A stretch of 64,000 nucleotides of DNA, from positions 1,771 to 65,770 of the forward strand of contig JAIPKD010000004.1 of NCBI GenBank assembly GCA_021733835.1, in the 5' to 3' direction. The DNA comes from Verrucomicrobiota bacterium. GTDB taxonomy: Bacteria > Verrucomicrobiota > Verrucomicrobiia > Limisphaerales > JAIPKD01. The position numbers and the translations under genes were made by a program. This document shows, in pieces, positions 1 through 64,000 of this stretch. Below the pieces are notes generated by a model. That model searched no databases, was not told where the DNA came from, and saw only the letters and a list, made by a program, of their open reading frames with translations. How positions within the stretch are numbered: position 1 is the first letter of the stretch; each line of letters starts with the position of its first letter.

Positions 1-575
1 CCATGCGCCGCTAAATGCACGTATATGGCCTGGTCGACCGGGCTCGAGAACACCTCGCGTTCGTAGGTGGTTTCTTCTACGGTATAAGTCACCTTCGCCA
101 ACGCCGAGTCCAAGTCCAGTTCACGACGGTAATCCTCGACTGTCCCGCCGTGATCAAACTCGAATTCGATATCACCAAGTGTCTGATAACTCCTTATCAA
201 CCGTGGGCCCATGAACTCACTCTGCATGATCCGTTGCGCCTCAAGGTACTTGCCCTCGAACAACAGCCCCCTCGCCTCGTCCAAATGCTCGTATGCGCCC
301 TCGCGATCCCTGTCCACGGGACTCCCCGCCCATAGCGTGTCCTCGTTCAACTGGATGCGTTCCTCCTCTACGCCGCCGAATACCATAGCGCCCAGACGCC
401 CATTGCCGATGGGCAGGGCCTGGACCCATTTCTCCGCGGGCTTCTCATACCATAACACCCACTCGGACGCGCGCATACACGGCGTAATCAATATAGCGCT
501 AAGTACGATAAGAATTGAAATACAAACTCGAAGAACCTTCGAACCGGCACAGCATGGATCAATTCTACTTTTCAT
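1..575 (-). CDS. GH95 alpha-L-fucosidase-like protein, N-terminal part (runs off window)
   Basis: Not in the ORF track. Manual translation from ATG at 575 gives a signal peptide, then LWYEKPAEKWVQALPIGNGRLGAMVFGGVEEERIQLNEDTLWAGSP, the GH95 N-terminal signature. Confidence 0.85.
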   Translation of the reverse strand, partial: MKSRIDPCCAGSKVLRVCISILIVLSAILITPCMRASEWVLWYEKPAEKWVQALPIGNGRLGAMVFGGVEEERIQLNEDTLWAGSPVDRDREGAYEHLDEARGLLFEGKYLEAQRIMQSEFMGPRLIRSYQTLGDIEFEFDHGGTVEDYRRELDLDSALAKVTYTVEETTYEREVFSSPVDQAIYVHLAAH

Positions 576-788
576 GATATATCAATAATTAATCTTTCGT
601 TCCCGTTTGTATCCATTCTATCGCCGTCGTAATCGATGTAAACTCCAATCAGCCTGATAACCGAGTCGTGCAAATGCAAACAACAATGCAGAACCGCCTG
701 GCCGGTCTCAGGCGTATCCCAAGCCCTGTTTTCAAAACCAATGTGAATCTGATTGAAAAATCGGAGGATTGAGTTCAAATTCTAGCTC

Positions 789-1346
789 ATGGAATCGAGA
801 ATCGAAGGGCCGGTTTTTGTCGTAGGAGATAACATCGATACGGATCAAATTATCCCTGCGCAATACTTGAATCTTGTACCGACTATCCGTGAGGAATACG
901 AACAGTTGGGCGGTTACGCACTGTGCGGCCTCCCCGATACGGCATATCCGATCAGATACGTCAACGAAGGCGAAGTGAACAGCGAGTATCCCATTGTCGT
1001 TGCAGGCCGGAATTTCGGCTGCGGCAGCTCGCGGGAGCATGCGCCCATTGCGCTCGGCGCGGCAGGGTGCAAGGCGGTTATCGCCCAAAGCTTTGCGAGG
1101 ATTTTCTTTCGGAACTCTATCGCAACAGGTGAGGTGTATCCATGCGAGTGCGATGAAAGGCTATGCGAGAAATTAAAAACCGGCGATGTAATAGCACTCG
1201 ACCTCGAGTCCGGCGAATTTATGATTAAATCCACCGGCGCGACATATCAATTGAAACCACTCGGAGAAGTTAAACCCGTAGTTGATGCAGGCGGATTATT
1301 CAATTACGCGCGTCAACAGGGCATGATTCCATCAGAACCACAATAA
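789..1346 (+). CDS. leuD: 3-isopropylmalate dehydratase small subunit
   Basis: [10 protein letters not shown] and [12 protein letters not shown] motifs; adjacent to ilvN. Confidence 0.92.
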
Positions 1347-1371
1347 TCCTTAAGAACAGTAACAGGCTACC

Positions 1372-1845
1372 ATGAGACATACCATCTCCGTTCTAGTCGA
1401 GAATAAGTTCGGCGTGTTGACCCGGATCGCGGGGTTATTCAGCGGCCGCGGGTTCAATATCGACACTCTCAATGTCGGGCCCACCCAAGATCAACATACG
1501 TCGCGTATGACTATCGTAACCCGCGGCGATGACGCCACGCTCGATCAAATAGTCAAACAACTGGAAAAACTCGTCGAAGTATTGCATGTCCACGACTTCA
1601 GAGAAGGCGAATATATCGATAGAGAACTCGTCCTCGTGAAAGTCTCCGTCAATCCCAAGACCAGGGCCGAGGTCATGCAGATCAACGACATCTTCCGCAC
1701 TAAAATTGTCGATGTCCAACCCAATAACCTCACCATCGAGGTCACCGGCGACGAGAGTAAGGTCGAAAAGTTTATCGAGCTGATGAAGCCGTTCGGGCTC
1801 CTTGCCCTCACGCGTACAGGTAAGGTCGCTCTACCGCGGAACTAG
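1372..1845 (+). CDS. ilvN: acetolactate synthase small subunit
   Basis: ACT domain MRHTISVLVENKFGVLTRIAGLFSGRGFNID; C-terminal RTGKVAL. Confidence 0.95.
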   Translation: MRHTISVLVENKFGVLTRIAGLFSGRGFNIDTLNVGPTQDQHTSRMTIVTRGDDATLDQIVKQLEKLVEVLHVHDFREGEYIDRELVLVKVSVNPKTRAEVMQINDIFRTKIVDVQPNNLTIEVTGDESKVEKFIELMKPFGLLALTRTGKVALPRN

Positions 1846-1890
1846 GGGTAAATTGCGCTAATCCGCATATATCGGGCATGATCAATCTTT

Positions 1891-2011
1891 GGAGCGCGAC
1901 TTTGCTGAAAGCCAGTCGCTGCACTCCCGAAAAGCCGTTGCCCCCGGTAATCGAATATAGCCATGGCATTCGCAGCCGCTGCGGCTGATCCTTCGGACAC
2001 AGCCGCGCTCC
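1891..2011. repeat. REP-like inverted doublet (REPIN-like), family A
   Basis: GGAGCGCGACTTTGCTGAAAGCCAGTCGC ... GCGGCTGATCCTTCGGACACAGCCGCGCTCC between convergent genes; related copies elsewhere in the window. Confidence 0.8.
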
Positions 2012-2028
2012 AAAATGAGAATTGCTGA

Positions 2029-4170
2029 TCACGCGTTCGTCGCTTTTTCCGCCTTAGCGTTGTTATGTAAGTACCCCCAGTGCTCGATTACCCGCCGAAC
2101 ATCGATAACATTAAGGGGCTTGGACAGGTAATCATCGAGCCCCGCCTTCAGATAACGCTCCCTGTCTCCGACAAGCGCGTTGCCGGTCATAGCCACAAGC
2201 ACCGGCTTCTCGTTGCTCCGCGCGGATTCGCGAATGCGCTTGGATGTCTCGATTCCTCCCATATCCGGCATCTGCATATCCAGGAAGACTAAGTCGTATG
2301 AGTTATGCATGAGAAATTTCAATGCCTCGGCGCCGCTGACGGCGACATCCGGCTGGTACCCGAGGCGTTTCAAGTAACCTTGGCATACCTTACGGTTGAT
2401 CTGATTATCGTCGACAAGGAGAATCCGCAACGGGACGCGTTTGCTCAGTTCCGGATCAAACGGCGATTCCTTTTTCCTCTCTCTGGTGATGTACGTAGCG
2501 CCTGTAACGGCGCTTCTGATTACCTCCAGGATTTCACCGTGGCATAATGGTTTCTTTAACCAGAACAAGGAAATGTCATCCGTCACTCCGGAATTACACT
2601 GCTTTAACGGTTGATAGGAAGTCACTATGATCGGCAACGGTCTTTTCCCTGCATTATTGAGGAGCCTTTCAATAAAGTCTCCGCGTATACCCGGCTCCGA
2701 ACTCCAAACGTCACCGGAAACCATCACCAAATCGCAATTCATTGTCCCCTCCCGGTTATCCAATGAATCAAGCCGCGGTGTATCCATCGCAAAGCCAAGC
2801 CCCCATCGCGCGAATAGATGGGTCAGAATCCGCCTGTTAACTTCATCGGTTTCTATCAATAACGCCTGCTTGCCGTCCAAATCGTCTTGTTTCTTGCGTG
2901 TTTGCGCTTCAGAGGCGCCGGACACAGCAAGCGCCCTGGCGGTAAAGTGAAAAGCCGCCCCCCTGCCGCTATCGCTGATAACCCAAATATTGCCGCCCAT
3001 TAAATCGACCAAGCGCTTACTTATCGCTAATCCTAAGCCGGTACCCGAATACGTTTTTGTATCCGTGCTGTCCACTTGCATGAATGAATCGAATATATGC
3101 TCCTGAAGATTCAACGGAATACCAGATCCTGTATCGCTGACAATGAAATGTAGTTTGAATTCATCCGCGCTACCGGTCTCCGATATTTCATTTGCGAGCT
3201 CTACATTAACCGTTATCCCGCCTGTTTCCGTGAATTTAATACCGTTACTGATCAGATTGACCAGTACCTGCCGGAGCCGTACGGGGTCTGCCTGTATCCA
3301 CGCCGGCACATCGTCATCCACAAAATAAGCGAGGTTCAATCCAATCTCTACCGCCTTCTGGACAAACAACTCAAGCGCTTCCTCTATGCATTTGAAAAGA
3401 CTGAAAGGGCGTTTCTGGATTTTGATCTTGCCTGACTCGATCTTGGATAAATCCAGAATATCATTTGTAAGCTCCAACAGCGCCTCCGCGCTAATATTAA
3501 TATTGTCAACGTACTCCCTTTGCGTATTGTCTAAATCCGTCTCACTCAGCAGCGTGGTCATTCCAAGCACGCCGTTCATCGGATTCCGGATTTCATGGCT
3601 CATGTTAGCCAGAAAAATCGACTTCGCCTGAGAGGCGCTCTCAAGCCTCTGGTTTAACGAGCACAATTCCGAATTGCTGTCGAGCAATTGTCTCTGACTC
3701 TCGCGTAGCGCGCGGTACGCTTCGTCACGCTGTAACTGGTTTATAAACGCCCGACTATGATACCGGATACGCGCAAGCAACTCTATCTTATCGGGAAGCT
3801 TAACAAGATAATCATTAGCGCCCAAACTGAATACACGACTCTTTATCTCAGGATTGTTGTCGGTGGAAAGAACAATTATGGGGATATCACGCGATTCCTG
3901 CATCTCCCTGAACCTCACAAGCAACTCGAATCCGTCTATCTCAGGCATGATCAGGTCAAGTAATATTACGGTGGGCTTGATCTTAACTACCGTATCAACC
4001 GCAGTACCGGGATTTTGACAAAAGTGAAAGTCTACATCCGCCTGTTCTTCCACACACTTGCGTACCGCTTCACCGACAAGGGGCTGATCATCGATTAAAC
4101 AAACCAATGTCATATATTCAGGAAGCAATGGGTGAGGCTCGATCCGCGCAAATTTATTCTCTTCTTTCAT
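2029..4170 (-). CDS. hybrid sensor histidine kinase/response regulator (WspR-like REC - HisKA - HATPase - degenerate REC - REC)
   Basis: H-box [17 protein letters not shown] boxes NGIKFT, DTGSGI, GTGLGL; N- and C-terminal REC domains. Start chosen at MKEENK. Confidence 0.9.
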
Positions 4171-4416
4171 AAATCCTTCGCTCGGGACTTCCGTACCCAG
4201 AGTACCACTACTGAGCAGGCATCCCCATTCCGCCGTCATTACACCCTCTCTCTTGAGGTTACAATTGTCCCCTCGAAAAAAACACAACAGCTTATATTTC
4301 CATTAGATTACCATAAACTTACTTAATACATAAATTACTATCAATAGAAAAAGAAGCGAAAAATGTACGTAATCCAACAAACTCCTTCAATTGGATTTAG
4401 CTACGAAAATCTCATA

Positions 4417-4452
4417 TTTCAAATCTGAAATCTCAAATCTCAAATCTCAAAT
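4417..4452. repeat. heptamer tandem repeat (AAATCTC)n
   Basis: aaatctgaaatctcaaatctcaaatctcaaat; similar degenerate run at about 6469-6508. Confidence 0.6.
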
Positions 4453-4469
4453 ATATAAGCCCGGGATAA

Positions 4470-5528
4470 TCATTTCAGATGCACCTCGTGCGCGCCTTTG
4501 GCAATCTCACCGATCACCCATGCCGAGTGCTTTCGTGCGCGGATAGACCTCATCAAGGCATCGGCTTGTCCCGTATCAACAATCAAGACCATGCCGATGC
4601 CCATATTAAATGTTTGATGCATCTCGGCATCTACAATCCTGCCTTCACGCTGTATGATATCGAAAATAGACGGGACTTCCCAAGACCCCTTGCGGATTAT
4701 TGCATCACAGTTCTTCGGCATTACACGCGGAAGGTTGTCAATGAATCCGCCACCCGTAATATGCGCCATCCCTTTTATCGCAATACCACTGCCATTGTTG
4801 TTGAACCTCTTCAGTAGCCCACCGGTCAATGGCCCGTATGACCGATGCACTTTAAGCAGCTCATCGCCGATAGAACAGTCCAGTCCTGCCACCCGGCTGC
4901 CGGGCTTAAGCTTCATCACATCAAATACCACGCGCCGCGCCAGCGAGTACCCGTTCGTATGCAACCCACTCGATCCAAGCCCTATCAGTATATCTCCCGG
5001 TTTTATCCTGCGCCCGTCCAGAATCCTCGACCTCTCGACTACACCGACAATGGTGCCGCTCACGTCGTATTCGCCGGCCGAGTAGAATCCCGGCATTTGT
5101 GCCGTTTCCCCGCCTATCAACGCGCAATGGTTCTCAGCACAAGCCTTGGCGAAGCCCTCGATAATCTTTGTAAACACCCCCTCCTCCAGCTTGCCCGCTC
5201 CTAAATAATCGAGAAAAAATAACGGCTCCGCGCCAATGACGATTATATCGTTCACGCAATGATTGACCAAGTCCTGGCCGATGGTGTCATGACGGTTTAC
5301 GGCAAATGCGACCTTGAGCTTAGTGCCGACACCGTCGACACTCGAGACCAAAACGGGTTTACGGTATTTCTTTGTGTCCAGCGCGAATAACCCGCCGAAT
5401 CCTCCGACTGTCCCTATTACACCCTTACGCTTGGTTCGTCCCAAGAGTGTGGGCAAGCCAAGTTTCAACCGATTCCCAAGGTCAATATCGACCCCGGCGC
5501 GCGCGTATTCTTTTCTTTTCTTCGGCAT
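4470..5528 (-). CDS. purM: phosphoribosylformylglycinamidine cyclo-ligase
   Basis: YARAGVDI, DGVGTKLK, GGETAQMPG, SSGLHTNGYSL, TFNMGIGM. Confidence 0.97.
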   Translation of the reverse strand: MPKKRKEYARAGVDIDLGNRLKLGLPTLLGRTKRKGVIGTVGGFGGLFALDTKKYRKPVLVSSVDGVGTKLKVAFAVNRHDTIGQDLVNHCVNDIIVIGAEPLFFLDYLGAGKLEEGVFTKIIEGFAKACAENHCALIGGETAQMPGFYSAGEYDVSGTIVGVVERSRILDGRRIKPGDILIGLGSSGLHTNGYSLARRVVFDVMKLKPGSRVAGLDCSIGDELLKVHRSYGPLTGGLLKRFNNNGSGIAIKGMAHITGGGFIDNLPRVMPKNCDAIIRKGSWEVPSIFDIIQREGRIVDAEMHQTFNMGIGMVLIVDTGQADALMRSIRARKHSAWVIGEIAKGAHEVHLK

Positions 5529-5619
5529 CTCGTGAAATACAAATTAACCAATCACAATAAAAACCAACCAATCTGCATCTTACGTACGATAGCTTCTATG
5601 ACAACACTAAGTTTTTCAT

Positions 5620-5655
5620 AAAAAAAACCCCGCAGTTCCAGACTGCGGGGTTTCT
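5620..5655 (-). terminator. intrinsic terminator downstream of hsp20
   Basis: AAAAAAACCCCGCAG-TTCCAGA-CTGCGGGGTTT hairpin with A-tract. Confidence 0.85.
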
Positions 5656-5673
5656 TCATTCAACCTATTAACC

Positions 5674-6150
5674 TCAGGTAACCTTTACATCGATGGCCTT
5701 CGGTTTTGCCTTTTCACTCTTGGCCACGTTAAGTGTCAATATACCGTTCTTGAACTCGGCATTGACGTTTGAACTATCCGCATCGTCCGGCAGACCAAAG
5801 GAACGACTGAACTTTCCGTAACCGCGTTCCACACGGTGATATTTCCGGCCCTTTTCTTCCTTCTCGAATTTCCGGTCACCGGTAATCGTAAGAACACCGT
5901 TTTCCACTGTCACGGACAAGTCTTCCTTCTTAACTTCCGGCAACTCTGCCTTGATGCAGTAAGTGTTTTCGTCTTCGGAGATATCCACAAGCGGCGCCCA
6001 TTCGGAGAAGGTCAATTTCTCTTCTCCACCTTCCTTTTTCATCGGCAACCGCCCGAAGGTATTATCGAATAACGACATCATCCGATTTTGGATGTCCTCC
6101 ATCTCACGAAGCGGATTCCATTTATTTTCTCTACGCGTTAGACTATTCAT
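5674..6150 (-). CDS. Hsp20/alpha-crystallin small heat shock protein
   Basis: WAPLVDISE, AELPEV, ERGYGKFSRSFGLP, FKNGILTL. Confidence 0.95.
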   Translation of the reverse strand: MNSLTRRENKWNPLREMEDIQNRMMSLFDNTFGRLPMKKEGGEEKLTFSEWAPLVDISEDENTYCIKAELPEVKKEDLSVTVENGVLTITGDRKFEKEEKGRKYHRVERGYGKFSRSFGLPDDADSSNVNAEFKNGILTLNVAKSEKAKPKAIDVKVT

Positions 6151-6297
6151 ATAGCTACTCCTTCCTACGGCGACAGAATTCCGCGTGATCCGGCTGATCG
6201 CCGTTTCAACCGGTCACTCCATTTCCATTTCTGTACCTTTAATTCAAAGAACCGTTTGATCGCGCCTTACCATCGGCAAGCCACGTTTATTATGTAA

Positions 6298-6312
6298 ACA
6301 TAAACCGTGCCA
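6298..6312 (-). promoter_or_regulatory. putative sigma54 -24/-12 promoter of hsp20
   Basis: Minus strand TGGCACGGTTTATGT: perfect -24, variant -12. Imperfect palindromes at 6377-6393 and 6412-6428 upstream. Confidence 0.55.
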
Positions 6313-6513
6313 GAAAACATTAATATACATAAGTACCTAATCATCAGTTATTTAAGGGATTCGAATATATACCTAATGTGACATTATGACACAGGTTTGC
6401 AGATGCTTCGGTGTGCCATATTGTCTCAGTTGGTCTGTTTGTCACAGGAGTATGGGGGAGGATGCAAAGATTTCAAATCTCAGATTGTTAGATATGAAAT
6501 CTCAAATCAAAAG

Positions 6514-6546
6514 AAAAACCGCTTATCCTCGGCGGACAAGCGGTTC
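6514..6546 (-). terminator. intrinsic terminator downstream of pnp
   Basis: AAAAACCGCTTATCC-TCGGC-GGACAAGCGGTT hairpin. Confidence 0.7.
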
Positions 6547-6583
6547 GGTGGTTAGTTAATTTCTATTCTTTCGAGCAACTGGA

Positions 6584-8728
6584 TTAGTCCGCATCTTTTT
6601 CGGCATTCAGCATCTTATCGCGCTCGGCCATAGCGGCTTTTCTGGAAAGGCGCACGCGGCCTTTATCGTCGACGCCGATACACTTGACCCAGATTTCGTC
6701 GCCATGTTTCACGATATCGTCGGTTTGTTTAACGCGGAAATTGGCGAGTTCGCTAATGTGACAGAGGCCGTCTTTGCCCGGCAGGACTTCGACAAAACAG
6801 CCGAAGTCTTTAATTGAGACCACTTTACCTCGATAGACCTTACCGACCTCGATTTCGGCGGCGACGGCTTCAATTTCATGGCGTGCTCTACCCATGCCTT
6901 CTTCGTTGACTGAATAGATATTAACGGTTCCGTCGTCTTCGATATTTATCTCGCAACCGGTTTCCTCGACGATACGCTTAATATTCTTACCGCCCGGGCC
7001 GATAAGCATACCAATTTTTTCGGGGTCTATCTTGACCGTAAATATCCTCGGCGCGTACTTATTGAGTTCCGCGCGTGGCTCGGCGAGGGTCTGATTCATA
7101 TTCTTGAGGATCAGCATCCTGCCTTGATGCGCCTTTTCGATTGCCTCGGTCATTATCGAAAGCGGCAGGCCGTCAAGTTTGAGGTCGAGCTGGAATCCTG
7201 TAATCCCGCGCTCAGTACCGGCGATCTTGCAATCCATATCGCAGAAGGCGTCTTCCCATCCGATGATATCGCTGAGCAATTTATAATTCGAAATACGTCC
7301 CTCCTGGTCTTGTTCGGTACATAGTCCGATACTGATGCCGGCGACTGGCCGGATCAGCGGCACGCCTGCGTCCATAAGCGCCAGGCTGCCGCTACAAACG
7401 GAGGCCATCGAGCTGGAGCCGTTTGATTCAAGGATTTCGCAAGTTATGCGGATGGCATAAGGAAAATCCTCCAGCGGCAGCATCGGTTCGATCGATCTTT
7501 CCGCCAATGCGCCGTGACCTATCTCTCTACGCCCCGGGGGGCCTATCCTACCGGTTTCGCCGACCGAGAAGTTCGGGAAGTTATAATGTAGAATAAACTG
7601 TTTTTCGGTGACACCGCCCGTATAAGCGTCAAACTCCTGGGCGTCTTCAGTCGTCCCAAGCGTGGTCATGGCCGCGGCCTGCGTTTCACCGCGGGTGAAC
7701 AGCGACGAACCGTGTGTCCTTGGAAACAATCCTACTTCTGAATAGAGGGGACGAATATCATCGAAGCCGCGTCCATCCAGACGCTTGGATTCCGTCAGTA
7801 TGCCACTACGAATCTTTTCCTTTTGAATCTTGCCGAACACCTCTGACACGACCTGATCGGTTGCAACGGTCTCGCCGAATTTTTCGACCAATTTCGGCGC
7901 CGTTTCTTCGAATAATTCCGAGCACGCCTTTTCGCGATCCTTTTTACCGTGGATAGCCAGGGCGCTGGAAAGTCTCTCATCCAACAGCGTCTTGGCCTCT
8001 TGCACCAGTTCTTCGGGGATGGAGGTTTGCGGCGCCGGGAGTTTCGGTTTACCGACCTTGTCCGCGAGTTCCTTTTGGATGGCTATCACCGGCTGGCAAT
8101 ATCCATGCGCGAGTTTGAGTGCGGTGTTGAAGTCTTCATCGGAAATCTCGCTAGCCGAGCCCTCGAACATGAGCATATCGTTTTCGGTACCGACATATAT
8201 CATGTCCAGATCACTCTTGGCGCGCTCTTCGTGGGTGGGATTAACAACGAACTTTCCTTCGACCCTGCCGAGTCTGACAACGCCTATTGGGCCGTTCCAT
8301 GGTACATTACTGACCATCAACGCCGCCGAGGCGCCGACCATACTCAATACATCCGGGTCATTGGCGCCGTCGGCGCTCAGAACTATGCTCTGCACCTGCA
8401 CTTCGTTGATCCAGCCCTTGGGGAACAAGGGTCTCAACGGACGATCGGTCATTCTGCAGGTAAGAATCTCTTTCTCGGTGGGGCGCCCCTCTCTTTTGAA
8501 GTATCCGCCCGGGAATCTGCCTGCCGCGGCGGCCTTCTCCCGGTAATCGACCATCAATGGAAAGAAGTCCAAGCCGGGTCTCGGTTTTTCTGCGGCAATT
8601 ACCGCCACCAATACGACGGTTTCACCGAGCCGTACGAGTACCGATCCATTTGCTTGTTTAGCTAACTTCCCTGTTTCTATCTGTAAAAATTCAGCGCCTA
8701 TTTGCGCCTTTACTGTTGTAGGTGTCAT
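6584..8728 (-). CDS. pnp: polyribonucleotide nucleotidyltransferase
   Basis: Two RNase PH domains (RREIGHGALAER, SNGSSSMASVC), KH and S1; follows rpsO. Confidence 0.98.
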   Translation of the reverse strand: MTPTTVKAQIGAEFLQIETGKLAKQANGSVLVRLGETVVLVAVIAAEKPRPGLDFFPLMVDYREKAAAAGRFPGGYFKREGRPTEKEILTCRMTDRPLRPLFPKGWINEVQVQSIVLSADGANDPDVLSMVGASAALMVSNVPWNGPIGVVRLGRVEGKFVVNPTHEERAKSDLDMIYVGTENDMLMFEGSASEISDEDFNTALKLAHGYCQPVIAIQKELADKVGKPKLPAPQTSIPEELVQEAKTLLDERLSSALAIHGKKDREKACSELFEETAPKLVEKFGETVATDQVVSEVFGKIQKEKIRSGILTESKRLDGRGFDDIRPLYSEVGLFPRTHGSSLFTRGETQAAAMTTLGTTEDAQEFDAYTGGVTEKQFILHYNFPNFSVGETGRIGPPGRREIGHGALAERSIEPMLPLEDFPYAIRITCEILESNGSSSMASVCSGSLALMDAGVPLIRPVAGISIGLCTEQDQEGRISNYKLLSDIIGWEDAFCDMDCKIAGTERGITGFQLDLKLDGLPLSIMTEAIEKAHQGRMLILKNMNQTLAEPRAELNKYAPRIFTVKIDPEKIGMLIGPGGKNIKRIVEETGCEINIEDDGTVNIYSVNEEGMGRARHEIEAVAAEIEVGKVYRGKVVSIKDFGCFVEVLPGKDGLCHISELANFRVKQTDDIVKHGDEIWVKCIGVDDKGRVRLSRKAAMAERDKMLNAEKDAD

Positions 8729-8961
8729 GTTTTTCTCCTTTTGGCCCTGGGCACCGGAGAAACTTCATTCAATCCATCCTGCGAGGGAAACACTGAGTGA
8801 AATTGCCCCGTGCCCACGAGCCGATTCAATTTTCCGCTTGTTTCAATCGAGCTGAGTCTGCTCTTTATAAAACTACAACACACCTTTCCCGGTCGGATTC
8901 CCTTGTTTATCCTGATGCCGGTAAATCGGTGGCTGTAAATTCCGTTGGCCATCACGGCCGT

Positions 8962-9225
8962 TTACTTCCGCAAATTCAGTCGTTTAGTGACTGCTCTATA
9001 ACGATTTATATCGGTTTCATGAAGATAATCGAGCAATCTACGTCTCTTGCTCACCATGATAATCAAACCGCGACGCGAACTGTGGTCTTTTTTGTTATTC
9101 TGTAAATGTTCCGTAAGGCGATTAATCCTCTCGGTAAGTAAAGCTATCTGCACATCCGCTGAGCCGGTGTCATGCTCGTGAATCCTGAATTCTTCAATCT
9201 TCTTTGTTTTTTCCTGTGTTTCCAT
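8962..9225 (-). CDS. rpsO: 30S ribosomal protein S15
   Basis: [25 protein letters not shown]. Confidence 0.98.
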
Positions 9226-9407
9226 AAACCCTAAATTAACTTCTTAATCCTATCCGGGAATCTAAGAATTAACAGATTCTATGTAAAGGATAATCAATCA
9301 AATATCCAAAAAAATAGTCTTCGGCGGCTGGTATATGAACAAGGCCTACCCCGCCACTACTCATCGAATATACCTCTATTCCGCCCAAAATAAACACCTT
9401 TTTCGGA

Positions 9408-10283
9408 TTATTTATGATCCGGCCAGCTGAGACCGCTGACAATCTCCTTAGCCAACGAAGCCTGGTTCAGCGGCATGACGTGCACGCCGTCGACACCATG
9501 GTCCAACAAACCCTGTATTTGGTTTATTGCATATTCGATACCGGCCTTCTTCATATCCTCGGGGGAATCGGCGTACTTATCGACCATGATAAGCATCTCC
9601 GGCGGCATGGAAGCGCCGCAGAGCGATACAATTCTCTTTATCTGTTTCGCGTTATAAACAGGCATGATCCCCGGCACGATCGGGCAGTTCACGCCCATCC
9701 CCCGCACTATTTCGAGAAAATGGAAAAATATCCGGTTATCAAAGAACAACTGGGTCACCAGCAGGTCCACACCCTGGTCGACCTTATGTTTCAAGTGTTC
9801 CCAGTCCGACAATATCCTTGGGCAATCCTTGTGTCCTTCGGGATACGCCGCGGCTGCGATACTAAAGTCACGCTTCCTCTTTATATATGAAATAAGCTCG
9901 CTGGCATACTTGAAGTCATCCTTCGACCGGTCAAAATCGGGTTGATCCCGCGGCGGATCTCCGCTCAACGCCAATATATTTTCTATCCCCGACTTTTCGA
10001 GGTCTTCAAGGACTTCATCAACGGCATTGGTCTTCTGCCCCACACAGGTCAAGTGCGCCATCGGCTCGACGTCGTAATGATTCTTCAAAGTCGAAGCTAT
10101 TTCGACCGTGCGCCCTTTCTGCGAGCCGCCTGCACCGTAGGTGACGCTGATGAACGAGGGCTCGAGCTCCTTCAATCCGGAAATTGCCTTAAATACTCCG
10201 TCCAACGGTGTGTCTTGTTTGGGAGGAAATACCTCCAAAGACAACACCGGCCTCTCACCCTTGAATATCTCTTTTAGCTTCAT
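9408..10283 (-). CDS. metF: methylenetetrahydrofolate reductase
   Basis: SLEVFPPK, SVTYGAGG, AHLTCV, YPEGH, TQLFFD. Confidence 0.93.
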   Translation of the reverse strand: MKLKEIFKGERPVLSLEVFPPKQDTPLDGVFKAISGLKELEPSFISVTYGAGGSQKGRTVEIASTLKNHYDVEPMAHLTCVGQKTNAVDEVLEDLEKSGIENILALSGDPPRDQPDFDRSKDDFKYASELISYIKRKRDFSIAAAAYPEGHKDCPRILSDWEHLKHKVDQGVDLLVTQLFFDNRIFFHFLEIVRGMGVNCPIVPGIMPVYNAKQIKRIVSLCGASMPPEMLIMVDKYADSPEDMKKAGIEYAINQIQGLLDHGVDGVHVMPLNQASLAKEIVSGLSWPDHK

Positions 10284-10285
10284 CT

Positions 10286-11092
10286 TTATGCAATACTGTT
10301 TGGTTCAACACTAAAATTCAACGTTTCAGACACCGAAACCTGCGTTGAAACATCGAGCTTCACATGCTCGGCGCCCATCCGGCGGAGCTGCTCTCCAACC
10401 GTTTCCAATGCCAGCTCGGGCCTGTTACAATCCTTACTCAAGTGCCCGAGAAATACCTGTCTCAATTCATCTGACATCACCTGTTCGAGGATACCAGCCG
10501 CAGCGTCATTGGAAAGATGTCCGTGCCTGCTCATTATCCGCTGTTTCAAGCTCCATGGACGCCGGAGATCACGCTGGAGCATTCCCGTATCGTGATTAGT
10601 CTCGACAATCAGCACATTCGCCGCACGCAATCGCTCGAGCACAAGCCGCGTGGCGCATCCCAAATCCGTTATGTACCCCAAATTACCATCGGGCGTATAC
10701 ACGATGAATCCAACCGGATCAGACGCGTCGTGCGGCACTGAAAACGACTGGATAGTCACATCACCGACATCAAACGCACCGCCGGTCTCGAACACCCTGT
10801 AATTCAACGGCTTTCGCGTTTGGTAATCCAATGCCTCTTTGGTAAACCGATTGCAGTACACCGGCGTCTCCGTTTTCGAAGTCAGCACCCGTATCCCGCC
10901 TGCGTGATCTGAGTGCTCATGCGTAACTACAATAGCGTCCAGACCGTCGGGATCACGACCGATACTTGCCATACGTTGGCGTATCTGGCGCGCAGAAAAA
11001 CCGGCGTCGATAAGAAGCCGCGCCTTCCCCGTCTCCAAATACAAGCAATTACCGGACGAACCGGTCCCCAATATTGTCATTTGCACCGACAC
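10286..11092 (-). CDS. MBL-fold metallo-hydrolase (YycJ/WalJ-like)
   Basis: LGTGSSGN, THEHSDH, PHDA, GHLSN; GTG start inferred. Confidence 0.88.
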   Translation of the reverse strand: MSVQMTILGTGSSGNCLYLETGKARLLIDAGFSARQIRQRMASIGRDPDGLDAIVVTHEHSDHAGGIRVLTSKTETPVYCNRFTKEALDYQTRKPLNYRVFETGGAFDVGDVTIQSFSVPHDASDPVGFIVYTPDGNLGYITDLGCATRLVLERLRAANVLIVETNHDTGMLQRDLRRPWSLKQRIMSRHGHLSNDAAAGILEQVMSDELRQVFLGHLSKDCNRPELALETVGEQLRRMGAEHVKLDVSTQVSVSETLNFSVEPNSIA

Positions 11093-11161
11093 AACGCCTG
11101 ACAGGTTATTCGAATTGGCATCTATCAACAACCATTTTTCTGGAGTTACCAAAGCAAACAA

Positions 11162-13504
11162 TCACGACCGTTCGACGGCGACACGCAATGCTTTTAATTC
11201 GCACGGGTAAAAGTCCAGACTTAATTTACCGTCATCGACGACTACCGGTTCGCCGGTGGCTGCATCAAAGACTCGGCCAACGCCGGGAAGCTCGACTGTC
11301 ACGTTCTTCGATGCGAGGCCTGTATTGACCAGGGAATAATAGACGCCATGCTCTCGTGTTTTGATTTTACGAATCACGATTTCATTATCGTCACACGCGC
11401 CGCCGACAACGACGCTCGGCAGCGCAGGCAATGAGAGGAAGGCCATGTTGAATCTCCTCGCGTACGCGGGGAAACTCCGTGTAAACGAGTTACCGGCCAA
11501 GTATCCGATCATCGTAGGATCGCCGTTTGCCACAGCGCGCGCCTCGGCCAACATACAGTAGGGCCCTGCGCGTTCGATATCGCAAACAAAATATCCAAGC
11601 TTAGGCTCGCCGTCGGAATCGAACATCATATCTTCATTAAGCGAGTAATGCCGAATTATCGCCAAGCCCGAAGGCCCGCGGAAGGTGTTGAAGGTTTCCG
11701 GTTTCCCAACCGTGTATGCGCGGTTGAAGGCGTGCGTCATCAGGACACCGCCGGTATCTTTGTAATTCAATGGATCAGGCGGCATATTCGCATGATGCAC
11801 CTCCCAACCGCCCCAGGTCGGCGGCATAGCCGTCAGCGCCTCTTCGTACATGCCCTCGTCGATGACGCGTTTGAATGACAAGACCTCGAAGGATTGCGAG
11901 TCCGTGTTGTGCTCGGGTTTGCTCAGAATTCTCTCCCACACATCCGGCCGGCCGGTCACGACATACCTGTCCCATTCGGGAAAAGATACTCCCGGCTCGG
12001 CGGCGCACGCGGTGAACAAGACCATGGCGTCAGGAACACCCGATTCGCGCAAGTAATCGCGCATCGCGACGAGGAATTGTCTGCGCTTCCCATACCACCA
12101 GTGGTAGTACCTTTGAAGGAGCTCGGCGTCCTCCGCCAATTCGGCCTTTGTCACAGGCTTGTCGTCGTTGACCTCGGCGGCGAAGCGACGACGCGTCTCA
12201 TCGCCGAACCCTATGGGCAATTGCGAACGCGGCCGAATCCAGGCGCCTACAAATCGCGCCTCGTCTGCGTATCGCAGGATCGTGAGCTTGAGCATTTTCT
12301 TGAAGTCCTCGTAGGTATCGGGGTCTGTGATATCCGCGTTTGCGGTCTCGATCCATTCTATGTGCGTATACGCATCATCGCGCGTAAGCGGTCGGGCTCT
12401 ACGTTTGAAGCCCAGGCCATTCTTACCCTTGCTCCCTGAATATTCGTAATACGGCAATATATCGAAACCCTCGCCGGCCATAAGCTCGACGATGCCGCGC
12501 CATAGGTCCTTCAGTTCGGCATTGAAGTAAACCCAATCATTGCCACCGCCTGCAATCGGATTCCAATGCTGACACGCACCAAATTCCAGCAGGTCCTTCG
12601 AATAGGTATTCATCGCCAGCAAATGCATCAAATCCGCCTTGTACCGGTACCAGTCCAATCGCTCACTAACACCCCGTTTTCCGTCCGGCGTCTCCAAAAT
12701 TCCATCCGACATCTCCTCGCGCCAGAATAGGTGACGCCGCGGAAGCCCGGCGGGAGGGAAGTTCACATCCGCCTTCAACTGTTCCGGCTCCGGCACCATG
12801 TACAATCGTATCTCGGCAACAGCCGCGCCGGCGGACATGGGCATATCCTTCGCCGAAAATTGCGCTATTGCGACTGTGAATCCGTCCGCCGGCTCGAATT
12901 CACGCGGCCCGCCACCGCGAATGCCGCCCTTGACCGGGAACCTGTCGTGAAGCCGGAAATACATCCGCGCCGATTCATACTCACCGCTCAAGGGTATCGC
13001 AATGGATTCGACAAGATTATCCACATACCGCTGATGCAACGCGTCGCCCAAGGTCGCGCCCGTATGAAAGCCGCGGAACACTTCGCAGCCGTCGTTGCGG
13101 ATCAAGAGAGTTCTAGGCTTGTCCTCCGGATACGCTATCTCAAGCACATACGCCGCGCCCGGCGCCAGCCGCTTACCCTCGCCGATACGGAAGCTGATGT
13201 AACTCGCCTCCCCCTCGACTTTATTCAACACACGACAGCTTCTGCCGAGAATGGTCTCCACGCGGCTGCAGCCGGCCGGATTCTCCTCGAAGCGATGCCC
13301 GGGCTCGACCGCGCCGCAGTCAATCTCATCAACCAGATACACCTCGCCGAACGGATACCCGATGTCCACCACTTCACGCTGTTCCGCCTCTGGTACAGCT
13401 CGATCGGCTGATACCCTCGGCACGGCTTCGGTGACGGCCCGTGCTTTGACGTAGCCGCATATAAACAAAACGGTTAGGACACAAATAACCGGATATCGAT
13501 ACAT
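11162..13504 (-). CDS. secreted hypothetical protein, possible glycoside-hydrolase-like TIM barrel
   Basis: 780-aa ORF with a signal peptide, aromatic-rich; family not recognised. Confidence 0.65.
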   Translation of the reverse strand: MYRYPVICVLTVLFICGYVKARAVTEAVPRVSADRAVPEAEQREVVDIGYPFGEVYLVDEIDCGAVEPGHRFEENPAGCSRVETILGRSCRVLNKVEGEASYISFRIGEGKRLAPGAAYVLEIAYPEDKPRTLLIRNDGCEVFRGFHTGATLGDALHQRYVDNLVESIAIPLSGEYESARMYFRLHDRFPVKGGIRGGGPREFEPADGFTVAIAQFSAKDMPMSAGAAVAEIRLYMVPEPEQLKADVNFPPAGLPRRHLFWREEMSDGILETPDGKRGVSERLDWYRYKADLMHLLAMNTYSKDLLEFGACQHWNPIAGGGNDWVYFNAELKDLWRGIVELMAGEGFDILPYYEYSGSKGKNGLGFKRRARPLTRDDAYTHIEWIETANADITDPDTYEDFKKMLKLTILRYADEARFVGAWIRPRSQLPIGFGDETRRRFAAEVNDDKPVTKAELAEDAELLQRYYHWWYGKRRQFLVAMRDYLRESGVPDAMVLFTACAAEPGVSFPEWDRYVVTGRPDVWERILSKPEHNTDSQSFEVLSFKRVIDEGMYEEALTAMPPTWGGWEVHHANMPPDPLNYKDTGGVLMTHAFNRAYTVGKPETFNTFRGPSGLAIIRHYSLNEDMMFDSDGEPKLGYFVCDIERAGPYCMLAEARAVANGDPTMIGYLAGNSFTRSFPAYARRFNMAFLSLPALPSVVVGGACDDNEIVIRKIKTREHGVYYSLVNTGLASKNVTVELPGVGRVFDAATGEPVVVDDGKLSLDFYPCELKALRVAVERS

Positions 13505-13673
13505 AACAGACCTCTCTTATTTAACGTGTTCTACATTATCCCGATAATCTTCATTCCGACGCAACTCGGCGTAAAACGCACCAATATTATGGCTATGGCA
13601 CAGATTATGAGAAGCAAACAGTATGCCGATTTGTTTATTGATCAACCTACGGCATTCGACTATACTAGCGTTA

Positions 13674-15176
13674 ATGGCACAGGGTTTATTCTTGGCACAA
13701 AAAATGGCGCTGGCGCAGACGCTTGCGCCGCAGCTACAGCAGTCGCTCATACTGCTCCAGGCCCCGACAATGGAGCTTAAGGCGCTTGTCGAGCAGGAAC
13801 TGCAAATGAACCCCGTCCTCGAAGAAACCGTTGCCGCCGAAACACATGAAGAACAGACTCAAGACGACTCTATACGCGAAGTCGACCCGGCGGAGCCGCC
13901 GGCGGATGTCTCCTACGATCCCGCAACCGACCGTGATAAAGGGCCGGCCGACGATTTCGAGGCCGAGTTCGAGCGCCTATCGCAAATGGATCAGGAATGG
14001 CGCGAACACTTCTCTCAAACAAACCTGCCGTTACGTCAAAAAGAGGAGGAAGACGAAAAACGCCAGTTCATGTTCGATTCCCTCGTTTCGACTACGTCAC
14101 TACAGGAGCACTTAATTGAACAAATCCGCATGTCGGAGATACCCGAAGAGAAATATCCGGTCGCTGAAATGATCGTCGGGAATATCGACGACAACGGTTA
14201 CCTCCAGGCCTCCGTAAACGAACTCGCATTCTCCACAAACATAGCCGCCGAAGAAATCAGTTCCATCCTCGAAATCATTCAAACATTCCATCCGCCGGGT
14301 GTCGGCGCAAGAGACCTCCGCGAATGCCTGCTCCTGCAGCTGGAACGCCTCGAACGCAGTGATACCCTCGAATATATAATCGTTCGCGACTACATGCAGG
14401 CGCTGGGAAAACGCAAGTTCCCCGAAATCGCCAAGCAATTATCGTCAAGGAACGATTCGGAAGTCACCATCGAACAAGTGCAGGACGCCGCAAAACGAAT
14501 TGTGACGCTCGAACCGCGTCCCGGCAGCGAGTTCCAGACGTCGGAGCCGCAATACATCGTGCCCGAGGTGTTCGTCGAGAAAAACGGCGACGAATACGAG
14601 GTGATTTACGATAACCAACACTTCCCCCACCTGCGTATCAGCAATGCGTACAAAGACATTATGTCAAAATCCGACAGCTCCTCGGAGGTGAGAAATTACA
14701 TCAGGGACAAGATACGCGCGGGCAAGTTTCTCATCAAAAGCATACATCAACGCCGCGACACCATCCTGAATATCGCCAGAGAAATCGTTCACCGCCAAAG
14801 AGAATTCCTCGACCACGGCATCTCACATCTCAAACCAATGACCATGCTCCAGGTCTCGGAAGTCGTCGGCGTCCACGAAACCACCGTCAGCCGCGCCGTC
14901 TCCGGTAAGTACATGCAAACGCCCCAAGGCATATTCGAGATGAAGTTCTTCTTCACTTCGGGTATTAGGACACATGACGGCAATGACGTATCAAACGCGA
15001 GCATCAAGGATATGATAAACGAATTCGTCAGAAAAGAGGACAAATCCAAACCCCTTTCCGACGACGCAATCGTAAACCTCCTCGCCGAACAAGGCATCAA
15101 AATCGCGCGCAGAACCGTCGCCAAGTACCGAACCGAACTCAACATCCTCCCCTCGAACATGCGCAAGGTCTATTGA
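13674..15176 (+). CDS. rpoN: RNA polymerase sigma-54 factor
   Basis: Q/L-rich region I, HETTVSRA helix-turn-helix, RpoN box ARRTVAKYR. Confidence 0.97.
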   Translation: MAQGLFLAQKMALAQTLAPQLQQSLILLQAPTMELKALVEQELQMNPVLEETVAAETHEEQTQDDSIREVDPAEPPADVSYDPATDRDKGPADDFEAEFERLSQMDQEWREHFSQTNLPLRQKEEEDEKRQFMFDSLVSTTSLQEHLIEQIRMSEIPEEKYPVAEMIVGNIDDNGYLQASVNELAFSTNIAAEEISSILEIIQTFHPPGVGARDLRECLLLQLERLERSDTLEYIIVRDYMQALGKRKFPEIAKQLSSRNDSEVTIEQVQDAAKRIVTLEPRPGSEFQTSEPQYIVPEVFVEKNGDEYEVIYDNQHFPHLRISNAYKDIMSKSDSSSEVRNYIRDKIRAGKFLIKSIHQRRDTILNIAREIVHRQREFLDHGISHLKPMTMLQVSEVVGVHETTVSRAVSGKYMQTPQGIFEMKFFFTSGIRTHDGNDVSNASIKDMINEFVRKEDKSKPLSDDAIVNLLAEQGIKIARRTVAKYRTELNILPSNMRKVY

Positions 15177-15357
15177 TTGTCCTGGGTCACGTCCCGCCAT
15201 ATTAATGTGAAAGGAGAGGCATGGAATTAGAAATGACCAAGTCGGGAACGCGGACGTGAACAACATCTGATCTCAGATCACTCAACAACTCAACAGCTTA
15301 TTATGATAAATGTCGCTGTGTATTAGCTTTTTAAGCAATTTATCACTGAGTCTTTCG

Positions 15358-15432
15358 GACGAACTCTTAAGCTCACTGGTTTTTACGACGAAGCGCGGCG
15401 GAGTAAAAAAACAGAGAAGCGATTTGTTAGCC
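15358..15432 (-). other. integron attC-like recombination site
   Basis: Directly after the stop codon on the minus strand: GGCTAAC ... CTCTGTTTTTTTACTCCG / CGTAAAAACCAGTGAG ... GTTCGTC, an imperfect palindrome with AAC and GTT ends. Confidence 0.7.
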
Positions 15433-15434
15433 GA

Positions 15435-15965
15435 TTACCAGTGGTGCCCATCCAAAACCTTGTCTGGAGGGCCGAAAACCTGTTCAAGATCTGCTTGTGA
15501 CAATGGAAGGGTATAAAAACGCTTTTCGTCTTCGCGACTTATCGCGACATCGTCACGCAGCAGTAGCTCGACAAGCGTGTCACCAACAAACAAACAAGAA
15601 ATGCCGCGCGTAGCGAACTCATGCGAAACGTCGCGATGTGTGCCGAGTCTCTTGTCATAATACTGACGCCGATAGTCGCGATGAACCTCCTTCAAACCTG
15701 CCTGCCTCAAACCATTGTAGGTCAATGATGCTTGATCTATGATCCGTCCATCCAGCAACCGTAAGCAAAAGCGCGGCGCAGAATCATCCGCTGGTCGCGT
15801 GATCGTGACCTCGTGATACAAGGGCGCGGCACCCGTTTGGAGAGCTGCTCGCGCAGACATAGAACCACTCTCGATGTAACGAATGTTGGGGCGAACGCAG
15901 CCGGATATTAAAACCACGCAGAGAACAGCAATATAACTAGAATGTAGAATTGCGATCATCGGCAC
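15435..15965 (-). CDS. hypothetical lipoprotein-like protein (gene cassette)
   Basis: Hydrophobic N-terminus with LISGC lipobox-like motif; followed by attC. Confidence 0.65.
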   Translation of the reverse strand: MPMIAILHSSYIAVLCVVLISGCVRPNIRYIESGSMSARAALQTGAAPLYHEVTITRPADDSAPRFCLRLLDGRIIDQASLTYNGLRQAGLKEVHRDYRRQYYDKRLGTHRDVSHEFATRGISCLFVGDTLVELLLRDDVAISREDEKRFYTLPLSQADLEQVFGPPDKVLDGHHW

Positions 15966-16142
15966 TATTCAATTATTAGAAATACTTTCCTATCATGTTG
16001 ATATTAGCGACAAACTAGAGATTAATTACTTAAAAAGCCATTAAAAAAGCGACATTTATCGGAATAAACTTTGTATTTGTAAGTGCTTGTTTCTAACGAA
16101 TTGATTTCTGTCCCTGATACGCACAGTTGCGCTGAATCCGGC

Positions 16143-16173
16143 GGAGCGCGGCTGTGTCCGCAGGACCAGCCGC
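16143..16173. repeat. REP-like element, family A
   Basis: GGAGCGCGGCTGTGTCCGCAGGACCAGCCGC. Confidence 0.75.
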
Positions 16174-16210
16174 GGTTTCATTTCGATTACCAACCGTCCG
16201 TGCATTTTAG

Positions 16211-16240
16211 AATCCTGTAGGGATGAAATATTTATAGCAA
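16211..16240. repeat. REP-like element, family B
   Basis: AATCCTGTAGGGATGAAATATTTATAGC, related to copies at 25605-25720. Confidence 0.6.
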
Positions 16241-16283
16241 AAAGCCAACAAACAGAATAAGTCTTGTAGTGTCCCGAATGTTT

Positions 16284-19200
16284 TCATATCGCAGTCCACT
16301 CTTTACAGAGAACCTCCGCCTGCTCCAGAACGGTTTGAGTTGCTTTTTCCTGTTTGTCGGGTGGATAGCCGTATTTGCGCAGAATACGTTTCACAATCAC
16401 CCGTATCTGGGCGCGGGCATTTTCGCGAACAGTCCAGTCTATGCTTACGCTCCGCCTGACCGCTTCAACCAGTTCGTGCGCAATCGTCTTCAGCGTTTCA
16501 TCCCCCAGAACCTTCACCGCACTGTCGTTAACCTCAAGCGCATCGTAGAAGGCGATTTCATCATCGGTCATGCCGAGATCATCGCCACGCCGCTGAGCCT
16601 CGCGAATTTCCTTGGCTAACTTGATTAATTCCTCAATGACCTGTGCTGCCTCAATTGCACGATTCTGGTATTTCCGTATGGCCTTTTCAAGCATGTCTGC
16701 AAAGGATCGCGCTTGAACAATGTTCTTGCGAGAATTCGTCTTGATCTCATCGTTCAGGAGTTTTCTCAGTAATTCCACCGCAAGGTTCCGGTGAGGAAGC
16801 TGCCGCACTTCCTGGAGGAAGTCATCCGATAGTATTGAAATGTCGGGTTTCTTGAGGCCCGCCGCTGCGAAAATGTCGATGACCTCTTCTGAGGCCACGG
16901 CCCGAGATACCAGCTGGCGAATCGCGGTATCCATCTCTTCGGGGCTCTTGCCTTCGCCTTCAACCGTTGCTTTGGCCAGCCCGGCGCGGACCTCCTGGAA
17001 GAATCCCACTTCATCACGAATTTTAAGAGCTTCCTCGTGCGGAACAGCGAGAGCAAAAGCCTTCGACAGCGCCGTAACTTCTGTCAGATAGCGCTTTTTG
17101 CCACCTGTCTGCCGCGTCGCATTGCTTTGCGGCGCAGGCAGATCCTCCAGTTGAAGAATATGTTCTATGGCGGCCGCAATGCCGGCAATACGCCTGCCTG
17201 CGCCGCGCACGTCGCGGCAGGCAGGCTTTGCCGGTTCTGCTTTGAGAACAGAGGTGTAATCGAAACCGTGGAACATGGAGAGGACAATTTCGAACTTCTC
17301 CAACATCACCGCAACGGCTTCTTCCTGGTTGATGGCCGCCTTGCCGCGGCCGCCCGCTTCGGTATAGTCCGCAAGGGCTCGTTTCAACTGATCCGCAAGG
17401 CCGAGGTAGTCAACGACCAGTCCGCCCGGCTTATCTTTGAACACCCGGTTAACGCGGGCTATCGCCTGCATCAGACCGTGTCCCCGCATCGGCTTGTCGA
17501 CGTACATCGTATGCAGCGACGGGCAGTCGAACCCCGTCAACCACATATCCCGCACGATCACCACCTTCATAGGATCGCTCGGGTCTTTGAACCTCTTGGC
17601 CAGGGCCTCACGCCGCGGTTTGCTCCGAATATGGGACTGCCATTCAGCGCGATCAGATGCGGAACCGGACATGACGATTTTCAACACGCCTTTGTCGCCT
17701 GCCTGCCGCGACGCTTTGCTTTGCGGCGCAGGCAGGTCGTCCTCGCTATGCCAATCCGGCCCCAGCTTCACGATGGCGTTGTACATATCCACACAGATTC
17801 GACGGCTCATGCAAACCACCATGGCCTTGCCGTCTAATGCCAGCAGGCGGTCTTCAAAATGGTTCACGAGGTCTTCCGCAACGAGCGAGATTCGCTTTTC
17901 CGTGCCGACCATCGCTTCAAGAGCAGCCCACTTGGTGCGCAGCCTCTGCTTATAGGACTCTTCCTCCCCCTCGGTGATCTCTTCAAACTCCGGGTCGATT
18001 GTCGGCTTTTCCTCTTCCCGCAAATCGATCTTTGCCAGTCTTCCTTCGTAAAAGATGGGAACGGTAGCGCCGTCTTCGACCGCCCGCAGGATGTCGTATT
18101 TATCGATGTAGTCGCCGAAGACCGCCGGCGTGCTGCGGTCGTCACGTTCGATGGGCGTACCCGTAAACCCAATGAAGGACGCATTCGGCAGAGCGTCGTG
18201 CATGTGGCGCGCGAATCCGTCGATGAAGTCATACTGACTGCGGTGCGCTTCATCGGCAATGACCACGGTATTCCGACGAGTGGATAGTTCGGGGTATTGC
18301 CGGCCCTTTTCGTCAGGCCTGCCTGCGCCGCGTCCGTCGCGGCAGGCAGGCAGAAATTTCTGAATCGTCGTGAAAACCACCCCGCCTGAAGGAACCTGAA
18401 GCAGCTCCTTCAAATGCTCCCGGCTTTCAGCCTGAACGGGTGTCTGGCGAAGCAGATCACGGCAGGATGAAAACGTGCCAAAGAGCTGATCGTCCAGGTC
18501 GTTCCGGTCGGTTATCATCAGCAATGTAGGGTTTTCCATGGCCGGATGACGGATGATCTTTCCGGCGAAAAACGCCATCAAAAGGCTCTTGCCGCTTCCC
18601 TGGGTATGCCAGATTACCCCGATACGGCGACCGCCGAAGTGTTCGGTTCCAGAGCCATAAGCGGCCTGCGGATCGCGAACCTCATACGGATTGTACGCGT
18701 CATGCTCCGGGAAGCGGGCATACAGCATGTCCGGCTCAGCTTTTATGCCGCAAGCTGACAGGGCATATTCAACCGCCTTATTCACCGCATGGAACTGGTG
18801 ATAACCCGCCGCTTTCTTGACAATCGCGGCACCATCATCCTCGAACACGACAAAGTTCAATACAAGGTCGAGAAACCGCCGTTTTTCAAAAACACCCTTG
18901 AGCAGCACTTCGAGTTCCACCTGTCTGCGTGCGGACACGCACAGGCAGGCAGAACCTCTCGGAGCGACTTCTTTGCCGTCAATCGTGCGCCACGGCACGA
19001 ACCGGTCCCATCCGCTGGTGAGCGTCCCGCCGCGTGCCTCCAGGCCGTCGGAAATGACAAGCAACTCGTTGTAGATGAAGAGACCGGGGATATCGCTTTT
19101 GTAGGTTTGAAGCTGGTTGAAGGCATGGCGGATGGTAGTCTTCTCATCCGCAGGATTCTTGAGCTCGATCACGCCCAGGGGCAGGCCATTGACAAAAACC

Positions 19201-19634
19201 AGAATATCGGGCCGCCTATTCTTTCGATCCTCGATGACGGTGAACTGATTGACAGCGAGCCAGTCATTGTTCTCCAGGTCCCCAAGGTCGAGAAGCCAGA
19301 CCTTGTCGTGCACCTCGCGGCCGTCCTGCATATAGGAGATATCCACGCCATCGGTAAGCATTCGATGGAAACGCTGATTGTTCTCGATCAGGCTGGGTGA
19401 TTCGGTGCGCGTGATTTTCCGGACAGCCTCGCCAATGGCATCCGGCGGGATGTTTGAATTGATGTTTTTAAGCGCGATCTGAAGCCTTCCAATCAAGACG
19501 ACCTGATCGTAATCCTGGCGTTCGCAGGCCGGACCGTCCGGGCTGATATCAGGGCCGAAGGCGGTCTGCCAGCCGAAAGATTCAAACCAGTCGAGGGCGG
19601 TTTGTTCCAGGGTGGTTTCACTCAGACTGGTCAT
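16284..19634 (-). CDS. hsdR: type I restriction enzyme R subunit with five in-frame palindromic inserts
   Basis: RPD...ELKN nuclease motif, [37 protein letters not shown]. Confidence 0.95.
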
Positions 19635-20308
19635 CGCTTCCTCCGTGCCTGAACGCGCCGCTGATAGAGTCGCTCAGTAAACCCGCCTTCTTTTTCAAAG
19701 GATTCGGCCTGAGAGGCAAGCTGTCGGTCCAAAAGGCTGCACGCCACGGCAATTAAAACTAAAGCGGCATTGGCCGCGATTTCTGCGTAAGTAGACTGAG
19801 TGGACTCTTTGGACTTCATAGACGGTCCACCATGTCCACTTTGTCCATGTTGTCCATTCCCATCATGAACTTCCTTCACCCACTGTGCCACCTCATCCGC
19901 GGTAGCGCAACGCCGGTTGATCAGCTCTGCCCGGCGCGGATCTTCCCGCTCCCACTGTGGCAAACACCGTTGCCGCAGAAAATCCTCATAATCCAAGCGC
20001 AGTTCCTCCAGACTGGCCCGGGCCACATTGGTCAGTTTCAGCTCGGTCTTTTTGGATGTTCCAGAAGCCTTGCTGCCTTCGGCGATGTTCTGCACCCCCG
20101 ACCGCGCCGCTTGCACCATCTGGTCCTTTGTCCGGCTGAACCTGTCAACATAGCGGTCACAGAATCGAACCGTCATATCATAAACAAGCTGCGCGACCTG
20201 AAAGCTCTTCAGATTACGGTAACCGCCGTGCTTTGGAATCAGTCCCTCAGAAATTTTGCTTCCCGTTCCGCGTCCACCCCGTCCATGTTGTCCACTATGT
20301 CCACTCAT
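19631..20308 (-). CDS. four-helix-bundle (23S rRNA IVP-like) protein with suffix domain
   Basis: [37 protein letters not shown]. Confidence 0.88.
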
Positions 20309-20532
20309 AAGCCAGCCTCCCGGCAGGTTGTTTCCAAAATGGAAACAACTGAATCCTCATCAAGTTCGCAGGATTCAAAGATGTTCTTCAGATGTTTACT
20401 GACAGCCGGCACCTTTACATTGAACATCCCGGCCAACGCCTTCTGCGTCAGCCAGAAATTCTCGTCATGATACAAGACGCCGACTTTTTTGTCGCCTTCC
20501 GGGGTGCTGTATAGGATGATTTCGTTTTTCAT
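20305..20532 (-). pseudogene. truncated RhuM-family protein N-terminus
   Basis: EIILYSTPEG..ENFWLTQKALAGMFNV..SKHLKNIFES..SVVSILETT, then an abrupt end at a CCTGCCGGGAGGCTGGC element. Confidence 0.7.
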
Positions 20533-20960
20533 AGGTCGTTCACCACCCGATGGATACCGTTTTTCACCATTCGTTCACCGAAATTTACGACCAGCCCCAG
20601 CTTCAATCCGGTCAGGCGAAGATAGGTCAATGTCTGGGTTTCAAATATCTGGTTATATTGGGAAGTAGCCTTACATTCCACAATGACTTTGCCGTCAACG
20701 ATCAAATCAATACGAAGTGGTGTTGAGAGCGTCTGCCCTTTATAGGGTATCGGCAAAGATACCTGACGCTGAATTTGAAGTCCGGCATGGTTCAATTCCC
20801 AGGCAAGGGCTTCTTCATATACGCTTTCCAGCAGACCGGGGCCGCCAAGGGTCCGGTGTACTTCGATAGCGCAACGGACAATCTCGCGGCTGATCTCGTT
20901 TTCGGAATTAACGCAAGGACGCGAAGGCGCAAAGATTTTGTTTATTATCCCTTGCGTCAT
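20529..20960 (-). CDS. GxxExxY family protein (PD-(D/E)XK-like)
   Basis: GPGLLESVYEEAL, RIDLIV..VIVECK, LGLVVNFG. Confidence 0.92.
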   Translation of the reverse strand: MTQGIINKIFAPSRPCVNSENEISREIVRCAIEVHRTLGGPGLLESVYEEALAWELNHAGLQIQRQVSLPIPYKGQTLSTPLRIDLIVDGKVIVECKATSQYNQIFETQTLTYLRLTGLKLGLVVNFGERMVKNGIHRVVNDL

Positions 20961-21138
20961 GGCGTCCCTGCGTCTTTACGTTTTTTTCCTTCATAAGCCG
21001 GCATCAACTCCCATAACTCGTTTTGATGGAGCCGGATCGGATCAGCATTATTTTATACGATTGCGCGGATTTTCTTGAGGATTCGCACGCATCTACATAA
21101 GCTAACAGGCAATCGCTACAAAAAAAGCCTAATAAACT

Positions 21139-22089
21139 ATGAAAGATCAAAATAGTTACACAAGACGTACATTCCTGAAGACGGCTGCCTGCGGCATCGC
21201 CGCCGTGCCCGCTGTCGGGTCTTACGCGGCACCCGCCACGCAAGAGGCGCGAGTGAATTTCGCTCTCGCCACCTATTCTTACTGGCACTTTCGTCCGCCA
21301 AGGACGCCGGTTTCAACGGTCATAGAAAAAGCGGCGCGACTTGGATTCGGCGGAGTCGATATCCTTCATAGGCAAATGGATAGCGAGGAGAAGTCGTACA
21401 TGAACAAACTCAAAAGGACGGCCCTCGTCAACGGCATCGATCTCGTTTGCCTGTCCATCCACCAGGACTTCGTTTATCCATCCGCCGAAGACCGTCAGAG
21501 GAACATCGAGCACACGATCAAGTGTATCGAACTCGCGTATCAAATGGGAATACCCTGTATCAGGCTGAACTCGGGCCGCTGGAAGACGGTTGACACATTC
21601 GATCGCCTTATGGAACTGCGTGGAGAGGAACCGGTGCCGCCCGATCACACCGTCGACGAAGGCTTCAAGTGGTGTATCGATTCCATCGAGAAATGCCTGC
21701 CTACGGCTGAGAAATGCGGCGTTACCCTCGCCCTCGAAAATCATTGGGGTCTGACCTCGACACCCGACGGCCTGCTGCGCATCGCAAACGCCATCGACTC
21801 GCCATGGCTCGGCGTCCTTATGGATACGGGAAACTTTCTCGAAGACCCTTACGATAAGCTGGAGATGATCGCGCCGAAAGCGGTCTTCGTCCAAGCAAAA
21901 ACATACTTCGGCGGCGGCGAATGGTATACGCTCGATCTCGACTACAAACGAATCGCGCGCATCCTCGCCAAGAATAATTACAACGGCTATATCTCGCTCG
22001 AATTCGAGGGCAAAGAAGACGCGGACTCAGGAGTACCCAAGAGCCTCGAGTTACTCCGGAACGCCTTCAGTGAGTATCCGGAAACTTGA
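21139..22089 (+). CDS. Tat-exported sugar phosphate isomerase/epimerase family (TIM barrel)
   Basis: TRRTFLK Tat motif, LALENHWG, MDTGNF, ISLEFEG. Confidence 0.88.
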   Translation: MKDQNSYTRRTFLKTAACGIAAVPAVGSYAAPATQEARVNFALATYSYWHFRPPRTPVSTVIEKAARLGFGGVDILHRQMDSEEKSYMNKLKRTALVNGIDLVCLSIHQDFVYPSAEDRQRNIEHTIKCIELAYQMGIPCIRLNSGRWKTVDTFDRLMELRGEEPVPPDHTVDEGFKWCIDSIEKCLPTAEKCGVTLALENHWGLTSTPDGLLRIANAIDSPWLGVLMDTGNFLEDPYDKLEMIAPKAVFVQAKTYFGGGEWYTLDLDYKRIARILAKNNYNGYISLEFEGKEDADSGVPKSLELLRNAFSEYPET

Positions 22090-22094
22090 TCAAA

Positions 22095-24437
22095 CTAGTC
22101 CACGGCCAATTCGTAAAGGATAGTCGCACCCTCGCCCGTTGCGTCCGCGACATCGGCGGTAAACGTCAGCGTATGATCATTCGTGCGCACCGGCAGCTCC
22201 TGAACACGCCGTCCGCCGAGTGAAAGCGCCCAGACCTTTACGCGCGTGATGTCCGTGTCCGGATCAAACTCGATTGAAACCTCGGCGGTTCCGGCGCGAA
22301 CCAGGTACGGCAGTTGTCCCCAGTCCAACAGCGTCTTACGCGCCTTTTCGGCATATTCGATCCCGGAGTTCTGAAGATCTGTCAGGTGCGTCACGAGCAA
22401 CCGCTTGCTCTCAGGAATCTCGGCGCCGTCCAATGCGCTCACCCAGACGGTGGCGTCGTAGCCACCGACCGTTATCCGCACCCCGGCTTCCCCGGCATCA
22501 ATGGTCTTGCCGACGCTTGCAAACCCGCCTGCCGTACGCGGTGTGTCGATGACCATTGTTCCTTTGTCGCCTTCGACCAAAATTTCGCCTGTCTCGCTCT
22601 CGAAAATATTCGACCTCGGATCGGTCGGGTTTTCGTCCGAGACGATCCCGCGCTCGCGAAGGAGCCCAAGAACCTCCTCATCGCCGAGCGAATATGGATA
22701 CTTATCGATCACGGCGTCACTCTCATACGCCGCAGCCGGCGTTTCCCATTCCAGCGGCAGGCCGAGCGTCAAATCGTAATCTATCTTATCCTCGGCGACA
22801 TAAGTGCCTACCTTTGTTATCCACGCCGCCCAATGCCAGTCCGGCGGAATACGGGGAATACGATTTTTCGGATTCCGCAAGTCCTTCGGCGTCATGGTCA
22901 CCGCCACACTGTGCGGCGCCGGCTGCATATCACCGCGGAGGAACAGAAGCAAAGACGCCCTCTCGGCCGCCTGACTTAATGGGTCGGAGGCGAGATCGAA
23001 ATACCCCATCCGCGACGGCTCGGAAATCGAGTTGCGGCTATGACTATATGCAAACCGCCAAATACCATCCCAGTCCTGCAATGCGCCCATTGCGCCGGTT
23101 AATATTCCGCCGACGCCCCGGAAACGTCCCGGCGCCGAGTAATTGTACTCGCTTATCGTATATGGTTTACCCAATAACCGCGTAAACGTCCGCGTCCTCC
23201 CGCCGTCAGCGCCGGAGCTGATCGGATTCTCGTTCGGACACCGGCTCGGCAGCCGCCAGTCGTTCTCAAGGAACCGTGGATGATCCACATAAAAATGATC
23301 GTCCACGTAATCATACTCCGCGCGCGCCGCCTGGTCGGTCACGTAATACGTCCATGAATTCGCGTTACTGATCAGCGCACGGCAGCCGATCTCATCCCTC
23401 AGGAATCGGCGCATTTCGCCGGTCATCCGCCGCTCTGTTTGTGAAAGGAAGAGTATGAAATCCCGCGTGCGCGGCGAGTTCGACCAGAGGTTCTCGGGCA
23501 TATCGACTGAGCCTACTGCCGGATTCTCGTTATCATTGAGGACACCACCCCATTCGGACTTCAGCCCCTCTTTATCACCAAACCTGTCAACCAGCCATCT
23601 ATTCCACGCCTCGCGCCATTCCGGGATTTCTTTGATCTGACTATAGAAATTCGCGAAGTTACCCTCGTTAATCATGACAAGGCCGATTAAAGCCGGATCA
23701 TCCGCATACCGCACACTAGAGACGCTGTTTGTTCGATCGAGGAAGTTCCGGGCAAACTGTTTCCAATTCTCACGAGCACCATCGTGCACGGGGACGAGTA
23801 TCTTGAACGTGTTCATCGGTATCACGCCTTGTTTCGACTCGCCGATGTCCTGATAGCGCACACGCCGCGAAACAAATATATCCGTCGTCCAGTAAATCCC
23901 ACGCCTACGCAATGCGTCCACCAGGTAGTCCAGGCACCGCGCCTGCTCGGGATTCAACTTAGTGCCCGCCTGCTCCGACGTAACCAAGTCTCGCTCGTAA
24001 TGATGTAGCCGCACCGTGTTATAACCTATGCGCGCCAGACGCTCGGCCAGCATATCAGCTGTAGATTCATCCAGGTACTGCGCACTGAAGCAGAGGTTAA
24101 CGCCATAAAACTTCTGCCGCGTCCGTGGTTTGTCGGCAAAAGCGAACTTCCCGTCATCACTCAGTATCACCCTCCCATACTTGCCCGCCGGTGGATCGAC
24201 GAAACCCATCGCCGTAAAATCCAGCGCGGAACCCGCCTTGATCTCAAGCTCAGGCTCAAGCTCGATCCAGTCCGCGCCCGCGGACAGTTCAACTATATCG
24301 TCGTCATCCCCGGCCGCGATCACCGAACTTGAAACCAATCCAGTAATAAAAACAACACCGCCGACCAACAACGCACACCCCCATCGATACACAACACTCG
24401 ACCTCTTCAGAGACAAAAAAGTATGGATCACGTTCAT
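22095..24437 (-). CDS. secreted GH5/GH-A-clan-like protein
   Basis: FYGVNL, GYNTVRLHH, MINEGN (acid/base NE), PYTISEYN (nucleophile-like). Confidence 0.7.
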   Translation of the reverse strand: MNVIHTFLSLKRSSVVYRWGCALLVGGVVFITGLVSSSVIAAGDDDDIVELSAGADWIELEPELEIKAGSALDFTAMGFVDPPAGKYGRVILSDDGKFAFADKPRTRQKFYGVNLCFSAQYLDESTADMLAERLARIGYNTVRLHHYERDLVTSEQAGTKLNPEQARCLDYLVDALRRRGIYWTTDIFVSRRVRYQDIGESKQGVIPMNTFKILVPVHDGARENWKQFARNFLDRTNSVSSVRYADDPALIGLVMINEGNFANFYSQIKEIPEWREAWNRWLVDRFGDKEGLKSEWGGVLNDNENPAVGSVDMPENLWSNSPRTRDFILFLSQTERRMTGEMRRFLRDEIGCRALISNANSWTYYVTDQAARAEYDYVDDHFYVDHPRFLENDWRLPSRCPNENPISSGADGGRTRTFTRLLGKPYTISEYNYSAPGRFRGVGGILTGAMGALQDWDGIWRFAYSHSRNSISEPSRMGYFDLASDPLSQAAERASLLLFLRGDMQPAPHSVAVTMTPKDLRNPKNRIPRIPPDWHWAAWITKVGTYVAEDKIDYDLTLGLPLEWETPAAAYESDAVIDKYPYSLGDEEVLGLLRERGIVSDENPTDPRSNIFESETGEILVEGDKGTMVIDTPRTAGGFASVGKTIDAGEAGVRITVGGYDATVWVSALDGAEIPESKRLLVTHLTDLQNSGIEYAEKARKTLLDWGQLPYLVRAGTAEVSIEFDPDTDITRVKVWALSLGGRRVQELPVRTNDHTLTFTADVADATGEGATILYELAVD

Positions 24438-24551
24438 ATCATTATTAAACGCATTCTCGAACCAAATATTCGAAATACCCGGTGAAATCCAGTAACAAAT
24501 TGCGAAAACCCGAATAATATTGGGCGTAATCAATTCGTGTCACCATATATC

Positions 24552-24672
24552 GGAGCGCGGCTGTGCTGAAAGCCAGCCGCAGCAGTATAAATAGGTAGTG
24601 GCGCCTGGTAATTGAGTAAAACCGTGGCGTTCGAATCTGCTGCAGCTGATCCTGCGGATACAGCCACGCTCC
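24552..24672. repeat. REP-like inverted doublet (REPIN-like), family A
   Basis: Same arms and same 121-bp length as 1891-2011. Confidence 0.8.
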
Positions 24673-24866
24673 GCAACTCCCCTCTCGTTCGCATACACGT
24701 TTTCGTTTAGTATGATCGACTGCGGGAGGATTAAATCCGAAGCACGAAACAAATTCGAATGACCGAATTATACACGACGACATAAATAATTGCGCATAAT
24801 CGGCGCAGTGTAGTATTCGGTTGCCTCCACATCACTAATTGCTCCTGTACAGAATAAACTATGTGT

Positions 24867-25346
24867 CTAAGAATCGCCCGGCTGGGCTCCCCCTCCTTCG
24901 AAATCCAAATCCAAATCCAAATCGGGATCGAAATCGAAATCGCTATCGAAATCCTCCTCCTCTATGACCAAGTAGGTTCCGAGCTCTTCGCTAACGTCAT
25001 AGCCCCTCCCACTAAGCTGGCTGAGCATTGCCGCCATGCGGTCTGTCTCTGTTCTACGTTCCCGGCTCTCGGCCTTGTCCAAAGCGTTGCCGACTACGAG
25101 AACGTCCTGGATCGCTGCGCACTCCAATGCCGATCCGCGGGTGATTTCGAAGTATCGCCGCCGGTCGGCTTGTGCCGTCTTGCCGTTTGCTTCGGCAATG
25201 TTCAACGGGATCGACTGACTAGCGCGAAGCCACTGGCCACGTGCCGGACAGCGCGCTCCGGTCAACGAATCGGTCTTCTCGTAAACCCAGGCCGCGTATC
25301 CGATTGACAGACGTTAGACGTCAAGTTTCTCGCGTCCAAGTCCCAT
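24867..25346 (-). pseudogene. four-helix-bundle protein with premature stop
   Basis: MGLGREKLDV*RLSIGYAAWVYE...RASQSIPLNIAEANGK...RGSALECAA; in-frame TAA at 25314-25316. Confidence 0.8.
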
Positions 25347-25517
25347 GATGCTCGATTTAAACCCCGATCCCGATTTCGATCCCGATCCCGATTTCGATTT
25401 CGATTTGGATTATGACCGAACTACTAGGTGGCACGGAAAGGTGTTATGTGCATTTAAGTCGTCGTGTATAGAAATGGCCAAAACAAAAAAATTCAAGTCC
25501 CTTCTGATCTCAGACCA

Positions 25518-25577
25518 CTCAACACCTCAACACCTCAACACCTCAACACCTCAACAGCTCAACAGCTCAACAGCTTA
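25518..25577 (+). repeat. octamer tandem repeat CTCAACA(C/G) x7
   Basis: Read directly; shorter version at about 15281-15297. Confidence 0.85.
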
Positions 25578-25604
25578 ATCACTTAAAACCCGAGAGGAAA
25601 CTTG

Positions 25605-25801
25605 CCCCGTCAGGGGCAAAATATTTATAGCCACACCCGCCACACAAATCCGTTAAGTCCCTTTAGGGACGTAATATTTACTTCTTCATGGTGAACGTTT
25701 CATCCCTAACGGGATTCTGAAGGGCGTAGCCGGTTTGCAACCGAATGATGCCGTAGCATTCGAGGCCGCAGCGGCTGATCCTTCGGACACAGCCGCGCTC
25801 C
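25605..25801. repeat. cluster of REP-like elements (families B and A)
   Basis: CCCGTCAGGGGCAAAATATTTATAG, CCCTTTAGGGACGTAATA, TTTCATCCCTAACGGGATT, and GCGGCTGATCCTTCGGACACAGCCGCGCTCC. Confidence 0.65.
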
Positions 25802-25993
25802 GCTGGATCAAGCTCTCAGGATTAGTTTGATTTATCTCCGTATTTGTTTAACTTATAATTCCATGGTGGGGTTTGACTTTTTTCGTAAAACGATATTATC
25901 TTGCACCCGTCATTGTTCGGAGTTGACGAAGTCAATGGCAATCGGACAAAAAACCGATACCGCGTCGATTAACGTCAAAAAAACTGATCCTCG

Positions 25994-26662
25994 ATGAATA
26001 TATTATTCGCCCTATACAAATCCTCGGTAGGAAAAAAGTACATCGTCGCCGCAACCGGTTTTTTGCTCTTCATATTTCTCATCGGGCACCTACTCGGGAA
26101 TCTTCAAATCTACATGGGCGCGGAGAAGCTAAACGCGTATGCGCACTTTCTCCAGACAAAGCCGCTGTTGATTTGGGCGTCGCGCGCCGGCCTGCTCCTG
26201 ATAGCGCTCGTACACGTCACCACGACTATCAAGCTCGCATTGGAAAACAAGGCGGCGCGTCCTGTCGGATACGAAGTGTCGAAGGCCCCCTATGCGCCGC
26301 TGACCGCCAGGAGCATTCTCGTAAGCGGCATCATTATCGGCTTATTCGTAGTCTATCATATACTCCATTTCACAAGCGTCACGTTTAACCCTGAATTCAG
26401 CGACCTCCGCGCCGCCCATAACGTCTACGGCATGGTGGTGGCCGGATTTTCGAATACCTACGTCAGCGCCTTTTATATAATCTCGATGGTACTCCTGTTC
26501 ATGCACCTGCGCCACGGTATCTCGAGTTTCTTCCAGACATTCGGCATGAATAACAAAACATACAGAACAACGATTGAACGGCTTGCCGTTGTCGCCGCCG
26601 GACTCGTGTTTCTTGGCAACATATCGATTCCGTTGGTCGTACTCCTTGGATTCATCAAATAA
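25994..26662 (+). CDS. sdhC: succinate dehydrogenase cytochrome b subunit
   Basis: SSVGKK..ATG..HLLGNL, multiple TM helices, HLRHG; operon with sdhAB. Confidence 0.92.
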   Translation: MNILFALYKSSVGKKYIVAATGFLLFIFLIGHLLGNLQIYMGAEKLNAYAHFLQTKPLLIWASRAGLLLIALVHVTTTIKLALENKAARPVGYEVSKAPYAPLTARSILVSGIIIGLFVVYHILHFTSVTFNPEFSDLRAAHNVYGMVVAGFSNTYVSAFYIISMVLLFMHLRHGISSFFQTFGMNNKTYRTTIERLAVVAAGLVFLGNISIPLVVLLGFIK

Positions 26663-26680
26663 CAAAAACCTCCATCTCAA

Positions 26681-28581
<1,901 letters not shown>

Positions 28582-28594
<13 letters not shown>

Positions 28595-28640
28595 CTCAAT
28601 TACAAGTAACTCAGTTACAAGTAACGCAGTTACAAGCAAT
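28582..28640 (+). repeat. 15-bp tandem repeat CAGTTACAAGTAACT x about 4
   Basis: Read directly; the first unit contains the sdhA stop codon. Confidence 0.85.
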
Positions 28641-28645
28641 CAACA

Positions 28646-29431
28646 ATGAATCTCACACTCAAAATCTGGCGGCAGCAAAACTCGAAGGCGCAAGGCGAAT
28701 TCGTCGAGTACAAGGTGACCGACGTTTCAGAAGATATCTCATTCCTCGAGATGCTCGATGTGCTGAACGAAGACCTCATAGAGCGCGGCGAAGACCCCGT
28801 TGCATTCGACTCAGACTGCCGCGAAGGCATTTGCGGCGCCTGCTCTATCGTCGTCAACGGCATCCCACACGGACACCAATCGGGGACCACCGTCTGCCAA
28901 CTGCACATGCGCCACTTCGATGACAGTCAGAAAATCGTGGTCGAACCGTTCAGGGCCAAACCCTTCCCGATCATCAAGGACTTGGTCATCGATCGCTCGG
29001 CAATGGACAGAGTGATCCAGGCAGGCGGATTCATCTCGGTCGGCACAAACCAGTTCGCCGAGGCCAACGCCATCCCAGTCCCAAAAGACGTCGCCGAGTC
29101 CGCCATGGACGCCGCCTCATGCATCGGCTGCGGCGCATGCGTCGCGGTTTGTAAGAACGCATCCGCAATGCTATTCGTCGCCGCCAAAGTCTCGCACCTC
29201 AACCTGCTGCCGCAAGGCAAGCCCGAAAAAGACCGGCGCGTAACCAACATGATCAGGACTATGGACGCGGAAGGATTCGGAAACTGCACCAATATCGGCG
29301 CCTGCGAAACCGCCTGCCCGAAAGGCGTCAGCCTCGACTTTATAGCGCAGATGAACCGCGACTACGCCAAAGCGATCATTAAGGGACAATTATTAAACGC
29401 GTCCCAAACGGCGGCGCAGGAAACTAAATAA
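28646..29431 (+). CDS. sdhB: succinate dehydrogenase iron-sulfur subunit
   Basis: [28 protein letters not shown]. Confidence 0.96.
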
Positions 29432-29460
29432 CATTCGGCAACTGCACCGCGGCACCGGCA

Positions 29461-29661
29461 TCAGCCTTCCACAGGCAGTTCACCGAGTTGCATCGAGCTG
29501 ACCAAATCCTTCTCCGCCAACACCCAATCCTCCAACGTCAACGGATGCTGCGGCAATTTATCACGAAAAATCGCATAGGCATGTTGCCTGACCATCGACT
29601 TGGTGACGCCTGGCGTGAAAGGCTTCGGTTGCTCGACAGACCTCTTTTCTCTCCGCTCCAT
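29461..29661 (-). CDS. small hypothetical protein (DUF2934-like)
   Basis: VRQHAYAIF...EDWVLAE pattern; AGGAG RBS upstream. Confidence 0.6.
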   Translation of the reverse strand: MERREKRSVEQPKPFTPGVTKSMVRQHAYAIFRDKLPQHPLTLEDWVLAEKDLVSSMQLGELPVEG

Positions 29662-29746
29662 ACGCTTTACTCCTAACGCAAGTTATTCCAATAGGACCGA
29701 TAAATCAAATGAGTGCGGTACCTTTCACCATCCAATCGTTTCGTAG

Positions 29747-30088
29747 TTAATTACCTTGCTCTTTATCTTTCGCGCCCGGTACAACGGTCCCTGTTTGCCT
29801 TTCCTCCAATTCTTCTATTCTTCTCTTTAAATCTCCGATCTCTTGTTCCCGCTCGGCATCCGCCGCCTTTGCCGAAAGATACGAATCTCGCTCCCACCAA
29901 TCCACACCAAGTTCCTTTGCCTTATCAACCGACGCAATCATGAGACGGATTTTGATTGTCAGGAGCTCTATATCGGCTATTTGAATCTTTATATCTCCGG
30001 CAATAACAAGCCCTTTGTCTAGTACGCGCTCCAGAACATCGGCCAAGGTCGCGGACTGCAATGATTGAACATTACTTCGTTCTGTCAT
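29747..30088 (-). CDS. gvpJ: gas vesicle protein, GvpA/J family
   Basis: TLADVLERVLDKGLVIAGDI...ELLTIKIRLMIASVDKA..DWWE. Confidence 0.88.
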   Translation of the reverse strand: MTERSNVQSLQSATLADVLERVLDKGLVIAGDIKIQIADIELLTIKIRLMIASVDKAKELGVDWWERDSYLSAKAADAEREQEIGDLKRRIEELEERQTGTVVPGAKDKEQGN

Positions 30089-30118
30089 TTTCTTTTCCCT
30101 CTGTATATAGTTCCATAT

Positions 30119-30661
30119 TTATAGAAGATTTCCTAATGGCCCGAGGTCAACATTGAGATCTTCATCTTCAATCCCAAAAACCGCCTGGAGTTCTTGAAGT
30201 TTTTTACGCATAGCCTTCAGGCTAAGTCCAAGCTTCTGGATTTCAATGGCCGAGAGAGAACCTTTCTTGACCCTGCGATAGGCTTCTTTTTCCATCAGCT
30301 GCCTTATGAGCTCTATGAGCGTTAACACCAGTTTGGCAATCCCCTTCTCAGCGTTTTCTGGATCGGCTGCATCGATCAGCCGTGGAATATTCCTCTCGGC
30401 CTTTCTGATTTCGGCTTGGATTCTCTCTATTTCACGTAATTCCTCCGGAGAAGCCTCTCTGTTTGGATCAGTATAACCACGGTGTCCCAGCTCCTCGGCT
30501 TTTGATATCGATGTAAGCATAATACGAAGCCCGGCATAGACCAGATCGACGTCGGCCAGGCGGATGGCAAGTTCGCCCTCTACCACGGCTCCCTTTTCCA
30601 GAATTTTATCAAGCGCCTCGACGAGGCTGACATTATCAGTTTGCTGAAGTGATCTATTCAT
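30119..30661 (-). CDS. gvpK: fused GvpA/S-like + GvpK gas vesicle protein
   Basis: N-terminal SLVEALDKILEKGAVV..LADVDLV; C-terminal GIAKLVLTLIELIRQLME...DLNVDLGPLGNLL. Confidence 0.85.
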   Translation of the reverse strand: MNRSLQQTDNVSLVEALDKILEKGAVVEGELAIRLADVDLVYAGLRIMLTSISKAEELGHRGYTDPNREASPEELREIERIQAEIRKAERNIPRLIDAADPENAEKGIAKLVLTLIELIRQLMEKEAYRRVKKGSLSAIEIQKLGLSLKAMRKKLQELQAVFGIEDEDLNVDLGPLGNLL

Positions 30662-31478
30662 TAATATCCCCTAAAGCACTGAAGCTGAAAGGCGCGAGGG
30701 GACCGGCACATTCAAGGCTCAACCCCATAATTCCGAGCTTTTCATTAAGTTCGCGGATAATATCCAGGAAGGCGTTCAGTTCGTTGTTCTCTACCAAGTA
30801 TGCCGCATTGAAAACCATGGGTTCGGATCTGCCTACGATATGCTTATCGAGAACCTCCATGCGCCTCGAATCCGATGCGGCGTCTTCCATTCTTCGGAAT
30901 ATATCCTTGGATATGCGCTCAATTTCCCTATCTCGTTCCCGGTCGATAACCTTCTTAAAATCCTGTTCCAGAAAAAACGCCAAACCCTCAGGCTGGTTTG
31001 CGATTTTCACCTTTTCAGCGGCGATCTCCGGATTATGCTCGCATATAACATCATCCAGCGTATCCCTATTAACAAGAAATGCCTTAACGCTTAATTCTTG
31101 CTTCCCTCGAAATTTTTCTAAGAGTCGACTCAAATTCCCGTAATTACGTGATAATATCTGTTCCAGATTGGCGGTACTTTTGAAAATCGTGCCGAAACTC
31201 ATGGGAACCACACAAACATCACTGCTTCCTTTTTTAGTAGACTTCTGTATCACCTCGTGGTGTCGAAGGACTTTGCTCTTTATCCAATCCACATCCTCTT
31301 TTGCCTTCCTTTGTATCTCCTCAGTACCAAATTCATTTTCGGACACCTCACTGATTACGGCTTCTAAACCGCGGAAAGGATAGGAAAAGACACCCTCGTT
31401 TTCATCAACACCAATAGCATCAATGGCTTCATGGGCCTTGACAAGGTCGCGTATGCAATATAGGTAAATTAGATTCAT
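30654..31478 (-). CDS. GvpL/GvpF family gas vesicle protein
   Basis: IYLYCI, VVPMSFGTIF, FNAAYLV, GPLAPFSF. Confidence 0.88.
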   Translation of the reverse strand: MNLIYLYCIRDLVKAHEAIDAIGVDENEGVFSYPFRGLEAVISEVSENEFGTEEIQRKAKEDVDWIKSKVLRHHEVIQKSTKKGSSDVCVVPMSFGTIFKSTANLEQILSRNYGNLSRLLEKFRGKQELSVKAFLVNRDTLDDVICEHNPEIAAEKVKIANQPEGLAFFLEQDFKKVIDRERDREIERISKDIFRRMEDAASDSRRMEVLDKHIVGRSEPMVFNAAYLVENNELNAFLDIIRELNEKLGIMGLSLECAGPLAPFSFSALGDINE

Positions 31479-31549
31479 TTATTTTAACTGCACGAACACC
31501 CTCTGTCATTGTCATTTAAACGAAGAGTATCGGCTGATTCAAAACCAAA

Positions 31550-33484
31550 TTATATACGGGAAGAACTATAAAGGAGACTGCCAAGACTTGCAAGCCGATC
31601 TTCGCCTACTAATCTTGAAGATTGATATACAATTGTCTTTTCCACATCCGGAATTTTCTTATCGAATTCTTTCCTAACTACAAATTGATCCTCCATGACA
31701 GCACGACATGTAGGACAATTGCTTTCCGGGATTACACGATTAAGGAAGAGTGCCGGAATATGAATACCCGTTCGTTTACAGGCATCGACCAGATCAACTA
31801 TCTCTTCCAATGCCATGTCCGTTGGTATCGATACTACGTAAAGGGAAGCTCTGTCCGCATCAGTTAAAATGGATCGTAGATTCTTGATTCTCTTGGAGAT
31901 CGTCACCAAGAAATCAGAAACCTTTGGTAAGGAGAGCAGATTTTTGTATTTAAGCAGTAATCCAAATATGACCTTCAACCAATGCTCGACCAACTCGGGA
32001 AGTTCCAATAACCGGATTAAATGTCCCGTGGGCGCTGTATCCAGAACGAACTTATCGTATTCATTTTGTTCCATCAGCTCCACGATCCTGGAGAGTGCAA
32101 TTACTTCATCCAGTCCCGGAGGAGAAAGATCGAGAATATTCTCGATAACCTCCCTATCAAATTGCAAATCAACCTTCCCGCCGCCTGTCAGTGACCGGAA
32201 AAACTCCGCCACATCCTGTGCATAAATCTCTTTGAGCTGAGTAAACTCTGCGTGAGCGTTGAGTTCAATAGCCGTCAAACCAGGACGTACTTTAATCGGT
32301 TTCGCCCTAATGTGGGTATCTAAACAGTCCGACAACGAGTGAGCAGGGTCGGTCGAGAGTATCATCACTTCGCCTGCGCTGGATTCGTCGGCCAATCGTA
32401 CTGCCGTAGCGCACGCGAGGGTCGTCTTTCCCACTCCCCCTTTTCCTCCAAAGAGCAACAATGACTGATGTCCACCCGGAAATGGCGCAGGATTATCAAC
32501 TCTCTGTCGGGATACCTGACTTGTTTGTATTGTATCTGAAATCTTTTCAGGCTTTCTTACCTGATCCCAAAAACTTGAGAGGCGTTTGGCGCCCTGAACC
32601 TGGGCCCCCATGAGCGGAACGCTCCATAACGAGTAATCCGCAATATATTCGTCTGTAATACGCTTTAGGCAATCATACTGCTCTACGTATGCGTTATGAC
32701 ATACGGAACAGTTGTTGTCATCCAGGTATACCCTGTTGATTATTATTTCACATACAGGGATTTCCATACGCTTCAGTGCGTCCACCAGATCTCTGGTCTC
32801 CGGTATACTCATCGGATCAGGTGCTGTCACCGGCACAAAACGACATTCTTTGGAATTCTTCAGTTTTTTTTGCAAGTGCTCTATATTTGCGCTCAGTTCA
32901 TCCAGGAATTCATCGGTCTGATCCTTACGGTAACTACCGCGAAAAAGCATTACCATATAACGGTGCTTTGCGAGCATAGCGTCGAGAGCTTTAACCCATT
33001 TTTCCATTATATCGGGAAGCTCCATGAATCGAAGCACATGCCCCGTCGGCGCACTGTCAACAACGATACATGAATAATCAGTAGTATCAACCAAGTGGGC
33101 AATTCGAGTAAATGCCATTACTTCGTCGAGTCCGGGCATTGAAAGTTCAAGCAACTGACTTATATCTTCGTTATCGAGGAAGGTACCCCTTTGCGCTATC
33201 TGCTGCAATTGCTTCTCATGCTTGGATTTAAATTCCATTAAACTAGCTGAAGCATCGAGTTCATCAAGTTCCAGGTTGCGAGGCAGTACGGAATTTGCGA
33301 AGCTGTCTTTCAATGAATGCGCCGGATCAATGGAAACAACCAATATTTTTTCATCGGGGCGCTGGCATGCCAAGCTAAGTGAGGTAGCGGCGGCACAAGT
33401 GGTTTTACCGACTCCTCCCTTGCCGCCGAAAAGAATTAAGGATAAGTTCTTATCAAATAAAAAAGAAGGCAGTTGTCGCTCCAT
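31550..33484 (-). CDS. tandem ArsA/Get3-family ATPase
   Basis: Two GKGGVGKTT, two DPAHSL, DSAPTGH/DTAPTGH, and a CxxC in each half. Confidence 0.92.
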   Translation of the reverse strand: MERQLPSFLFDKNLSLILFGGKGGVGKTTCAAATSLSLACQRPDEKILVVSIDPAHSLKDSFANSVLPRNLELDELDASASLMEFKSKHEKQLQQIAQRGTFLDNEDISQLLELSMPGLDEVMAFTRIAHLVDTTDYSCIVVDSAPTGHVLRFMELPDIMEKWVKALDAMLAKHRYMVMLFRGSYRKDQTDEFLDELSANIEHLQKKLKNSKECRFVPVTAPDPMSIPETRDLVDALKRMEIPVCEIIINRVYLDDNNCSVCHNAYVEQYDCLKRITDEYIADYSLWSVPLMGAQVQGAKRLSSFWDQVRKPEKISDTIQTSQVSRQRVDNPAPFPGGHQSLLLFGGKGGVGKTTLACATAVRLADESSAGEVMILSTDPAHSLSDCLDTHIRAKPIKVRPGLTAIELNAHAEFTQLKEIYAQDVAEFFRSLTGGGKVDLQFDREVIENILDLSPPGLDEVIALSRIVELMEQNEYDKFVLDTAPTGHLIRLLELPELVEHWLKVIFGLLLKYKNLLSLPKVSDFLVTISKRIKNLRSILTDADRASLYVVSIPTDMALEEIVDLVDACKRTGIHIPALFLNRVIPESNCPTCRAVMEDQFVVRKEFDKKIPDVEKTIVYQSSRLVGEDRLASLGSLLYSSSRI

Positions 33485-33542
33485 GTTTACACGTCCTCTT
33501 TTGATCCCATCGGTTGATATTTCTCGAAGACTCCCTTTGAAT

Positions 33543-33773
33543 TCATTCTGAATTCTCTAATCTATCCAGATAATCCAACAGTTCCTTTTCATGTGCGTCA
33601 AATTCATCTTCGCTAATCTGGTCGGTTTCCAGCATCATGTAGAGTTCTCTTAGCTTCGTGTGGACGTCCTCAGTTTCTTGAACAGCTTCCTGTTTTACCG
33701 CATTGTGAATCTCGCGGAAGATAAAACACAGACTTTTAACGGGGAAAAGCAGTATGTCATCAATCAAAAGCAT
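33543..33773 (-). CDS. gvpG: gas vesicle protein GvpG
   Basis: MLLIDDILLFP...LRELYMMLETDQISEDEFDAHEKELLD. Confidence 0.88.
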   Translation of the reverse strand: MLLIDDILLFPVKSLCFIFREIHNAVKQEAVQETEDVHTKLRELYMMLETDQISEDEFDAHEKELLDYLDRLENSE

Positions 33774-33786
33774 AATCGTCAATCTA

Positions 33787-34575
33787 TCATTTTGGCCGCA
33801 ATTCAATATCGACGAAATTATATGGAGGCCAGGGACCGTTATAATCAAACGCAAAATTATCGTCAAAAAGTTTCGCGGCCTCGAAGACCGCCTCTTCGAA
33901 TCGGCTTTCTCCAGTCCGTTCTATTAAACATGCCAACTTCATTACCTCATTTTCATCCTTTGTCACATTCTTTTTGATTTCAAAACAAACATTGCTCAGC
34001 ACTTCAATGACCAGTTGTGTATATGTTGCCCGGTCTTTTTCAAGTAATTGTTCAAAACGTTGGCCTAGAGCAATCTTTTCGTCTCGCGTTGGTTCTCGGT
34101 CTTCGCGAAAAAGCCGATCTCTCAATTTTTCCAATTCCGGATGAACAGATACCAAGTATTGGAAAATATTCGGGACATCCCATTTTACCTTTAATCCCAT
34201 TTCAATTTTCCCATCGACGCGTTGCAACTGTTTACAAAACGTATCCTCATTTGAAACCAGAAGCTTTCGCAAAGCTTCCAAGTCTTCCGCTACGACTCCG
34301 AATGATACGGGAAGCATCGTTAATTCGTCTCTCATTAATGCCTGAAGCGTTTGGTGATGTGCAGCAAGATGACGCCTCTCCGGGCGAAATTTGGTCTCAC
34401 GCACATTACTCACCACCGCGGCAATGGACTCCTGAATTATGCAATAAACTTTACTGTCGTTTAAACCAATATCTCCATACCTGTTTGCTTCATTCTCCGG
34501 CCATGCATCATCTACCGATATTACCGCATATAAATATCTTCCACTTAGGTTTTCTGCATTCTCGCTCATACTCAT
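33787..34575 (-). CDS. gvpF: GvpF/GvpL family gas vesicle protein
   Basis: GRYLYAVI, LAAHHQ, MLPVSFG, EMGLKV.W, YNGPWPPYNFV. Confidence 0.88.
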   Translation of the reverse strand: MSMSENAENLSGRYLYAVISVDDAWPENEANRYGDIGLNDSKVYCIIQESIAAVVSNVRETKFRPERRHLAAHHQTLQALMRDELTMLPVSFGVVAEDLEALRKLLVSNEDTFCKQLQRVDGKIEMGLKVKWDVPNIFQYLVSVHPELEKLRDRLFREDREPTRDEKIALGQRFEQLLEKDRATYTQLVIEVLSNVCFEIKKNVTKDENEVMKLACLIERTGESRFEEAVFEAAKLFDDNFAFDYNGPWPPYNFVDIELRPK

Positions 34576-34711
34576 TATTATCTTTTGGGATTATTTGCAA
34601 ACCTTAGAGACTCGTTTGCTTCCAACCATGTATTTTCCAACCCGGCCACGATCAAATTTTCAATTTGTATAAATCTCCATAGATGAATAAATAATCTAAT
34701 TTATGTACTTT

Positions 34712-35041
34712 TTAATACTGAATTTTGAACCCTGATTCACATGATTCCTGTTCCTGCTGTTTACACTTTCGGCCTGAGATCAAGTTATCAGTTTTCTTAT
34801 GAGATTCCACCTCTTCCATTAATTTTCTCTGTTCTTCCTCAATTTCTGCAATCCTACTTTCAAGCTGCCATAAACGCTGCATGGCGTTTTCTTTTTCGAT
34901 CTTTTGACGATACTTTTCCATTTCCAGCCATGCAACACGCAAGAGAGCCTGGTGTGGTAATCGCACTTGTTCCGCTCTATCCGCATGAGTCTTAATCCCA
35001 TTCAAGCCACGTATTTTTCTCTTAGAACTGTTCATTTTCAC
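34712..35041 (-). CDS. gvpV: GvpV-like gas vesicle accessory protein
   Basis: Coiled coil directly after gvpN; IKTH..LEMEK..RIAEIE..KIQY recalled as resembling Serratia-type GvpV. Confidence 0.65.
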   Translation of the reverse strand: MKMNSSKRKIRGLNGIKTHADRAEQVRLPHQALLRVAWLEMEKYRQKIEKENAMQRLWQLESRIAEIEEEQRKLMEEVESHKKTDNLISGRKCKQQEQESCESGFKIQY

Positions 35042-36035
35042 TCCTTTTATCCGAAAGTACTTTCTTCAAGTGACACTTCCAGGTTTTAACTGCGATATCT
35101 TCGATCAGCTTACCTGCAATTACTTCACCATCCCGTGTAACTTTGGCCGTATCCTGGCCCAGCACATCTTTACAGATATATCTGAAATCACGATCTTCCC
35201 AGCATGGAGCTTTATCAAGCTTCTTCAATACCTTAGCTATCATTATTCCCGCGCGGATGGTAGGCTGATGATTATTAACTCCAATCTGACGCATCCCTTT
35301 TATTATATCGACGATAACCTCAGCATAATCCATGTCGATTCCCGATCGAGCTTGCGTGATCTTGATCTCTGTTTCACGATCGTAATGCCCTAAATTAATC
35401 GTAATAAGCCTGTCCTTCAGGGCGTCCTGTGTTTTATGGACGCCGGCGTATTCTTCGGGATTCGATGTAAATATCGCCCTAAAACTGGGATTCACCCTCA
35501 TGTAACCGTCCCCAATCGTCCTTAGCTTGGGCAAATTAAGAATCCCTTCCGAAAGGACAGAAAGCAGGACATTATTGGCTTCAGGGCGTGAACGACTGAA
35601 CTCGTCGTAAATGAGCGTATCTCCCCTTTCACATGCGGTGGTTAATCGATTATCCACCCAGAAGCTCCTTGTTTCCTCTTGGGTTTTTACAACCGAGTGT
35701 ATAAAATTATCCACCAATCTTGATCTCCTATGTCCCGCATTCTGTCCTATTAAATCAGAGGTCCCGAACTCCTCGTTTCCGTGAATAAGAGTAACTAAAT
35801 TCCCGAGCTTTGCCGCAACGTGAAACGCCAATGTTGTCTTTCCGGTACCTGCAGGACCCGAGAAATGCACAGGAAATCCTGACTTTAAATAAATTAGTGC
35901 GCGTTCGATTATTTCGTTTACCTGTTTTGTCAAAACAAACGCATCGCTTGGTTTCAATTCTACATTATCTCCTTCAGTCTTCACGCGCACTATCGAAGAG
36001 ACACCCGCTAAACCATTTCCGTTTCCGCTTCCCAT
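35022..36035 (-). CDS. gvpN: gas vesicle AAA+ ATPase GvpN
   Basis: GPAGTGKTT, VDNFIHSV, WVDNRL, YDEFSRSRPEANN, TSNPEEYAGVH. Confidence 0.95.
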   Translation of the reverse strand: MGSGNGNGLAGVSSIVRVKTEGDNVELKPSDAFVLTKQVNEIIERALIYLKSGFPVHFSGPAGTGKTTLAFHVAAKLGNLVTLIHGNEEFGTSDLIGQNAGHRRSRLVDNFIHSVVKTQEETRSFWVDNRLTTACERGDTLIYDEFSRSRPEANNVLLSVLSEGILNLPKLRTIGDGYMRVNPSFRAIFTSNPEEYAGVHKTQDALKDRLITINLGHYDRETEIKITQARSGIDMDYAEVIVDIIKGMRQIGVNNHQPTIRAGIMIAKVLKKLDKAPCWEDRDFRYICKDVLGQDTAKVTRDGEVIAGKLIEDIAVKTWKCHLKKVLSDKRSENEQF

Positions 36036-36128
36036 TTTGTTCTAAGCTCCTTATTGTATTCGAATTTACTGTTCGGTCTTCTCTCTCGTGCCTTATCGGC
36101 CGGGATGTACTAGTCTTCCAGTAAGCGA

Positions 36129-37037
36129 CTATTGTTTCACCAGTTTCTTGGCGTATCCAATCCATTTACTTACATTCTCCTCGGAGGCTACGCTCATATC
36201 CGAAAGTTTTTCGCATAGTTCAGCGGTATTGGAAGTCGCTAACTGATTGTAAGTATAAATGCCGGCATCCTCATTGAGACGCTCCTGTGTTTTTGCCCCT
36301 ATACCCTTTATAACGGTCAGATCATCCTGAAGAGTTTCCGCTTTCTCTTTTTTGGGTTTCACTCGTTCCGGAGTCTTCTTTTTTGTTGGTGTCCGCCTTC
36401 CCACGGCTGTATCTACAACACCCAAGAAAGCTGAACGCGCTGATTTCAAGTCCGATGCCACTTCTCCACAGATTTCTTCGACGCTCTTCGCAATGTTAGA
36501 TATAAAGTCCGCCCGCTCTTTGGCTGCAGCTTCGCCCATTTCTTCTCTTGCATCGCGATATCCGTCGCATAAGTCCGTTACATAGGATTGTAGCTCAGAC
36601 ATGAATCCTTGAAGCTCGTTTCTTGTCTGTTCAGCCGTCTGCATATGATTGTCTCGAATCTGTTGCTGTAAGCGCCTGGTTTGAGTCGTTAATTCCTTAA
36701 CCTTCTCATCCAGCCCCTTTATAAAAGCAGATCGTTCCGATCTCCCGGATTCAGCGGCTTCAACAAGCTCATCCCTGAATCTATGGCACATATCCTTTGC
36801 TTCGGATTGAATCCGCCCGACTTGCCGGCGTAATCCGCGAATAAATTCCTCCCTATTTTTCTCTAAATATTCCCTTGTCTCCGCCCTACCCTTATTTGCT
36901 GATTCTACGATAAATCTTGCATTTTCCTTGATTTGCTCGACATCATCGGCAAGCCTTACTCTTAATTCCGTCCTGTTTTCATGGAGTCCGCGAATCTCTT
37001 CCGACAACCGCAACATATCTTGTGCTAGAGTACCCAT
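36129..37037 (-). CDS. gvpC: GvpC-like repeat protein with C-terminal helix-hairpin-helix domain
   Basis: Between gvpA and gvpN; amphipathic repeats REEFIRGL/RSAFIKGL/LQGFMSEL/RADFISNI; C-terminal DDLTVIKGIG. Confidence 0.7.
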   Translation of the reverse strand: MGTLAQDMLRLSEEIRGLHENRTELRVRLADDVEQIKENARFIVESANKGRAETREYLEKNREEFIRGLRRQVGRIQSEAKDMCHRFRDELVEAAESGRSERSAFIKGLDEKVKELTTQTRRLQQQIRDNHMQTAEQTRNELQGFMSELQSYVTDLCDGYRDAREEMGEAAAKERADFISNIAKSVEEICGEVASDLKSARSAFLGVVDTAVGRRTPTKKKTPERVKPKKEKAETLQDDLTVIKGIGAKTQERLNEDAGIYTYNQLATSNTAELCEKLSDMSVASEENVSKWIGYAKKLVKQ

Positions 37038-37162
37038 TCCAACACCTTTCTCTTAAATTTTACATTTTATTGGAGGGCGTCCGTCAGACGGACTCACTCA
37101 ACGCTTATCCGCCTGACTTGACGCACTTCCTACAGACCACTTACTTCATACTGCACCACGAT

Positions 37163-37381
37163 TTATGCAGGTTGCGCCGCAGTGGCTGTCAACCCAACGG
37201 CTTCCGCATACTTAAGATACGTCTCGACGGAAGCGATTACGACACGGGCCTCCACAGAAAGCAATTCGATGCCTACTAATGAGACTTTAGCCCACGCATC
37301 AATGACAATACCCTTGTCAAGAATTCGGTCAACAACTTCTGCCAAGCTAGCGCTACTTGTTGTTTTTTGTACTTCAGCCAT
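37163..37381 (-). CDS. gvpA: major gas vesicle structural protein
   Basis: [53 protein letters not shown]. Confidence 0.97.
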
Positions 37382-37468
37382 AATTAATCTTTTTTTATTT
37401 AGTTCCTGTTTACTTACGTTTCAGTGGTTATGAACCAATGTACTATAACCACCCGACACGGAACTTTG

Positions 37469-37484
37469 AGCAATAAGGATGCCA
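37469..37484 (-). promoter_or_regulatory. sigma54 -24/-12 promoter of gvpA operon
   Basis: Minus strand TGGCATCCTTATTGCT, matching TGGCAY-N5-TTGCW. Confidence 0.8.
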
Positions 37485-37590
37485 CATCTTACCAACTGCA
37501 GGACTTATTGGTGTAAGTCGCTCTTTATCACAATGTTATGCTGATTATATATTTGTCCTGTAACCCTAATTATTGCTGATTATCCATTTA

Positions 37591-37632
37591 ACACTATGGA
37601 ATTCATTCCATACACTATGGAATTCATTCCAT
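37591..37632. promoter_or_regulatory. tandem 21-bp palindromic repeat, putative enhancer (UAS)
   Basis: ACACTATGGAATTCATTCCAT x2, each containing ATGGAAT-TC-ATTCCAT, 107-148 bp upstream of the -24 element. Confidence 0.65.
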
Positions 37633-37759
37633 AATTCCACATCACTTCACCTATTATTTGTCGGCAGCTCAATCATTGTGAGAATTACATGATGATTAAT
37701 CACTAGTCGGGCGTGAAGGCCCAAGGGTTCACGGATAATCCGGTTTTAACCAACAGGTC

Positions 37760-39910
37760 TTATGTATTCGAATCGTGTCTTTGGAGGTATTTATTATCCC
37801 CGACTGCTTTAATCGCCCTTTCAATGTGGCGCGGTTCTATTTGCAGCCTTTTCGGACCTCTGTCTTTAATGTTCACGATCAATTCACGGATCGCGTCTAT
37901 TGCGGATTCGTTACAGACTGCATGTATTTCGGCGCCGGAAAAACCTTCGGTGCTTTCAGCCAGACTGAGGATATCCACATCTTCGCAAATGGGCTTTGGT
38001 TTCAGCCAAATCTCGAATATTCTCCTTCGACTTTCGATATCCGGCAAAGGAATCTCCAACACCATATCGAAACGCCCTGGTCGTAAAAGAGCTGTATCAA
38101 GCAAATCGGGACGGTTCGTAGCGCCGAGCACAAAAACTCCTTCCAACAACTCGATACCATCCAGCTCGGTCAAAAACTGACTGATGACACGTTCAATCAC
38201 CCTAGAGTCCGAACCGCCGCATCCACGACCGGGCACCAAGGCATCGATCTCATCAAAAAAAACAATACATGGAGCAGCCTGTTTGGCTTTTCTGAATAGA
38301 TCTCTGACCGCTTTTTCAGATTCGCCGACGTACTTGGATAGCAAAGACGGGCCTTTAACGGAGATAAAGTTCACTTCGGTTTTCTTAGCCAGCGCCTTCG
38401 CCAGCAGCGTTTTGCCACATCCGGGTGGACCCGACAGTAAAATACCTTTTGGTGGTGTTACGGCCGCTTCTTTAAAAAGTGCGGGGAATTCTATCGGCCA
38501 CTCGACACATTCCAAAAGCCGTTGTTTGATCTCACTCAGGCCACCCACCTGCGTCCAATCCACCTCCGGCACTTCAGTGAATACTTCACGAATGGCCGAG
38601 GGTTCGACTTCCCTTAACGCCTCAACAAAGTCGGCCATATGAACCCGTAGATGTGAAAGCGTTTCGTAAGGTATCTCTGCAAGTTCAAAATTGATATCCG
38701 TCATGATATGCCTCAGACAGATCATGGCGGCTTCTCTACATAATGCCTCAAGGTCCGCTCCGACGAATCCATGGGTTATGGATGCCACACGTTCAATGTC
38801 AACGTCATCATCGAGCGGCATGCCGCGTGTGTGTCTCACCAATATTTCTTTTCTGCTTTCCCTGTCGGGAATTGGAATGACAATTTCACGATCGAAACGC
38901 CCCGGTCGTCGAAGGGCCGGATCGATTGCATTGGGAATATTCGTCGCTGCAATTACAATCACCTGCTGGCGTTTGGCCAATCCGTCCATAAGCGCCAGCA
39001 GCTGGGCCACGACGCGTTTTTCCACATCACCTACTACCTTTTCGCGATGCGGAGCAATTGCATCGATTTCATCAATAAAAATAATACTGGGTGCCTTTTC
39101 GGCCGCCTTCTTGAAGAAACTTCGCAGGTGAGCCTCACTCTCGCCATAAAACTTGTGTATTACCTCGGGGCCGTTGATAGAGAAAAAAGTGGCCTCTGTC
39201 TCATGCGCTACGGCCCTGGCAAGCAACGTCTTACCACATCCGGGCGGCCCTATCATTAAAACGCCTTTTGGTGGGTCAATGCCCAAACGTTCGAAAACTC
39301 GCGGATAACAAAGCGGCAGTTCGATTATTTCACGAATCCTTAGAATCTCACGCCCCAACCCCCCGATATCCTCATAACAAACGGTTTGCTTGGTCTCCGC
39401 CTCACCTACCTTGCCTATGCGAAGTTTAGTGGTGGGATTAATTACCGCCGGACATTTATTACCGACCTCGACTACTTTAAAATCCGCCGAGCGGGTACCG
39501 AATAACGTCACGCGAACACGGTCTCCGACCATAACCGGTAATCCGTCCAATAGACCGCCGATATATTTTAAGTCTCGCTCAGAAGGACTGATAGTAATCG
39601 GGGAAAGCACTACCAGACTTGCGGGATTCGCTTCCGCCTTACGTACCTGAACATGCTGATCGAGTGCCGTACCGGCATTGTCCCGTGAGATTCCATCTAT
39701 TTGCAAACAAGACCGACCGCGCACCTCTTTATATGCCGGCATGGCCTTGCAGACGGTTTTCCTTTTGCCCAAGACCTCGATGATATCGCCTATATTCACG
39801 CCCAGGGCTTCTATATCGGAAGGGTCCAGTCGCGCAAACGCTCTTCCAACGTCCTTACCGAGGGCTTCGGAAACCTTGAGTTTGAGCACCTTTTCTTCCG
39901 TAGCGATCAT
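37760..39910 (-). CDS. CDC48/VAT-family AAA+ ATPase (GvpZ-like)
   Basis: CDC48 N-domain and two AAA modules (GPPGCGKT twice, RPGRFD twice). Confidence 0.92.
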
Positions 39911-39921
39911 TTCATCCGATG

Positions 39922-40449
39922 TTATTTACTCAACTTCACTTCCATAATCCCATTACGGCATGAATAAGTCATCTGATCCATTGAGAAACTTGCTGGAAGC
40001 AACACTTCTTTCCGATATTTCTTCTGACCTTTCGCCGCGGACAATGTCAAAATGTCGCCATGCAGTTTCAAATCAACATCTTGTTCACCTATCCCCGGCA
40101 TCTCGGCAACGACCAACACGTATTTACCTTCATCAAACACGTCAACCAAAGGTTCGGTTATTTCACTGACGACCGTTTCCCCGGTGTTTTCGTCTTCATG
40201 CACATTACCGAAAGGTTCTATATTGACATCTTGCTTTCCAAGGCCGGTTTTCACGCGAAAACCATACACACCTCGCACTTTACCTTGTGACCCTTGAAAT
40301 TCGCCGGTTTTTTTCAATTCCTCTCCTTTTTCTGCGAGATCTCCGAGCTTCTCGAGCAAATTACTCAGCCCGTCCAGAAATCCCTTGGCTCCGGAGGGTG
40401 TTTCTTTCCGGCTGTCTTTCTCTTTATTCTCTTCACTATCATCATTCAT
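39922..40449 (-). CDS. Hsp20-family protein (GvpH-like)
   Basis: GVYGFRVKTGLG, EPLVDVFDE, AEMPGI, NGIMEV. Confidence 0.85.
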   Translation of the reverse strand: MNDDSEENKEKDSRKETPSGAKGFLDGLSNLLEKLGDLAEKGEELKKTGEFQGSQGKVRGVYGFRVKTGLGKQDVNIEPFGNVHEDENTGETVVSEITEPLVDVFDEGKYVLVVAEMPGIGEQDVDLKLHGDILTLSAAKGQKKYRKEVLLPASFSMDQMTYSCRNGIMEVKLSK

Positions 40450-41884
40450 TTGTATTCCTCCCGTTTTTTATTTGCTCAATTGAAATTATGTATCTTTTGA
40501 CCTTTGAATGAACTGTTTTGTAATCGGTCTCCAATATCCTTGCTGCTTCAGCCATGTTCCCACGTGTTTTTTTTAATGCATGTACAAGAGCCTTCTTCTC
40601 AATCTGTTCAATCGCGCCCTTTTTTAACTCGCTAAGCGAGTTCTCTCCGATAACCCGAATTCCAAAACTCGCGTCCAATGTCTTTACAGGTTCGGATTCA
40701 CGTGAAATATCCAAGTCATTTTCTTCGATGACATTGTTATCACATCTTAAAACCGCTCGGCGTATAACATTACGTAATTCACGAATATTGCCCGGCCACT
40801 CATGTGACATTAAGATTTCCTGTGCCTTATCGGATATCCCCTTTATATCTTTATTTAGTTCAAATCTACATTGATCTGTAAACCTTTTTGCAAGGAACCT
40901 AATGTCCTCACGGCGTTGCCGCAAGGGGGGCACGTCTATCTCAAATTCGCTCAGCCGATAGTATAAATCGCGTCGAAATTCCCTGTTTCTTACCATTGCA
41001 GATAGACTGCGATTGGTGGCGACAATAATCCGAATATCCACACTTATCGGCTTGTTGCCTCCTACTCTGACAACAGTTTTTTCTTGAAGCGTTCGGAGGA
41101 GTTTAGGCTGCACCTCTGAAGGTAGATTCGATATCTCGTCAAGAAAAAGCGTTCCATCCGAGGCGGCCTCAAATTTACCGGGATGCCGAGAAGTAGCCCC
41201 CGTAAACGCGCCTTTCTCGTGACCGAACAATTCGCTTTCAAGGAGTGTCGGCGCAATTGATCCACAGTCTACCGGAATGAATAAACCATTCTTCCGCTGG
41301 CTCCTCTCATGAATCGCACGAGCCACAACTTCTTTACCCGTACCGGTCTCACCGCTAATGATGACTGTGTAATCCGTCGGCGCCACAAGTTCCACTTGTG
41401 AGGTAATCTCGCGCATCGTCAAGCTAATGCCCAGATGCTCCCATGGCTTACATTGGTCTTCTGCAGAATGATAAACATCATCACATTGCGGCTTTCCTTT
41501 CCGGACAGCCCTGTTTATCACATCTCGTAGTTTTTCGCTATCAAACGGCTTACATAAGAAGTCAAAAGCCCCTAGTTTCATCGATTCAACAGCCGTCTCA
41601 ATAGTCCCAAATCCGGAAATGACAATTACCGGTATATCGGAATCGATTTTTTTAACCTCCTTGAGAACTTCCATCCCCCCAATATCGGGCATTATCAAAT
41701 CGAGAAAAATGAAATCTATGGTTTCAGCGTCACGCAATGTCATCAAGGCCTGTTCTCCACTACAGGCCTCAATTGATGCCATTCCAACGTTTTCTACGAA
41801 AGCACATAGAGTCTTCCTTACGCTATCATCATCGTCCACGATCAGCACTCGGGCGGGAGACATACTGTCAGCGGTTGAACGCAT
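40442..41884 (-). CDS. sigma54-dependent response regulator (NtrC family, GvrA-like)
   Basis: REC domain, GETGTGKE, FGHEKGAFTGA, WPGNIREL, Fis-type HTH. Confidence 0.93.
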   Translation of the reverse strand: MRSTADSMSPARVLIVDDDDSVRKTLCAFVENVGMASIEACSGEQALMTLRDAETIDFIFLDLIMPDIGGMEVLKEVKKIDSDIPVIVISGFGTIETAVESMKLGAFDFLCKPFDSEKLRDVINRAVRKGKPQCDDVYHSAEDQCKPWEHLGISLTMREITSQVELVAPTDYTVIISGETGTGKEVVARAIHERSQRKNGLFIPVDCGSIAPTLLESELFGHEKGAFTGATSRHPGKFEAASDGTLFLDEISNLPSEVQPKLLRTLQEKTVVRVGGNKPISVDIRIIVATNRSLSAMVRNREFRRDLYYRLSEFEIDVPPLRQRREDIRFLAKRFTDQCRFELNKDIKGISDKAQEILMSHEWPGNIRELRNVIRRAVLRCDNNVIEENDLDISRESEPVKTLDASFGIRVIGENSLSELKKGAIEQIEKKALVHALKKTRGNMAEAARILETDYKTVHSKVKRYIISIEQIKNGRNTNE

Positions 41885-42106
41885 AACCAACAATCATCGT
41901 CATAACTTATAGCCTTATAATTTGAAGTAAATGGTACATAAGGGCAAGAATACGCCTTCTTTTCACATTACCCGTTCAATAATATTTAATCTATCGGAGA
42001 ATCGATCCGAAGTCAAATGAATAGATGCAACGAAGCTGCATTGTATTGATAGGGAACAGTAATCTTAACGTTGATTGACAAATTATCCTCGCCGCCCCAC
42101 TTAACA

Positions 42107-42535
42107 TCATCCATACCGGTATGGTGGGGTCATGTGGAAGGCGCCCGGCAGGTGTCGGATTTCTAACACTTCGCCGGCTTCCACTACGACTTCGACTATA
42201 TCGAATCGCAACGGAACTCTCGGATGTCCGATCATTCGCAGGTAATCAAACGCGACCTTTGTTATACGTCTGCGCTTCTGTGCGTTCACCGCGGCGGACG
42301 GCCTGGACCACGAATCCGGCGCCCGGGTTTTTACCTCGACCAATACCAATGCAGGCCCATCTCTGAAAACCAAGTCGATTTCACCGCGCTTACTTCGGAA
42401 GTTGGCGGTCAGAAATTTCATGCCGCGCCGCCGCAAGTATGTCTTCGCCGCCGATTCGCCCAGGCATCCAACCTCCAAGTGCGGCGCGGCCGGCTTCTGT
42501 TCGAAGAATGTTTTTATGAGTCCGACGATTGACAT
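42107..42535 (-). CDS. YraN/UPF0102 family protein
   Basis: GESAA..YL, GEIDLV, VEVKTR, RFDIV; follows rnhB. Confidence 0.9.
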   Translation of the reverse strand: MSIVGLIKTFFEQKPAAPHLEVGCLGESAAKTYLRRRGMKFLTANFRSKRGEIDLVFRDGPALVLVEVKTRAPDSWSRPSAAVNAQKRRRITKVAFDYLRMIGHPRVPLRFDIVEVVVEAGEVLEIRHLPGAFHMTPPYRYG

Positions 42536-42536
42536 A

Positions 42537-43199
42537 TCACTCCGGCAGTGGGATATCCATCTGGTCGTTTTGCCTTCCACGAAGAAAGGTCATTCGATGG
42601 ATCGGGCATGGTCCGTTGTTCTTGATAGCTTCAAGATGACGCTTGGTTCCATAACCCTTGTGCGCCGCAAAACCGTATTCCGGATATAAGCCGTCGTACT
42701 CCTCCATAAGCATATCACGTGTCACCTTTGCAATCACGCTTGCCGCCGCAATCGAATAACTCCTCGAGTCCCCGCGCACCAGTGTCGTTATATCGAATTC
42801 AGGGATAACGATCGGGCTGCCGTCGACTAATACCTTTTCCGGCGCAGCCGACAGACTTATCAACGCATCACGCATCGCGTTTAACGTGGCGCGCAGGATA
42901 TTAATACTGTCGATCACTAAAGGCTCCGCCATACCGACTGCGTATTTCACCTGCGGGTGTGACGTCAACCATTCATAAAACCTGCGGCGTTGTGGATCAC
43001 TCAGTTTTTTCGAATCATTCAACCCGGCGGCATGTTCCGGCATACCGTTTTTTATCCAGGCATCGGGAAGAATCACCGCCGCCGCGACAACAGGCCCCGC
43101 CAGTGGCCCGCGGCCTGCCTCGTCAACGCCCGCCACAAGCTTAACTCCACGTTTCAACATCGAACGCTCAATTCGAAAGAGGTTCGTTCCAAGTTTCAT
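42537..43199 (-). CDS. rnhB: ribonuclease HII
   Basis: GVDEAGRGPLAGPV, DSKKL, AAASVIAKVTRD, HKGYGT. Confidence 0.97.
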   Translation of the reverse strand: MKLGTNLFRIERSMLKRGVKLVAGVDEAGRGPLAGPVVAAAVILPDAWIKNGMPEHAAGLNDSKKLSDPQRRRFYEWLTSHPQVKYAVGMAEPLVIDSINILRATLNAMRDALISLSAAPEKVLVDGSPIVIPEFDITTLVRGDSRSYSIAAASVIAKVTRDMLMEEYDGLYPEYGFAAHKGYGTKRHLEAIKNNGPCPIHRMTFLRGRQNDQMDIPLPE

Positions 43200-43307
43200 A
43201 TCTCGAGGAATCCAAGGATATTTTTTCTATCGAGAAAACTCAACGGGAAAGGGATAATTGTTATGATGCCCCGCGCGGGCGACGCCCTTTATAATCGAAT
43301 AAAGCCG

Positions 43308-43355
43308 TGGCATTCGCAGCCGCTGCGGCTGATCCTGCGGACACAGCCGCGCTCC
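43308..43355. repeat. REP-like element, family A
   Basis: TGGCATTCGCAGCCGCTGCGGCTGATCCTGCGGACACAGCCGCGCTCC, nearly identical to 1964-2011. Confidence 0.8.
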
Positions 43356-43390
43356 GGTCGGTTAATTGCGACTGTACCGAAGGGGGGATG

Positions 43391-44695
43391 CTATAATTCT
43401 TTTAGTTTTTCGCCAAGTTCTTCGACGGAAAATCCCTCTGCTATAACCTCGTGTTCGGGATCGGTGAGAATAAGCCAAGGCAAGGATTGAATACCCATCT
43501 CGAATTTCATGTCCTCGGCATCTTCATCCATCACCCCACACGGATAATGAATTTGGTTATCATCAAGCCAATTCTTCAATTGTTCTTTATCAACCGGTGA
43601 GGTATTCAGAAGAACGACGATGACGTCGTGTTCGTTTAATACGTCCGCGTTGGCGGCAAGTTGTTTGACAAAATGCCTGCTGGAGCGTTGATTCATATCC
43701 CACGCGAAGACCAGGATCGAACCGGCGTCGGCGGGCATGGTAATATCACACGTCGTCAAATCCGGTAATGTCTTTCCGACCAGTGACGACGGTGTCTTGG
43801 GGACGAACTGCGGAGTAGCACCCCCCTCGGTGAGAATCAATTTTATGTTTTTTGCGCCGCCTTGGGTTCGAACGTTCCCGAACAAATACTCGCCGTCCTT
43901 GTGAATACTCCCGTTTATCGATATTTCGCCGGCACAGACGCCGTCGAATTCAAAATACCCGTCCTTATCCGCATTCATACGCAAATGGGGCTGTCCCTGC
44001 CCATAAACGCTCAATCGAACATCGGCAATACCGTTTCCATTTATGTCTATGACCTGCCCGGACACTTTTCGATCGGCTTTCTTCAAAACAATATTCTCTA
44101 CCTCGACCGAAGACCCGGTGGAATCGGACCACACATCCTGTCTACCTGAACCGTACCCTTCGACTTTGGAAATATTGACCGAGTACCTCCAGTCCGGGAA
44201 CAATGCGTCGAATTGGTATTCGCCCTTATCATTGGTCGTAGTTTCTCTGCCGAATGAAACACCATAATTCGAACCCCAAAATTGAAGAACTACTCGTGCA
44301 TCGACAATCGGCTCGCCATTTTCGTTAACCACTTTTCCCTCTATCCCGGCGCCTTTGACGAGGTTAATCGTTACTTCCCTCGTGTCTTCATTGATCTGCG
44401 TCACTCCAGCCAATTTATTTTCCAGGTGTGTGGCGATGACATAAAATTCACCTTGCGCCCACGATGCCCGCGTCGGATCCCATAACACTTTAAACCGTCC
44501 GTCTTCATCCGATACTATACCATCTCCCTGCATTCCCCCAGTATTGGGAATCATTCGAATATTCACGCCTTCGGCCGGTTCGCCGTCGGGACCGATCACA
44601 GTCCCTGTAAGCTCCCGCTTCCCGGTATCTTGTGCGAAGACCAGACCCGACAAAAGCATGCATACACCGAACACTCCAATCCATCTTCTGCGCAT
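43391..44695 (-). CDS. secreted carboxypeptidase-regulatory-like repeat protein with C-terminal thioredoxin-like domain
   Basis: Signal peptide; three G.V..G.P/GI beta-sandwich repeats; VGKTLPDL...WDMNQRSSR...SLPWLILTD. Confidence 0.75.
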   Translation of the reverse strand: MRRRWIGVFGVCMLLSGLVFAQDTGKRELTGTVIGPDGEPAEGVNIRMIPNTGGMQGDGIVSDEDGRFKVLWDPTRASWAQGEFYVIATHLENKLAGVTQINEDTREVTINLVKGAGIEGKVVNENGEPIVDARVVLQFWGSNYGVSFGRETTTNDKGEYQFDALFPDWRYSVNISKVEGYGSGRQDVWSDSTGSSVEVENIVLKKADRKVSGQVIDINGNGIADVRLSVYGQGQPHLRMNADKDGYFEFDGVCAGEISINGSIHKDGEYLFGNVRTQGGAKNIKLILTEGGATPQFVPKTPSSLVGKTLPDLTTCDITMPADAGSILVFAWDMNQRSSRHFVKQLAANADVLNEHDVIVVLLNTSPVDKEQLKNWLDDNQIHYPCGVMDEDAEDMKFEMGIQSLPWLILTDPEHEVIAEGFSVEELGEKLKEL

Positions 44696-44730
44696 AGTTA
44701 GCTCCTCACTTTGTTATTTTGAAAAATACG

Positions 44731-47616
44731 CTATTTCCGTTTCCCGAGGGTCAGAACAGCGAGTAGTCCAAAGATTATCAAAATAATTGCCCCAACGGCG
44801 ATCAGGTTATTGTCATTACCCTCGTCCGCCGTTTCCTCGCGCTCGGCCTCTGTGGCGACTTCCTGCATCGACTGCCCCTCCTCGACTATATCGGCATCGA
44901 CGAGCCGGGGTACGGCGGGCGCGCTTAAGTCTATCTCACCGTCTCGGGCGATCTTTTCGATTTGCGAGGAATTCAACACCGAATCGAACACGCGCACCTC
45001 ATCGATCAGTCCGTTGAAAAACCGGTTGGTAAAACCGGTATCGGCGCCGATCCAGAGAGCGCCATCGAATTCCTCGGGCGGATGAATTGTATTATTCGCG
45101 GCCGACTTCAACACATCGCCGTCATACAAATACAACGTCCCTTTCTTCGGCTGAACGGTTAACGCGACAAACACCCAGCGCTCCCGCGGCACCATCAGAC
45201 CGGGGTTCCAGGAATACGTTTGTACCATATCATTCCAGTGATACCGCAGATTGTCGCCCTCTAAATTGATACCGGCGACCGTTTGATCCGTGCGGCAGAA
45301 GACGATACCACAAGTCCGCGCATCTTGTTGCTGTATGCCCTCCTGTTGCCGGGCATTTATCCATGCGCAAATAGTGAGAGTATCCGTGTTCAAGCCCAAG
45401 GCCGGGGTTTCGATATAGTCATCCTCGCCATCGAGTTGAACCGCTTGACCGATACGTCCCGCCTGCCACGACGGCGCGCCTTGAACCGCACCGTCGAATT
45501 CCCCCTGCTCATCTACAGGCGTTCCGTCCAGCTTCCAGTGCGCAATCTGTTGTCTTCGGACTCTTAACGACCATACGGCGCCTTGCTCGATGGATTCGTC
45601 CTCGGATATCTCGTCAATACGCCAGACATATTCTTTACCGGGCGCTAGGCCGGCCGTTGTTATCCGGGGCTTGCCTTTGACGCGGCCCAGTAGCTTCAGG
45701 GCATCCTCGTCCTCGCCGATATAGACGTCATGCGCAACCGCGCCACTACCGGCGGTCCACATCAGAGTTATATTATCCGAGTATGAAATCTGCGAATCAT
45801 CGGCGGGAACGGGATTACAAGCGGCCGCACCGAGCGGTTCATGGAGGCTTACCTCGCTTAGTCCCAGTTGCGCCGTATCGGCATTGAAGGCCGTCATATT
45901 CTCGAACCGTATCTTCTCGGCCGACACAGGATCGAACGTAACAATCGTCGGCGTATCATAATCGTCAGTGCCTTCGGCCTCTTCCAAGGTCGCGTCTTTT
46001 ACAATCGTTCTCCACCCGTCATTTGCATTCCATACGGAAACATCCATCTTCCGGACGCCTAAGTCCGTATAACCGGGTTTATTAAAATTCCACACCGCGA
46101 TTGAGCCGAGCGTCTGAGCGCCGTCTTCCAGGGCAATGACGATGTCGCCGCCGGCCTTGCCTGTTTCACAAAGCCACATCCCTGATGCGTCCGTGCTGTG
46201 TTCCAGAAGTCTATCCGCATCGTTATCACTCAGACCACTGCCATCCATCAGCGCTTTGAAAGGCGATGTATCATCCACCTGCACAGGGACGGCCTGCCCG
46301 AGTGCGGGCATGGGACGGTCTTCGGGCTTCAGTGTGAAGTTGAGTTCGCGGACATCAAACGGAACGTCGAGCACGACACTTGCGTAAAACGGACGTTCAA
46401 CATCAGAAGGCTCTCGCCACGAGAGCGAACAGGTGCCGCCTCACCCATACTCCAATGAAAAATTGCGGTCGTACTCGCCTGACTTATTCCAGATACGCAC
46501 CCCCGGCGCTTCAGGTCTTACACCCGCTTTCCTCAGGGAGATGCTCTCGCCGGACTTACCGTAAAGGTTCTGATTAAAGTAAAATGTATTGCCGCTCGTA
46601 TTCCTTGCCGTCAGTTGCGAGAAAAACGGCTCGCCGACATCGACATTTACAGGCGCATTCTCGGCGACCGTGAACCCGCTGTTCGGCGGAAAACTAGTTC
46701 CGCGAAGCGTCCACGGCACTCCCAGCTCATCCTCGCGCGTTATTTCCCATGAACGAATGCGGTAATACCCTTCCGGCAGACTTACCTCGCCGCCATCGAC
46801 AGCATGTTCGAACATACCGTTCGTGCCTGCGGCCGAAAAGGATGTGATCGTATCCGGCATGGTAACGACGCCATACGCCGTATCCGGTGCGGGTTGAAGC
46901 TCTAAAAAGGCGCCGTCCTCGGCTACCTTGAGACGATAAAGTGAGCGAGCGATCTCGATATAGTTTCCGACCCAATTGGTACGCTTCCCACCTCCACTGC
47001 CGAGTATAATACGGTCACAATCGAAATTCTCCGGTTTATCATTAAACGCGCCGTTACAATTGTAGTCCAACAACATGCAGCGTTCCGTTTTTCCCCCGAT
47101 ATCAATGTTCCCTTGATACCAACATCCGGCGGAAGAATAAACATATGGAGTCTGTCTGTTATAGCAGTAATACCGGAGGTTCAGGTGGTAGGTAATCGTT
47201 CCGTCATCACCCTCGAAATAGACGGGAACGGCGCCGAACTCGACGTTGTATTGCGACGTTCGACGGCCCTTGATCTTCTGCTCGTCATCGAGCTGTCCGT
47301 CACCGTCGGTATCGATATACAGGATATCGTTCGAGCTGTATATGCTCGTTTTGTCAAACACCATCCATCGGAATCCGGCGGGGTCCATTGCCGTCGTCCA
47401 CTTGAAGAATTGTGGGGCGTCCGAAGACAATTCAGGCAATTTCATATCGGCCGGCGCTTCCGTTTCCATTTCCATTTGGAGCACCTGGTAGCTGCCGCCC
47501 ACGACTTCGCGCGCATGCTCGGAGGTATGATAATTGAGCCACTGGGCATCCGCCCAAAGAATCGGGTACGCCGATAAAAACGCTGCCGCACATAGCCATG
47601 AACCGATTGTTTTCAT
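44731..47616 (-). CDS. candidate exported selenoprotein (UGA read-through joins the 391-aa and 547-aa ORFs; contains a LamG domain and C-terminal TM anchor)
   Basis: Both ORFs are in one frame with only the TGA at 46441-46443 between them; 22 sense codons GGTCSLSWREPSDVERPFYASV bridge them; hairpin downstream of the TGA. Confidence 0.7.
46410..46426 (-). promoter_or_regulatory. putative bacterial SECIS hairpin
   Basis: GCTCTCG-TGG-CGAGAGC, a perfect 7-bp stem starting 14 nt after the in-frame UGA. Confidence 0.65.
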
Positions 47617-47712
47617 TCCGCTCTCCTATAGTCGAAGATCAATCCTCGTTCCACGGACAGTTTACATTTCCAAATTTAAGGTAAATATGTTCCGAAATAA
47701 ATATTGTGCAAG

Positions 47713-47742
47713 AAAAAAACCCCGGTTCATACCCGGGTTTTT
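47713..47742 (-). terminator. intrinsic terminator downstream of eno
   Basis: AAAAAAACCCCGG-TTCATA-CCCGGGTTTTT. Confidence 0.7.
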
Positions 47743-47770
47743 AAATGTGTTAGGATAATATTAAGCGAAC

Positions 47771-49048
<1,278 letters not shown>

Positions 49049-49221
49049 TCAATTCTTTTTCGATATTCCTGTTAATTTTTGAATCCTAATTCCTCTCGTA
49101 TTCGAGTCAAGAAACAACTCGGCGGAGACACACCGAGAACAACTAAGTTATACTAAAAGTATCGTGGCGACCATACATATTTGGAGCGTAATACTGCGAA
49201 AACGACGGTGTGCGTCACCAA

Positions 49222-50481
49222 TCAACCTTGGAAACGGCTGAATGCAAGGCTTGCGTTGTGTCCGCCGAAACCGAATGAATTGCATAGGGCGGCCTTTACG
49301 GATTGTTCTCTGGCCTGATTGGGCACGTAGTCCAGATCACATTCAGGGTCAGGATGCTCGTAATTGATGGTAGGCGGGATCAGTCCTGTTTGTATCGCCT
49401 TGATGGTTGAGACACATTCGACGGCGCCCGCCGCACCGAGCATGTGCCCGGTGGCGCCTTTGATTGAACTTACCGCAACGCGCCGCGCCTCCTCATTAAA
49501 CACGGTTTTAATGGCTTGTGTCTCACAAAGGTCGTTTTGAATCGTCGACGTTCCATGCGCGTTGATATAGTGCACGTCCTCGACATTCAACCCTCCGGAG
49601 CTCAACGCTTTCTGCATACACCTGGCGGCACCTTCACCACCCGGTGCGGGCGCCGTTAAATGGTAAGCATCCGCGGTATTCCCGTACCCGACCAACTCGC
49701 ATAAGATGTCGGCGTCTCTGGCCAGGGCGTGTTCAAGTTCTTCAAGCACGATAACGCCGGCGCCTTCGCCCATGACGAAGCCGTCGCGTTCGGCGTCGAA
49801 CGGGCGGGACGAGCGCGCTGGATCATCGTTGCGTGTACTCAGCGCCTTCATTGCGCAGAAACCGCCGATACCCAATGGGATAATCGTCGCTTCCGCGCCG
49901 CCGGTAAACATAATATCCGCATCGCCCATCTTGATATTCCGCCACGCTTCGCCGATGGCGTGGGCGGATGTCGCGCAGGCGGAGCATGTCGCTAGATTCG
50001 GTCCTCGTAGTCTATGGTAAATGGAAAACATCCCCGACGCCATATTGAGAATAAGCATCGGTATCATGAACGGCGAGAGCCTTCGCGGCCCACGGTTCAG
50101 TAAGATTTTATGTTGCTCGGACGTGGTATGGAGTCCGCCGATCCCGGAGCCGATAAAGACACCGATTCTATCGCGATCCTCTTGATCCAGCACCAGCCTT
50201 GAATCCTGCAGCGCTTGGTACCCAGCCTGGACGGCAAACTGCGTGAACCGCTCCGTCCTGCGCCCCTCCTTTGGTGAAGGGAATGCCGCGGAGGGGTCGA
50301 AGTCATGGACTTCCCCCGCTATCCTGCTATCGAAGTCCGAGGCGTCGAAGCTGGTAATTTCTCTAATGCCGCTCTTGCCGTTGACTAGGTTATTCCAAAA
50401 GTCGCCGGTGGAATTTCCTATAGGCGATACGACACCCATGCCGGTTACTACGACACGCCGATCTTTATAAGGTAAGGTCAT
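49222..50481 (-). CDS. fabF: beta-ketoacyl-ACP synthase II
   Basis: SACAT, INAHGTST, GHMLGAAG, NSFGFGGHN. Confidence 0.96.
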   Translation of the reverse strand: MTLPYKDRRVVVTGMGVVSPIGNSTGDFWNNLVNGKSGIREITSFDASDFDSRIAGEVHDFDPSAAFPSPKEGRRTERFTQFAVQAGYQALQDSRLVLDQEDRDRIGVFIGSGIGGLHTTSEQHKILLNRGPRRLSPFMIPMLILNMASGMFSIYHRLRGPNLATCSACATSAHAIGEAWRNIKMGDADIMFTGGAEATIIPLGIGGFCAMKALSTRNDDPARSSRPFDAERDGFVMGEGAGVIVLEELEHALARDADILCELVGYGNTADAYHLTAPAPGGEGAARCMQKALSSGGLNVEDVHYINAHGTSTIQNDLCETQAIKTVFNEEARRVAVSSIKGATGHMLGAAGAVECVSTIKAIQTGLIPPTINYEHPDPECDLDYVPNQAREQSVKAALCNSFGFGGHNASLAFSRFQG

Positions 50482-50544
50482 GAGACACTTAATAGCGTCA
50501 AAACGCCGCCTGATTGAACCGTGATCAGAATAAGACTCCGTCCG

Positions 50545-50790
50545 TTATTTCTGGTTATCCTCGATGAATTTGCAGACGTCGCCGACACTGAGGAGTTTTT
50601 CGGCTTCTTCATCCGAAACCTCTATCCCGAATTCTTCTTCAAGTGCCATGATTAACTCGACGATGTCCAGCGAGTCCGCGCTCAAGTCCTCTATAAATTT
50701 GGCCTCGGGCCTTACCTGATCGGCGCTCACACTTAACTGTGAGGCGACTATTTCCTTTATTCGTTGTTCTATTGATTTTTCTTCAGCCAT
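50545..50790 (-). CDS. acpP: acyl carrier protein
   Basis: [20 protein letters not shown]. Confidence 0.96.
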
Positions 50791-50950
50791 GATTTCTCCA
50801 ATATAGTTTTCTTGTGTCTGTATTCAACGGATTTTCCGCCGTCAAGTCTCAAATGCTAGTTAGTTCCGGGGAAAACCCCCTGTGCACTGGTTTCGATCTC
50901 ATATTTTCCGGTAGAACATATTAATGCCCTCGGCATTCCGGAATGTTTTT

Positions 50951-51694
50951 TCACATTGCCAATCCGCCGTCAACAGATAATACGTGACCTGTGATATATT
51001 TTCCACTGCCTCCGGCAAGAAATACCGCCGCCTTCGCGATGTCTTCAGGACTTCCAAATGTGTTCATCGGAATTCGTGCCTGAATATCTTTACGTACCGA
51101 TTCACCCAGCTTTGAAGTCATGTTGGTATCGATAAAACCCGGCGCAATTACATTAACGGTTATCCCGCGTGAGGCCAGTTCCCTGGCAACGGATTTGGAG
51201 AATCCTATGAGACCGGCCTTGCTCGCCGAATAATTCGCTTGTCCGGGATTCCCCATTATTCCCGCAACGGAGCCGATGTTTATTATTCGCCCCGCGCGTT
51301 GCTTCACGAAAACCATGGAAAGCGCGCGCGTAAACAGGAACGCGCCCTTGAGATTAGTCGTCATTACGTCGTCCCAGTCATCGTCGCTCATGCGCATGAC
51401 GAGTGTATCCCGGGTAATCCCGGCATTATTGACCAGGATATCGACTCGACCCGCTTCCGACATAATCTTATCGACGGCGGCATTCACCGATTCGATGTCG
51501 CCGACATCCACCGCAAGCGGCCATGCGCGACGCTCCAGCGCCCGGACGTCGGATGCCGTACTTTCGGCATTTTCCCTGGTTCTGGACACACAGAATACGT
51601 CCGCGCCGTTCTTTGCGAACTCTATCGCAATCGCTTTCCCTATCCCCCGGCCTGCCCCTGTGACAACCGCTACATTATTCAGCAATTCACTCAT
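50951..51694 (-). CDS. fabG: 3-oxoacyl-ACP reductase
   Basis: TGAGRGIG, NNAGITRD, GQANYSASK. Confidence 0.95.
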   Translation of the reverse strand: MSELLNNVAVVTGAGRGIGKAIAIEFAKNGADVFCVSRTRENAESTASDVRALERRAWPLAVDVGDIESVNAAVDKIMSEAGRVDILVNNAGITRDTLVMRMSDDDWDDVMTTNLKGAFLFTRALSMVFVKQRAGRIINIGSVAGIMGNPGQANYSASKAGLIGFSKSVARELASRGITVNVIAPGFIDTNMTSKLGESVRKDIQARIPMNTFGSPEDIAKAAVFLAGGSGKYITGHVLSVDGGLAM

Positions 51695-51797
51695 AAATCA
51701 CCGCAGTTGTGGTCATATCCTTCTCTCGTGTCAATCCTGGAATTCGCGCTTCCTGGTTCCGAGCTATTTTTTCTCGTTCGGCTCCCGAGGTTAACAC

Positions 51798-52724
51798 CTA
51801 TTTCACGGCCTCCAACGTCCTTTTAAGACTCTCCGTATCCGATACATTAAGTATTTCAAAATTTTTGCCAATCCTTTTTAAGAATCCACTCAATGTTGTG
51901 CCGGGGCCAAGCTCGATAAACCGGTCGTACCCTTCATCAATCAAACGGCGCATGGACAATTCCCACAACACCGGATGCGTTACCTGCCGCACCAACAGCT
52001 GCCGAATTCGATTCGGTTCTTCGTGCGCGGATGCGGTCACATTGGAGATCACGGGCACTCGAGTCGGGTTTATGGAAACCGATTCGAGGGTTTCCGCCAG
52101 TCCGTTTTGTGCGCTCTGCATCAGTCTGGAATGATAAGCGCCCGCTACCGGTAAAGGCAGCGCGCGCTTAGCCCCCTTTTCCTTCGCAATACCACAGGCA
52201 CGGTCTATGGCATCCTTCTCGCCGGAGACCACTACCTGTCCGGGACAATTCATATTGGCAAGCTCGACATCCGCGGCCTCGCAAATTTCCCTGACCGATT
52301 TCTCGTCAAGCCCGATCAAGGCGGCCATCGCGCCGTCGGTCTTTTCACAAGCCTCCTGCATTAGCCGTCCGCGACGCCTGACAACCTTCAGTCCGTCGCC
52401 GAAATCCATGGCCCCCGCCGCGCACAACGCCGTGAATTCCCCAAGCGATAATCCTGCGGTGGCGTTGAATTCCAAGCCGGGCGCCATACTCCGGAGTAGC
52501 TCATAAGCAACCCATCCCACCAGGAAAATCGCCGGCTGCGAATGCTCGGTTTGCGTCAGCTCTTCCGCCGGCCCTTCGAAACAGATAGAGGCTAGATCGT
52601 ATCCGAGAAGTCCGTTCGCCTGACCGAACAGCTCACGCGCCTGGTCGAATCCATCGAACAAATCCTTCCCCATACCCACCTTTTGAGCACCCTGCCCTGC
52701 AAAAAGTAATGCTGTCTTTCGCAT
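51798..52724 (-). CDS. fabD: malonyl-CoA:ACP transacylase
   Basis: FAGQGAQ, GLSLGE, GAYHS, ELGPG. Confidence 0.95.
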   Translation of the reverse strand: MRKTALLFAGQGAQKVGMGKDLFDGFDQARELFGQANGLLGYDLASICFEGPAEELTQTEHSQPAIFLVGWVAYELLRSMAPGLEFNATAGLSLGEFTALCAAGAMDFGDGLKVVRRRGRLMQEACEKTDGAMAALIGLDEKSVREICEAADVELANMNCPGQVVVSGEKDAIDRACGIAKEKGAKRALPLPVAGAYHSRLMQSAQNGLAETLESVSINPTRVPVISNVTASAHEEPNRIRQLLVRQVTHPVLWELSMRRLIDEGYDRFIELGPGTTLSGFLKRIGKNFEILNVSDTESLKRTLEAVK

Positions 52725-52963
52725 AAGACGCACTGAATAAACTAAAAACGCCGATTATTGAAAAGTATTAAATCAGCCTTTCAATCAATGATCATTATCT
52801 ACCGCCGAATGACAGCGGATACAATTCATTTTACCGCGCGTATCCCTGCGCTCGCTCTGCTTGGTATGGCATGAGCGGCAGTCGGAAGTTTCCTTCGATA
52901 CCGGTTTATTGACATTCTATGGCAACTTGATATATCATTTTTTCATAAATAAGAGAAATTGAA

Positions 52964-54184
52964 ATGGAAGCGATCAATCAAACCACGCGGTATCTGCAAT
53001 CGTTGTCGAGCGAACTTGCGGCGGAAACGGCGGTTCTTGTCGATTATCTCATGATCGACGCCATCAAGGCGGGCGCCAGTGACATTCATATCGAACCCTG
53101 GGAAAACACATTATCCGTTCGAATGCGTGTAAACGGCGTTCTCACCGAGCTTGTTCACCTGCCGCTTGATTTGATGGAGAAGATATCCGGCAGACTCAAG
53201 GTAATGGCCAACCTGGTGACATATCAAACCACTCTACCGCAAGAAGGCCATGCGGTTGCCAACCCCGAGGTCGGCGGCGTCGAACTCCGAATCTCGGTAT
53301 TTCCGACCGTCCGCGGCGAAAAAATCGTGATTCGCCTGTTCGATCCCAGCAATCGCAGTTTTGACTTGAGCCAACTCGGTTTCGAGGACGAGACACTCAC
53401 CAATCTCATGGAATTACTATCCAAGGCCAACGGACTCATCCTCCTCACCGGCCCGACCGGCTCCGGAAAAACCACGGCCATCTACGCGGCGCTTTATTAC
53501 CTGGTACAAAAGTACGGTTCCTCGATCAGTATAAGCACAGTGGAAGACCCCGTCGAATGCCACCTCCCGACCATCAGCCAGGCGCAGATTAATCCTACCC
53601 AGGAATTTACGTACCCGATTGCCCTGCGTTCGTTAATGCGCCAAGACCCGCAGGTAATCATGGTCGGCGAGATTCGTGATCCGGAAACGGCCGCCATCGC
53701 GGTTCAAGCTGGATTAACCGGACACCTCGTTATTAGTACTATCCACAGCGGCAGTACGGCCGGTGTCTTCGCCAGGCTTATCAATATGAACGTCGAACCG
53801 TTCCTTCTCGCCTCCAGCATCACCGGCATCCTCGGACTCAGGTTAATCCGGAATAACTGCACCTTCTGCACAGAACCCTACGAGCCCGACCCAATGCTCT
53901 TAGACAATCTGGCACCGGAGGAGGTTGAGGATGCAATATTCCGCCACGGCGCAGGCTGTCCGGAGTGTATGGAGACGGGATACGAAGGACGTTCCGCAAT
54001 TACCGAGTTCCTTCTAGTAAACGAGGCCATTCGGGAAACGGTCATGCAAAAACGTCCGACACGCGAAATACAGGAGCTCGCCATTCAAAGCGGAATGAAT
54101 ACCCTCTGGCACAACGGTCTCCAACGCACCCTGAACGGCCAAACTCCGCTCGAGGAAATCTGCCGCGTCATCGCCGCCGGATGA
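52964..54184 (+). CDS. GspE/PilB family secretion ATPase
   Basis: ASDIHIEP, GPTGSGKTT, EDPVE, RQDPQVIMVGEIRD, zinc CxxC pairs. Confidence 0.92.
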   Translation: MEAINQTTRYLQSLSSELAAETAVLVDYLMIDAIKAGASDIHIEPWENTLSVRMRVNGVLTELVHLPLDLMEKISGRLKVMANLVTYQTTLPQEGHAVANPEVGGVELRISVFPTVRGEKIVIRLFDPSNRSFDLSQLGFEDETLTNLMELLSKANGLILLTGPTGSGKTTAIYAALYYLVQKYGSSISISTVEDPVECHLPTISQAQINPTQEFTYPIALRSLMRQDPQVIMVGEIRDPETAAIAVQAGLTGHLVISTIHSGSTAGVFARLINMNVEPFLLASSITGILGLRLIRNNCTFCTEPYEPDPMLLDNLAPEEVEDAIFRHGAGCPECMETGYEGRSAITEFLLVNEAIRETVMQKRPTREIQELAIQSGMNTLWHNGLQRTLNGQTPLEEICRVIAAG

Positions 54185-54300
54185 TATCAGACAGACAACG
54201 GTTGTAGAAAGCCACTCCCGAGGACTACCGTTCGCGTATCGAATGTATTATCTTGTTTTTCGCCTTTCAGTTACGGCGTACATCCATAAGAATAAACGTA

Positions 54301-55098
54301 ATGAACGGCATAGACCTAACACAAACACTGAATATAGCGGTTGACGCCGCGAAAACGGCGGGTCTGCTCCTGAAACAAAATCTTACCTCACAGAAAATCG
54401 CCGATTCGGTATCACAATATGATATCAAGCTGGAACTGGACACCCGATGCCAAGACTTAATCCATAAACACCTGCACACTCGATTTCCGGATATAGATTT
54501 CCTGGGTGAGGAAGGTGAACGCGCCGACTTCAAGAACCAGTACCGCTGGGTAGTCGATCCGATCGACGGCACGGTGAATTTCGCCTATGGTATACCACAC
54601 GCGTGCGTCTCAATAGCGCTCCAGGAGTCAATCCAGTCTAATACAGGCGAAAACACCTTCCATACCGTTGTCGGTGTGGTTTATGATCCCTTCTGCGACG
54701 AGCTTTGGACGGGGATACGCGGCGGCGAAGGAAGGCTAAACGGCACACCGATCCGCGTCAGCGATCGGGACAGCCTCGATGAAACAGTTATCTCGATCGG
54801 CTTCGCAAAACTCGACCCCACACTCAGAAAGCTACTCCCAAAGCTCGACGCTATAGTACCTAAAGTCCGCAAGGTGCGAATCATGGGCTCGGCCGCTTTG
54901 GACCTGGTTTATGTCGCAACCGGGCGTCTGGACGCATATTGGGAATGCGGCGTCCGGCTCTGGGATATAGCAGCCGGCGGCCTGATCCTCGAATGCGCCG
55001 GCGGCGAATTCTGGAACAAGCAGCTCTCCGGCGATCTCAAATACCTGATCATCGCATCAAACGGCCGCATCCGCGATCAACTCCAGCAACTCATATGA
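54301..55098 (+). CDS. suhB: inositol monophosphatase family protein
   Basis: GEE, WVVDPIDGTVNF, GSAALDL, WDIAAG. Confidence 0.85.
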   Translation: MNGIDLTQTLNIAVDAAKTAGLLLKQNLTSQKIADSVSQYDIKLELDTRCQDLIHKHLHTRFPDIDFLGEEGERADFKNQYRWVVDPIDGTVNFAYGIPHACVSIALQESIQSNTGENTFHTVVGVVYDPFCDELWTGIRGGEGRLNGTPIRVSDRDSLDETVISIGFAKLDPTLRKLLPKLDAIVPKVRKVRIMGSAALDLVYVATGRLDAYWECGVRLWDIAAGGLILECAGGEFWNKQLSGDLKYLIIASNGRIRDQLQQLI

Positions 55099-55145
55099 AA
55101 CACTCGCCGGACAATACACAAATACCGCGACACCGTTGACCACTT

Positions 55146-57482
55146 ATGAGTAAAAGCAACAAACGCAAACCCGTCGTATCCCGCACTAAGATAATCCTTT
55201 CAATCATCGCAGTGCTGCTGTTTACGGCCGGGCTTTCGGCGTTTCTCTTCTTAGGCGGCCAAAAATCAGATATCGCCAAACAAGTTAACGAAACCGCTCC
55301 CATACCGTCAAAGCCTCGAACCATGTCTCCAAGCGTACGCGCCGGCTTCGAAGAAATGGATCGCCGGATATTCAACGACTACGCAGGTTCGGAATCATGC
55401 GAAGATTGCCACGAACAGGAGTTCGAGCTATGGCTTAATTCGCATCATGCACTTGCGGAAAGAGAATTGAATCCTGAAACCGATCGTGCGGCCTTCGTTC
55501 CGACAAGGACATTCTCGCACGGCTCACAAACATCCACCGCGCTCAAGACAAACGGTCAGTACGCCGTTATCACACTCGGCCTGGACGGGAAACAGGTCTA
55601 CTACCCGGAAAGAACCATCGGCGTCTCGCCCCTTATCCAATACCTAATTAAAGCGCCCGGCAACCGGTATCAGGTCACCGAAATCGCATACCATCCCGGC
55701 AGCAACGAATGGTTCGACGTTTACGGCGAGGAAGACAGGCAACCCGGCGAATGGGGGCATTGGAGCGGCCGCGGCATGAACTGGAACTCGATGTGCGGCA
55801 CATGCCATAATACGAGGTTCAGAAAGAACTACGATTTCGCCTCCGACTCGTATGCAACCTCAAAAGCCGAGATGGGTGTAGGCTGTGAGGCATGTCACGG
55901 CCACGGCAAAGAGCACGTTCAGTGGCAAAACGCCCATACAAATTCCACACCGCAAGTCCAGGCCCAAGACCCCACGCTGAAGCGCATGAATAAAAAACAA
56001 TACCTGCATACCTGCGGCGCCTGCCATTCTCGTAGAATTGAACTTACCGGTGACTTCGAACCCGGCGATGACTACTGGGATCATTTTACACCAATGATCC
56101 CGGATGATACGGATACATACTATGCCGACGGACAGGTGCGGGACGAGGACTTCGAATTCGCCTCGTTCATCGGCAGCCGCATGTACTCGCTCGGCGTCAG
56201 GTGTAACGACTGCCATGATGTGCACTCCGGTAAACTCCGCCTCCAGGGTAATGCGCTATGTCTCAAATGCCACCAGACAACTATTAATCCGGCGGAGCAT
56301 GGAAAGCATCCCATGGACAAAGAAGGCAGCCAATGCGTGGATTGTCATATGCCTATTACTGTTTATATGGCGCGGCACCCGAGACGCGACCACGGCTTAA
56401 CGATCCCGGACCCGACGCTTACCCGTGATTTCGGAATCCCAAACGCCTGTACCCGATGCCATGAAGATGAATCAGTCCAGTGGTCGATCGATTATGTCGA
56501 AAAATGGTACGGCGATAAAATGCAAAGACATACTCAACAACGCGCGCGTTGGCTGGCGAATGCCAAGATTGGAAAAGAAGATGCAACCGGCTCGGTCATC
56601 CAAATGCTACACACCGAACGTATCCCGCTTTGGCGCGCGTCCGCTGCGGCAATGCTGAAACAATGGGCGTATAAAACGAACGTCATGCAGAACCTCTTCG
56701 AATCATTGAACGACCCTTCACCTATGGTGCGAAGCATGGCGGCGCGCTCACTCGAACCATGGGCTCAAGATAGCCGTATCTCCCAAAGACTCTCAGGCAT
56801 GCTCGACGATCCGTCACGTTCGGTACGGATCGAAACCACCTGGGCGCTCCGCAGAGGTCTGAACACAAACTCCGCAGCCGGATTTCAGCTCCTGAGTTAT
56901 CTCGAACAAAACTTGGATCAACCTACCGGCGCGCTCCAGACAGGCGTATTGTTCCTCGACCGCGGGCTTCCCAGGAAGGCGCTCGATTTCCTGAAAAAGG
57001 CGGTGGCTTGGGAACAAAACGCGCCTATGCTGCATCAGGCGCTGGCCGTAAACCTGAGTCAATTAGGACAAACCGACAAGGCAGTACAACACCTAAGTAA
57101 GGCGTGTGAACTGGAACCGGATAATCCGAACTTCCAATTCCAGCTCGGCATCGCACTCGCGGAGGTCGGCGAAATGAATCAGGCAATATCCACGCTGACG
57201 AAGGCCGTGAAAACCGATCCCAACTTCGCCCGCGCTTGGTACAACCTCGGCCTCGCGTATAACTCGATCAACCAACCGCAAATGGCCCTTGATTGTCTGA
57301 ATCGCGGTGAACAGATGAATCCCGAGTCCCCGGACATCCCTTATGCACGCGCCACCATTCTTCGCGATATGGGACGTTACAAGGATGCCCGGGAAGCCGC
57401 CAGGCGCGTCCTGGAAATCGCGCCCGGTCACCGTCAGGCAAACGCCCTATTACAAAATCTCAATCGAAACGAGTTCTTCTAA
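55146..57482 (+). CDS. membrane-anchored multiheme cytochrome c with HEAT/TPR repeats
   Basis: Eight CxxCH motifs, N-terminal TM helix, C-terminal TPRs. Confidence 0.88.
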   Translation: MSKSNKRKPVVSRTKIILSIIAVLLFTAGLSAFLFLGGQKSDIAKQVNETAPIPSKPRTMSPSVRAGFEEMDRRIFNDYAGSESCEDCHEQEFELWLNSHHALAERELNPETDRAAFVPTRTFSHGSQTSTALKTNGQYAVITLGLDGKQVYYPERTIGVSPLIQYLIKAPGNRYQVTEIAYHPGSNEWFDVYGEEDRQPGEWGHWSGRGMNWNSMCGTCHNTRFRKNYDFASDSYATSKAEMGVGCEACHGHGKEHVQWQNAHTNSTPQVQAQDPTLKRMNKKQYLHTCGACHSRRIELTGDFEPGDDYWDHFTPMIPDDTDTYYADGQVRDEDFEFASFIGSRMYSLGVRCNDCHDVHSGKLRLQGNALCLKCHQTTINPAEHGKHPMDKEGSQCVDCHMPITVYMARHPRRDHGLTIPDPTLTRDFGIPNACTRCHEDESVQWSIDYVEKWYGDKMQRHTQQRARWLANAKIGKEDATGSVIQMLHTERIPLWRASAAAMLKQWAYKTNVMQNLFESLNDPSPMVRSMAARSLEPWAQDSRISQRLSGMLDDPSRSVRIETTWALRRGLNTNSAAGFQLLSYLEQNLDQPTGALQTGVLFLDRGLPRKALDFLKKAVAWEQNAPMLHQALAVNLSQLGQTDKAVQHLSKACELEPDNPNFQFQLGIALAEVGEMNQAISTLTKAVKTDPNFARAWYNLGLAYNSINQPQMALDCLNRGEQMNPESPDIPYARATILRDMGRYKDAREAARRVLEIAPGHRQANALLQNLNRNEFF

Positions 57483-57529
57483 AAACACCGCCTCAGTCAT
57501 ATTGAATTAAGTAATTAAGCACTACCTCA

Positions 57530-58699
57530 TTACTCATTCGACTTGCCCCAATGCTTATCCGCGAAATCCATGTAACACCGCCAGTCGAATAAGGTCAGAT
57601 TGTGTGAACCGGATCGAATATGATAACCGATGTGACCGATTTGCACCGGAGTATCCGGCTCGGGCATGGTCTTCACACCAAGACCTTTCATACCGTAAAG
57701 CTCATAAACGGGCGAAGCCTCGACACAAGCCAGGAACTCACCCTTGGGATCAGCCCACGTGTCCTCGGTGGCACTGGCCACATACACGAGCCGCGGCGCC
57801 ATAAGCGCAATCAGCATATGTTGGTCGACGGGTAAGTTCTCCTCTTTACCATTGAATTCATTGTAATTCTCGCAGAACCAGTGCGGGAAATTCTTGTTAA
57901 TGTCCGCAACGCGCTCACCCTGCTTCCGTCGCGCCAATGCCGCGCCTGTACAACCGGAATCGTTGCTGATCACAAACGCAAACCGCTCGTCCCGGGCGCC
58001 GCACCACAGGGCGGTCTTACCGCCACGTGAATGCCCGATCACGGCGACGCGTTCATCATCGATGTCCGCATCCGTCTCGATGTAGTCCATTACGCGACTC
58101 GCGCCCCAGGCCCAAGCGGCAATGCTACCCCATGCGTCACCACTGCGCTCCGCTCCGGGCGGATCGAATATTCCATGCACGCCATCCTTGAATTCATCAT
58201 AATTGTCCGGGTCTACATCCGACACATGAAATGTGAGCGCCGCATACCCGCGTGACACGATCTCCTCGGCCGGCCAAAACGGCTCCTTGACCTGACGGGA
58301 CGGATCAATATTATCTCGACCTCTATGGCAAATCAGGAGAAACGCGGGAACCGGTTTGGGCGCCTTGTTCGGAATAAATCTGATTAATCCGATCCGCCCC
58401 TCGCCGCCGGGACCGGAAAAGCTGATGTCAACCAGCTTCCGCGTCGCTCGGCCGCCCATGAAATCAGATCGGGTCTCCGTCACTTCGAACCGCAAGTCGT
58501 CCGGGCGCCCGACCGGTGCACGGCCGTATACATGTTCCTTGAACAACTCCAGGATTTGCGGTCGCCGATCCTGCCGCCATTGCTCAGGTGATTTTATCAC
58601 TTTACTATCGGCGGTCTTCAGTACCTCCGGCAATGCCAAGCCCTCGGCGCAACGCGCGGAGACGGCAACTAAAACAATCAACAACGCTCTGATAAACAT
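57530..58699 (-). CDS. CE15 glucuronoyl esterase-like alpha/beta hydrolase
   Basis: AWAWGASR, GHSRGGK, SGCTG, LPVDQH, WADP.GE. Confidence 0.85.
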   Translation of the reverse strand: MFIRALLIVLVAVSARCAEGLALPEVLKTADSKVIKSPEQWRQDRRPQILELFKEHVYGRAPVGRPDDLRFEVTETRSDFMGGRATRKLVDISFSGPGGEGRIGLIRFIPNKAPKPVPAFLLICHRGRDNIDPSRQVKEPFWPAEEIVSRGYAALTFHVSDVDPDNYDEFKDGVHGIFDPPGAERSGDAWGSIAAWAWGASRVMDYIETDADIDDERVAVIGHSRGGKTALWCGARDERFAFVISNDSGCTGAALARRKQGERVADINKNFPHWFCENYNEFNGKEENLPVDQHMLIALMAPRLVYVASATEDTWADPKGEFLACVEASPVYELYGMKGLGVKTMPEPDTPVQIGHIGYHIRSGSHNLTLFDWRCYMDFADKHWGKSNE

Positions 58700-58820
58700 A
58701 TTCGTATTCCTTCCCAATAGGTTGATTCGACTTTGCACGTATTAAATACGTTTTAGATCATATTTCAATGGATTATTCGGCGCACGTATTTCCCTCCCTC
58801 GGGTATGATAGCTCGACTTC

Positions 58821-61328
58821 TCACACCTTCTTCAGTTCCAGCTTTTCTGCCACACGGTCGAGAAAAACGGATACAACACGCCCGAGATCGCGTTTGCTTT
58901 TATGAAATATCCACAGCAAGAAAACCAACACGGCGCCCGTTACACCGCCCCATACCACTGGATAAGTACCGAACTGGAGTAACAGTAAAGCGGTTACCAT
59001 CACGCCGGTTAATACAATCTTTGAAGCAAAAGACATAAACGGCTTGAGCCGGCATTTAATCATCATCCTCCCCCCTTCATAGACCTCCGCAACCGTGAGC
59101 AATCGGAGCCGACACCATCTGCTGCCGATTATTTCCACATCGTATCTATTCCAACCTTGATCGTTTCTAAACTCCCAGTTCTCTTGCTCGAGGCCTGAAA
59201 TAATCTCCGCAAGAAAGGCCAGCCGCCCGATACCCGCTTCATCCCAGTACCGTATCTGATCGAAGCGAACACGCTCTTTCTTAAGGCTTAAAGAAACCAG
59301 GTTCTCATGCTCCGCCAATGGCGTCCGCGGTGAAGCCAGTCTCCGTCGATACCTTGCCACGCCCCTGACAAGCGGCTGCAGGAGCCACATTAATCCTACT
59401 ATCGACTTCGACCAGAAACGCCGTTTGTCCTTCGGTATATCTGCATTATACGCGGACACGACACAAGCGCCGATGGAAGCGCCAAAACTCACTATCGCCA
59501 TAGGTGCGATAAAATTGAATACGAGCGAAATCAGCGCCAACGGCAGCGTCAAAAGAAAATGATACTCGAGCGTAGTAAACACCGACACAGACGGCATCCA
59601 ATTCGCGGAATAAATCGACTGGAACATCCCGGCGCCGAATCGGCCGTGGTAAATATGCCGGGAGCAAGCCGGGAAAACCGGTCTTGCGTGCGAGTAGATA
59701 CGACCACGCCATAAACCGCCGCCCATGAAATTGAACTTCTCCGGGTGCTTCTTCACAAGCAATGCCTCAGCCTGACCATATCCATATTGCTGTGTCAGAT
59801 ACCCTACTACGCCGGAACGCCTGTGATGCCATACGAGCGCAGCCGGACTGAATCCGATGTCCGCCCCGATCTTCCTCAGGCGCCAGCAAATATCGACATC
59901 ATCACCCGCCTTGGTAAACACAGGATCAAAGCCGCCGATGGCGGATAACACCGACTTCCTGAATGCCATATTACACCCGGGCACATGCTCGGCATATCGG
60001 TCGTCAAGCATGACATGCGCGGGGCCGCCTGGTGAGGCATTTACAACAGCCGCCATAACCGAATCATCGGCCGGCGGAAGGTTCGGCCCACCCATCGCAT
60101 GGAATTCATCATCCTCGAAACTCCGCGCCAAATAATAAAGCCAATCCTCATCCGCCCGGCAATCCGCGTCCATGAACGCCACTATTTCCCCCGACGCCAC
60201 CGCAATCCCTGAATCCCGCGCCACGGACAACCCCAAGTTCTCCGAATGCCGAATCAGCTTGAACTCCGGGAACTCTCCCGCGATCTCGACCGTCTTATCG
60301 GTAGACCCATCGTCCACGAGTATGACTTCGTACTTGGGATATCGAAGCTGGATCAACGACTCCAGGCACGGCCTCAGCGTAGCCGCGCCGTTGTAGCAAG
60401 CGATTATGACCGAAACCGCGGGCGCATGCGCCAACGGAAAATACGGCGCCTTCTCAAATTGCGTGCGCACCCTGAAGAACGCCGGTTTCCGATCACGCGA
60501 ACGCGTGGTTATCCCAAACTTCCAGTCGTCAACCTCACGCCCGCCCTTGTACCACTCGTCGGTAAAACTGAATACCACCACTCCCGCCGCACCCTTGCAG
60601 AATGCGTCCTCGATCTGCCACTCAAGGAAATGCGCCTGCTCTATCTCACCCTCGCGCAACGAGTCCATACCCAACTCACCCAATACAAGCGGCTTATTCC
60701 CCGCTATAATCTGTAATTTGGAAATATATCTCCTGTAATCCTCGCGCTCGTGCAGATAAACATTGAAGCAATGAAAATCAACTTGAGACGGCGAAAGATA
60801 TTCAGTCGGCGGAAAATTACCAAACGTGCAAAGTCGACGGGCATCGATCTTCTTAACGGCCGAAATCAGTTCATCAATGAACTCCGCCACTTTTCCAGGG
60901 CCGCTCCAGCGCACTATATCCGGCGGGATTTCGTTCACCACGCTAAGGGCGAATACCGACTCCACACCCAGACATGCCTCCGCAGCCTTTTTAACCGCGT
61001 CGATTGCAGCCGCCCGCCGCTCCGGGGAATCAAGGAAACATACATCCTTGTGCCACGGCACATCGATCAATAACATCACCCCCAATTCCTCCGCCATATC
61101 CATGAACCATCGCGGCGGCGTGTGGTAAACCCTCAGTAAATTAGCGCCCGCGCGCCGAACCTGCTGCAAGTCCTCGCGCGTCTCTTCCACCCCTTTAAAA
61201 CATTCACCTTCCGTGCCTGAAGCAAACGGCCCGTAAACCAAACCTTTCGGAAAGAATTTTTCGCGGCCTACGCGGAAAAACTTACCGTCTATACGCGGAT
61301 AATACTCTTCGTTGTCTAAACTCGACAT
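58821..61328 (-). CDS. GH2-like TIM barrel fused to GT2 glycosyltransferase
   Basis: GANLLRVYH, VVNEIP, LGELG; VDDGSTD, DADC, GCNMAFR, GDDVD; TM helices. Confidence 0.85.
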   Translation of the reverse strand: MSSLDNEEYYPRIDGKFFRVGREKFFPKGLVYGPFASGTEGECFKGVEETREDLQQVRRAGANLLRVYHTPPRWFMDMAEELGVMLLIDVPWHKDVCFLDSPERRAAAIDAVKKAAEACLGVESVFALSVVNEIPPDIVRWSGPGKVAEFIDELISAVKKIDARRLCTFGNFPPTEYLSPSQVDFHCFNVYLHEREDYRRYISKLQIIAGNKPLVLGELGMDSLREGEIEQAHFLEWQIEDAFCKGAAGVVVFSFTDEWYKGGREVDDWKFGITTRSRDRKPAFFRVRTQFEKAPYFPLAHAPAVSVIIACYNGAATLRPCLESLIQLRYPKYEVILVDDGSTDKTVEIAGEFPEFKLIRHSENLGLSVARDSGIAVASGEIVAFMDADCRADEDWLYYLARSFEDDEFHAMGGPNLPPADDSVMAAVVNASPGGPAHVMLDDRYAEHVPGCNMAFRKSVLSAIGGFDPVFTKAGDDVDICWRLRKIGADIGFSPAALVWHHRRSGVVGYLTQQYGYGQAEALLVKKHPEKFNFMGGGLWRGRIYSHARPVFPACSRHIYHGRFGAGMFQSIYSANWMPSVSVFTTLEYHFLLTLPLALISLVFNFIAPMAIVSFGASIGACVVSAYNADIPKDKRRFWSKSIVGLMWLLQPLVRGVARYRRRLASPRTPLAEHENLVSLSLKKERVRFDQIRYWDEAGIGRLAFLAEIISGLEQENWEFRNDQGWNRYDVEIIGSRWCRLRLLTVAEVYEGGRMMIKCRLKPFMSFASKIVLTGVMVTALLLLQFGTYPVVWGGVTGAVLVFLLWIFHKSKRDLGRVVSVFLDRVAEKLELKKV

Positions 61329-61665
61329 CTCTTTTTATCCAATCGACTCTCCCATTTTAATGCACAAACCCCTACAAAACCATAGTGTATTCGTCAGGCC
61401 GCTTTTTTAAGCTCCTAAAACCTCTCGCTCGTGGTATAAAACAATCATCAAGGCCATATCGGGAAAAACCGTATCTCAATTCAAAAAGACGCTTTACGCC
61501 GGAAATCATTCAATCTATTTATTCATGAGCAACCGAACGGATTTAAAACAATTAGTACTCCAATGCATTCGTGAACACACCTTCTTCGCGTCGTGGGATC
61601 GCGCCGAAAAACATGCATCTTCCACTCTTGACGCCGTGAATCGATATAGTAAAATATACTCGGAC

Positions 61666-61741
61666 GGTGGCCATAGCTCAATGGTAGAGTCCCAGATTGT
61701 GGTTCTGGTTGTTGCGGGTTCGAATCCCGTTGGTCACCCCA
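61666..61741 (+). tRNA. tRNA-His (GTG)
   Basis: Cloverleaf with G-1, acceptor GTGGCCA/TGGTCAC, anticodon arm CCAGA-TTGTGGT-TCTGG, GGTTCGAATCC and encoded CCA. Confidence 0.97.
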
Positions 61742-61909
61742 TTTTTTTTTCAAATCACTTCATACTTCACGCAAATAACGGTGATTCCCAAAGCGAATTC
61801 AGGAATTACTGCGGCTTTACGGCGACAGAAAGAATTGTCTGGGCTACTCAACGTTACTATTCACAAGTCCCGCGGATTACGTTATCCTATAAGAAAAGCA
61901 AATTTGCTT

Positions 61910-62191
61910 ATGAAAACTGCATACGAACTTGTAATGGAACGCCTGGCCAAAGACGCACCATCAAAGCCGCTGACCGATGCCCAGAAAGCGGAGCTCGCAA
62001 AATTGGACGAGGTCTATAAGTCCAAGCTGGCCGAACGCGAGGTCTTCCTGGAGTCCAAGATAGCCGGCGCAACGGCGTCCGGCGATTTCGAAACGATCGA
62101 GCAATTCAAGAAACAACTTGCAAGCGATAGGAAAACCATCCTCGACGAACTCGAAGAAAAAAAGGAAGCGATACGCCGCAGCAGCGATTAA
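61910..62191 (+). CDS. hypothetical coiled-coil protein
   Basis: MKTAYELVMERL...; helical, charged. Confidence 0.75.
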   Translation: MKTAYELVMERLAKDAPSKPLTDAQKAELAKLDEVYKSKLAEREVFLESKIAGATASGDFETIEQFKKQLASDRKTILDELEEKKEAIRRSSD

Positions 62192-62541
62192 CAATCAGGC
62201 GATACGCTCGTAAGGCCGCGATTCAGATAAAAAAGCTGATTTGAAATGACCAAAACCGTCAGAACGGCAATCGGCAGCATCCAGCACGCCCACGTGTGAT
62301 AGAGACCATAGACCAGGTTGTCGAAAGTGAATCCTTCCAACCGCGGGTCTTTTATCGGTTCCGCCAGGAGATGAAAGGGGCGAACAGTGCGGCCGTTCTG
62401 ATTGTCTGCCCGCCGTAGCCCTGGCGGAGGCGGGTGCTCACGAAGCGGATCGATTCCGAACAGGCTCACAAGCCACTGGTTGAGCAGTAGCTTATTCCTG
62501 AACTTGTGTTGCTTCGGGCCTTTGTATCGTCGTGCAGTCAT
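62188..62541 (-). pseudogene. truncated N-terminus of a probable type III restriction Res-like protein
   Basis: FRNKLLLNQWLVSLFGIDPL...RPFH.LAEPI.DPRLEG recalled as a Res N-terminus; followed by an unrelated tail. Confidence 0.5.
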
Positions 62542-63221
62542 CAGTCATCCTCCACAAGCGATTCCATGCGGTTCAACCAGCCGTTGAATACGGGGCATGC
62601 CGAGCGCATCTGCCCAATCCCGATCTCCCGCGCGATGGCGATGCCGTTGCTCGTCTTCTTGAATCGGCTGTATAGCTGTTCGATGCGCTTGGATGGAGCT
62701 GTATCAGGCGAATCGTCGATTGCCTCAGGTTCCCCGCATTCCTGAATGATCTCATCAATGCGTTGCCGGTCTACCTGGATGGCGGTCGCCAGGGTAGCGG
62801 GCTTACTGAAGAGCAACGCCTCAAACTCGTGAACCGCGATATGCGGCAAGAAGCGCACGTCTGACCGATAGTCCACGAGTTCAGCGTTAATGGCGCTCTG
62901 AGTTGCCGTGCAAATGGCCTTAGCGATGTCGCTTGGAGATGCACCCGGATAAACGGCATCGAGTCCCGGCCAATCGCTACCAATGCCGTAGTAATCGACA
63001 AGAAGCGACACGTATGCGTCGTTTCGCTGCTTCAGGTACCGAGCAATGTCATTCTTCGCGCGCACGAAGCGCACGTCTCCGCCCTTCTGTCCCGGCTTCG
63101 ATAGGATGATTGGCGTCATAAAGACGCTCTTCGCGCCCAGATAAGGGGCAAGGACATCTTGTATGAACCGCTGCTCCGTCGATCCTTCTACGATAACCGT
63201 AACCGCGATGGGCTTACTCAT
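62541..63221 (-). CDS. DUF4276 family (TOPRIM-like) protein
   Basis: VEGSTEQRF, DYYG, HEFEALLF, PEAID..TAPSKRI, CPVFNGWL. Confidence 0.85.
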   Translation of the reverse strand: MSKPIAVTVIVEGSTEQRFIQDVLAPYLGAKSVFMTPIILSKPGQKGGDVRFVRAKNDIARYLKQRNDAYVSLLVDYYGIGSDWPGLDAVYPGASPSDIAKAICTATQSAINAELVDYRSDVRFLPHIAVHEFEALLFSKPATLATAIQVDRQRIDEIIQECGEPEAIDDSPDTAPSKRIEQLYSRFKKTSNGIAIAREIGIGQMRSACPVFNGWLNRMESLVEDD

Positions 63222-63999
63222 GGCTCGTCCCTCCCGCGATCACGTTCTTAGTCCAGAGTTCGCCGACCGAGTAGTCTTGGAGCCAGACAGCAAACTCATC
63301 CTCCTGCATCCGATCAAACCTGGACTGCCCCTCTTGCCGATTGACAACAATCACATCCTCAATGGCAAACTGGTCGAGCAACAAAGGTGACTGTGTGGCA
63401 ATTATCAACTGCGTTTTTCTTGCGACACACGTAATCAATTCTCCAAGAATGCGTATTGCCTCCGGATGCATACCTAATTCGGGCTCATCGATAATCAGTG
63501 ATGCCGGTGGATTAGGTTGCAAAAGCGCGGTCGCCAGGCAAATGAACCGAATGCTCCCATCGGACAAGTGGTATGGTTGCATCGGGTAGTCTGATCCCTT
63601 GGTCTTCCACGATAGCGCTACCTTTGTTTTCGGGCCGAATCGTTGTGGCTTCAACAGGAAGTCATCCAGAAAGGGCGTGACCAGCTTGCATACGCTCACG
63701 ATTTCCTTATAGACATCCTCCTCTTCGTCGCGAAGGTGCGCAAGAAAGGGGGCAATGTTGGAGGCATCGGATCGCAGAACTTCGTTGTCTTCGACAATCT
63801 CCGCGTGCCGCATACCGGCCGTGGGACTCGTGTCATGAAAATGGTAGACGACCCAGGATCGAATGGCATCGTACACGGGCCGGCTATACCGACTGTCCTG
63901 AGAAGAGCCTTTGGCTTCTTCGACCAACAAGGAATGGCTGTTACCGCTACTTCCCAGTTCCCACCAACCTGTGGTGCCGGGGTCGTAGTACCTGGCCTC
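63214..63999 (-). CDS. AAA_21/ABC-type ATPase, C-terminal part (5' end off window)
   Basis: YHFHDT, LSDGSIRF, IIDEPELGMHP, ATQSP; frame is open to the window end. Confidence 0.88.
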   Translation of the reverse strand, partial: EARYYDPGTTGWWELGSSGNSHSLLVEEAKGSSQDSRYSRPVYDAIRSWVVYHFHDTSPTAGMRHAEIVEDNEVLRSDASNIAPFLAHLRDEEEDVYKEIVSVCKLVTPFLDDFLLKPQRFGPKTKVALSWKTKGSDYPMQPYHLSDGSIRFICLATALLQPNPPASLIIDEPELGMHPEAIRILGELITCVARKTQLIIATQSPLLLDQFAIEDVIVVNRQEGQSRFDRMQEDEFAVWLQDYSVGELWTKNVIAGGTSHE

Positions 64000-64000
64000 A

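Follow-up and report, generated by a model that had tools for sequence, protein, structure and literature searches.

How five short palindromes came to lie inside a restriction gene without interrupting its reading frame, and whether they do anything for that gene, is the question raised by hsdR in a 64,000-nucleotide stretch of Verrucomicrobiota DNA (the window). The original prediction described elements of 39, 33, 39, 33 and 30 nucleotides within one open hsdR frame, and we found all five at the positions given (Table 1); the core shared by four of them, the presence of both orientations and the quoted peptides were also correct. The host protein was identified as HsdR by TIGR00348 (590 bits, against a cut-off of 285) and by a Pfam match, and what we take to be the nuclease and helicase motifs of HsdR are legible in its sequence (PDILV...). 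We propose, with a probability of about 0.7, that the five palindromes are gene-less miniatures (minis) of a 282-bp element encoding a GIY-YIG nuclease, that the nuclease likely moves both forms, and that HsdR likely tolerates the insertions.

Table 1. Features of the hsdR locus, in window coordinates
Feature	Coordinates	Strand	Remarks
hsdR, type I restriction subunit R	16284..19634	-	1116 aa; intact frame and motifs; hosts five inserts
Mini, 39 nt	17104..17142	-	Same orientation as hsdR; adds 13 residues (aa 832-844); junction GA|Y
Mini, 33 nt	17193..17225	+	Opposite to hsdR; adds 11 residues (aa 804-814)
Mini, 39 nt	17698..17736	-	Same orientation as hsdR; adds 13 residues (aa 634-646)
Mini, 33 nt	18318..18350	+	Opposite to hsdR; adds 11 residues (aa 429-439)
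Mini, 30 nt, sister subfamily	18920..18949	+	Opposite to hsdR; adds 10 residues (aa 229-238)
Four-helix-bundle gene	19631..20308	-	TIGR02436 and TIGR04258; 9-nt tandem flanks
75-codon fragment	20305..20532	-	Matches the beginning, and no more, of a 348-codon frame that precedes hsdR in locus L008
GxxExxY gene	20529..20960	-	TIGR04256

Read in the hsdR frame, the inserts begin with LPAP (17104 and 17698), PACR (17193 and 18318) or ACLC (18920), giving three different peptide types that vary with frame and orientation. All ten strands of the five minis folded as DNA hairpins, with z-scores of -2.8 to -5.0 relative to shuffled sequences. Family members share a shape made up of an outer stem of 8 bp, a left-arm bulge of 2 nt and a short inner stem. 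An offset pairing register that leaves a CAGG overhang folds for some strands and was set aside in favour of a symmetric stem bulged by 2 nt, with which the alignments agree. The sequence CCTGCCTGCGCCGC would be expected 0.15 times by chance in the entire genome, and a two-ended pattern gave five matches in the source genome, against none for its reversed control in 61 genomes. A scan of the window outside hsdR, allowing two mismatches, returned only two unpaired half-matches, at 10114 and 54722.

Comparison with homologues established that the palindromes had been inserted. In an alignment of 120 HsdR proteins the five peptides are clean insertions, and most homologues are without them. Of 8,000 hits scored, the nearest relatives have 1058 residues and are 89-90% identical to this HsdR; the difference from 1116 residues is 58 residues, or 174 nt, the summed length of the five inserts, as expected if these are clean indels. 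We looked for empty alleles at the DNA level in 14 related loci, counting only those with anchorable flanks. All anchorable loci (eight, four, eight, four and six at 18920, 18318, 17698, 17193 and 17104, respectively) were empty with the exact length difference, and they show no target duplication. Empty alleles exist at all five sites. The description of a mobile micro-element is supported.

The same comparisons bear on whether the inserts are an assembly artefact, or palindromes that arose in place from flanking sequence. Contigs of run X1 carry all five inserts with zero differences; this is the sole run with the whole stretch and it may be the source sample, hence its agreement gives no independent support. 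Run X5 yielded one contig with the 17104 and 17193 inserts, differing at a single position over 397 nt, and a second, about 95% identical, from which exactly 39, 33 and 30 nt are missing at the remaining three sites. Since the inserts were reproduced on independently assembled contigs, the same elements recur amid unrelated flanks and in unrelated genomes, and empty alleles hold no part of the inserts, we attach a negligible probability to this explanation.

Three of the five sites are also filled in a few of the other 119 HsdR proteins. At the 17104 junction, P0002 and G228 have a similar element of 39 nt and G225 has one of 27 nt from a different subfamily; the same peptide is found at the 17193 site in P0003 and P0099, and a near-identical one at the 17698 site in P0010 and P0035. 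The 18318 site is filled in locus L298 too, and the 30-mer of the 18920 mini recurs, identical, at unrelated sites in G072, G205, G286 and the viral contigs L136 and L178. A scan of viral contigs with the pattern gave 128 stretches, mostly chance matches or members of another family, and only the two identical 30-mers were used. Several more sites in homologues of this hsdR clade hold inserts of the family, one homologue (P0093) contains a complete GIY-YIG module, and palindrome-coded inserts of unrelated kinds, among them a DUF559 domain, were also seen. The clade to which this hsdR belongs is a landing pad for inserts.

Near-identical peptides at the same sites in other homologues would also be found if the inserts had for the most part passed from one hsdR allele to another, through recombination or homing-like gene conversion, and not by five fresh insertions. 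The hsdR clade is >80% identical across phyla, and alleles have therefore been exchanged; filled and empty alleles occurred together in one sample, and a quick tree of 67 rows is compatible with a single origin of the insert at the 17193 site. However, the carriers of the 17698, 17193 and 17104 peptides are not the closest local relatives of this hsdR, ranking 8th to 60th of 119 in local identity in a protein-level comparison that would miss very short conversion tracts, and in the quick tree both other carriers at the 17698 site are set apart by well-supported branches. Two different subfamilies at the 17104 junction also speak against exchange as the main route, and homing does not account for about 50 unrelated sites. 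We consider this route improbable as the chief origin of the inserts.

Genome scans revealed six further minis in the source genome (G000) beyond the five in hsdR, with degenerate clusters on contigs C5, C74 and C83 left out of the count. The hmaB gene of contig C34 contains one, C7 has another, of 30 nt, and four are 60-nt nested units in which a 27-nt element sits within a 33-nt one. Two of the nested units occur in frames without a Pfam match that are presumably of RHS type, one occupies the 5' end of a frame for acetolactate synthase, where its translation depends on the start codon, and the fourth is directly downstream of the acetolactate synthase gene. The minis form both nested and tandem arrays. 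The genome also holds a complete element of 282 bp (G000:C34:32744-33025), running from CCTGCCTGCGCCGCG to CGCGGCAGGCAGG. It lies in frame within a 1216-codon HmaB/DUF1156 methylase, reading LPAPRP-[GIY-YIG]-ARQAG, in an Hma plus HEC-01 defence locus, and an empty hmaB site is present on a contig of run X2. RNA runs contained only 5-7% of the sequence words, and when RNA run X19 was compared with the hmaB locus, one 35-nt piece matched.

The minis of hsdR resemble the complete element at both ends. The first 15 and last 13 nt of mini 17193, the first 14 and last 13 nt of mini 17698, and the first 18 and last 13 nt of mini 18318 are the ends of the 282-bp element from the same genome, and mini 17104 matches those ends at 13/15 and 12/13 positions. 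The 30-nt mini at 18920 matches at only 10 of its first 15 nt and over its last 8 nt. On these alignments we place it in a sister subfamily and regard the other four as carrying the two ends of the 282-bp unit; none of the complete elements found had exactly the ends of the 30-nt subfamily. Two of the five minis in the window are read in a reversed frame, one that is closed in 60/60 full elements, and the minis are therefore independent insertions and not scars left by a full element that the host tolerated.

The sole domain of the 282-bp element is a GIY-YIG nuclease of 94 residues (PF01541, 58 bits), read in frame with the host protein. Among the 120 longer proteins listed of 280 hits, both terminal peptides were present in 115/125 module matches, and 113 modules fell into about 50 site clusters (25 in defence proteins, 16 in others and 9 unlabelled). 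Hosts, sorted by hand from their Pfam families, were HsdR, HsdS, HsdM, DUF1156, other methylases or SNF2/DUF3883 proteins in 80 of the 120, with 24 other and 16 unlabelled. LeuRS and trigger factor were among the hosts, above their NCBIfam cut-offs, so that the supposed concentration in defence genes survives as an enrichment but not as a confinement. If the nuclease does move the elements, many 'GIY-YIG fusion' annotations on HsdR, HsdM, HsdS and Hma would denote passengers and not defence domains. Nine of 17 short module hits were read, and all nine had extra residues on both sides; most of the nine look like fragments of host fusions.

At the DNA level, both ends were present in 77/81 matches, from the best 80 of 507 metagenome loci and the genome's own copy. 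The lengths of these 77 elements were 282 (71), 279 (3) and 303 bp (2), with one mis-called at a contig edge. All 77 two-ended copies are in frame with the flanking codons and have their ends inside the reading frame; the complete element is open essentially in one frame (58/60), and two of those examined at the DNA level are interrupted by an internal stop. Insertion is usually at GA|CGG. Matching T/T and C/C flanks in the genome had pointed to duplication of 1 nt of the target, a reading that was rejected: the first C is the element's own (invariant in 77/77 full copies) and the next host base is variable, so the target is not duplicated.

Across 18 aligned modules, 17 of which had been picked for short host length, residues Y12, Y22, G24, R32, H36 and E69 do not vary. 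The nearest solved relatives of the module are the UPF0213 proteins 1zg2 and 1ywl. TIGR01453 matched it weakly (23, cut-off 56), only generic GIY-YIG clusters were matched in the ESM Atlas, and a module search of viral contigs returned only distant GIY-YIG matches (12 loci).

Covariation links the two ends of the full element across some 240 nt. The bases at left 16 and right -18 are complementary in 44/60 distinct elements (AT 14, CG 13, GC 13 and TA 4), a level attained in 0 of 10,000 shuffles, and in 37/52 after thinning to <80% identity; left 19 and right -21 are complementary in 35/60. Left 16 and right -18 are both synonymous third positions, and we therefore conclude that the two ends pair in single-stranded form. 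This covariation could also stem from template switching between inverted repeats, and not from selection. Among 18 minis of 33 nt covariation was weak, with three double changes.

Minis were then sought across other genomes. The two-ended mini pattern was found in 29/301 genomes of the phylum, against four single control matches, and a stricter two-ended pattern in 5/61 nearer relatives. From 93 matches in the fetched loci, 23 were dropped (seven of another repeat family, five weak hairpins, two off-pattern, two partial nested and seven with repeated flanks), leaving 70 minis. The other repeat family, flanked by 'catt...aatg', had matched the pattern in seven rows, and these are the ones set aside. 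Minis of the family range from 27 to 60 bp. Their length is a multiple of three in 59/70 and not in 11/70; by context the counts are 25/27 in long frames, 24/30 outside them and 10/13 in between. Length in multiples of three is a property of the minis themselves, even outside long frames, and 41/51 distinct minis are open in all six frames. They are flanked by a purine at -1 in 54/70 and a pyrimidine at +1 in 61/70, and no duplication accompanies them, with a 1-nt match between flanks in 14/70, a 2-nt match in 3/70 and a 4-nt match in 0/70. Identical minis occur in different flanks, as is to be expected of sequences that move as units.

Of 37 mini host frames scanned, 23 had a Pfam match. Eleven of these are biased, coming from genomes chosen through hsdR, and the other 12 comprise five HsdR/HsdM/DUF499 proteins, one AlbA/RecG-like protein, two transposases and four others. 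The module itself was present in only 2/301 genomes of the phylum sample, both of them mini carriers; G205, which is the other genome with the module (of 300), has the most minis (22 matches). The remaining 27/29 mini-bearing genomes, including the complete genome G088, are without a close module. This indicates that either the minis often persist without the module or they use a more distant helper.

What is seen for the family is precise insertion, mostly at purine|pyrimidine junctions, without duplication and with shared paired ends. GIY-YIG enzymes are known as hydrolases and are not known to perform a joining step. In the mechanism that we propose, the nuclease would be made as part of the host fusion protein, recognise the bulged stem in single-stranded DNA, at a replication fork or in incoming transferred DNA, and cut at the foot of that stem, comparable to the cutting by SsnA beside its NTS repeat described in the main text of the Ssn report (PMC11893778). 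Either the nuclease or host enzymes would then join the released unit to another target in single-stranded form, and the extra loop residues would likely be tolerated by HsdR. The nuclease is the likely mover of the full element and the minis, and we give the recognise-cut-join chemistry in single-stranded DNA roughly even odds. Defence genes are probably enriched through horizontal travel and tolerance of inserts, with particular junctions struck repeatedly; the enrichment fits the mechanism without proving it.

The main rival to movement by the nuclease is a RAYT helper. The ends would then be substrates of an enzyme acting in trans, either of Y1/RAYT type or an unknown transposase, and GIY-YIG would be cargo. 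HUH enzymes use bulged hairpins and insert without duplication, so that the bulged hairpin and duplication-free insertion seen here would be typical of them. RAYT enzymes act on such bulged hairpins, according to the text of one survey (PMC3733652). The module is absent from most mini-bearing genomes, a nested mini of contig C100 has a Y1 remnant about 1.8 kb away, and Y1 hits were obtained in 4/80 full-element loci compared to 2/79 hsdR control loci that are twice as long. However, the sole Y1 match in the genome is broken by two stops, two Y1 queries found no match in 76/80 full-element loci and 100/103 mini loci, and two of the three mini-locus matches belong to another repeat family. No GTAG tag was present in any of the five elements or within 10 nt of them, and the putative catalytic residues of the module are invariant, a constraint not required of cargo. 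A linked Y1/RAYT transposase had been suggested as a possible partner, and no intact one was found. We regard a helper of this kind as unlikely.

The elements are real and are read as selfish DNA of a hairpin-plus-nuclease type, which would be categorically new if the nuclease proves to be the transposase. The wider claim, that this is a new class of prokaryotic transposable element in which a loop-borne 94-residue GIY-YIG domain acts as a single-strand transposase, moving itself and frame-preserving minis of 27-60 bp, is tentative, and we put it slightly below an even chance. If it is true, elements that insert without duplication add new peptides to defence as well as housekeeping proteins in many uncultured phyla. 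A nuclease that moves the elements would extend transposase chemistry beyond the DDE, HUH and serine classes and define one of the smallest autonomous elements; a nuclease that only cuts may still resemble Ssn in acting on single strands, but with a new specificity. One genome supplies the minis, their empty sites and a candidate for the autonomous parent, which makes the question directly testable.

The family was compared with known systems. Like bacterial MITEs, the minis are non-autonomous and have terminal inverted repeats common to a larger element, but there is no target-site duplication and the parent element carries no recognised transposase. Duplication-free insertion and paired, bulged ends are shared with IS200/IS605, whereas the sole domain here is GIY-YIG and not HUH/Y1, and the target is loose and not a fixed sequence of 4-5 nt. 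Inteins are in-frame domains, and GIY-YIG homing endonucleases insert in host genes at one cognate site. The element resembles these in having a nuclease domain within host genes, in frame as inteins are, but it has no room for, or match to, a splicing domain, occupies about 50 unrelated sites and has gene-less minis.

Ssn/NTS is the closest published system. It consists of hairpin repeats (NTS/SRM) and a nuclease (Chenal et al., 2025; PMC11893778); as its main text describes, SsnA cuts single-stranded DNA beside the hairpin and needs residues Y6, Y17 and E64 for cutting, and the authors point out an IS-like NTS-ssnA-NTS layout and raise mobility as a hypothesis. The single GIY-YIG domain of about 94 residues and the oriented hairpin repeats of about 30 nt are common to that system as described there and to the present family, and the putative catalytic Tyr, Tyr and Glu of the module (Y12, Y22 and E69) are kept in 18/18 aligned modules, with a spacing one residue shorter than in SsnA. 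Ssn genes are described in the same text as free-standing, with separate repeats nearby and NTS inside genes rare (2%); in contrast, the ends here lie within the reading frame, the domain is in frame with its hosts, and empty sites prove insertion. The SRM consensus given there (PMC11893778) matches 0/5 window elements and 0/93 related matches.

Likeness to Rickettsia palindromic elements (RPE) had also been suggested. The text of PMC10969869 describes RPE as palindromic, in frame in unrelated genes, about 150 bp long and coding for a conserved peptide. The present palindromes share with them, as so described, insertion in frame in unrelated genes and the addition of a peptide, and the likeness goes no further: members of our family measure 27-60 bp (30-39 bp in the window), are read in either orientation and in several different frames, and can be paired with a candidate autonomous element, and the inserts matched no RPE model in NCBIfam. 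The results bear on the spread of RPE-like in-frame palindromes, which have so far had no named enzyme. REP/RAYT units (REPtrons) and TIRtrons are described in the text of Di Nocera et al. (2013; PMC3733652) as imperfect hairpins of 20-40 bp, sometimes intragenic. To the extent of that description, imperfect hairpins of this size, nested or tandem arrays and a small enzyme gene bounded by repeats are shared, but the linked enzyme here is GIY-YIG, with no consistent tyrosine transposase, and many copies are intragenic. No CGTC lies directly at the ends of the five elements, and their flanks vary freely. By the features that define Ssn/SRM, RPE, REP/RAYT, classical MITEs and homing endonucleases, the element belongs to none of them; it is like a cross of Ssn/NTS and the REP/IS200-type single-strand elements. 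In a literature search that took in few subscription papers and main texts without supplements, of which those of the Ssn report could list relatives, no published description of the element was found.

The inserts had been placed in loops of HsdR, and this was borne out by an AlphaFold model (mean pLDDT 87, pTM 0.87), in which they lie in coil between secondary-structure elements, with local dips in confidence; the insert at aa 804-814 partly lengthens a helix. When about 100 distant HsdRs are ranked for variability in length along the protein, the five positions fall in the 78th-96th percentile, a range that may be inflated by the gaps of the inserts themselves.

The original prediction also held that the inserts might diversify or modulate HsdR, and they could have been retained for this, for example against anti-restriction proteins. 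Five copies lie in hsdR, compared to seven in the other 2.83 Mb of the genome, defence genes are enriched as hosts, and hsdR is under purifying selection overall, without decay (dN/dS of 0.05-0.06 against three relatives). On the other hand, the peptides vary by frame and orientation and are absent from most homologues, and length in multiples of three, being intrinsic to the minis, requires no host selection. HsdR by itself cannot restrict, as HsdM and HsdS are both required, and neither hsdM nor hsdS was detected in the assembly (92% complete); a role in tuning HsdR is therefore unsupported, and we consider it very improbable.

An Rfam scan of positions 16000-21000 gave no credible match. 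Upstream of hsdR there are only the four-helix-bundle gene, which occupies the place of hsdM/hsdS in related loci, the 75-codon frame and the GxxExxY gene. The 348-codon frame of L008 is one that we take to be RhuM-like, and its truncated 75-codon counterpart in the window is a sign of a truncated island.

The protein families that host the short in-frame palindromic elements (minis) also contained other in-frame inserts encoded by palindromes, found in the related proteins P0022, P0002, P0042, P0048, P0078, P0105, P0107 and P0192. These included a DUF559 domain bounded by ends of the PSPxPSPxG type and a Y1 domain bounded by ends of the GTGVPPV type, together with the short inserted peptides VGADGHP, GTACRAP and GPRAC. 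This variety within the same families suggests that defence genes are a point of convergence for several hairpin-plus-enzyme families that are not related to one another.

A repeat family resembling the minis was seen at the loci L340, L345, L346, L348, L357, L368 and L380. Its palindromic flanks are longer (…CATT / AATG…), its lengths are free of the 3n rule, and a Y1 gene lies near two of these loci.

Minis also occurred in compound forms. Four copies of a 60-nt unit, in which a 33-nt element carries an inserted 27-nt element in its loop, were present in the source genome (G000), and the nested unit apparently later moved as one. At the locus L252 (2-100 and beyond), 33-nt minis were arranged head-to-tail and in frame in a BIME-like array, with a complete element downstream. 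Intergenic mosaic clusters were observed at G000 C5:240-340, C74:43145-43215 and C83:44620-44750, where other repeated segments were joined to the left end of the element.

Near hsdR, an AT-rich repeat of ~55 bp, separate from the minis, was present as two mutually inverted copies (window 15292-15347 and 16014-16070), and ~25 or more similar copies were detected throughout the genome. The window pair brackets an orphan frame (15435-15965), for which a Pfam search gave no match. A truncated frame in the window, presumably RhuM-like, shares its final 50 nt with a second such fragment, and this common segment contains the stretch CCTGCCGGGAGG, decayed in appearance. Short tandem repeats were seen in the flanks of the four-helix-bundle genes and the GxxExxY gene (window 19631-20960 and 24867-25265), with additional units close to 25265. 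Another short tandem repeat (window 28501-28560, unit ~15 nt) separates two frames of the ORF list that we take to be succinate dehydrogenase flavoprotein-like and iron-sulfur-like.

Locations of nested units, truncated frames and 9-nt tandem units
Feature	Sequence	Coordinates
Nested unit, 60 nt	G000 C56	80-139
Nested unit, 60 nt	G000 C56	27024-27083
Nested unit, 60 nt	G000 C56	28914-28973
Nested unit, 60 nt	G000 C100	1999-2058
Truncated frame	window	20305-20532
Second such fragment (RhuM-like type)	G000 C66	10175-10413
9-nt tandem units	window	19825-19856
9-nt tandem units	window	20272-20303

What the first reader, a model, noticed from the sequence alone, without database searches (positions are those of the whole stretch)
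44731..47616. Candidate new exported selenoprotein: in-frame UGA in EYG-U-GGTC with a SECIS-like hairpin
Seen: ORFs 46441-47616 and 44731-46374 are in one frame separated only by TGA. Read-through gives 961 aa with a single signal peptide, FSLEYG-U-GGTCSLSWREP, a beta-sandwich region, a LamG domain and a C-terminal TM anchor. The downstream ORF has no signal peptide of its own although its domains look extracellular. A perfect hairpin GCUCUCG-UGG-CGAGAGC starts 14 nt after the UGA, putting the loop 21 nt away with G at its second position. Known: bacterial SECIS elements lie just 3' of the UGA with a G early in the apical loop, and Sec often pairs with a nearby Cys. Inference: a surface-anchored U-x3-C selenoprotein that I cannot assign to a known family. 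No sel genes are in this window.
Basis: partly seen in the sequence, partly recalled or inferred. Interest (0 to 1): 0.9.

Follow-up and report, generated by a model that had tools for sequence, protein, structure and literature searches.

The report
New exported bacterial selenoprotein family
The stop codon in the middle of this gene almost certainly encodes selenocysteine, which reveals a widespread and apparently uncatalogued family of exported selenium-containing proteins in Planctomycetes- and Verrucomicrobia-type bacteria.

Summary
Window 44731-47616 (-) is one 961-aa gene interrupted only by TGA at 46441-46443. A perfect 7-bp hairpin (46410-46426) starts 14 nt downstream.

The TGA is almost certainly selenocysteine.
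- A paralogue in the same genome and more than 120 homologues elsewhere all carry TGA in the motif [EQ][YF]G-U-GG-x-C-x-x-SWR-x-P. No Cys form was found.
- The hairpin is kept through compensatory base changes.
- The genome has selB, selD and tRNA-Sec on another contig. selA was not found in this 92%-complete assembly.
- Carriage of the family tracks selB: 27 of 31 carriers in the order sample and 13 of 14 in the phylum sample. sel genes often lie within a few kb.
- An AlphaFold2 model (pLDDT 92.6) puts the Sec at a hairpin turn inside an Ig/Fn3-like sandwich whose last strands lie beyond the TGA.
- TGA is an ordinary stop elsewhere in this genome.

No Pfam or NCBIfam model matches the Sec-bearing part, and the family is not in a 2026 catalogue of 119 prokaryotic selenoprotein families.

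Function is inferred only: an extracytoplasmic redox or carrier centre formed by U-x3-C. No labelling or proteomic evidence exists.

The parts
44731..47616 (-). Complete selenoprotein gene: 961 aa, ATG at 47616-47614, Sec-UGA at codon 392, true stop TAG at 44733-44731.
   Evidence: Homologues span the junction.
47545..47616 (-). Putative signal peptide, residues about 1-24 (MKTIGSWLCAAAFLSAYPILWADA).
   Evidence: Read from the sequence. In the model this stretch is a low-confidence helix (pLDDT 66-68). No signal-peptide predictor was run, so this is inferred.
46636..47544 (-). N-terminal all-beta region, residues about 25-327. It contains two D-x-[DN]-x-[DN]-G-x-x-[DN]-D-like loops (YIDTDGDGQLDDE and LLDYNCNGAFNDK).
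   Evidence: AF2 model, pLDDT mostly above 92. Conserved columns in A2. No Pfam or NCBIfam hit. The resemblance to calcium-binding loops is recalled and was not tested.
46306..46635 (-). Sec module, residues about 328-437: an Ig/Fn3-like beta-sandwich. U392 sits in the turn between strands 383-387 and 396-401. Four further strands lie downstream of the UGA.
   Evidence: best Z 8.1, rmsd 2.8, 94 aligned, all on model residues 328-439. These are generic fold matches only.
46441..46443 (-). UGA read as selenocysteine (U392) in the motif EYG-U-GGTC-SL-SWR-E-P.
46410..46426 (-). SECIS-type hairpin: 7-bp stem GCUCUCG/CGAGAGC with loop UGG, and 21 nt between the UGA and the loop.
   Evidence: Covariation. 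Criteria from PMC13188914 section 5.
44959..45432 (-). Laminin_G_3 (LamG/concanavalin-like) domain, residues 729-886.
   Evidence: E 2.4e-22, 80.2 bits against a cut-off of 27.6.
44743..44805 (-). C-terminal hydrophobic stretch (residues about 938-958) followed by KRK: a putative membrane anchor.
   Evidence: Read from the sequence. Not tested with a predictor.
43391..44695 (-). Downstream gene, 35 nt after the selenoprotein gene. It encodes an exported CarboxypepD_reg-repeat protein with a thioredoxin-like C-terminal domain that lacks CxxC.
   Evidence: It falls in neighbour cluster 1, which sits beside the family gene in 11 of the 20 regions compared.

Best explanation
Window 44731-47616 (-) is a single gene for an exported, membrane-anchored selenoprotein.

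How the UGA is read (mechanism established for bacteria, inferred here). When the ribosome reaches UGA at codon 392, SelB carrying Sec-tRNA(Sec) binds the 6-7-bp hairpin that lies 21 nt downstream inside the coding sequence. Selenocysteine is inserted and translation continues.

Where the Sec sits (shown by model and alignment). It lies at the tip of a beta-hairpin turn (Y-G-U-G-G-T-C) in a C-terminal Ig/Fn3-like module. An invariant Cys lies four residues later.

The family (shown). This module defines a family that spans several subfamilies and tail types:
- short forms with about 40 residues after the Sec;
- forms fused to a domain of about 280 residues with 7-8 TM helices, such as the paralogue on contig C48;
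- forms like this one with extra beta domains, a LamG domain and a TM anchor.

Function (inferred, low confidence, about 0.35). The U-x3-C pair would be an extracytoplasmic redox or covalent-carrier centre, either a selenylsulfide switch or a carrier of S/Se species. It would work like other Ig-fold periplasmic thiol proteins.
For: Conservation of the UGA.
- A protein search with stops counted, over 401 genomes of the same order, gave 66 rows in 37 genomes. 60 rows carry one TGA. The other 6 match only query residues within 9-326 and never reach residue 392.
- In the 21 loci (L030-L050), 29 of 29 copies have TGA in the motif.
124 are family matches and all carry TGA. The 11 chance matches, 6 of them TGC, lie in short open frames of unrelated GC-rich genomes.
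- A profile of the module over 401 genomes of the phylum gave 22 of 22 rows with one TGA.
- The own-genome paralogue C48:42638-44656 (-) has ...GRFEYG-TGA-GGTCTYSWRVP.

Hairpin, on 148 distinct sequences.
- Pair 28-42 is UA 68, CG 59, UG 21, with none unpaired.
- Pair 29-41 is AU 101, UA 39, GU 4, GC 2, UG 1, with 1 unpaired.
- Column 27 is a third codon position of a variable residue, yet it is G in 147 of 148.
- 94.5% of cells pair, against 86.2% in shuffles and 20-57% when the partner is slid.
- RNAalifold independently predicts the same stem.
- Geometry fits the published bSECIS model: loop 3-9 nt, stem 4-16 bp, spacing 16-37 nt, MFE no higher than -7.5 kcal/mol (PMC13188914 section 5).

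Sec machinery.
- selD scores 377 bits, selB 333 bits, and tRNA-Sec (anticodon tca) is present, all on contig C11.
- In the order sample, selB occurs in 27 of 31 TGA-carrying genomes against 103 of 370 others. The 4 exceptions are 57-83% complete.
- In the phylum sample, selB occurs in 13 of 14 carriers against 11 of 387 others.
- selA, selB or selD lie within about 12 kb of a family gene in 6 of 18 fetched regions. selB lies less than 200 nt away in G774:C9 and G662:C99.

One protein, not two.
- The AF2 model has pLDDT 92.6 and pTM 0.87. Strands on both sides of U392 form one sandwich.
- 143 of the 150 listed database relatives do not extend past query residue 391, which means gene callers cut them at the TGA.

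TGA is otherwise a stop here.
- 518 of 1291 open frames of at least 300 codons end in TGA. These include the neighbouring FabF-like, RNase HII and sigma-54 activator genes.
Against: - selA was not found in this assembly with PF03841, TIGR00474 or tblastn using a relative's SelA. The assembly is 91.9% complete and holds no contig under 5.5 kb.
- No Cys-for-Sec homologue was found, so the usual Sec/Cys support is missing. Of the 7 database relatives that run past the site, the 5 I could align by eye show G, L, R, R, G at the Sec column, and 4 of those 5 also lack the Cys.
- The hairpin is short and no more stable than shuffles (z -0.07).
- In 55 of 148 relatives the closing position is A.C. The loop is then AUGGC, with G at positions 3-4 rather than in the first two.
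- Covariation is partly confounded by subfamily relatedness and by possible amino-acid coupling (L/E, Y/V, H/V).
- The pattern used to fetch loci L069-L187 fixed columns 31, 32, 34-38, 40, 43 and 44.
- There is no labelling, mass-spectrometry or ribosome-profiling evidence.
- Function rests on motif and fold only. The downstream thioredoxin-like domain has no CxxC.
Confidence: 0.88

Rival explanations
1. The TGA is a true stop. There are two separate genes, or a gene inactivated by a nonsense mutation or sequencing error, and the 547-aa downstream ORF is translated on its own or not at all.
For: Gene callers split it this way (P0155 of 391 aa and P0002 of 547 aa). A GTG start exists 22 codons downstream. 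selA was not found.
Against: - TGA sits at the same column of a conserved motif in 124 of 124 pattern matches, in 60 of 66 rows and in 22 of 22 rows.
- The 22 codons between the TGA and the GTG are the most conserved part of the protein.
- The Ig-like domain needs strands from both sides of the TGA.
- Many relatives have only about 40 codons after the TGA, too few for a gene of their own.
- A contig of run X1 covers 46250-46650 with no differences, though X1 may be the source of this DNA and is then not independent.
Confidence: 0.02
2. The UGA is read through without selenocysteine, for example as Trp, Cys or Gly by near-cognate or suppressor decoding, or under a reassigned code. The hairpin would stimulate generic read-through.
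For: selA is missing from the assembly. No Cys homologues show that a chalcogen is needed at the site. Non-Sec relatives carry G, R or L there.
Against: - Carriage tracks selB tightly: 27 of 31 against 103 of 370, and 13 of 14 against 11 of 387.
- sel genes are often adjacent to family genes.
- TGA is an ordinary stop in this genome.
- aragorn found tRNA-Sec. My filter on its output for other suppressor or unassigned tRNAs among the 39 printed nothing else.
- Hairpin geometry matches the bSECIS model.
Confidence: 0.05
3. The site is a selenium-dependent switch. Under selenium limitation translation stops at the UGA. Full-length, LamG-bearing, anchored protein is made only when Sec-tRNA is available, so the UGA mainly regulates rather than supplies a catalytic residue.
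For: Sec insertion in bacteria competes with release factor 2 (established knowledge, recalled). Tails after the Sec are very varied, from about 40 aa to a TM domain to LamG plus anchor.
Against: The truncated product would lack four strands of its last domain. The invariant G-U-G-G-x-C context, with C at +4 in 153 of 153 copies, points to a chemical role for the Sec. This reading is compatible with the main explanation rather than exclusive of it.
Confidence: 0.05

Closest known systems
Bacterial selenoproteins with UxxC/CxxU redox motifs and an in-ORF bSECIS (for example Sec-containing thioredoxin-like, DsbA-like and thiol:disulfide interchange families listed in Table 1 of PMC13188914)
   Same: In-frame UGA followed at once by a coding-region stem-loop. 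Sec is paired with a nearby Cys. The genomes carry selB, selD and tRNA-Sec.
   Different: - The fold is an Ig/Fn3-like sandwich, not thioredoxin-like.
- The spacing is U-x3-C.
- No Cys-form homologues were found.
- No Pfam or NCBIfam model matches.
- The family is not among the 119 families or subfamilies of that table (read).
Extracytoplasmic selenoproteins already catalogued (TonB-dependent receptor of FCYXU-motif type, GSU2204/MtrB-PioB-type outer-membrane protein, ExtKL multihaem cytochrome; Table 1 of PMC13188914)
   Same: They are exported or envelope-located selenoproteins, so Sec outside the cytoplasm has precedent.
   Different: They have unrelated folds and motifs. Their NCBIfam models (NF049945, NF041027, NF040886) did not appear in the scans of P0001 or of the A, B and C forms.
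SoxY sulfur-carrier protein of the Sox system
   Same: It is a periplasmic Ig-like sandwich that carries its substrate on one chalcogen residue in a Gly-rich motif (GGCGG, recalled from memory). Here the context is G-U-G-G. SoxYZ chains appear among weak Foldseek rows for the B-form model (2oxh_A E 1.6e-2, 2ox5_C 2.0e-2, 2oxg_C 2.2e-2).
   Different: - The rows are weak and sit among generic Ig folds.
- In SoxY the motif is at the C-terminus (recalled). Here it is internal and followed by an invariant Cys.
- A profile search of PDB sequences found nothing (best E 0.68).
- This is a resemblance in working principle, not membership.
DsbD alpha domain (nDsbD): an Ig-fold periplasmic thiol-disulfide relay tethered to a membrane domain
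   Same: A periplasmic Ig-like domain with a closely spaced redox pair, attached to a polytopic membrane domain, as in the B-form paralogue. The properties of DsbD are recalled.
   Different: It does not appear in the top 50 fold rows. The B-form membrane domain has no conserved pair of membrane cysteines. It has only one mostly conserved Cys, in a C-R-x-R-Y-R-P loop. Homology was not tested.

Membership tests
Bacterial selenoprotein gene (Sec-UGA plus bSECIS) | In-frame UGA inside a conserved ORF, with homology on both sides | tested here: met
   The AF2 domain spans the UGA.
Bacterial selenoprotein gene (Sec-UGA plus bSECIS) | Apical loop of 3-9 nt on an upper stem of 4-16 bp, just downstream (PMC13188914 Fig. 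2 legend) | tested here: met
   7 bp with a 3-nt loop in the window. The consensus is 6 bp with a 5-nt loop. Two pairs show compensatory changes.
Bacterial selenoprotein gene (Sec-UGA plus bSECIS) | G in one of the first two loop positions | tested here: met
   The window loop is UGG, with G at position 2 followed by G. Across the family, 93 of 148 close with G-C as here. In 55 of 148 the position is A.C, which gives loop AUGGC with G at positions 3-4, so the criterion is not strictly met in those relatives.
Bacterial selenoprotein gene (Sec-UGA plus bSECIS) | 16-37 nt between the UGA and the apical loop | tested here: met
   21 nt. The spacing is invariant in the 148 aligned sequences, with no gaps.
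Bacterial selenoprotein gene (Sec-UGA plus bSECIS) | MFE no higher than -7.5 kcal/mol | tested here: met
   -14.2 kcal/mol for 50 nt, with the hairpin in the MFE structure. This is not better than shuffles (z -0.07).
Bacterial selenoprotein gene (Sec-UGA plus bSECIS) | Genome encodes selA, selB, selD and tRNA-Sec | tested here: inconclusive
   selB, selD and tRNA-Sec are present. selA was not found in an assembly that is 91.9% complete. Relatives have selA next to selB.
Bacterial selenoprotein gene (Sec-UGA plus bSECIS) | Cys-containing homologues aligning with the Sec (a criterion of prediction pipelines, not of biology) | tested here: not met
   None. The 5 relatives that could be aligned by eye have G, L, R, R, G there. 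deep-Sep states that it may miss families without Cys homologues (PMC12013277, passage seen).
Bacterial selenoprotein gene (Sec-UGA plus bSECIS) | Selenium shown in the protein (75Se labelling or mass spectrometry) | not testable with these tools
Any catalogued prokaryotic selenoprotein family (NCBIfam release 20.0; Table 1 of PMC13188914) | Match to the family's model or motif | tested here: not met
   NCBIfam scans of P0001 and of the short A, B and C forms give no selenoprotein family. No table entry has U-G-G-x-C or this architecture. 'Hypothetical protein DG' (motif GUxG, NF049953) does not hit and is reported to have Cys homologues.
Laminin_G_3 / concanavalin-like lectin domain proteins | Pfam PF13385 above its gathering score | tested here: met
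   Residues 729-886, 80.2 bits against 27.6. This applies to the C-terminal tail only, not to the Sec module.
SoxY-type carrier | Sequence or profile similarity to SoxY, and a C-terminal GGCGG arm | tested here: inconclusive
   Only weak Foldseek rows. The PDB profile search was empty. The motif here is internal. The SoxY motif is recalled, not fetched.

The most novel reading that the evidence does not exclude
The G-U-G-G-x-C Ig-fold module is an obligately selenium-dependent extracytoplasmic carrier or redox centre with no sulfur-only counterpart. It would be the main selenoprotein sustaining the Sec trait in Planctomycetota and Verrucomicrobiota. It occurs in 13 of 24 selB-positive genomes of the phylum sample and is often encoded beside selA, selB and selD. 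On this reading it acts as a swinging-arm carrier of sulfur or selenium species, or as a membrane-linked electron relay. That would be a new biochemical role for selenocysteine outside the cytoplasm. Its nearly invariant 35-nt UGA-SECIS cassette would have spread between phyla.
Probability: 0.25. Interest if true: 0.9.

Novelty: new variant of a known kind. Interest (0 to 1): 0.8.

Why it matters
- Prokaryotic selenoprotein discovery pipelines lean on Sec/Cys homologue pairs. A family with no Cys form is invisible to them, and public gene calls truncate it at the UGA (143 of the 150 listed relatives).
- If confirmed, this adds a widespread, exported, non-thioredoxin-fold selenoprotein family to a catalogue in which, per the review, most characterised members have a thioredoxin-like fold.
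- It would explain why many PVC-superphylum bacteria keep the Sec machinery.
- It would correct hundreds of split or truncated annotations.
- It gives a sharply defined motif and SECIS that can be searched for in metaproteomes.
- It raises a testable question: what chemistry outside the cell needs selenium so strictly that sulfur never substitutes?

Tried and rejected
- Word-indexed protein searches gave only the window's own two fragments and unrelated LamG or MBG proteins. They say little either way.
- The 40 nearest relatives searched with the whole protein gave only LamG-region hits and the own paralogue. The N-terminal query was needed.
- Fold searches found no specific relative. Foldseek against PDB gave no match at E of 1e-3 or better for either model. 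VIA-align wide gave best Z 8.1 for the A model and 9.4 for the B model, all on the Ig-like module and all generic Fn3/MG/Ig rows. The N-terminal beta region and the B-form TM domain were barely tested by these lists, so I do not claim they are new folds.
- The SoxY lead rests on three weak Foldseek rows and a recalled motif. The PDB profile search was empty. It is kept only as an analogy.
- Rfam gave nothing relevant for 46300-46520.
- The downstream thioredoxin-like domain was considered as a redox partner and set aside, because it has no CxxC. The larger cluster-1 proteins in relatives show no thioredoxin domain at E of 1e-3 or better.
- The NapH/MauN-like Fer4_5 membrane protein next to the paralogue and inside sel clusters is noted but unexplained (56 bits against a cut-off of 213).
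- No Sec-type FdhA is in the own genome.
- RNA evidence is weak. Contigs from three metatranscriptome studies (X17, X18, X19) carry stretches of 35-72 nt, with 0-6 differing letters, matching window 46408-46479. They then run on unlike the window, so they are other family members. Presence in an RNA library does not prove transcription. Outside 46404-46487 the three RNA runs gave no cover.
- The small-share runs were not used to name any habitat.
- Supplements were not consulted and may bear on novelty. They are S9 Table of PMC4807772 (selenoprotein candidates in two planctomycetes) and Table S2 of PMC12013277.
- Literature searches listed no paper that describes this family. In one search none of the 15 listed papers holds the word selenoprotein. 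Subscription journals are not covered.
Full report
**The observation.** On the minus strand, ORFs 46441..47616 (391 aa, ATG) and 44731..46374 (547 aa, GTG) are listed. The sequence and translation show one frame interrupted only by TGA at 46441-46443. Read-through gives 961 aa with ...NFSLEYG-U392-GGTCSLSWREPSDVERPF.... The hairpin GCTCTCG-TGG-CGAGAGC occupies 46426-46410. It starts 14 nt after the TGA, so the loop begins 21 nt after it. Pfam finds only Laminin_G_3 at residues 729-886, and NCBIfam finds nothing relevant. The N-terminal leader and the C-terminal hydrophobic stretch followed by KRK were read from the sequence, with no predictor run.

**Is the hairpin more than chance?** Taken alone, only moderately. 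In the own genome, 11 of 1384 TGA-terminated open frames of at least 150 codons (0.8%) have a perfect hairpin of at least 7 bp with bSECIS geometry. Two of those 11 are this gene and its paralogue. The 50 nt after the UGA fold at -14.2 kcal/mol, no better than shuffles (z -0.07). The case rests on comparison with other sequences.

**Sec machinery.** The window lies on contig C12 of a 2.84-Mb assembly of 114 contigs, 91.9% complete. Contig C11 carries three components:
- selD (377 bits; a SelD-AhpD/CMD fusion);
- tRNA-Sec with anticodon tca;
- selB (333 bits).

selA was not found with two family models or with tblastn using a relative's SelA. This is the main gap. All contigs are at least 5.5 kb long, so selA could sit on a short contig missing from the assembly. 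TGA is a normal stop in this genome. 518 of 1291 open frames of at least 300 codons end in it, including three neighbouring genes.

**A paralogue with the same UGA.** Contig C48 (42638-44656, -) encodes a 672-aa protein with its own leader. It reads ...GRFEYG-TGA-GGTCTYSWRVP... and ends in a polytopic membrane domain. Its hairpin is GTACTCG-TGG-CGAGTAC. Two base pairs differ from the window's on both sides, and pairing is kept.

**Relatives in the same order.** The N-terminal 459 residues (U given as C) were searched over 401 genomes of the same order, with stops counted. This gave 66 rows in 37 genomes.
- 60 rows contain one TGA.
- The other 6 match only query residues within 9-326 and never reach residue 392.
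- In the 21 loci (L030-L050), 29 of 29 copies have TGA in [EQA][YF]G-U-GG-x-C-x-x-SWR-[EV]-P.

**Relatives in public protein and genome collections.**
- A full HMMER scan of 1.84 billion representatives found 852 relatives at E of 1e-3 or better. 143 of the 150 listed do not extend past query residue 391, which means public gene calls stop at the UGA.
- Seven extend beyond it. Five could be aligned by eye. They have G, L, R, R, G at the Sec column, and four of the five also lack the Cys. These are non-Sec relatives, not Cys forms.
- A DNA pattern allowing TGA, TGT or TGC at the Sec codon was run over one genome per 185,579 species.
- 124 of those are family matches and all carry TGA. 11 are chance matches in short frames of unrelated GC-rich genomes, 6 of them TGC.
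- A 105-residue module profile (A3) run over 401 genomes of the phylum gave 22 rows in 14 genomes, every one with a single TGA.
- No Cys form turned up in the word-indexed database either, which is weak evidence.

**Who carries it.** By record titles (tallied by hand), 108 of the 119 stretches are true family loci. All 108 are MAGs.

| Label in record title | Loci |
|---|---|
| Planctomycetota (Sedimentisphaerales, other Phycisphaerae, Pirellulales, Planctomycetales, one Brocadiaceae) | 82 |
| Verrucomicrobiota, including one Kiritimatiellia | 14 |
| Hydrogenedentota | 2 |
| BRC1/Sumerlaeota | 2 |
| Riflebacteria, Acidobacteriota, Zixibacteria, an Actinomycetes-labelled MAG | 1 each |
| Unlabelled | 4 |

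**The RNA element.** On 148 distinct 69-nt windows (A1), the stem formed by columns 27-33 with 37-43 is 94.5% paired. Shuffles give 86.2%, and sliding the partner gives 20-57%.
- Pair 28-42 is UA 68, CG 59, UG 21, with none unpaired.
- Pair 29-41 is AU 101, UA 39, GU 4, GC 2, UG 1, with 1 unpaired.
- Column 27 is the wobble base of a residue that varies among S, R, G, A, T and Q, with rare K, E, L and V, yet it is G in 147 of 148.
- RNAalifold predicts the same 6-bp stem with loop R-UGG-C.

The published bSECIS constraints (PMC13188914, section 5 read) are met in the window. In 55 of 148 relatives the closing position is A.C, so G is not among the first two loop bases. Two caveats apply. The retrieval pattern fixed ten of the columns for loci L069 onward. 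Subfamily relatedness also inflates the counts.

**Linkage to Sec use.** In the order sample, selB is present in 130 of 401 genomes. It is present in 27 of the 31 with TGA-bearing family rows, and the four exceptions are 57-83% complete. In the phylum sample, selB is in 24 of 401 genomes and in 13 of the 14 with module hits. So about half of the selB-positive genomes in that sample carry the family. In 6 of 18 fetched regions, selA, selB or selD-CMD lie within about 12 kb of a family gene. In G774:C9 and G662:C99, selB is less than 200 nt away.

**Structure.** AlphaFold2 on a 150-sequence alignment gives an all-beta model with pLDDT 92.6 and pTM 0.87. Residues about 328-437 form an Ig/Fn3-like sandwich. 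U392 sits in the turn between strands 383-387 and 396-401, and four more strands follow it. A product ending at the UGA would therefore have an incomplete domain. Fold searches give only generic Ig/Fn3/MG matches. The B form (module plus tail) models as a sandwich plus 7-8 helices (pLDDT 91.3). Its membrane part has no specific match, and the alignment shows no conserved pair of membrane cysteines.

**Architectures.** Among 153 distinct copies, 145 have a complete 3' end.

| Residues after the Sec | Copies | Notes |
|---|---|---|
| 38-60 | 79 | short forms |
| 61-150 | 9 | |
| 151-340 | 49 | 38 of them non-A forms; those aligned (36) carry the TM domain |
| more than 340 | 8 | includes forms like the window's |

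Across all 153 copies, G at +1 and +2 and C at +4 are invariant, and G at -1 occurs in 150.

**Neighbours.** A multi-CarboxypepD_reg protein follows the A-type gene in 11 of the 20 regions compared, including the window's 43391-44695. A and B forms are adjacent in many relatives but sit on separate contigs here. A NapH/MauN-like Fer4_5 membrane protein sits beside B here and inside sel clusters elsewhere.

**Comparison with what is known.** The 2026 review tabulates 119 prokaryotic selenoprotein families or subfamilies (sections read). None has this motif or architecture, and their NCBIfam models do not hit. deep-Sep's 'hypothetical protein DG' (motif GUxG) is a Desulfosediminicola protein with Cys homologues and is not this family (passages). 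That paper also says families without Cys homologues may be missed, which would explain why this one was overlooked. Four literature searches listed nothing on it. Supplements and subscription journals were not covered.

**Verdict.** This is a genuine selenoprotein gene (confidence about 0.88). It is a founding example of an apparently uncatalogued, Sec-only, exported Ig-fold selenoprotein family. How the UGA is decoded is well supported. Function is inferred from motif, fold and location only: a redox or carrier centre outside the cytoplasm.

Noticed in passing
G000 contig C11:7916-9508 (L188:2917-4509): SelD is fused to a C-terminal AhpD/CMD-like domain and has a Cys-rich N-terminal extension. 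The same selD-CMD fusion sits in the sel clusters of relatives (L051:14146-15846).
   Followed up: partly
G000 whole assembly: selA is not detectable although selB, selD and tRNA-Sec are present. In relatives selA lies directly beside selB. Here a 646-aa xylose-isomerase-like TIM-barrel ORF occupies that side (C11:19919-21859).
   Followed up: partly
G000 contig C11:14564-17449 (-): A 961-aa exported multi-CarboxypepD_reg plus He_PIG protein lies next to selB. It has the same CarboxypepD_reg-repeat make-up as the conserved neighbour of the family-A gene, as if an ancestral sel/selenoprotein cluster had been scattered in this genome.
   Followed up: no
window 46410-46443 and C48:43472 region, compared with same-order loci L032-L050: Both own copies have TCG-TGG (a closing G-C pair) and the GGTC motif, like the Planctomycetota copies. 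Every same-order relative has TCA-TGG, and every same-order A-type copy has V, L or I instead of T before the Cys. The window protein is slightly closer to Planctomycetota A-types (38-42% identity) than to most same-order ones (28-39%) in A2. This could reflect transfer between phyla or co-evolution with SelB.
   Followed up: no
P0046: A non-Sec relative (G at the Sec column, L at the Cys column) is fused behind a long N-terminal membrane region with an HExxH-type motif. From memory this looks like a BlaR1/M56 signal-transducer domain. Not tested.
   Followed up: no
L145:3473-4897 and L156:940-2322: Two Planctomycetota copies replace the usual N-terminal beta region with what looks like leucine-rich repeats, while keeping the Sec module. 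The module therefore behaves as a portable domain.
   Followed up: no
L128:2714-5598; L153; L155: Tandem arrays of two or three family genes occur in single MAG contigs, each with its own UGA and hairpin.
   Followed up: no
G000 contigs C6, C12 (rc pos 65206), C33, C39, C46, C70, C93, C108, C111: Nine other TGA-terminated long open frames are followed by a perfect 7-bp hairpin with bSECIS geometry. Most are probably terminators or chance, and none was examined as a selenoprotein candidate.
   Followed up: no
window 37760-39910 (-): A Cdc48/p97-like double-AAA ATPase with a CDC48_N domain lies in the window, downstream of a sigma-54 response regulator (40442-41893).
   Followed up: no
runs X4-X20: About 4 of 98 sampled 31-letter words of window 46000-47000 recur in many unrelated metagenomes and metatranscriptomes. 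One search shows for three RNA runs that the shared part is the UGA-hairpin cassette. That cassette is nearly identical at nucleotide level across organisms.
   Followed up: partly
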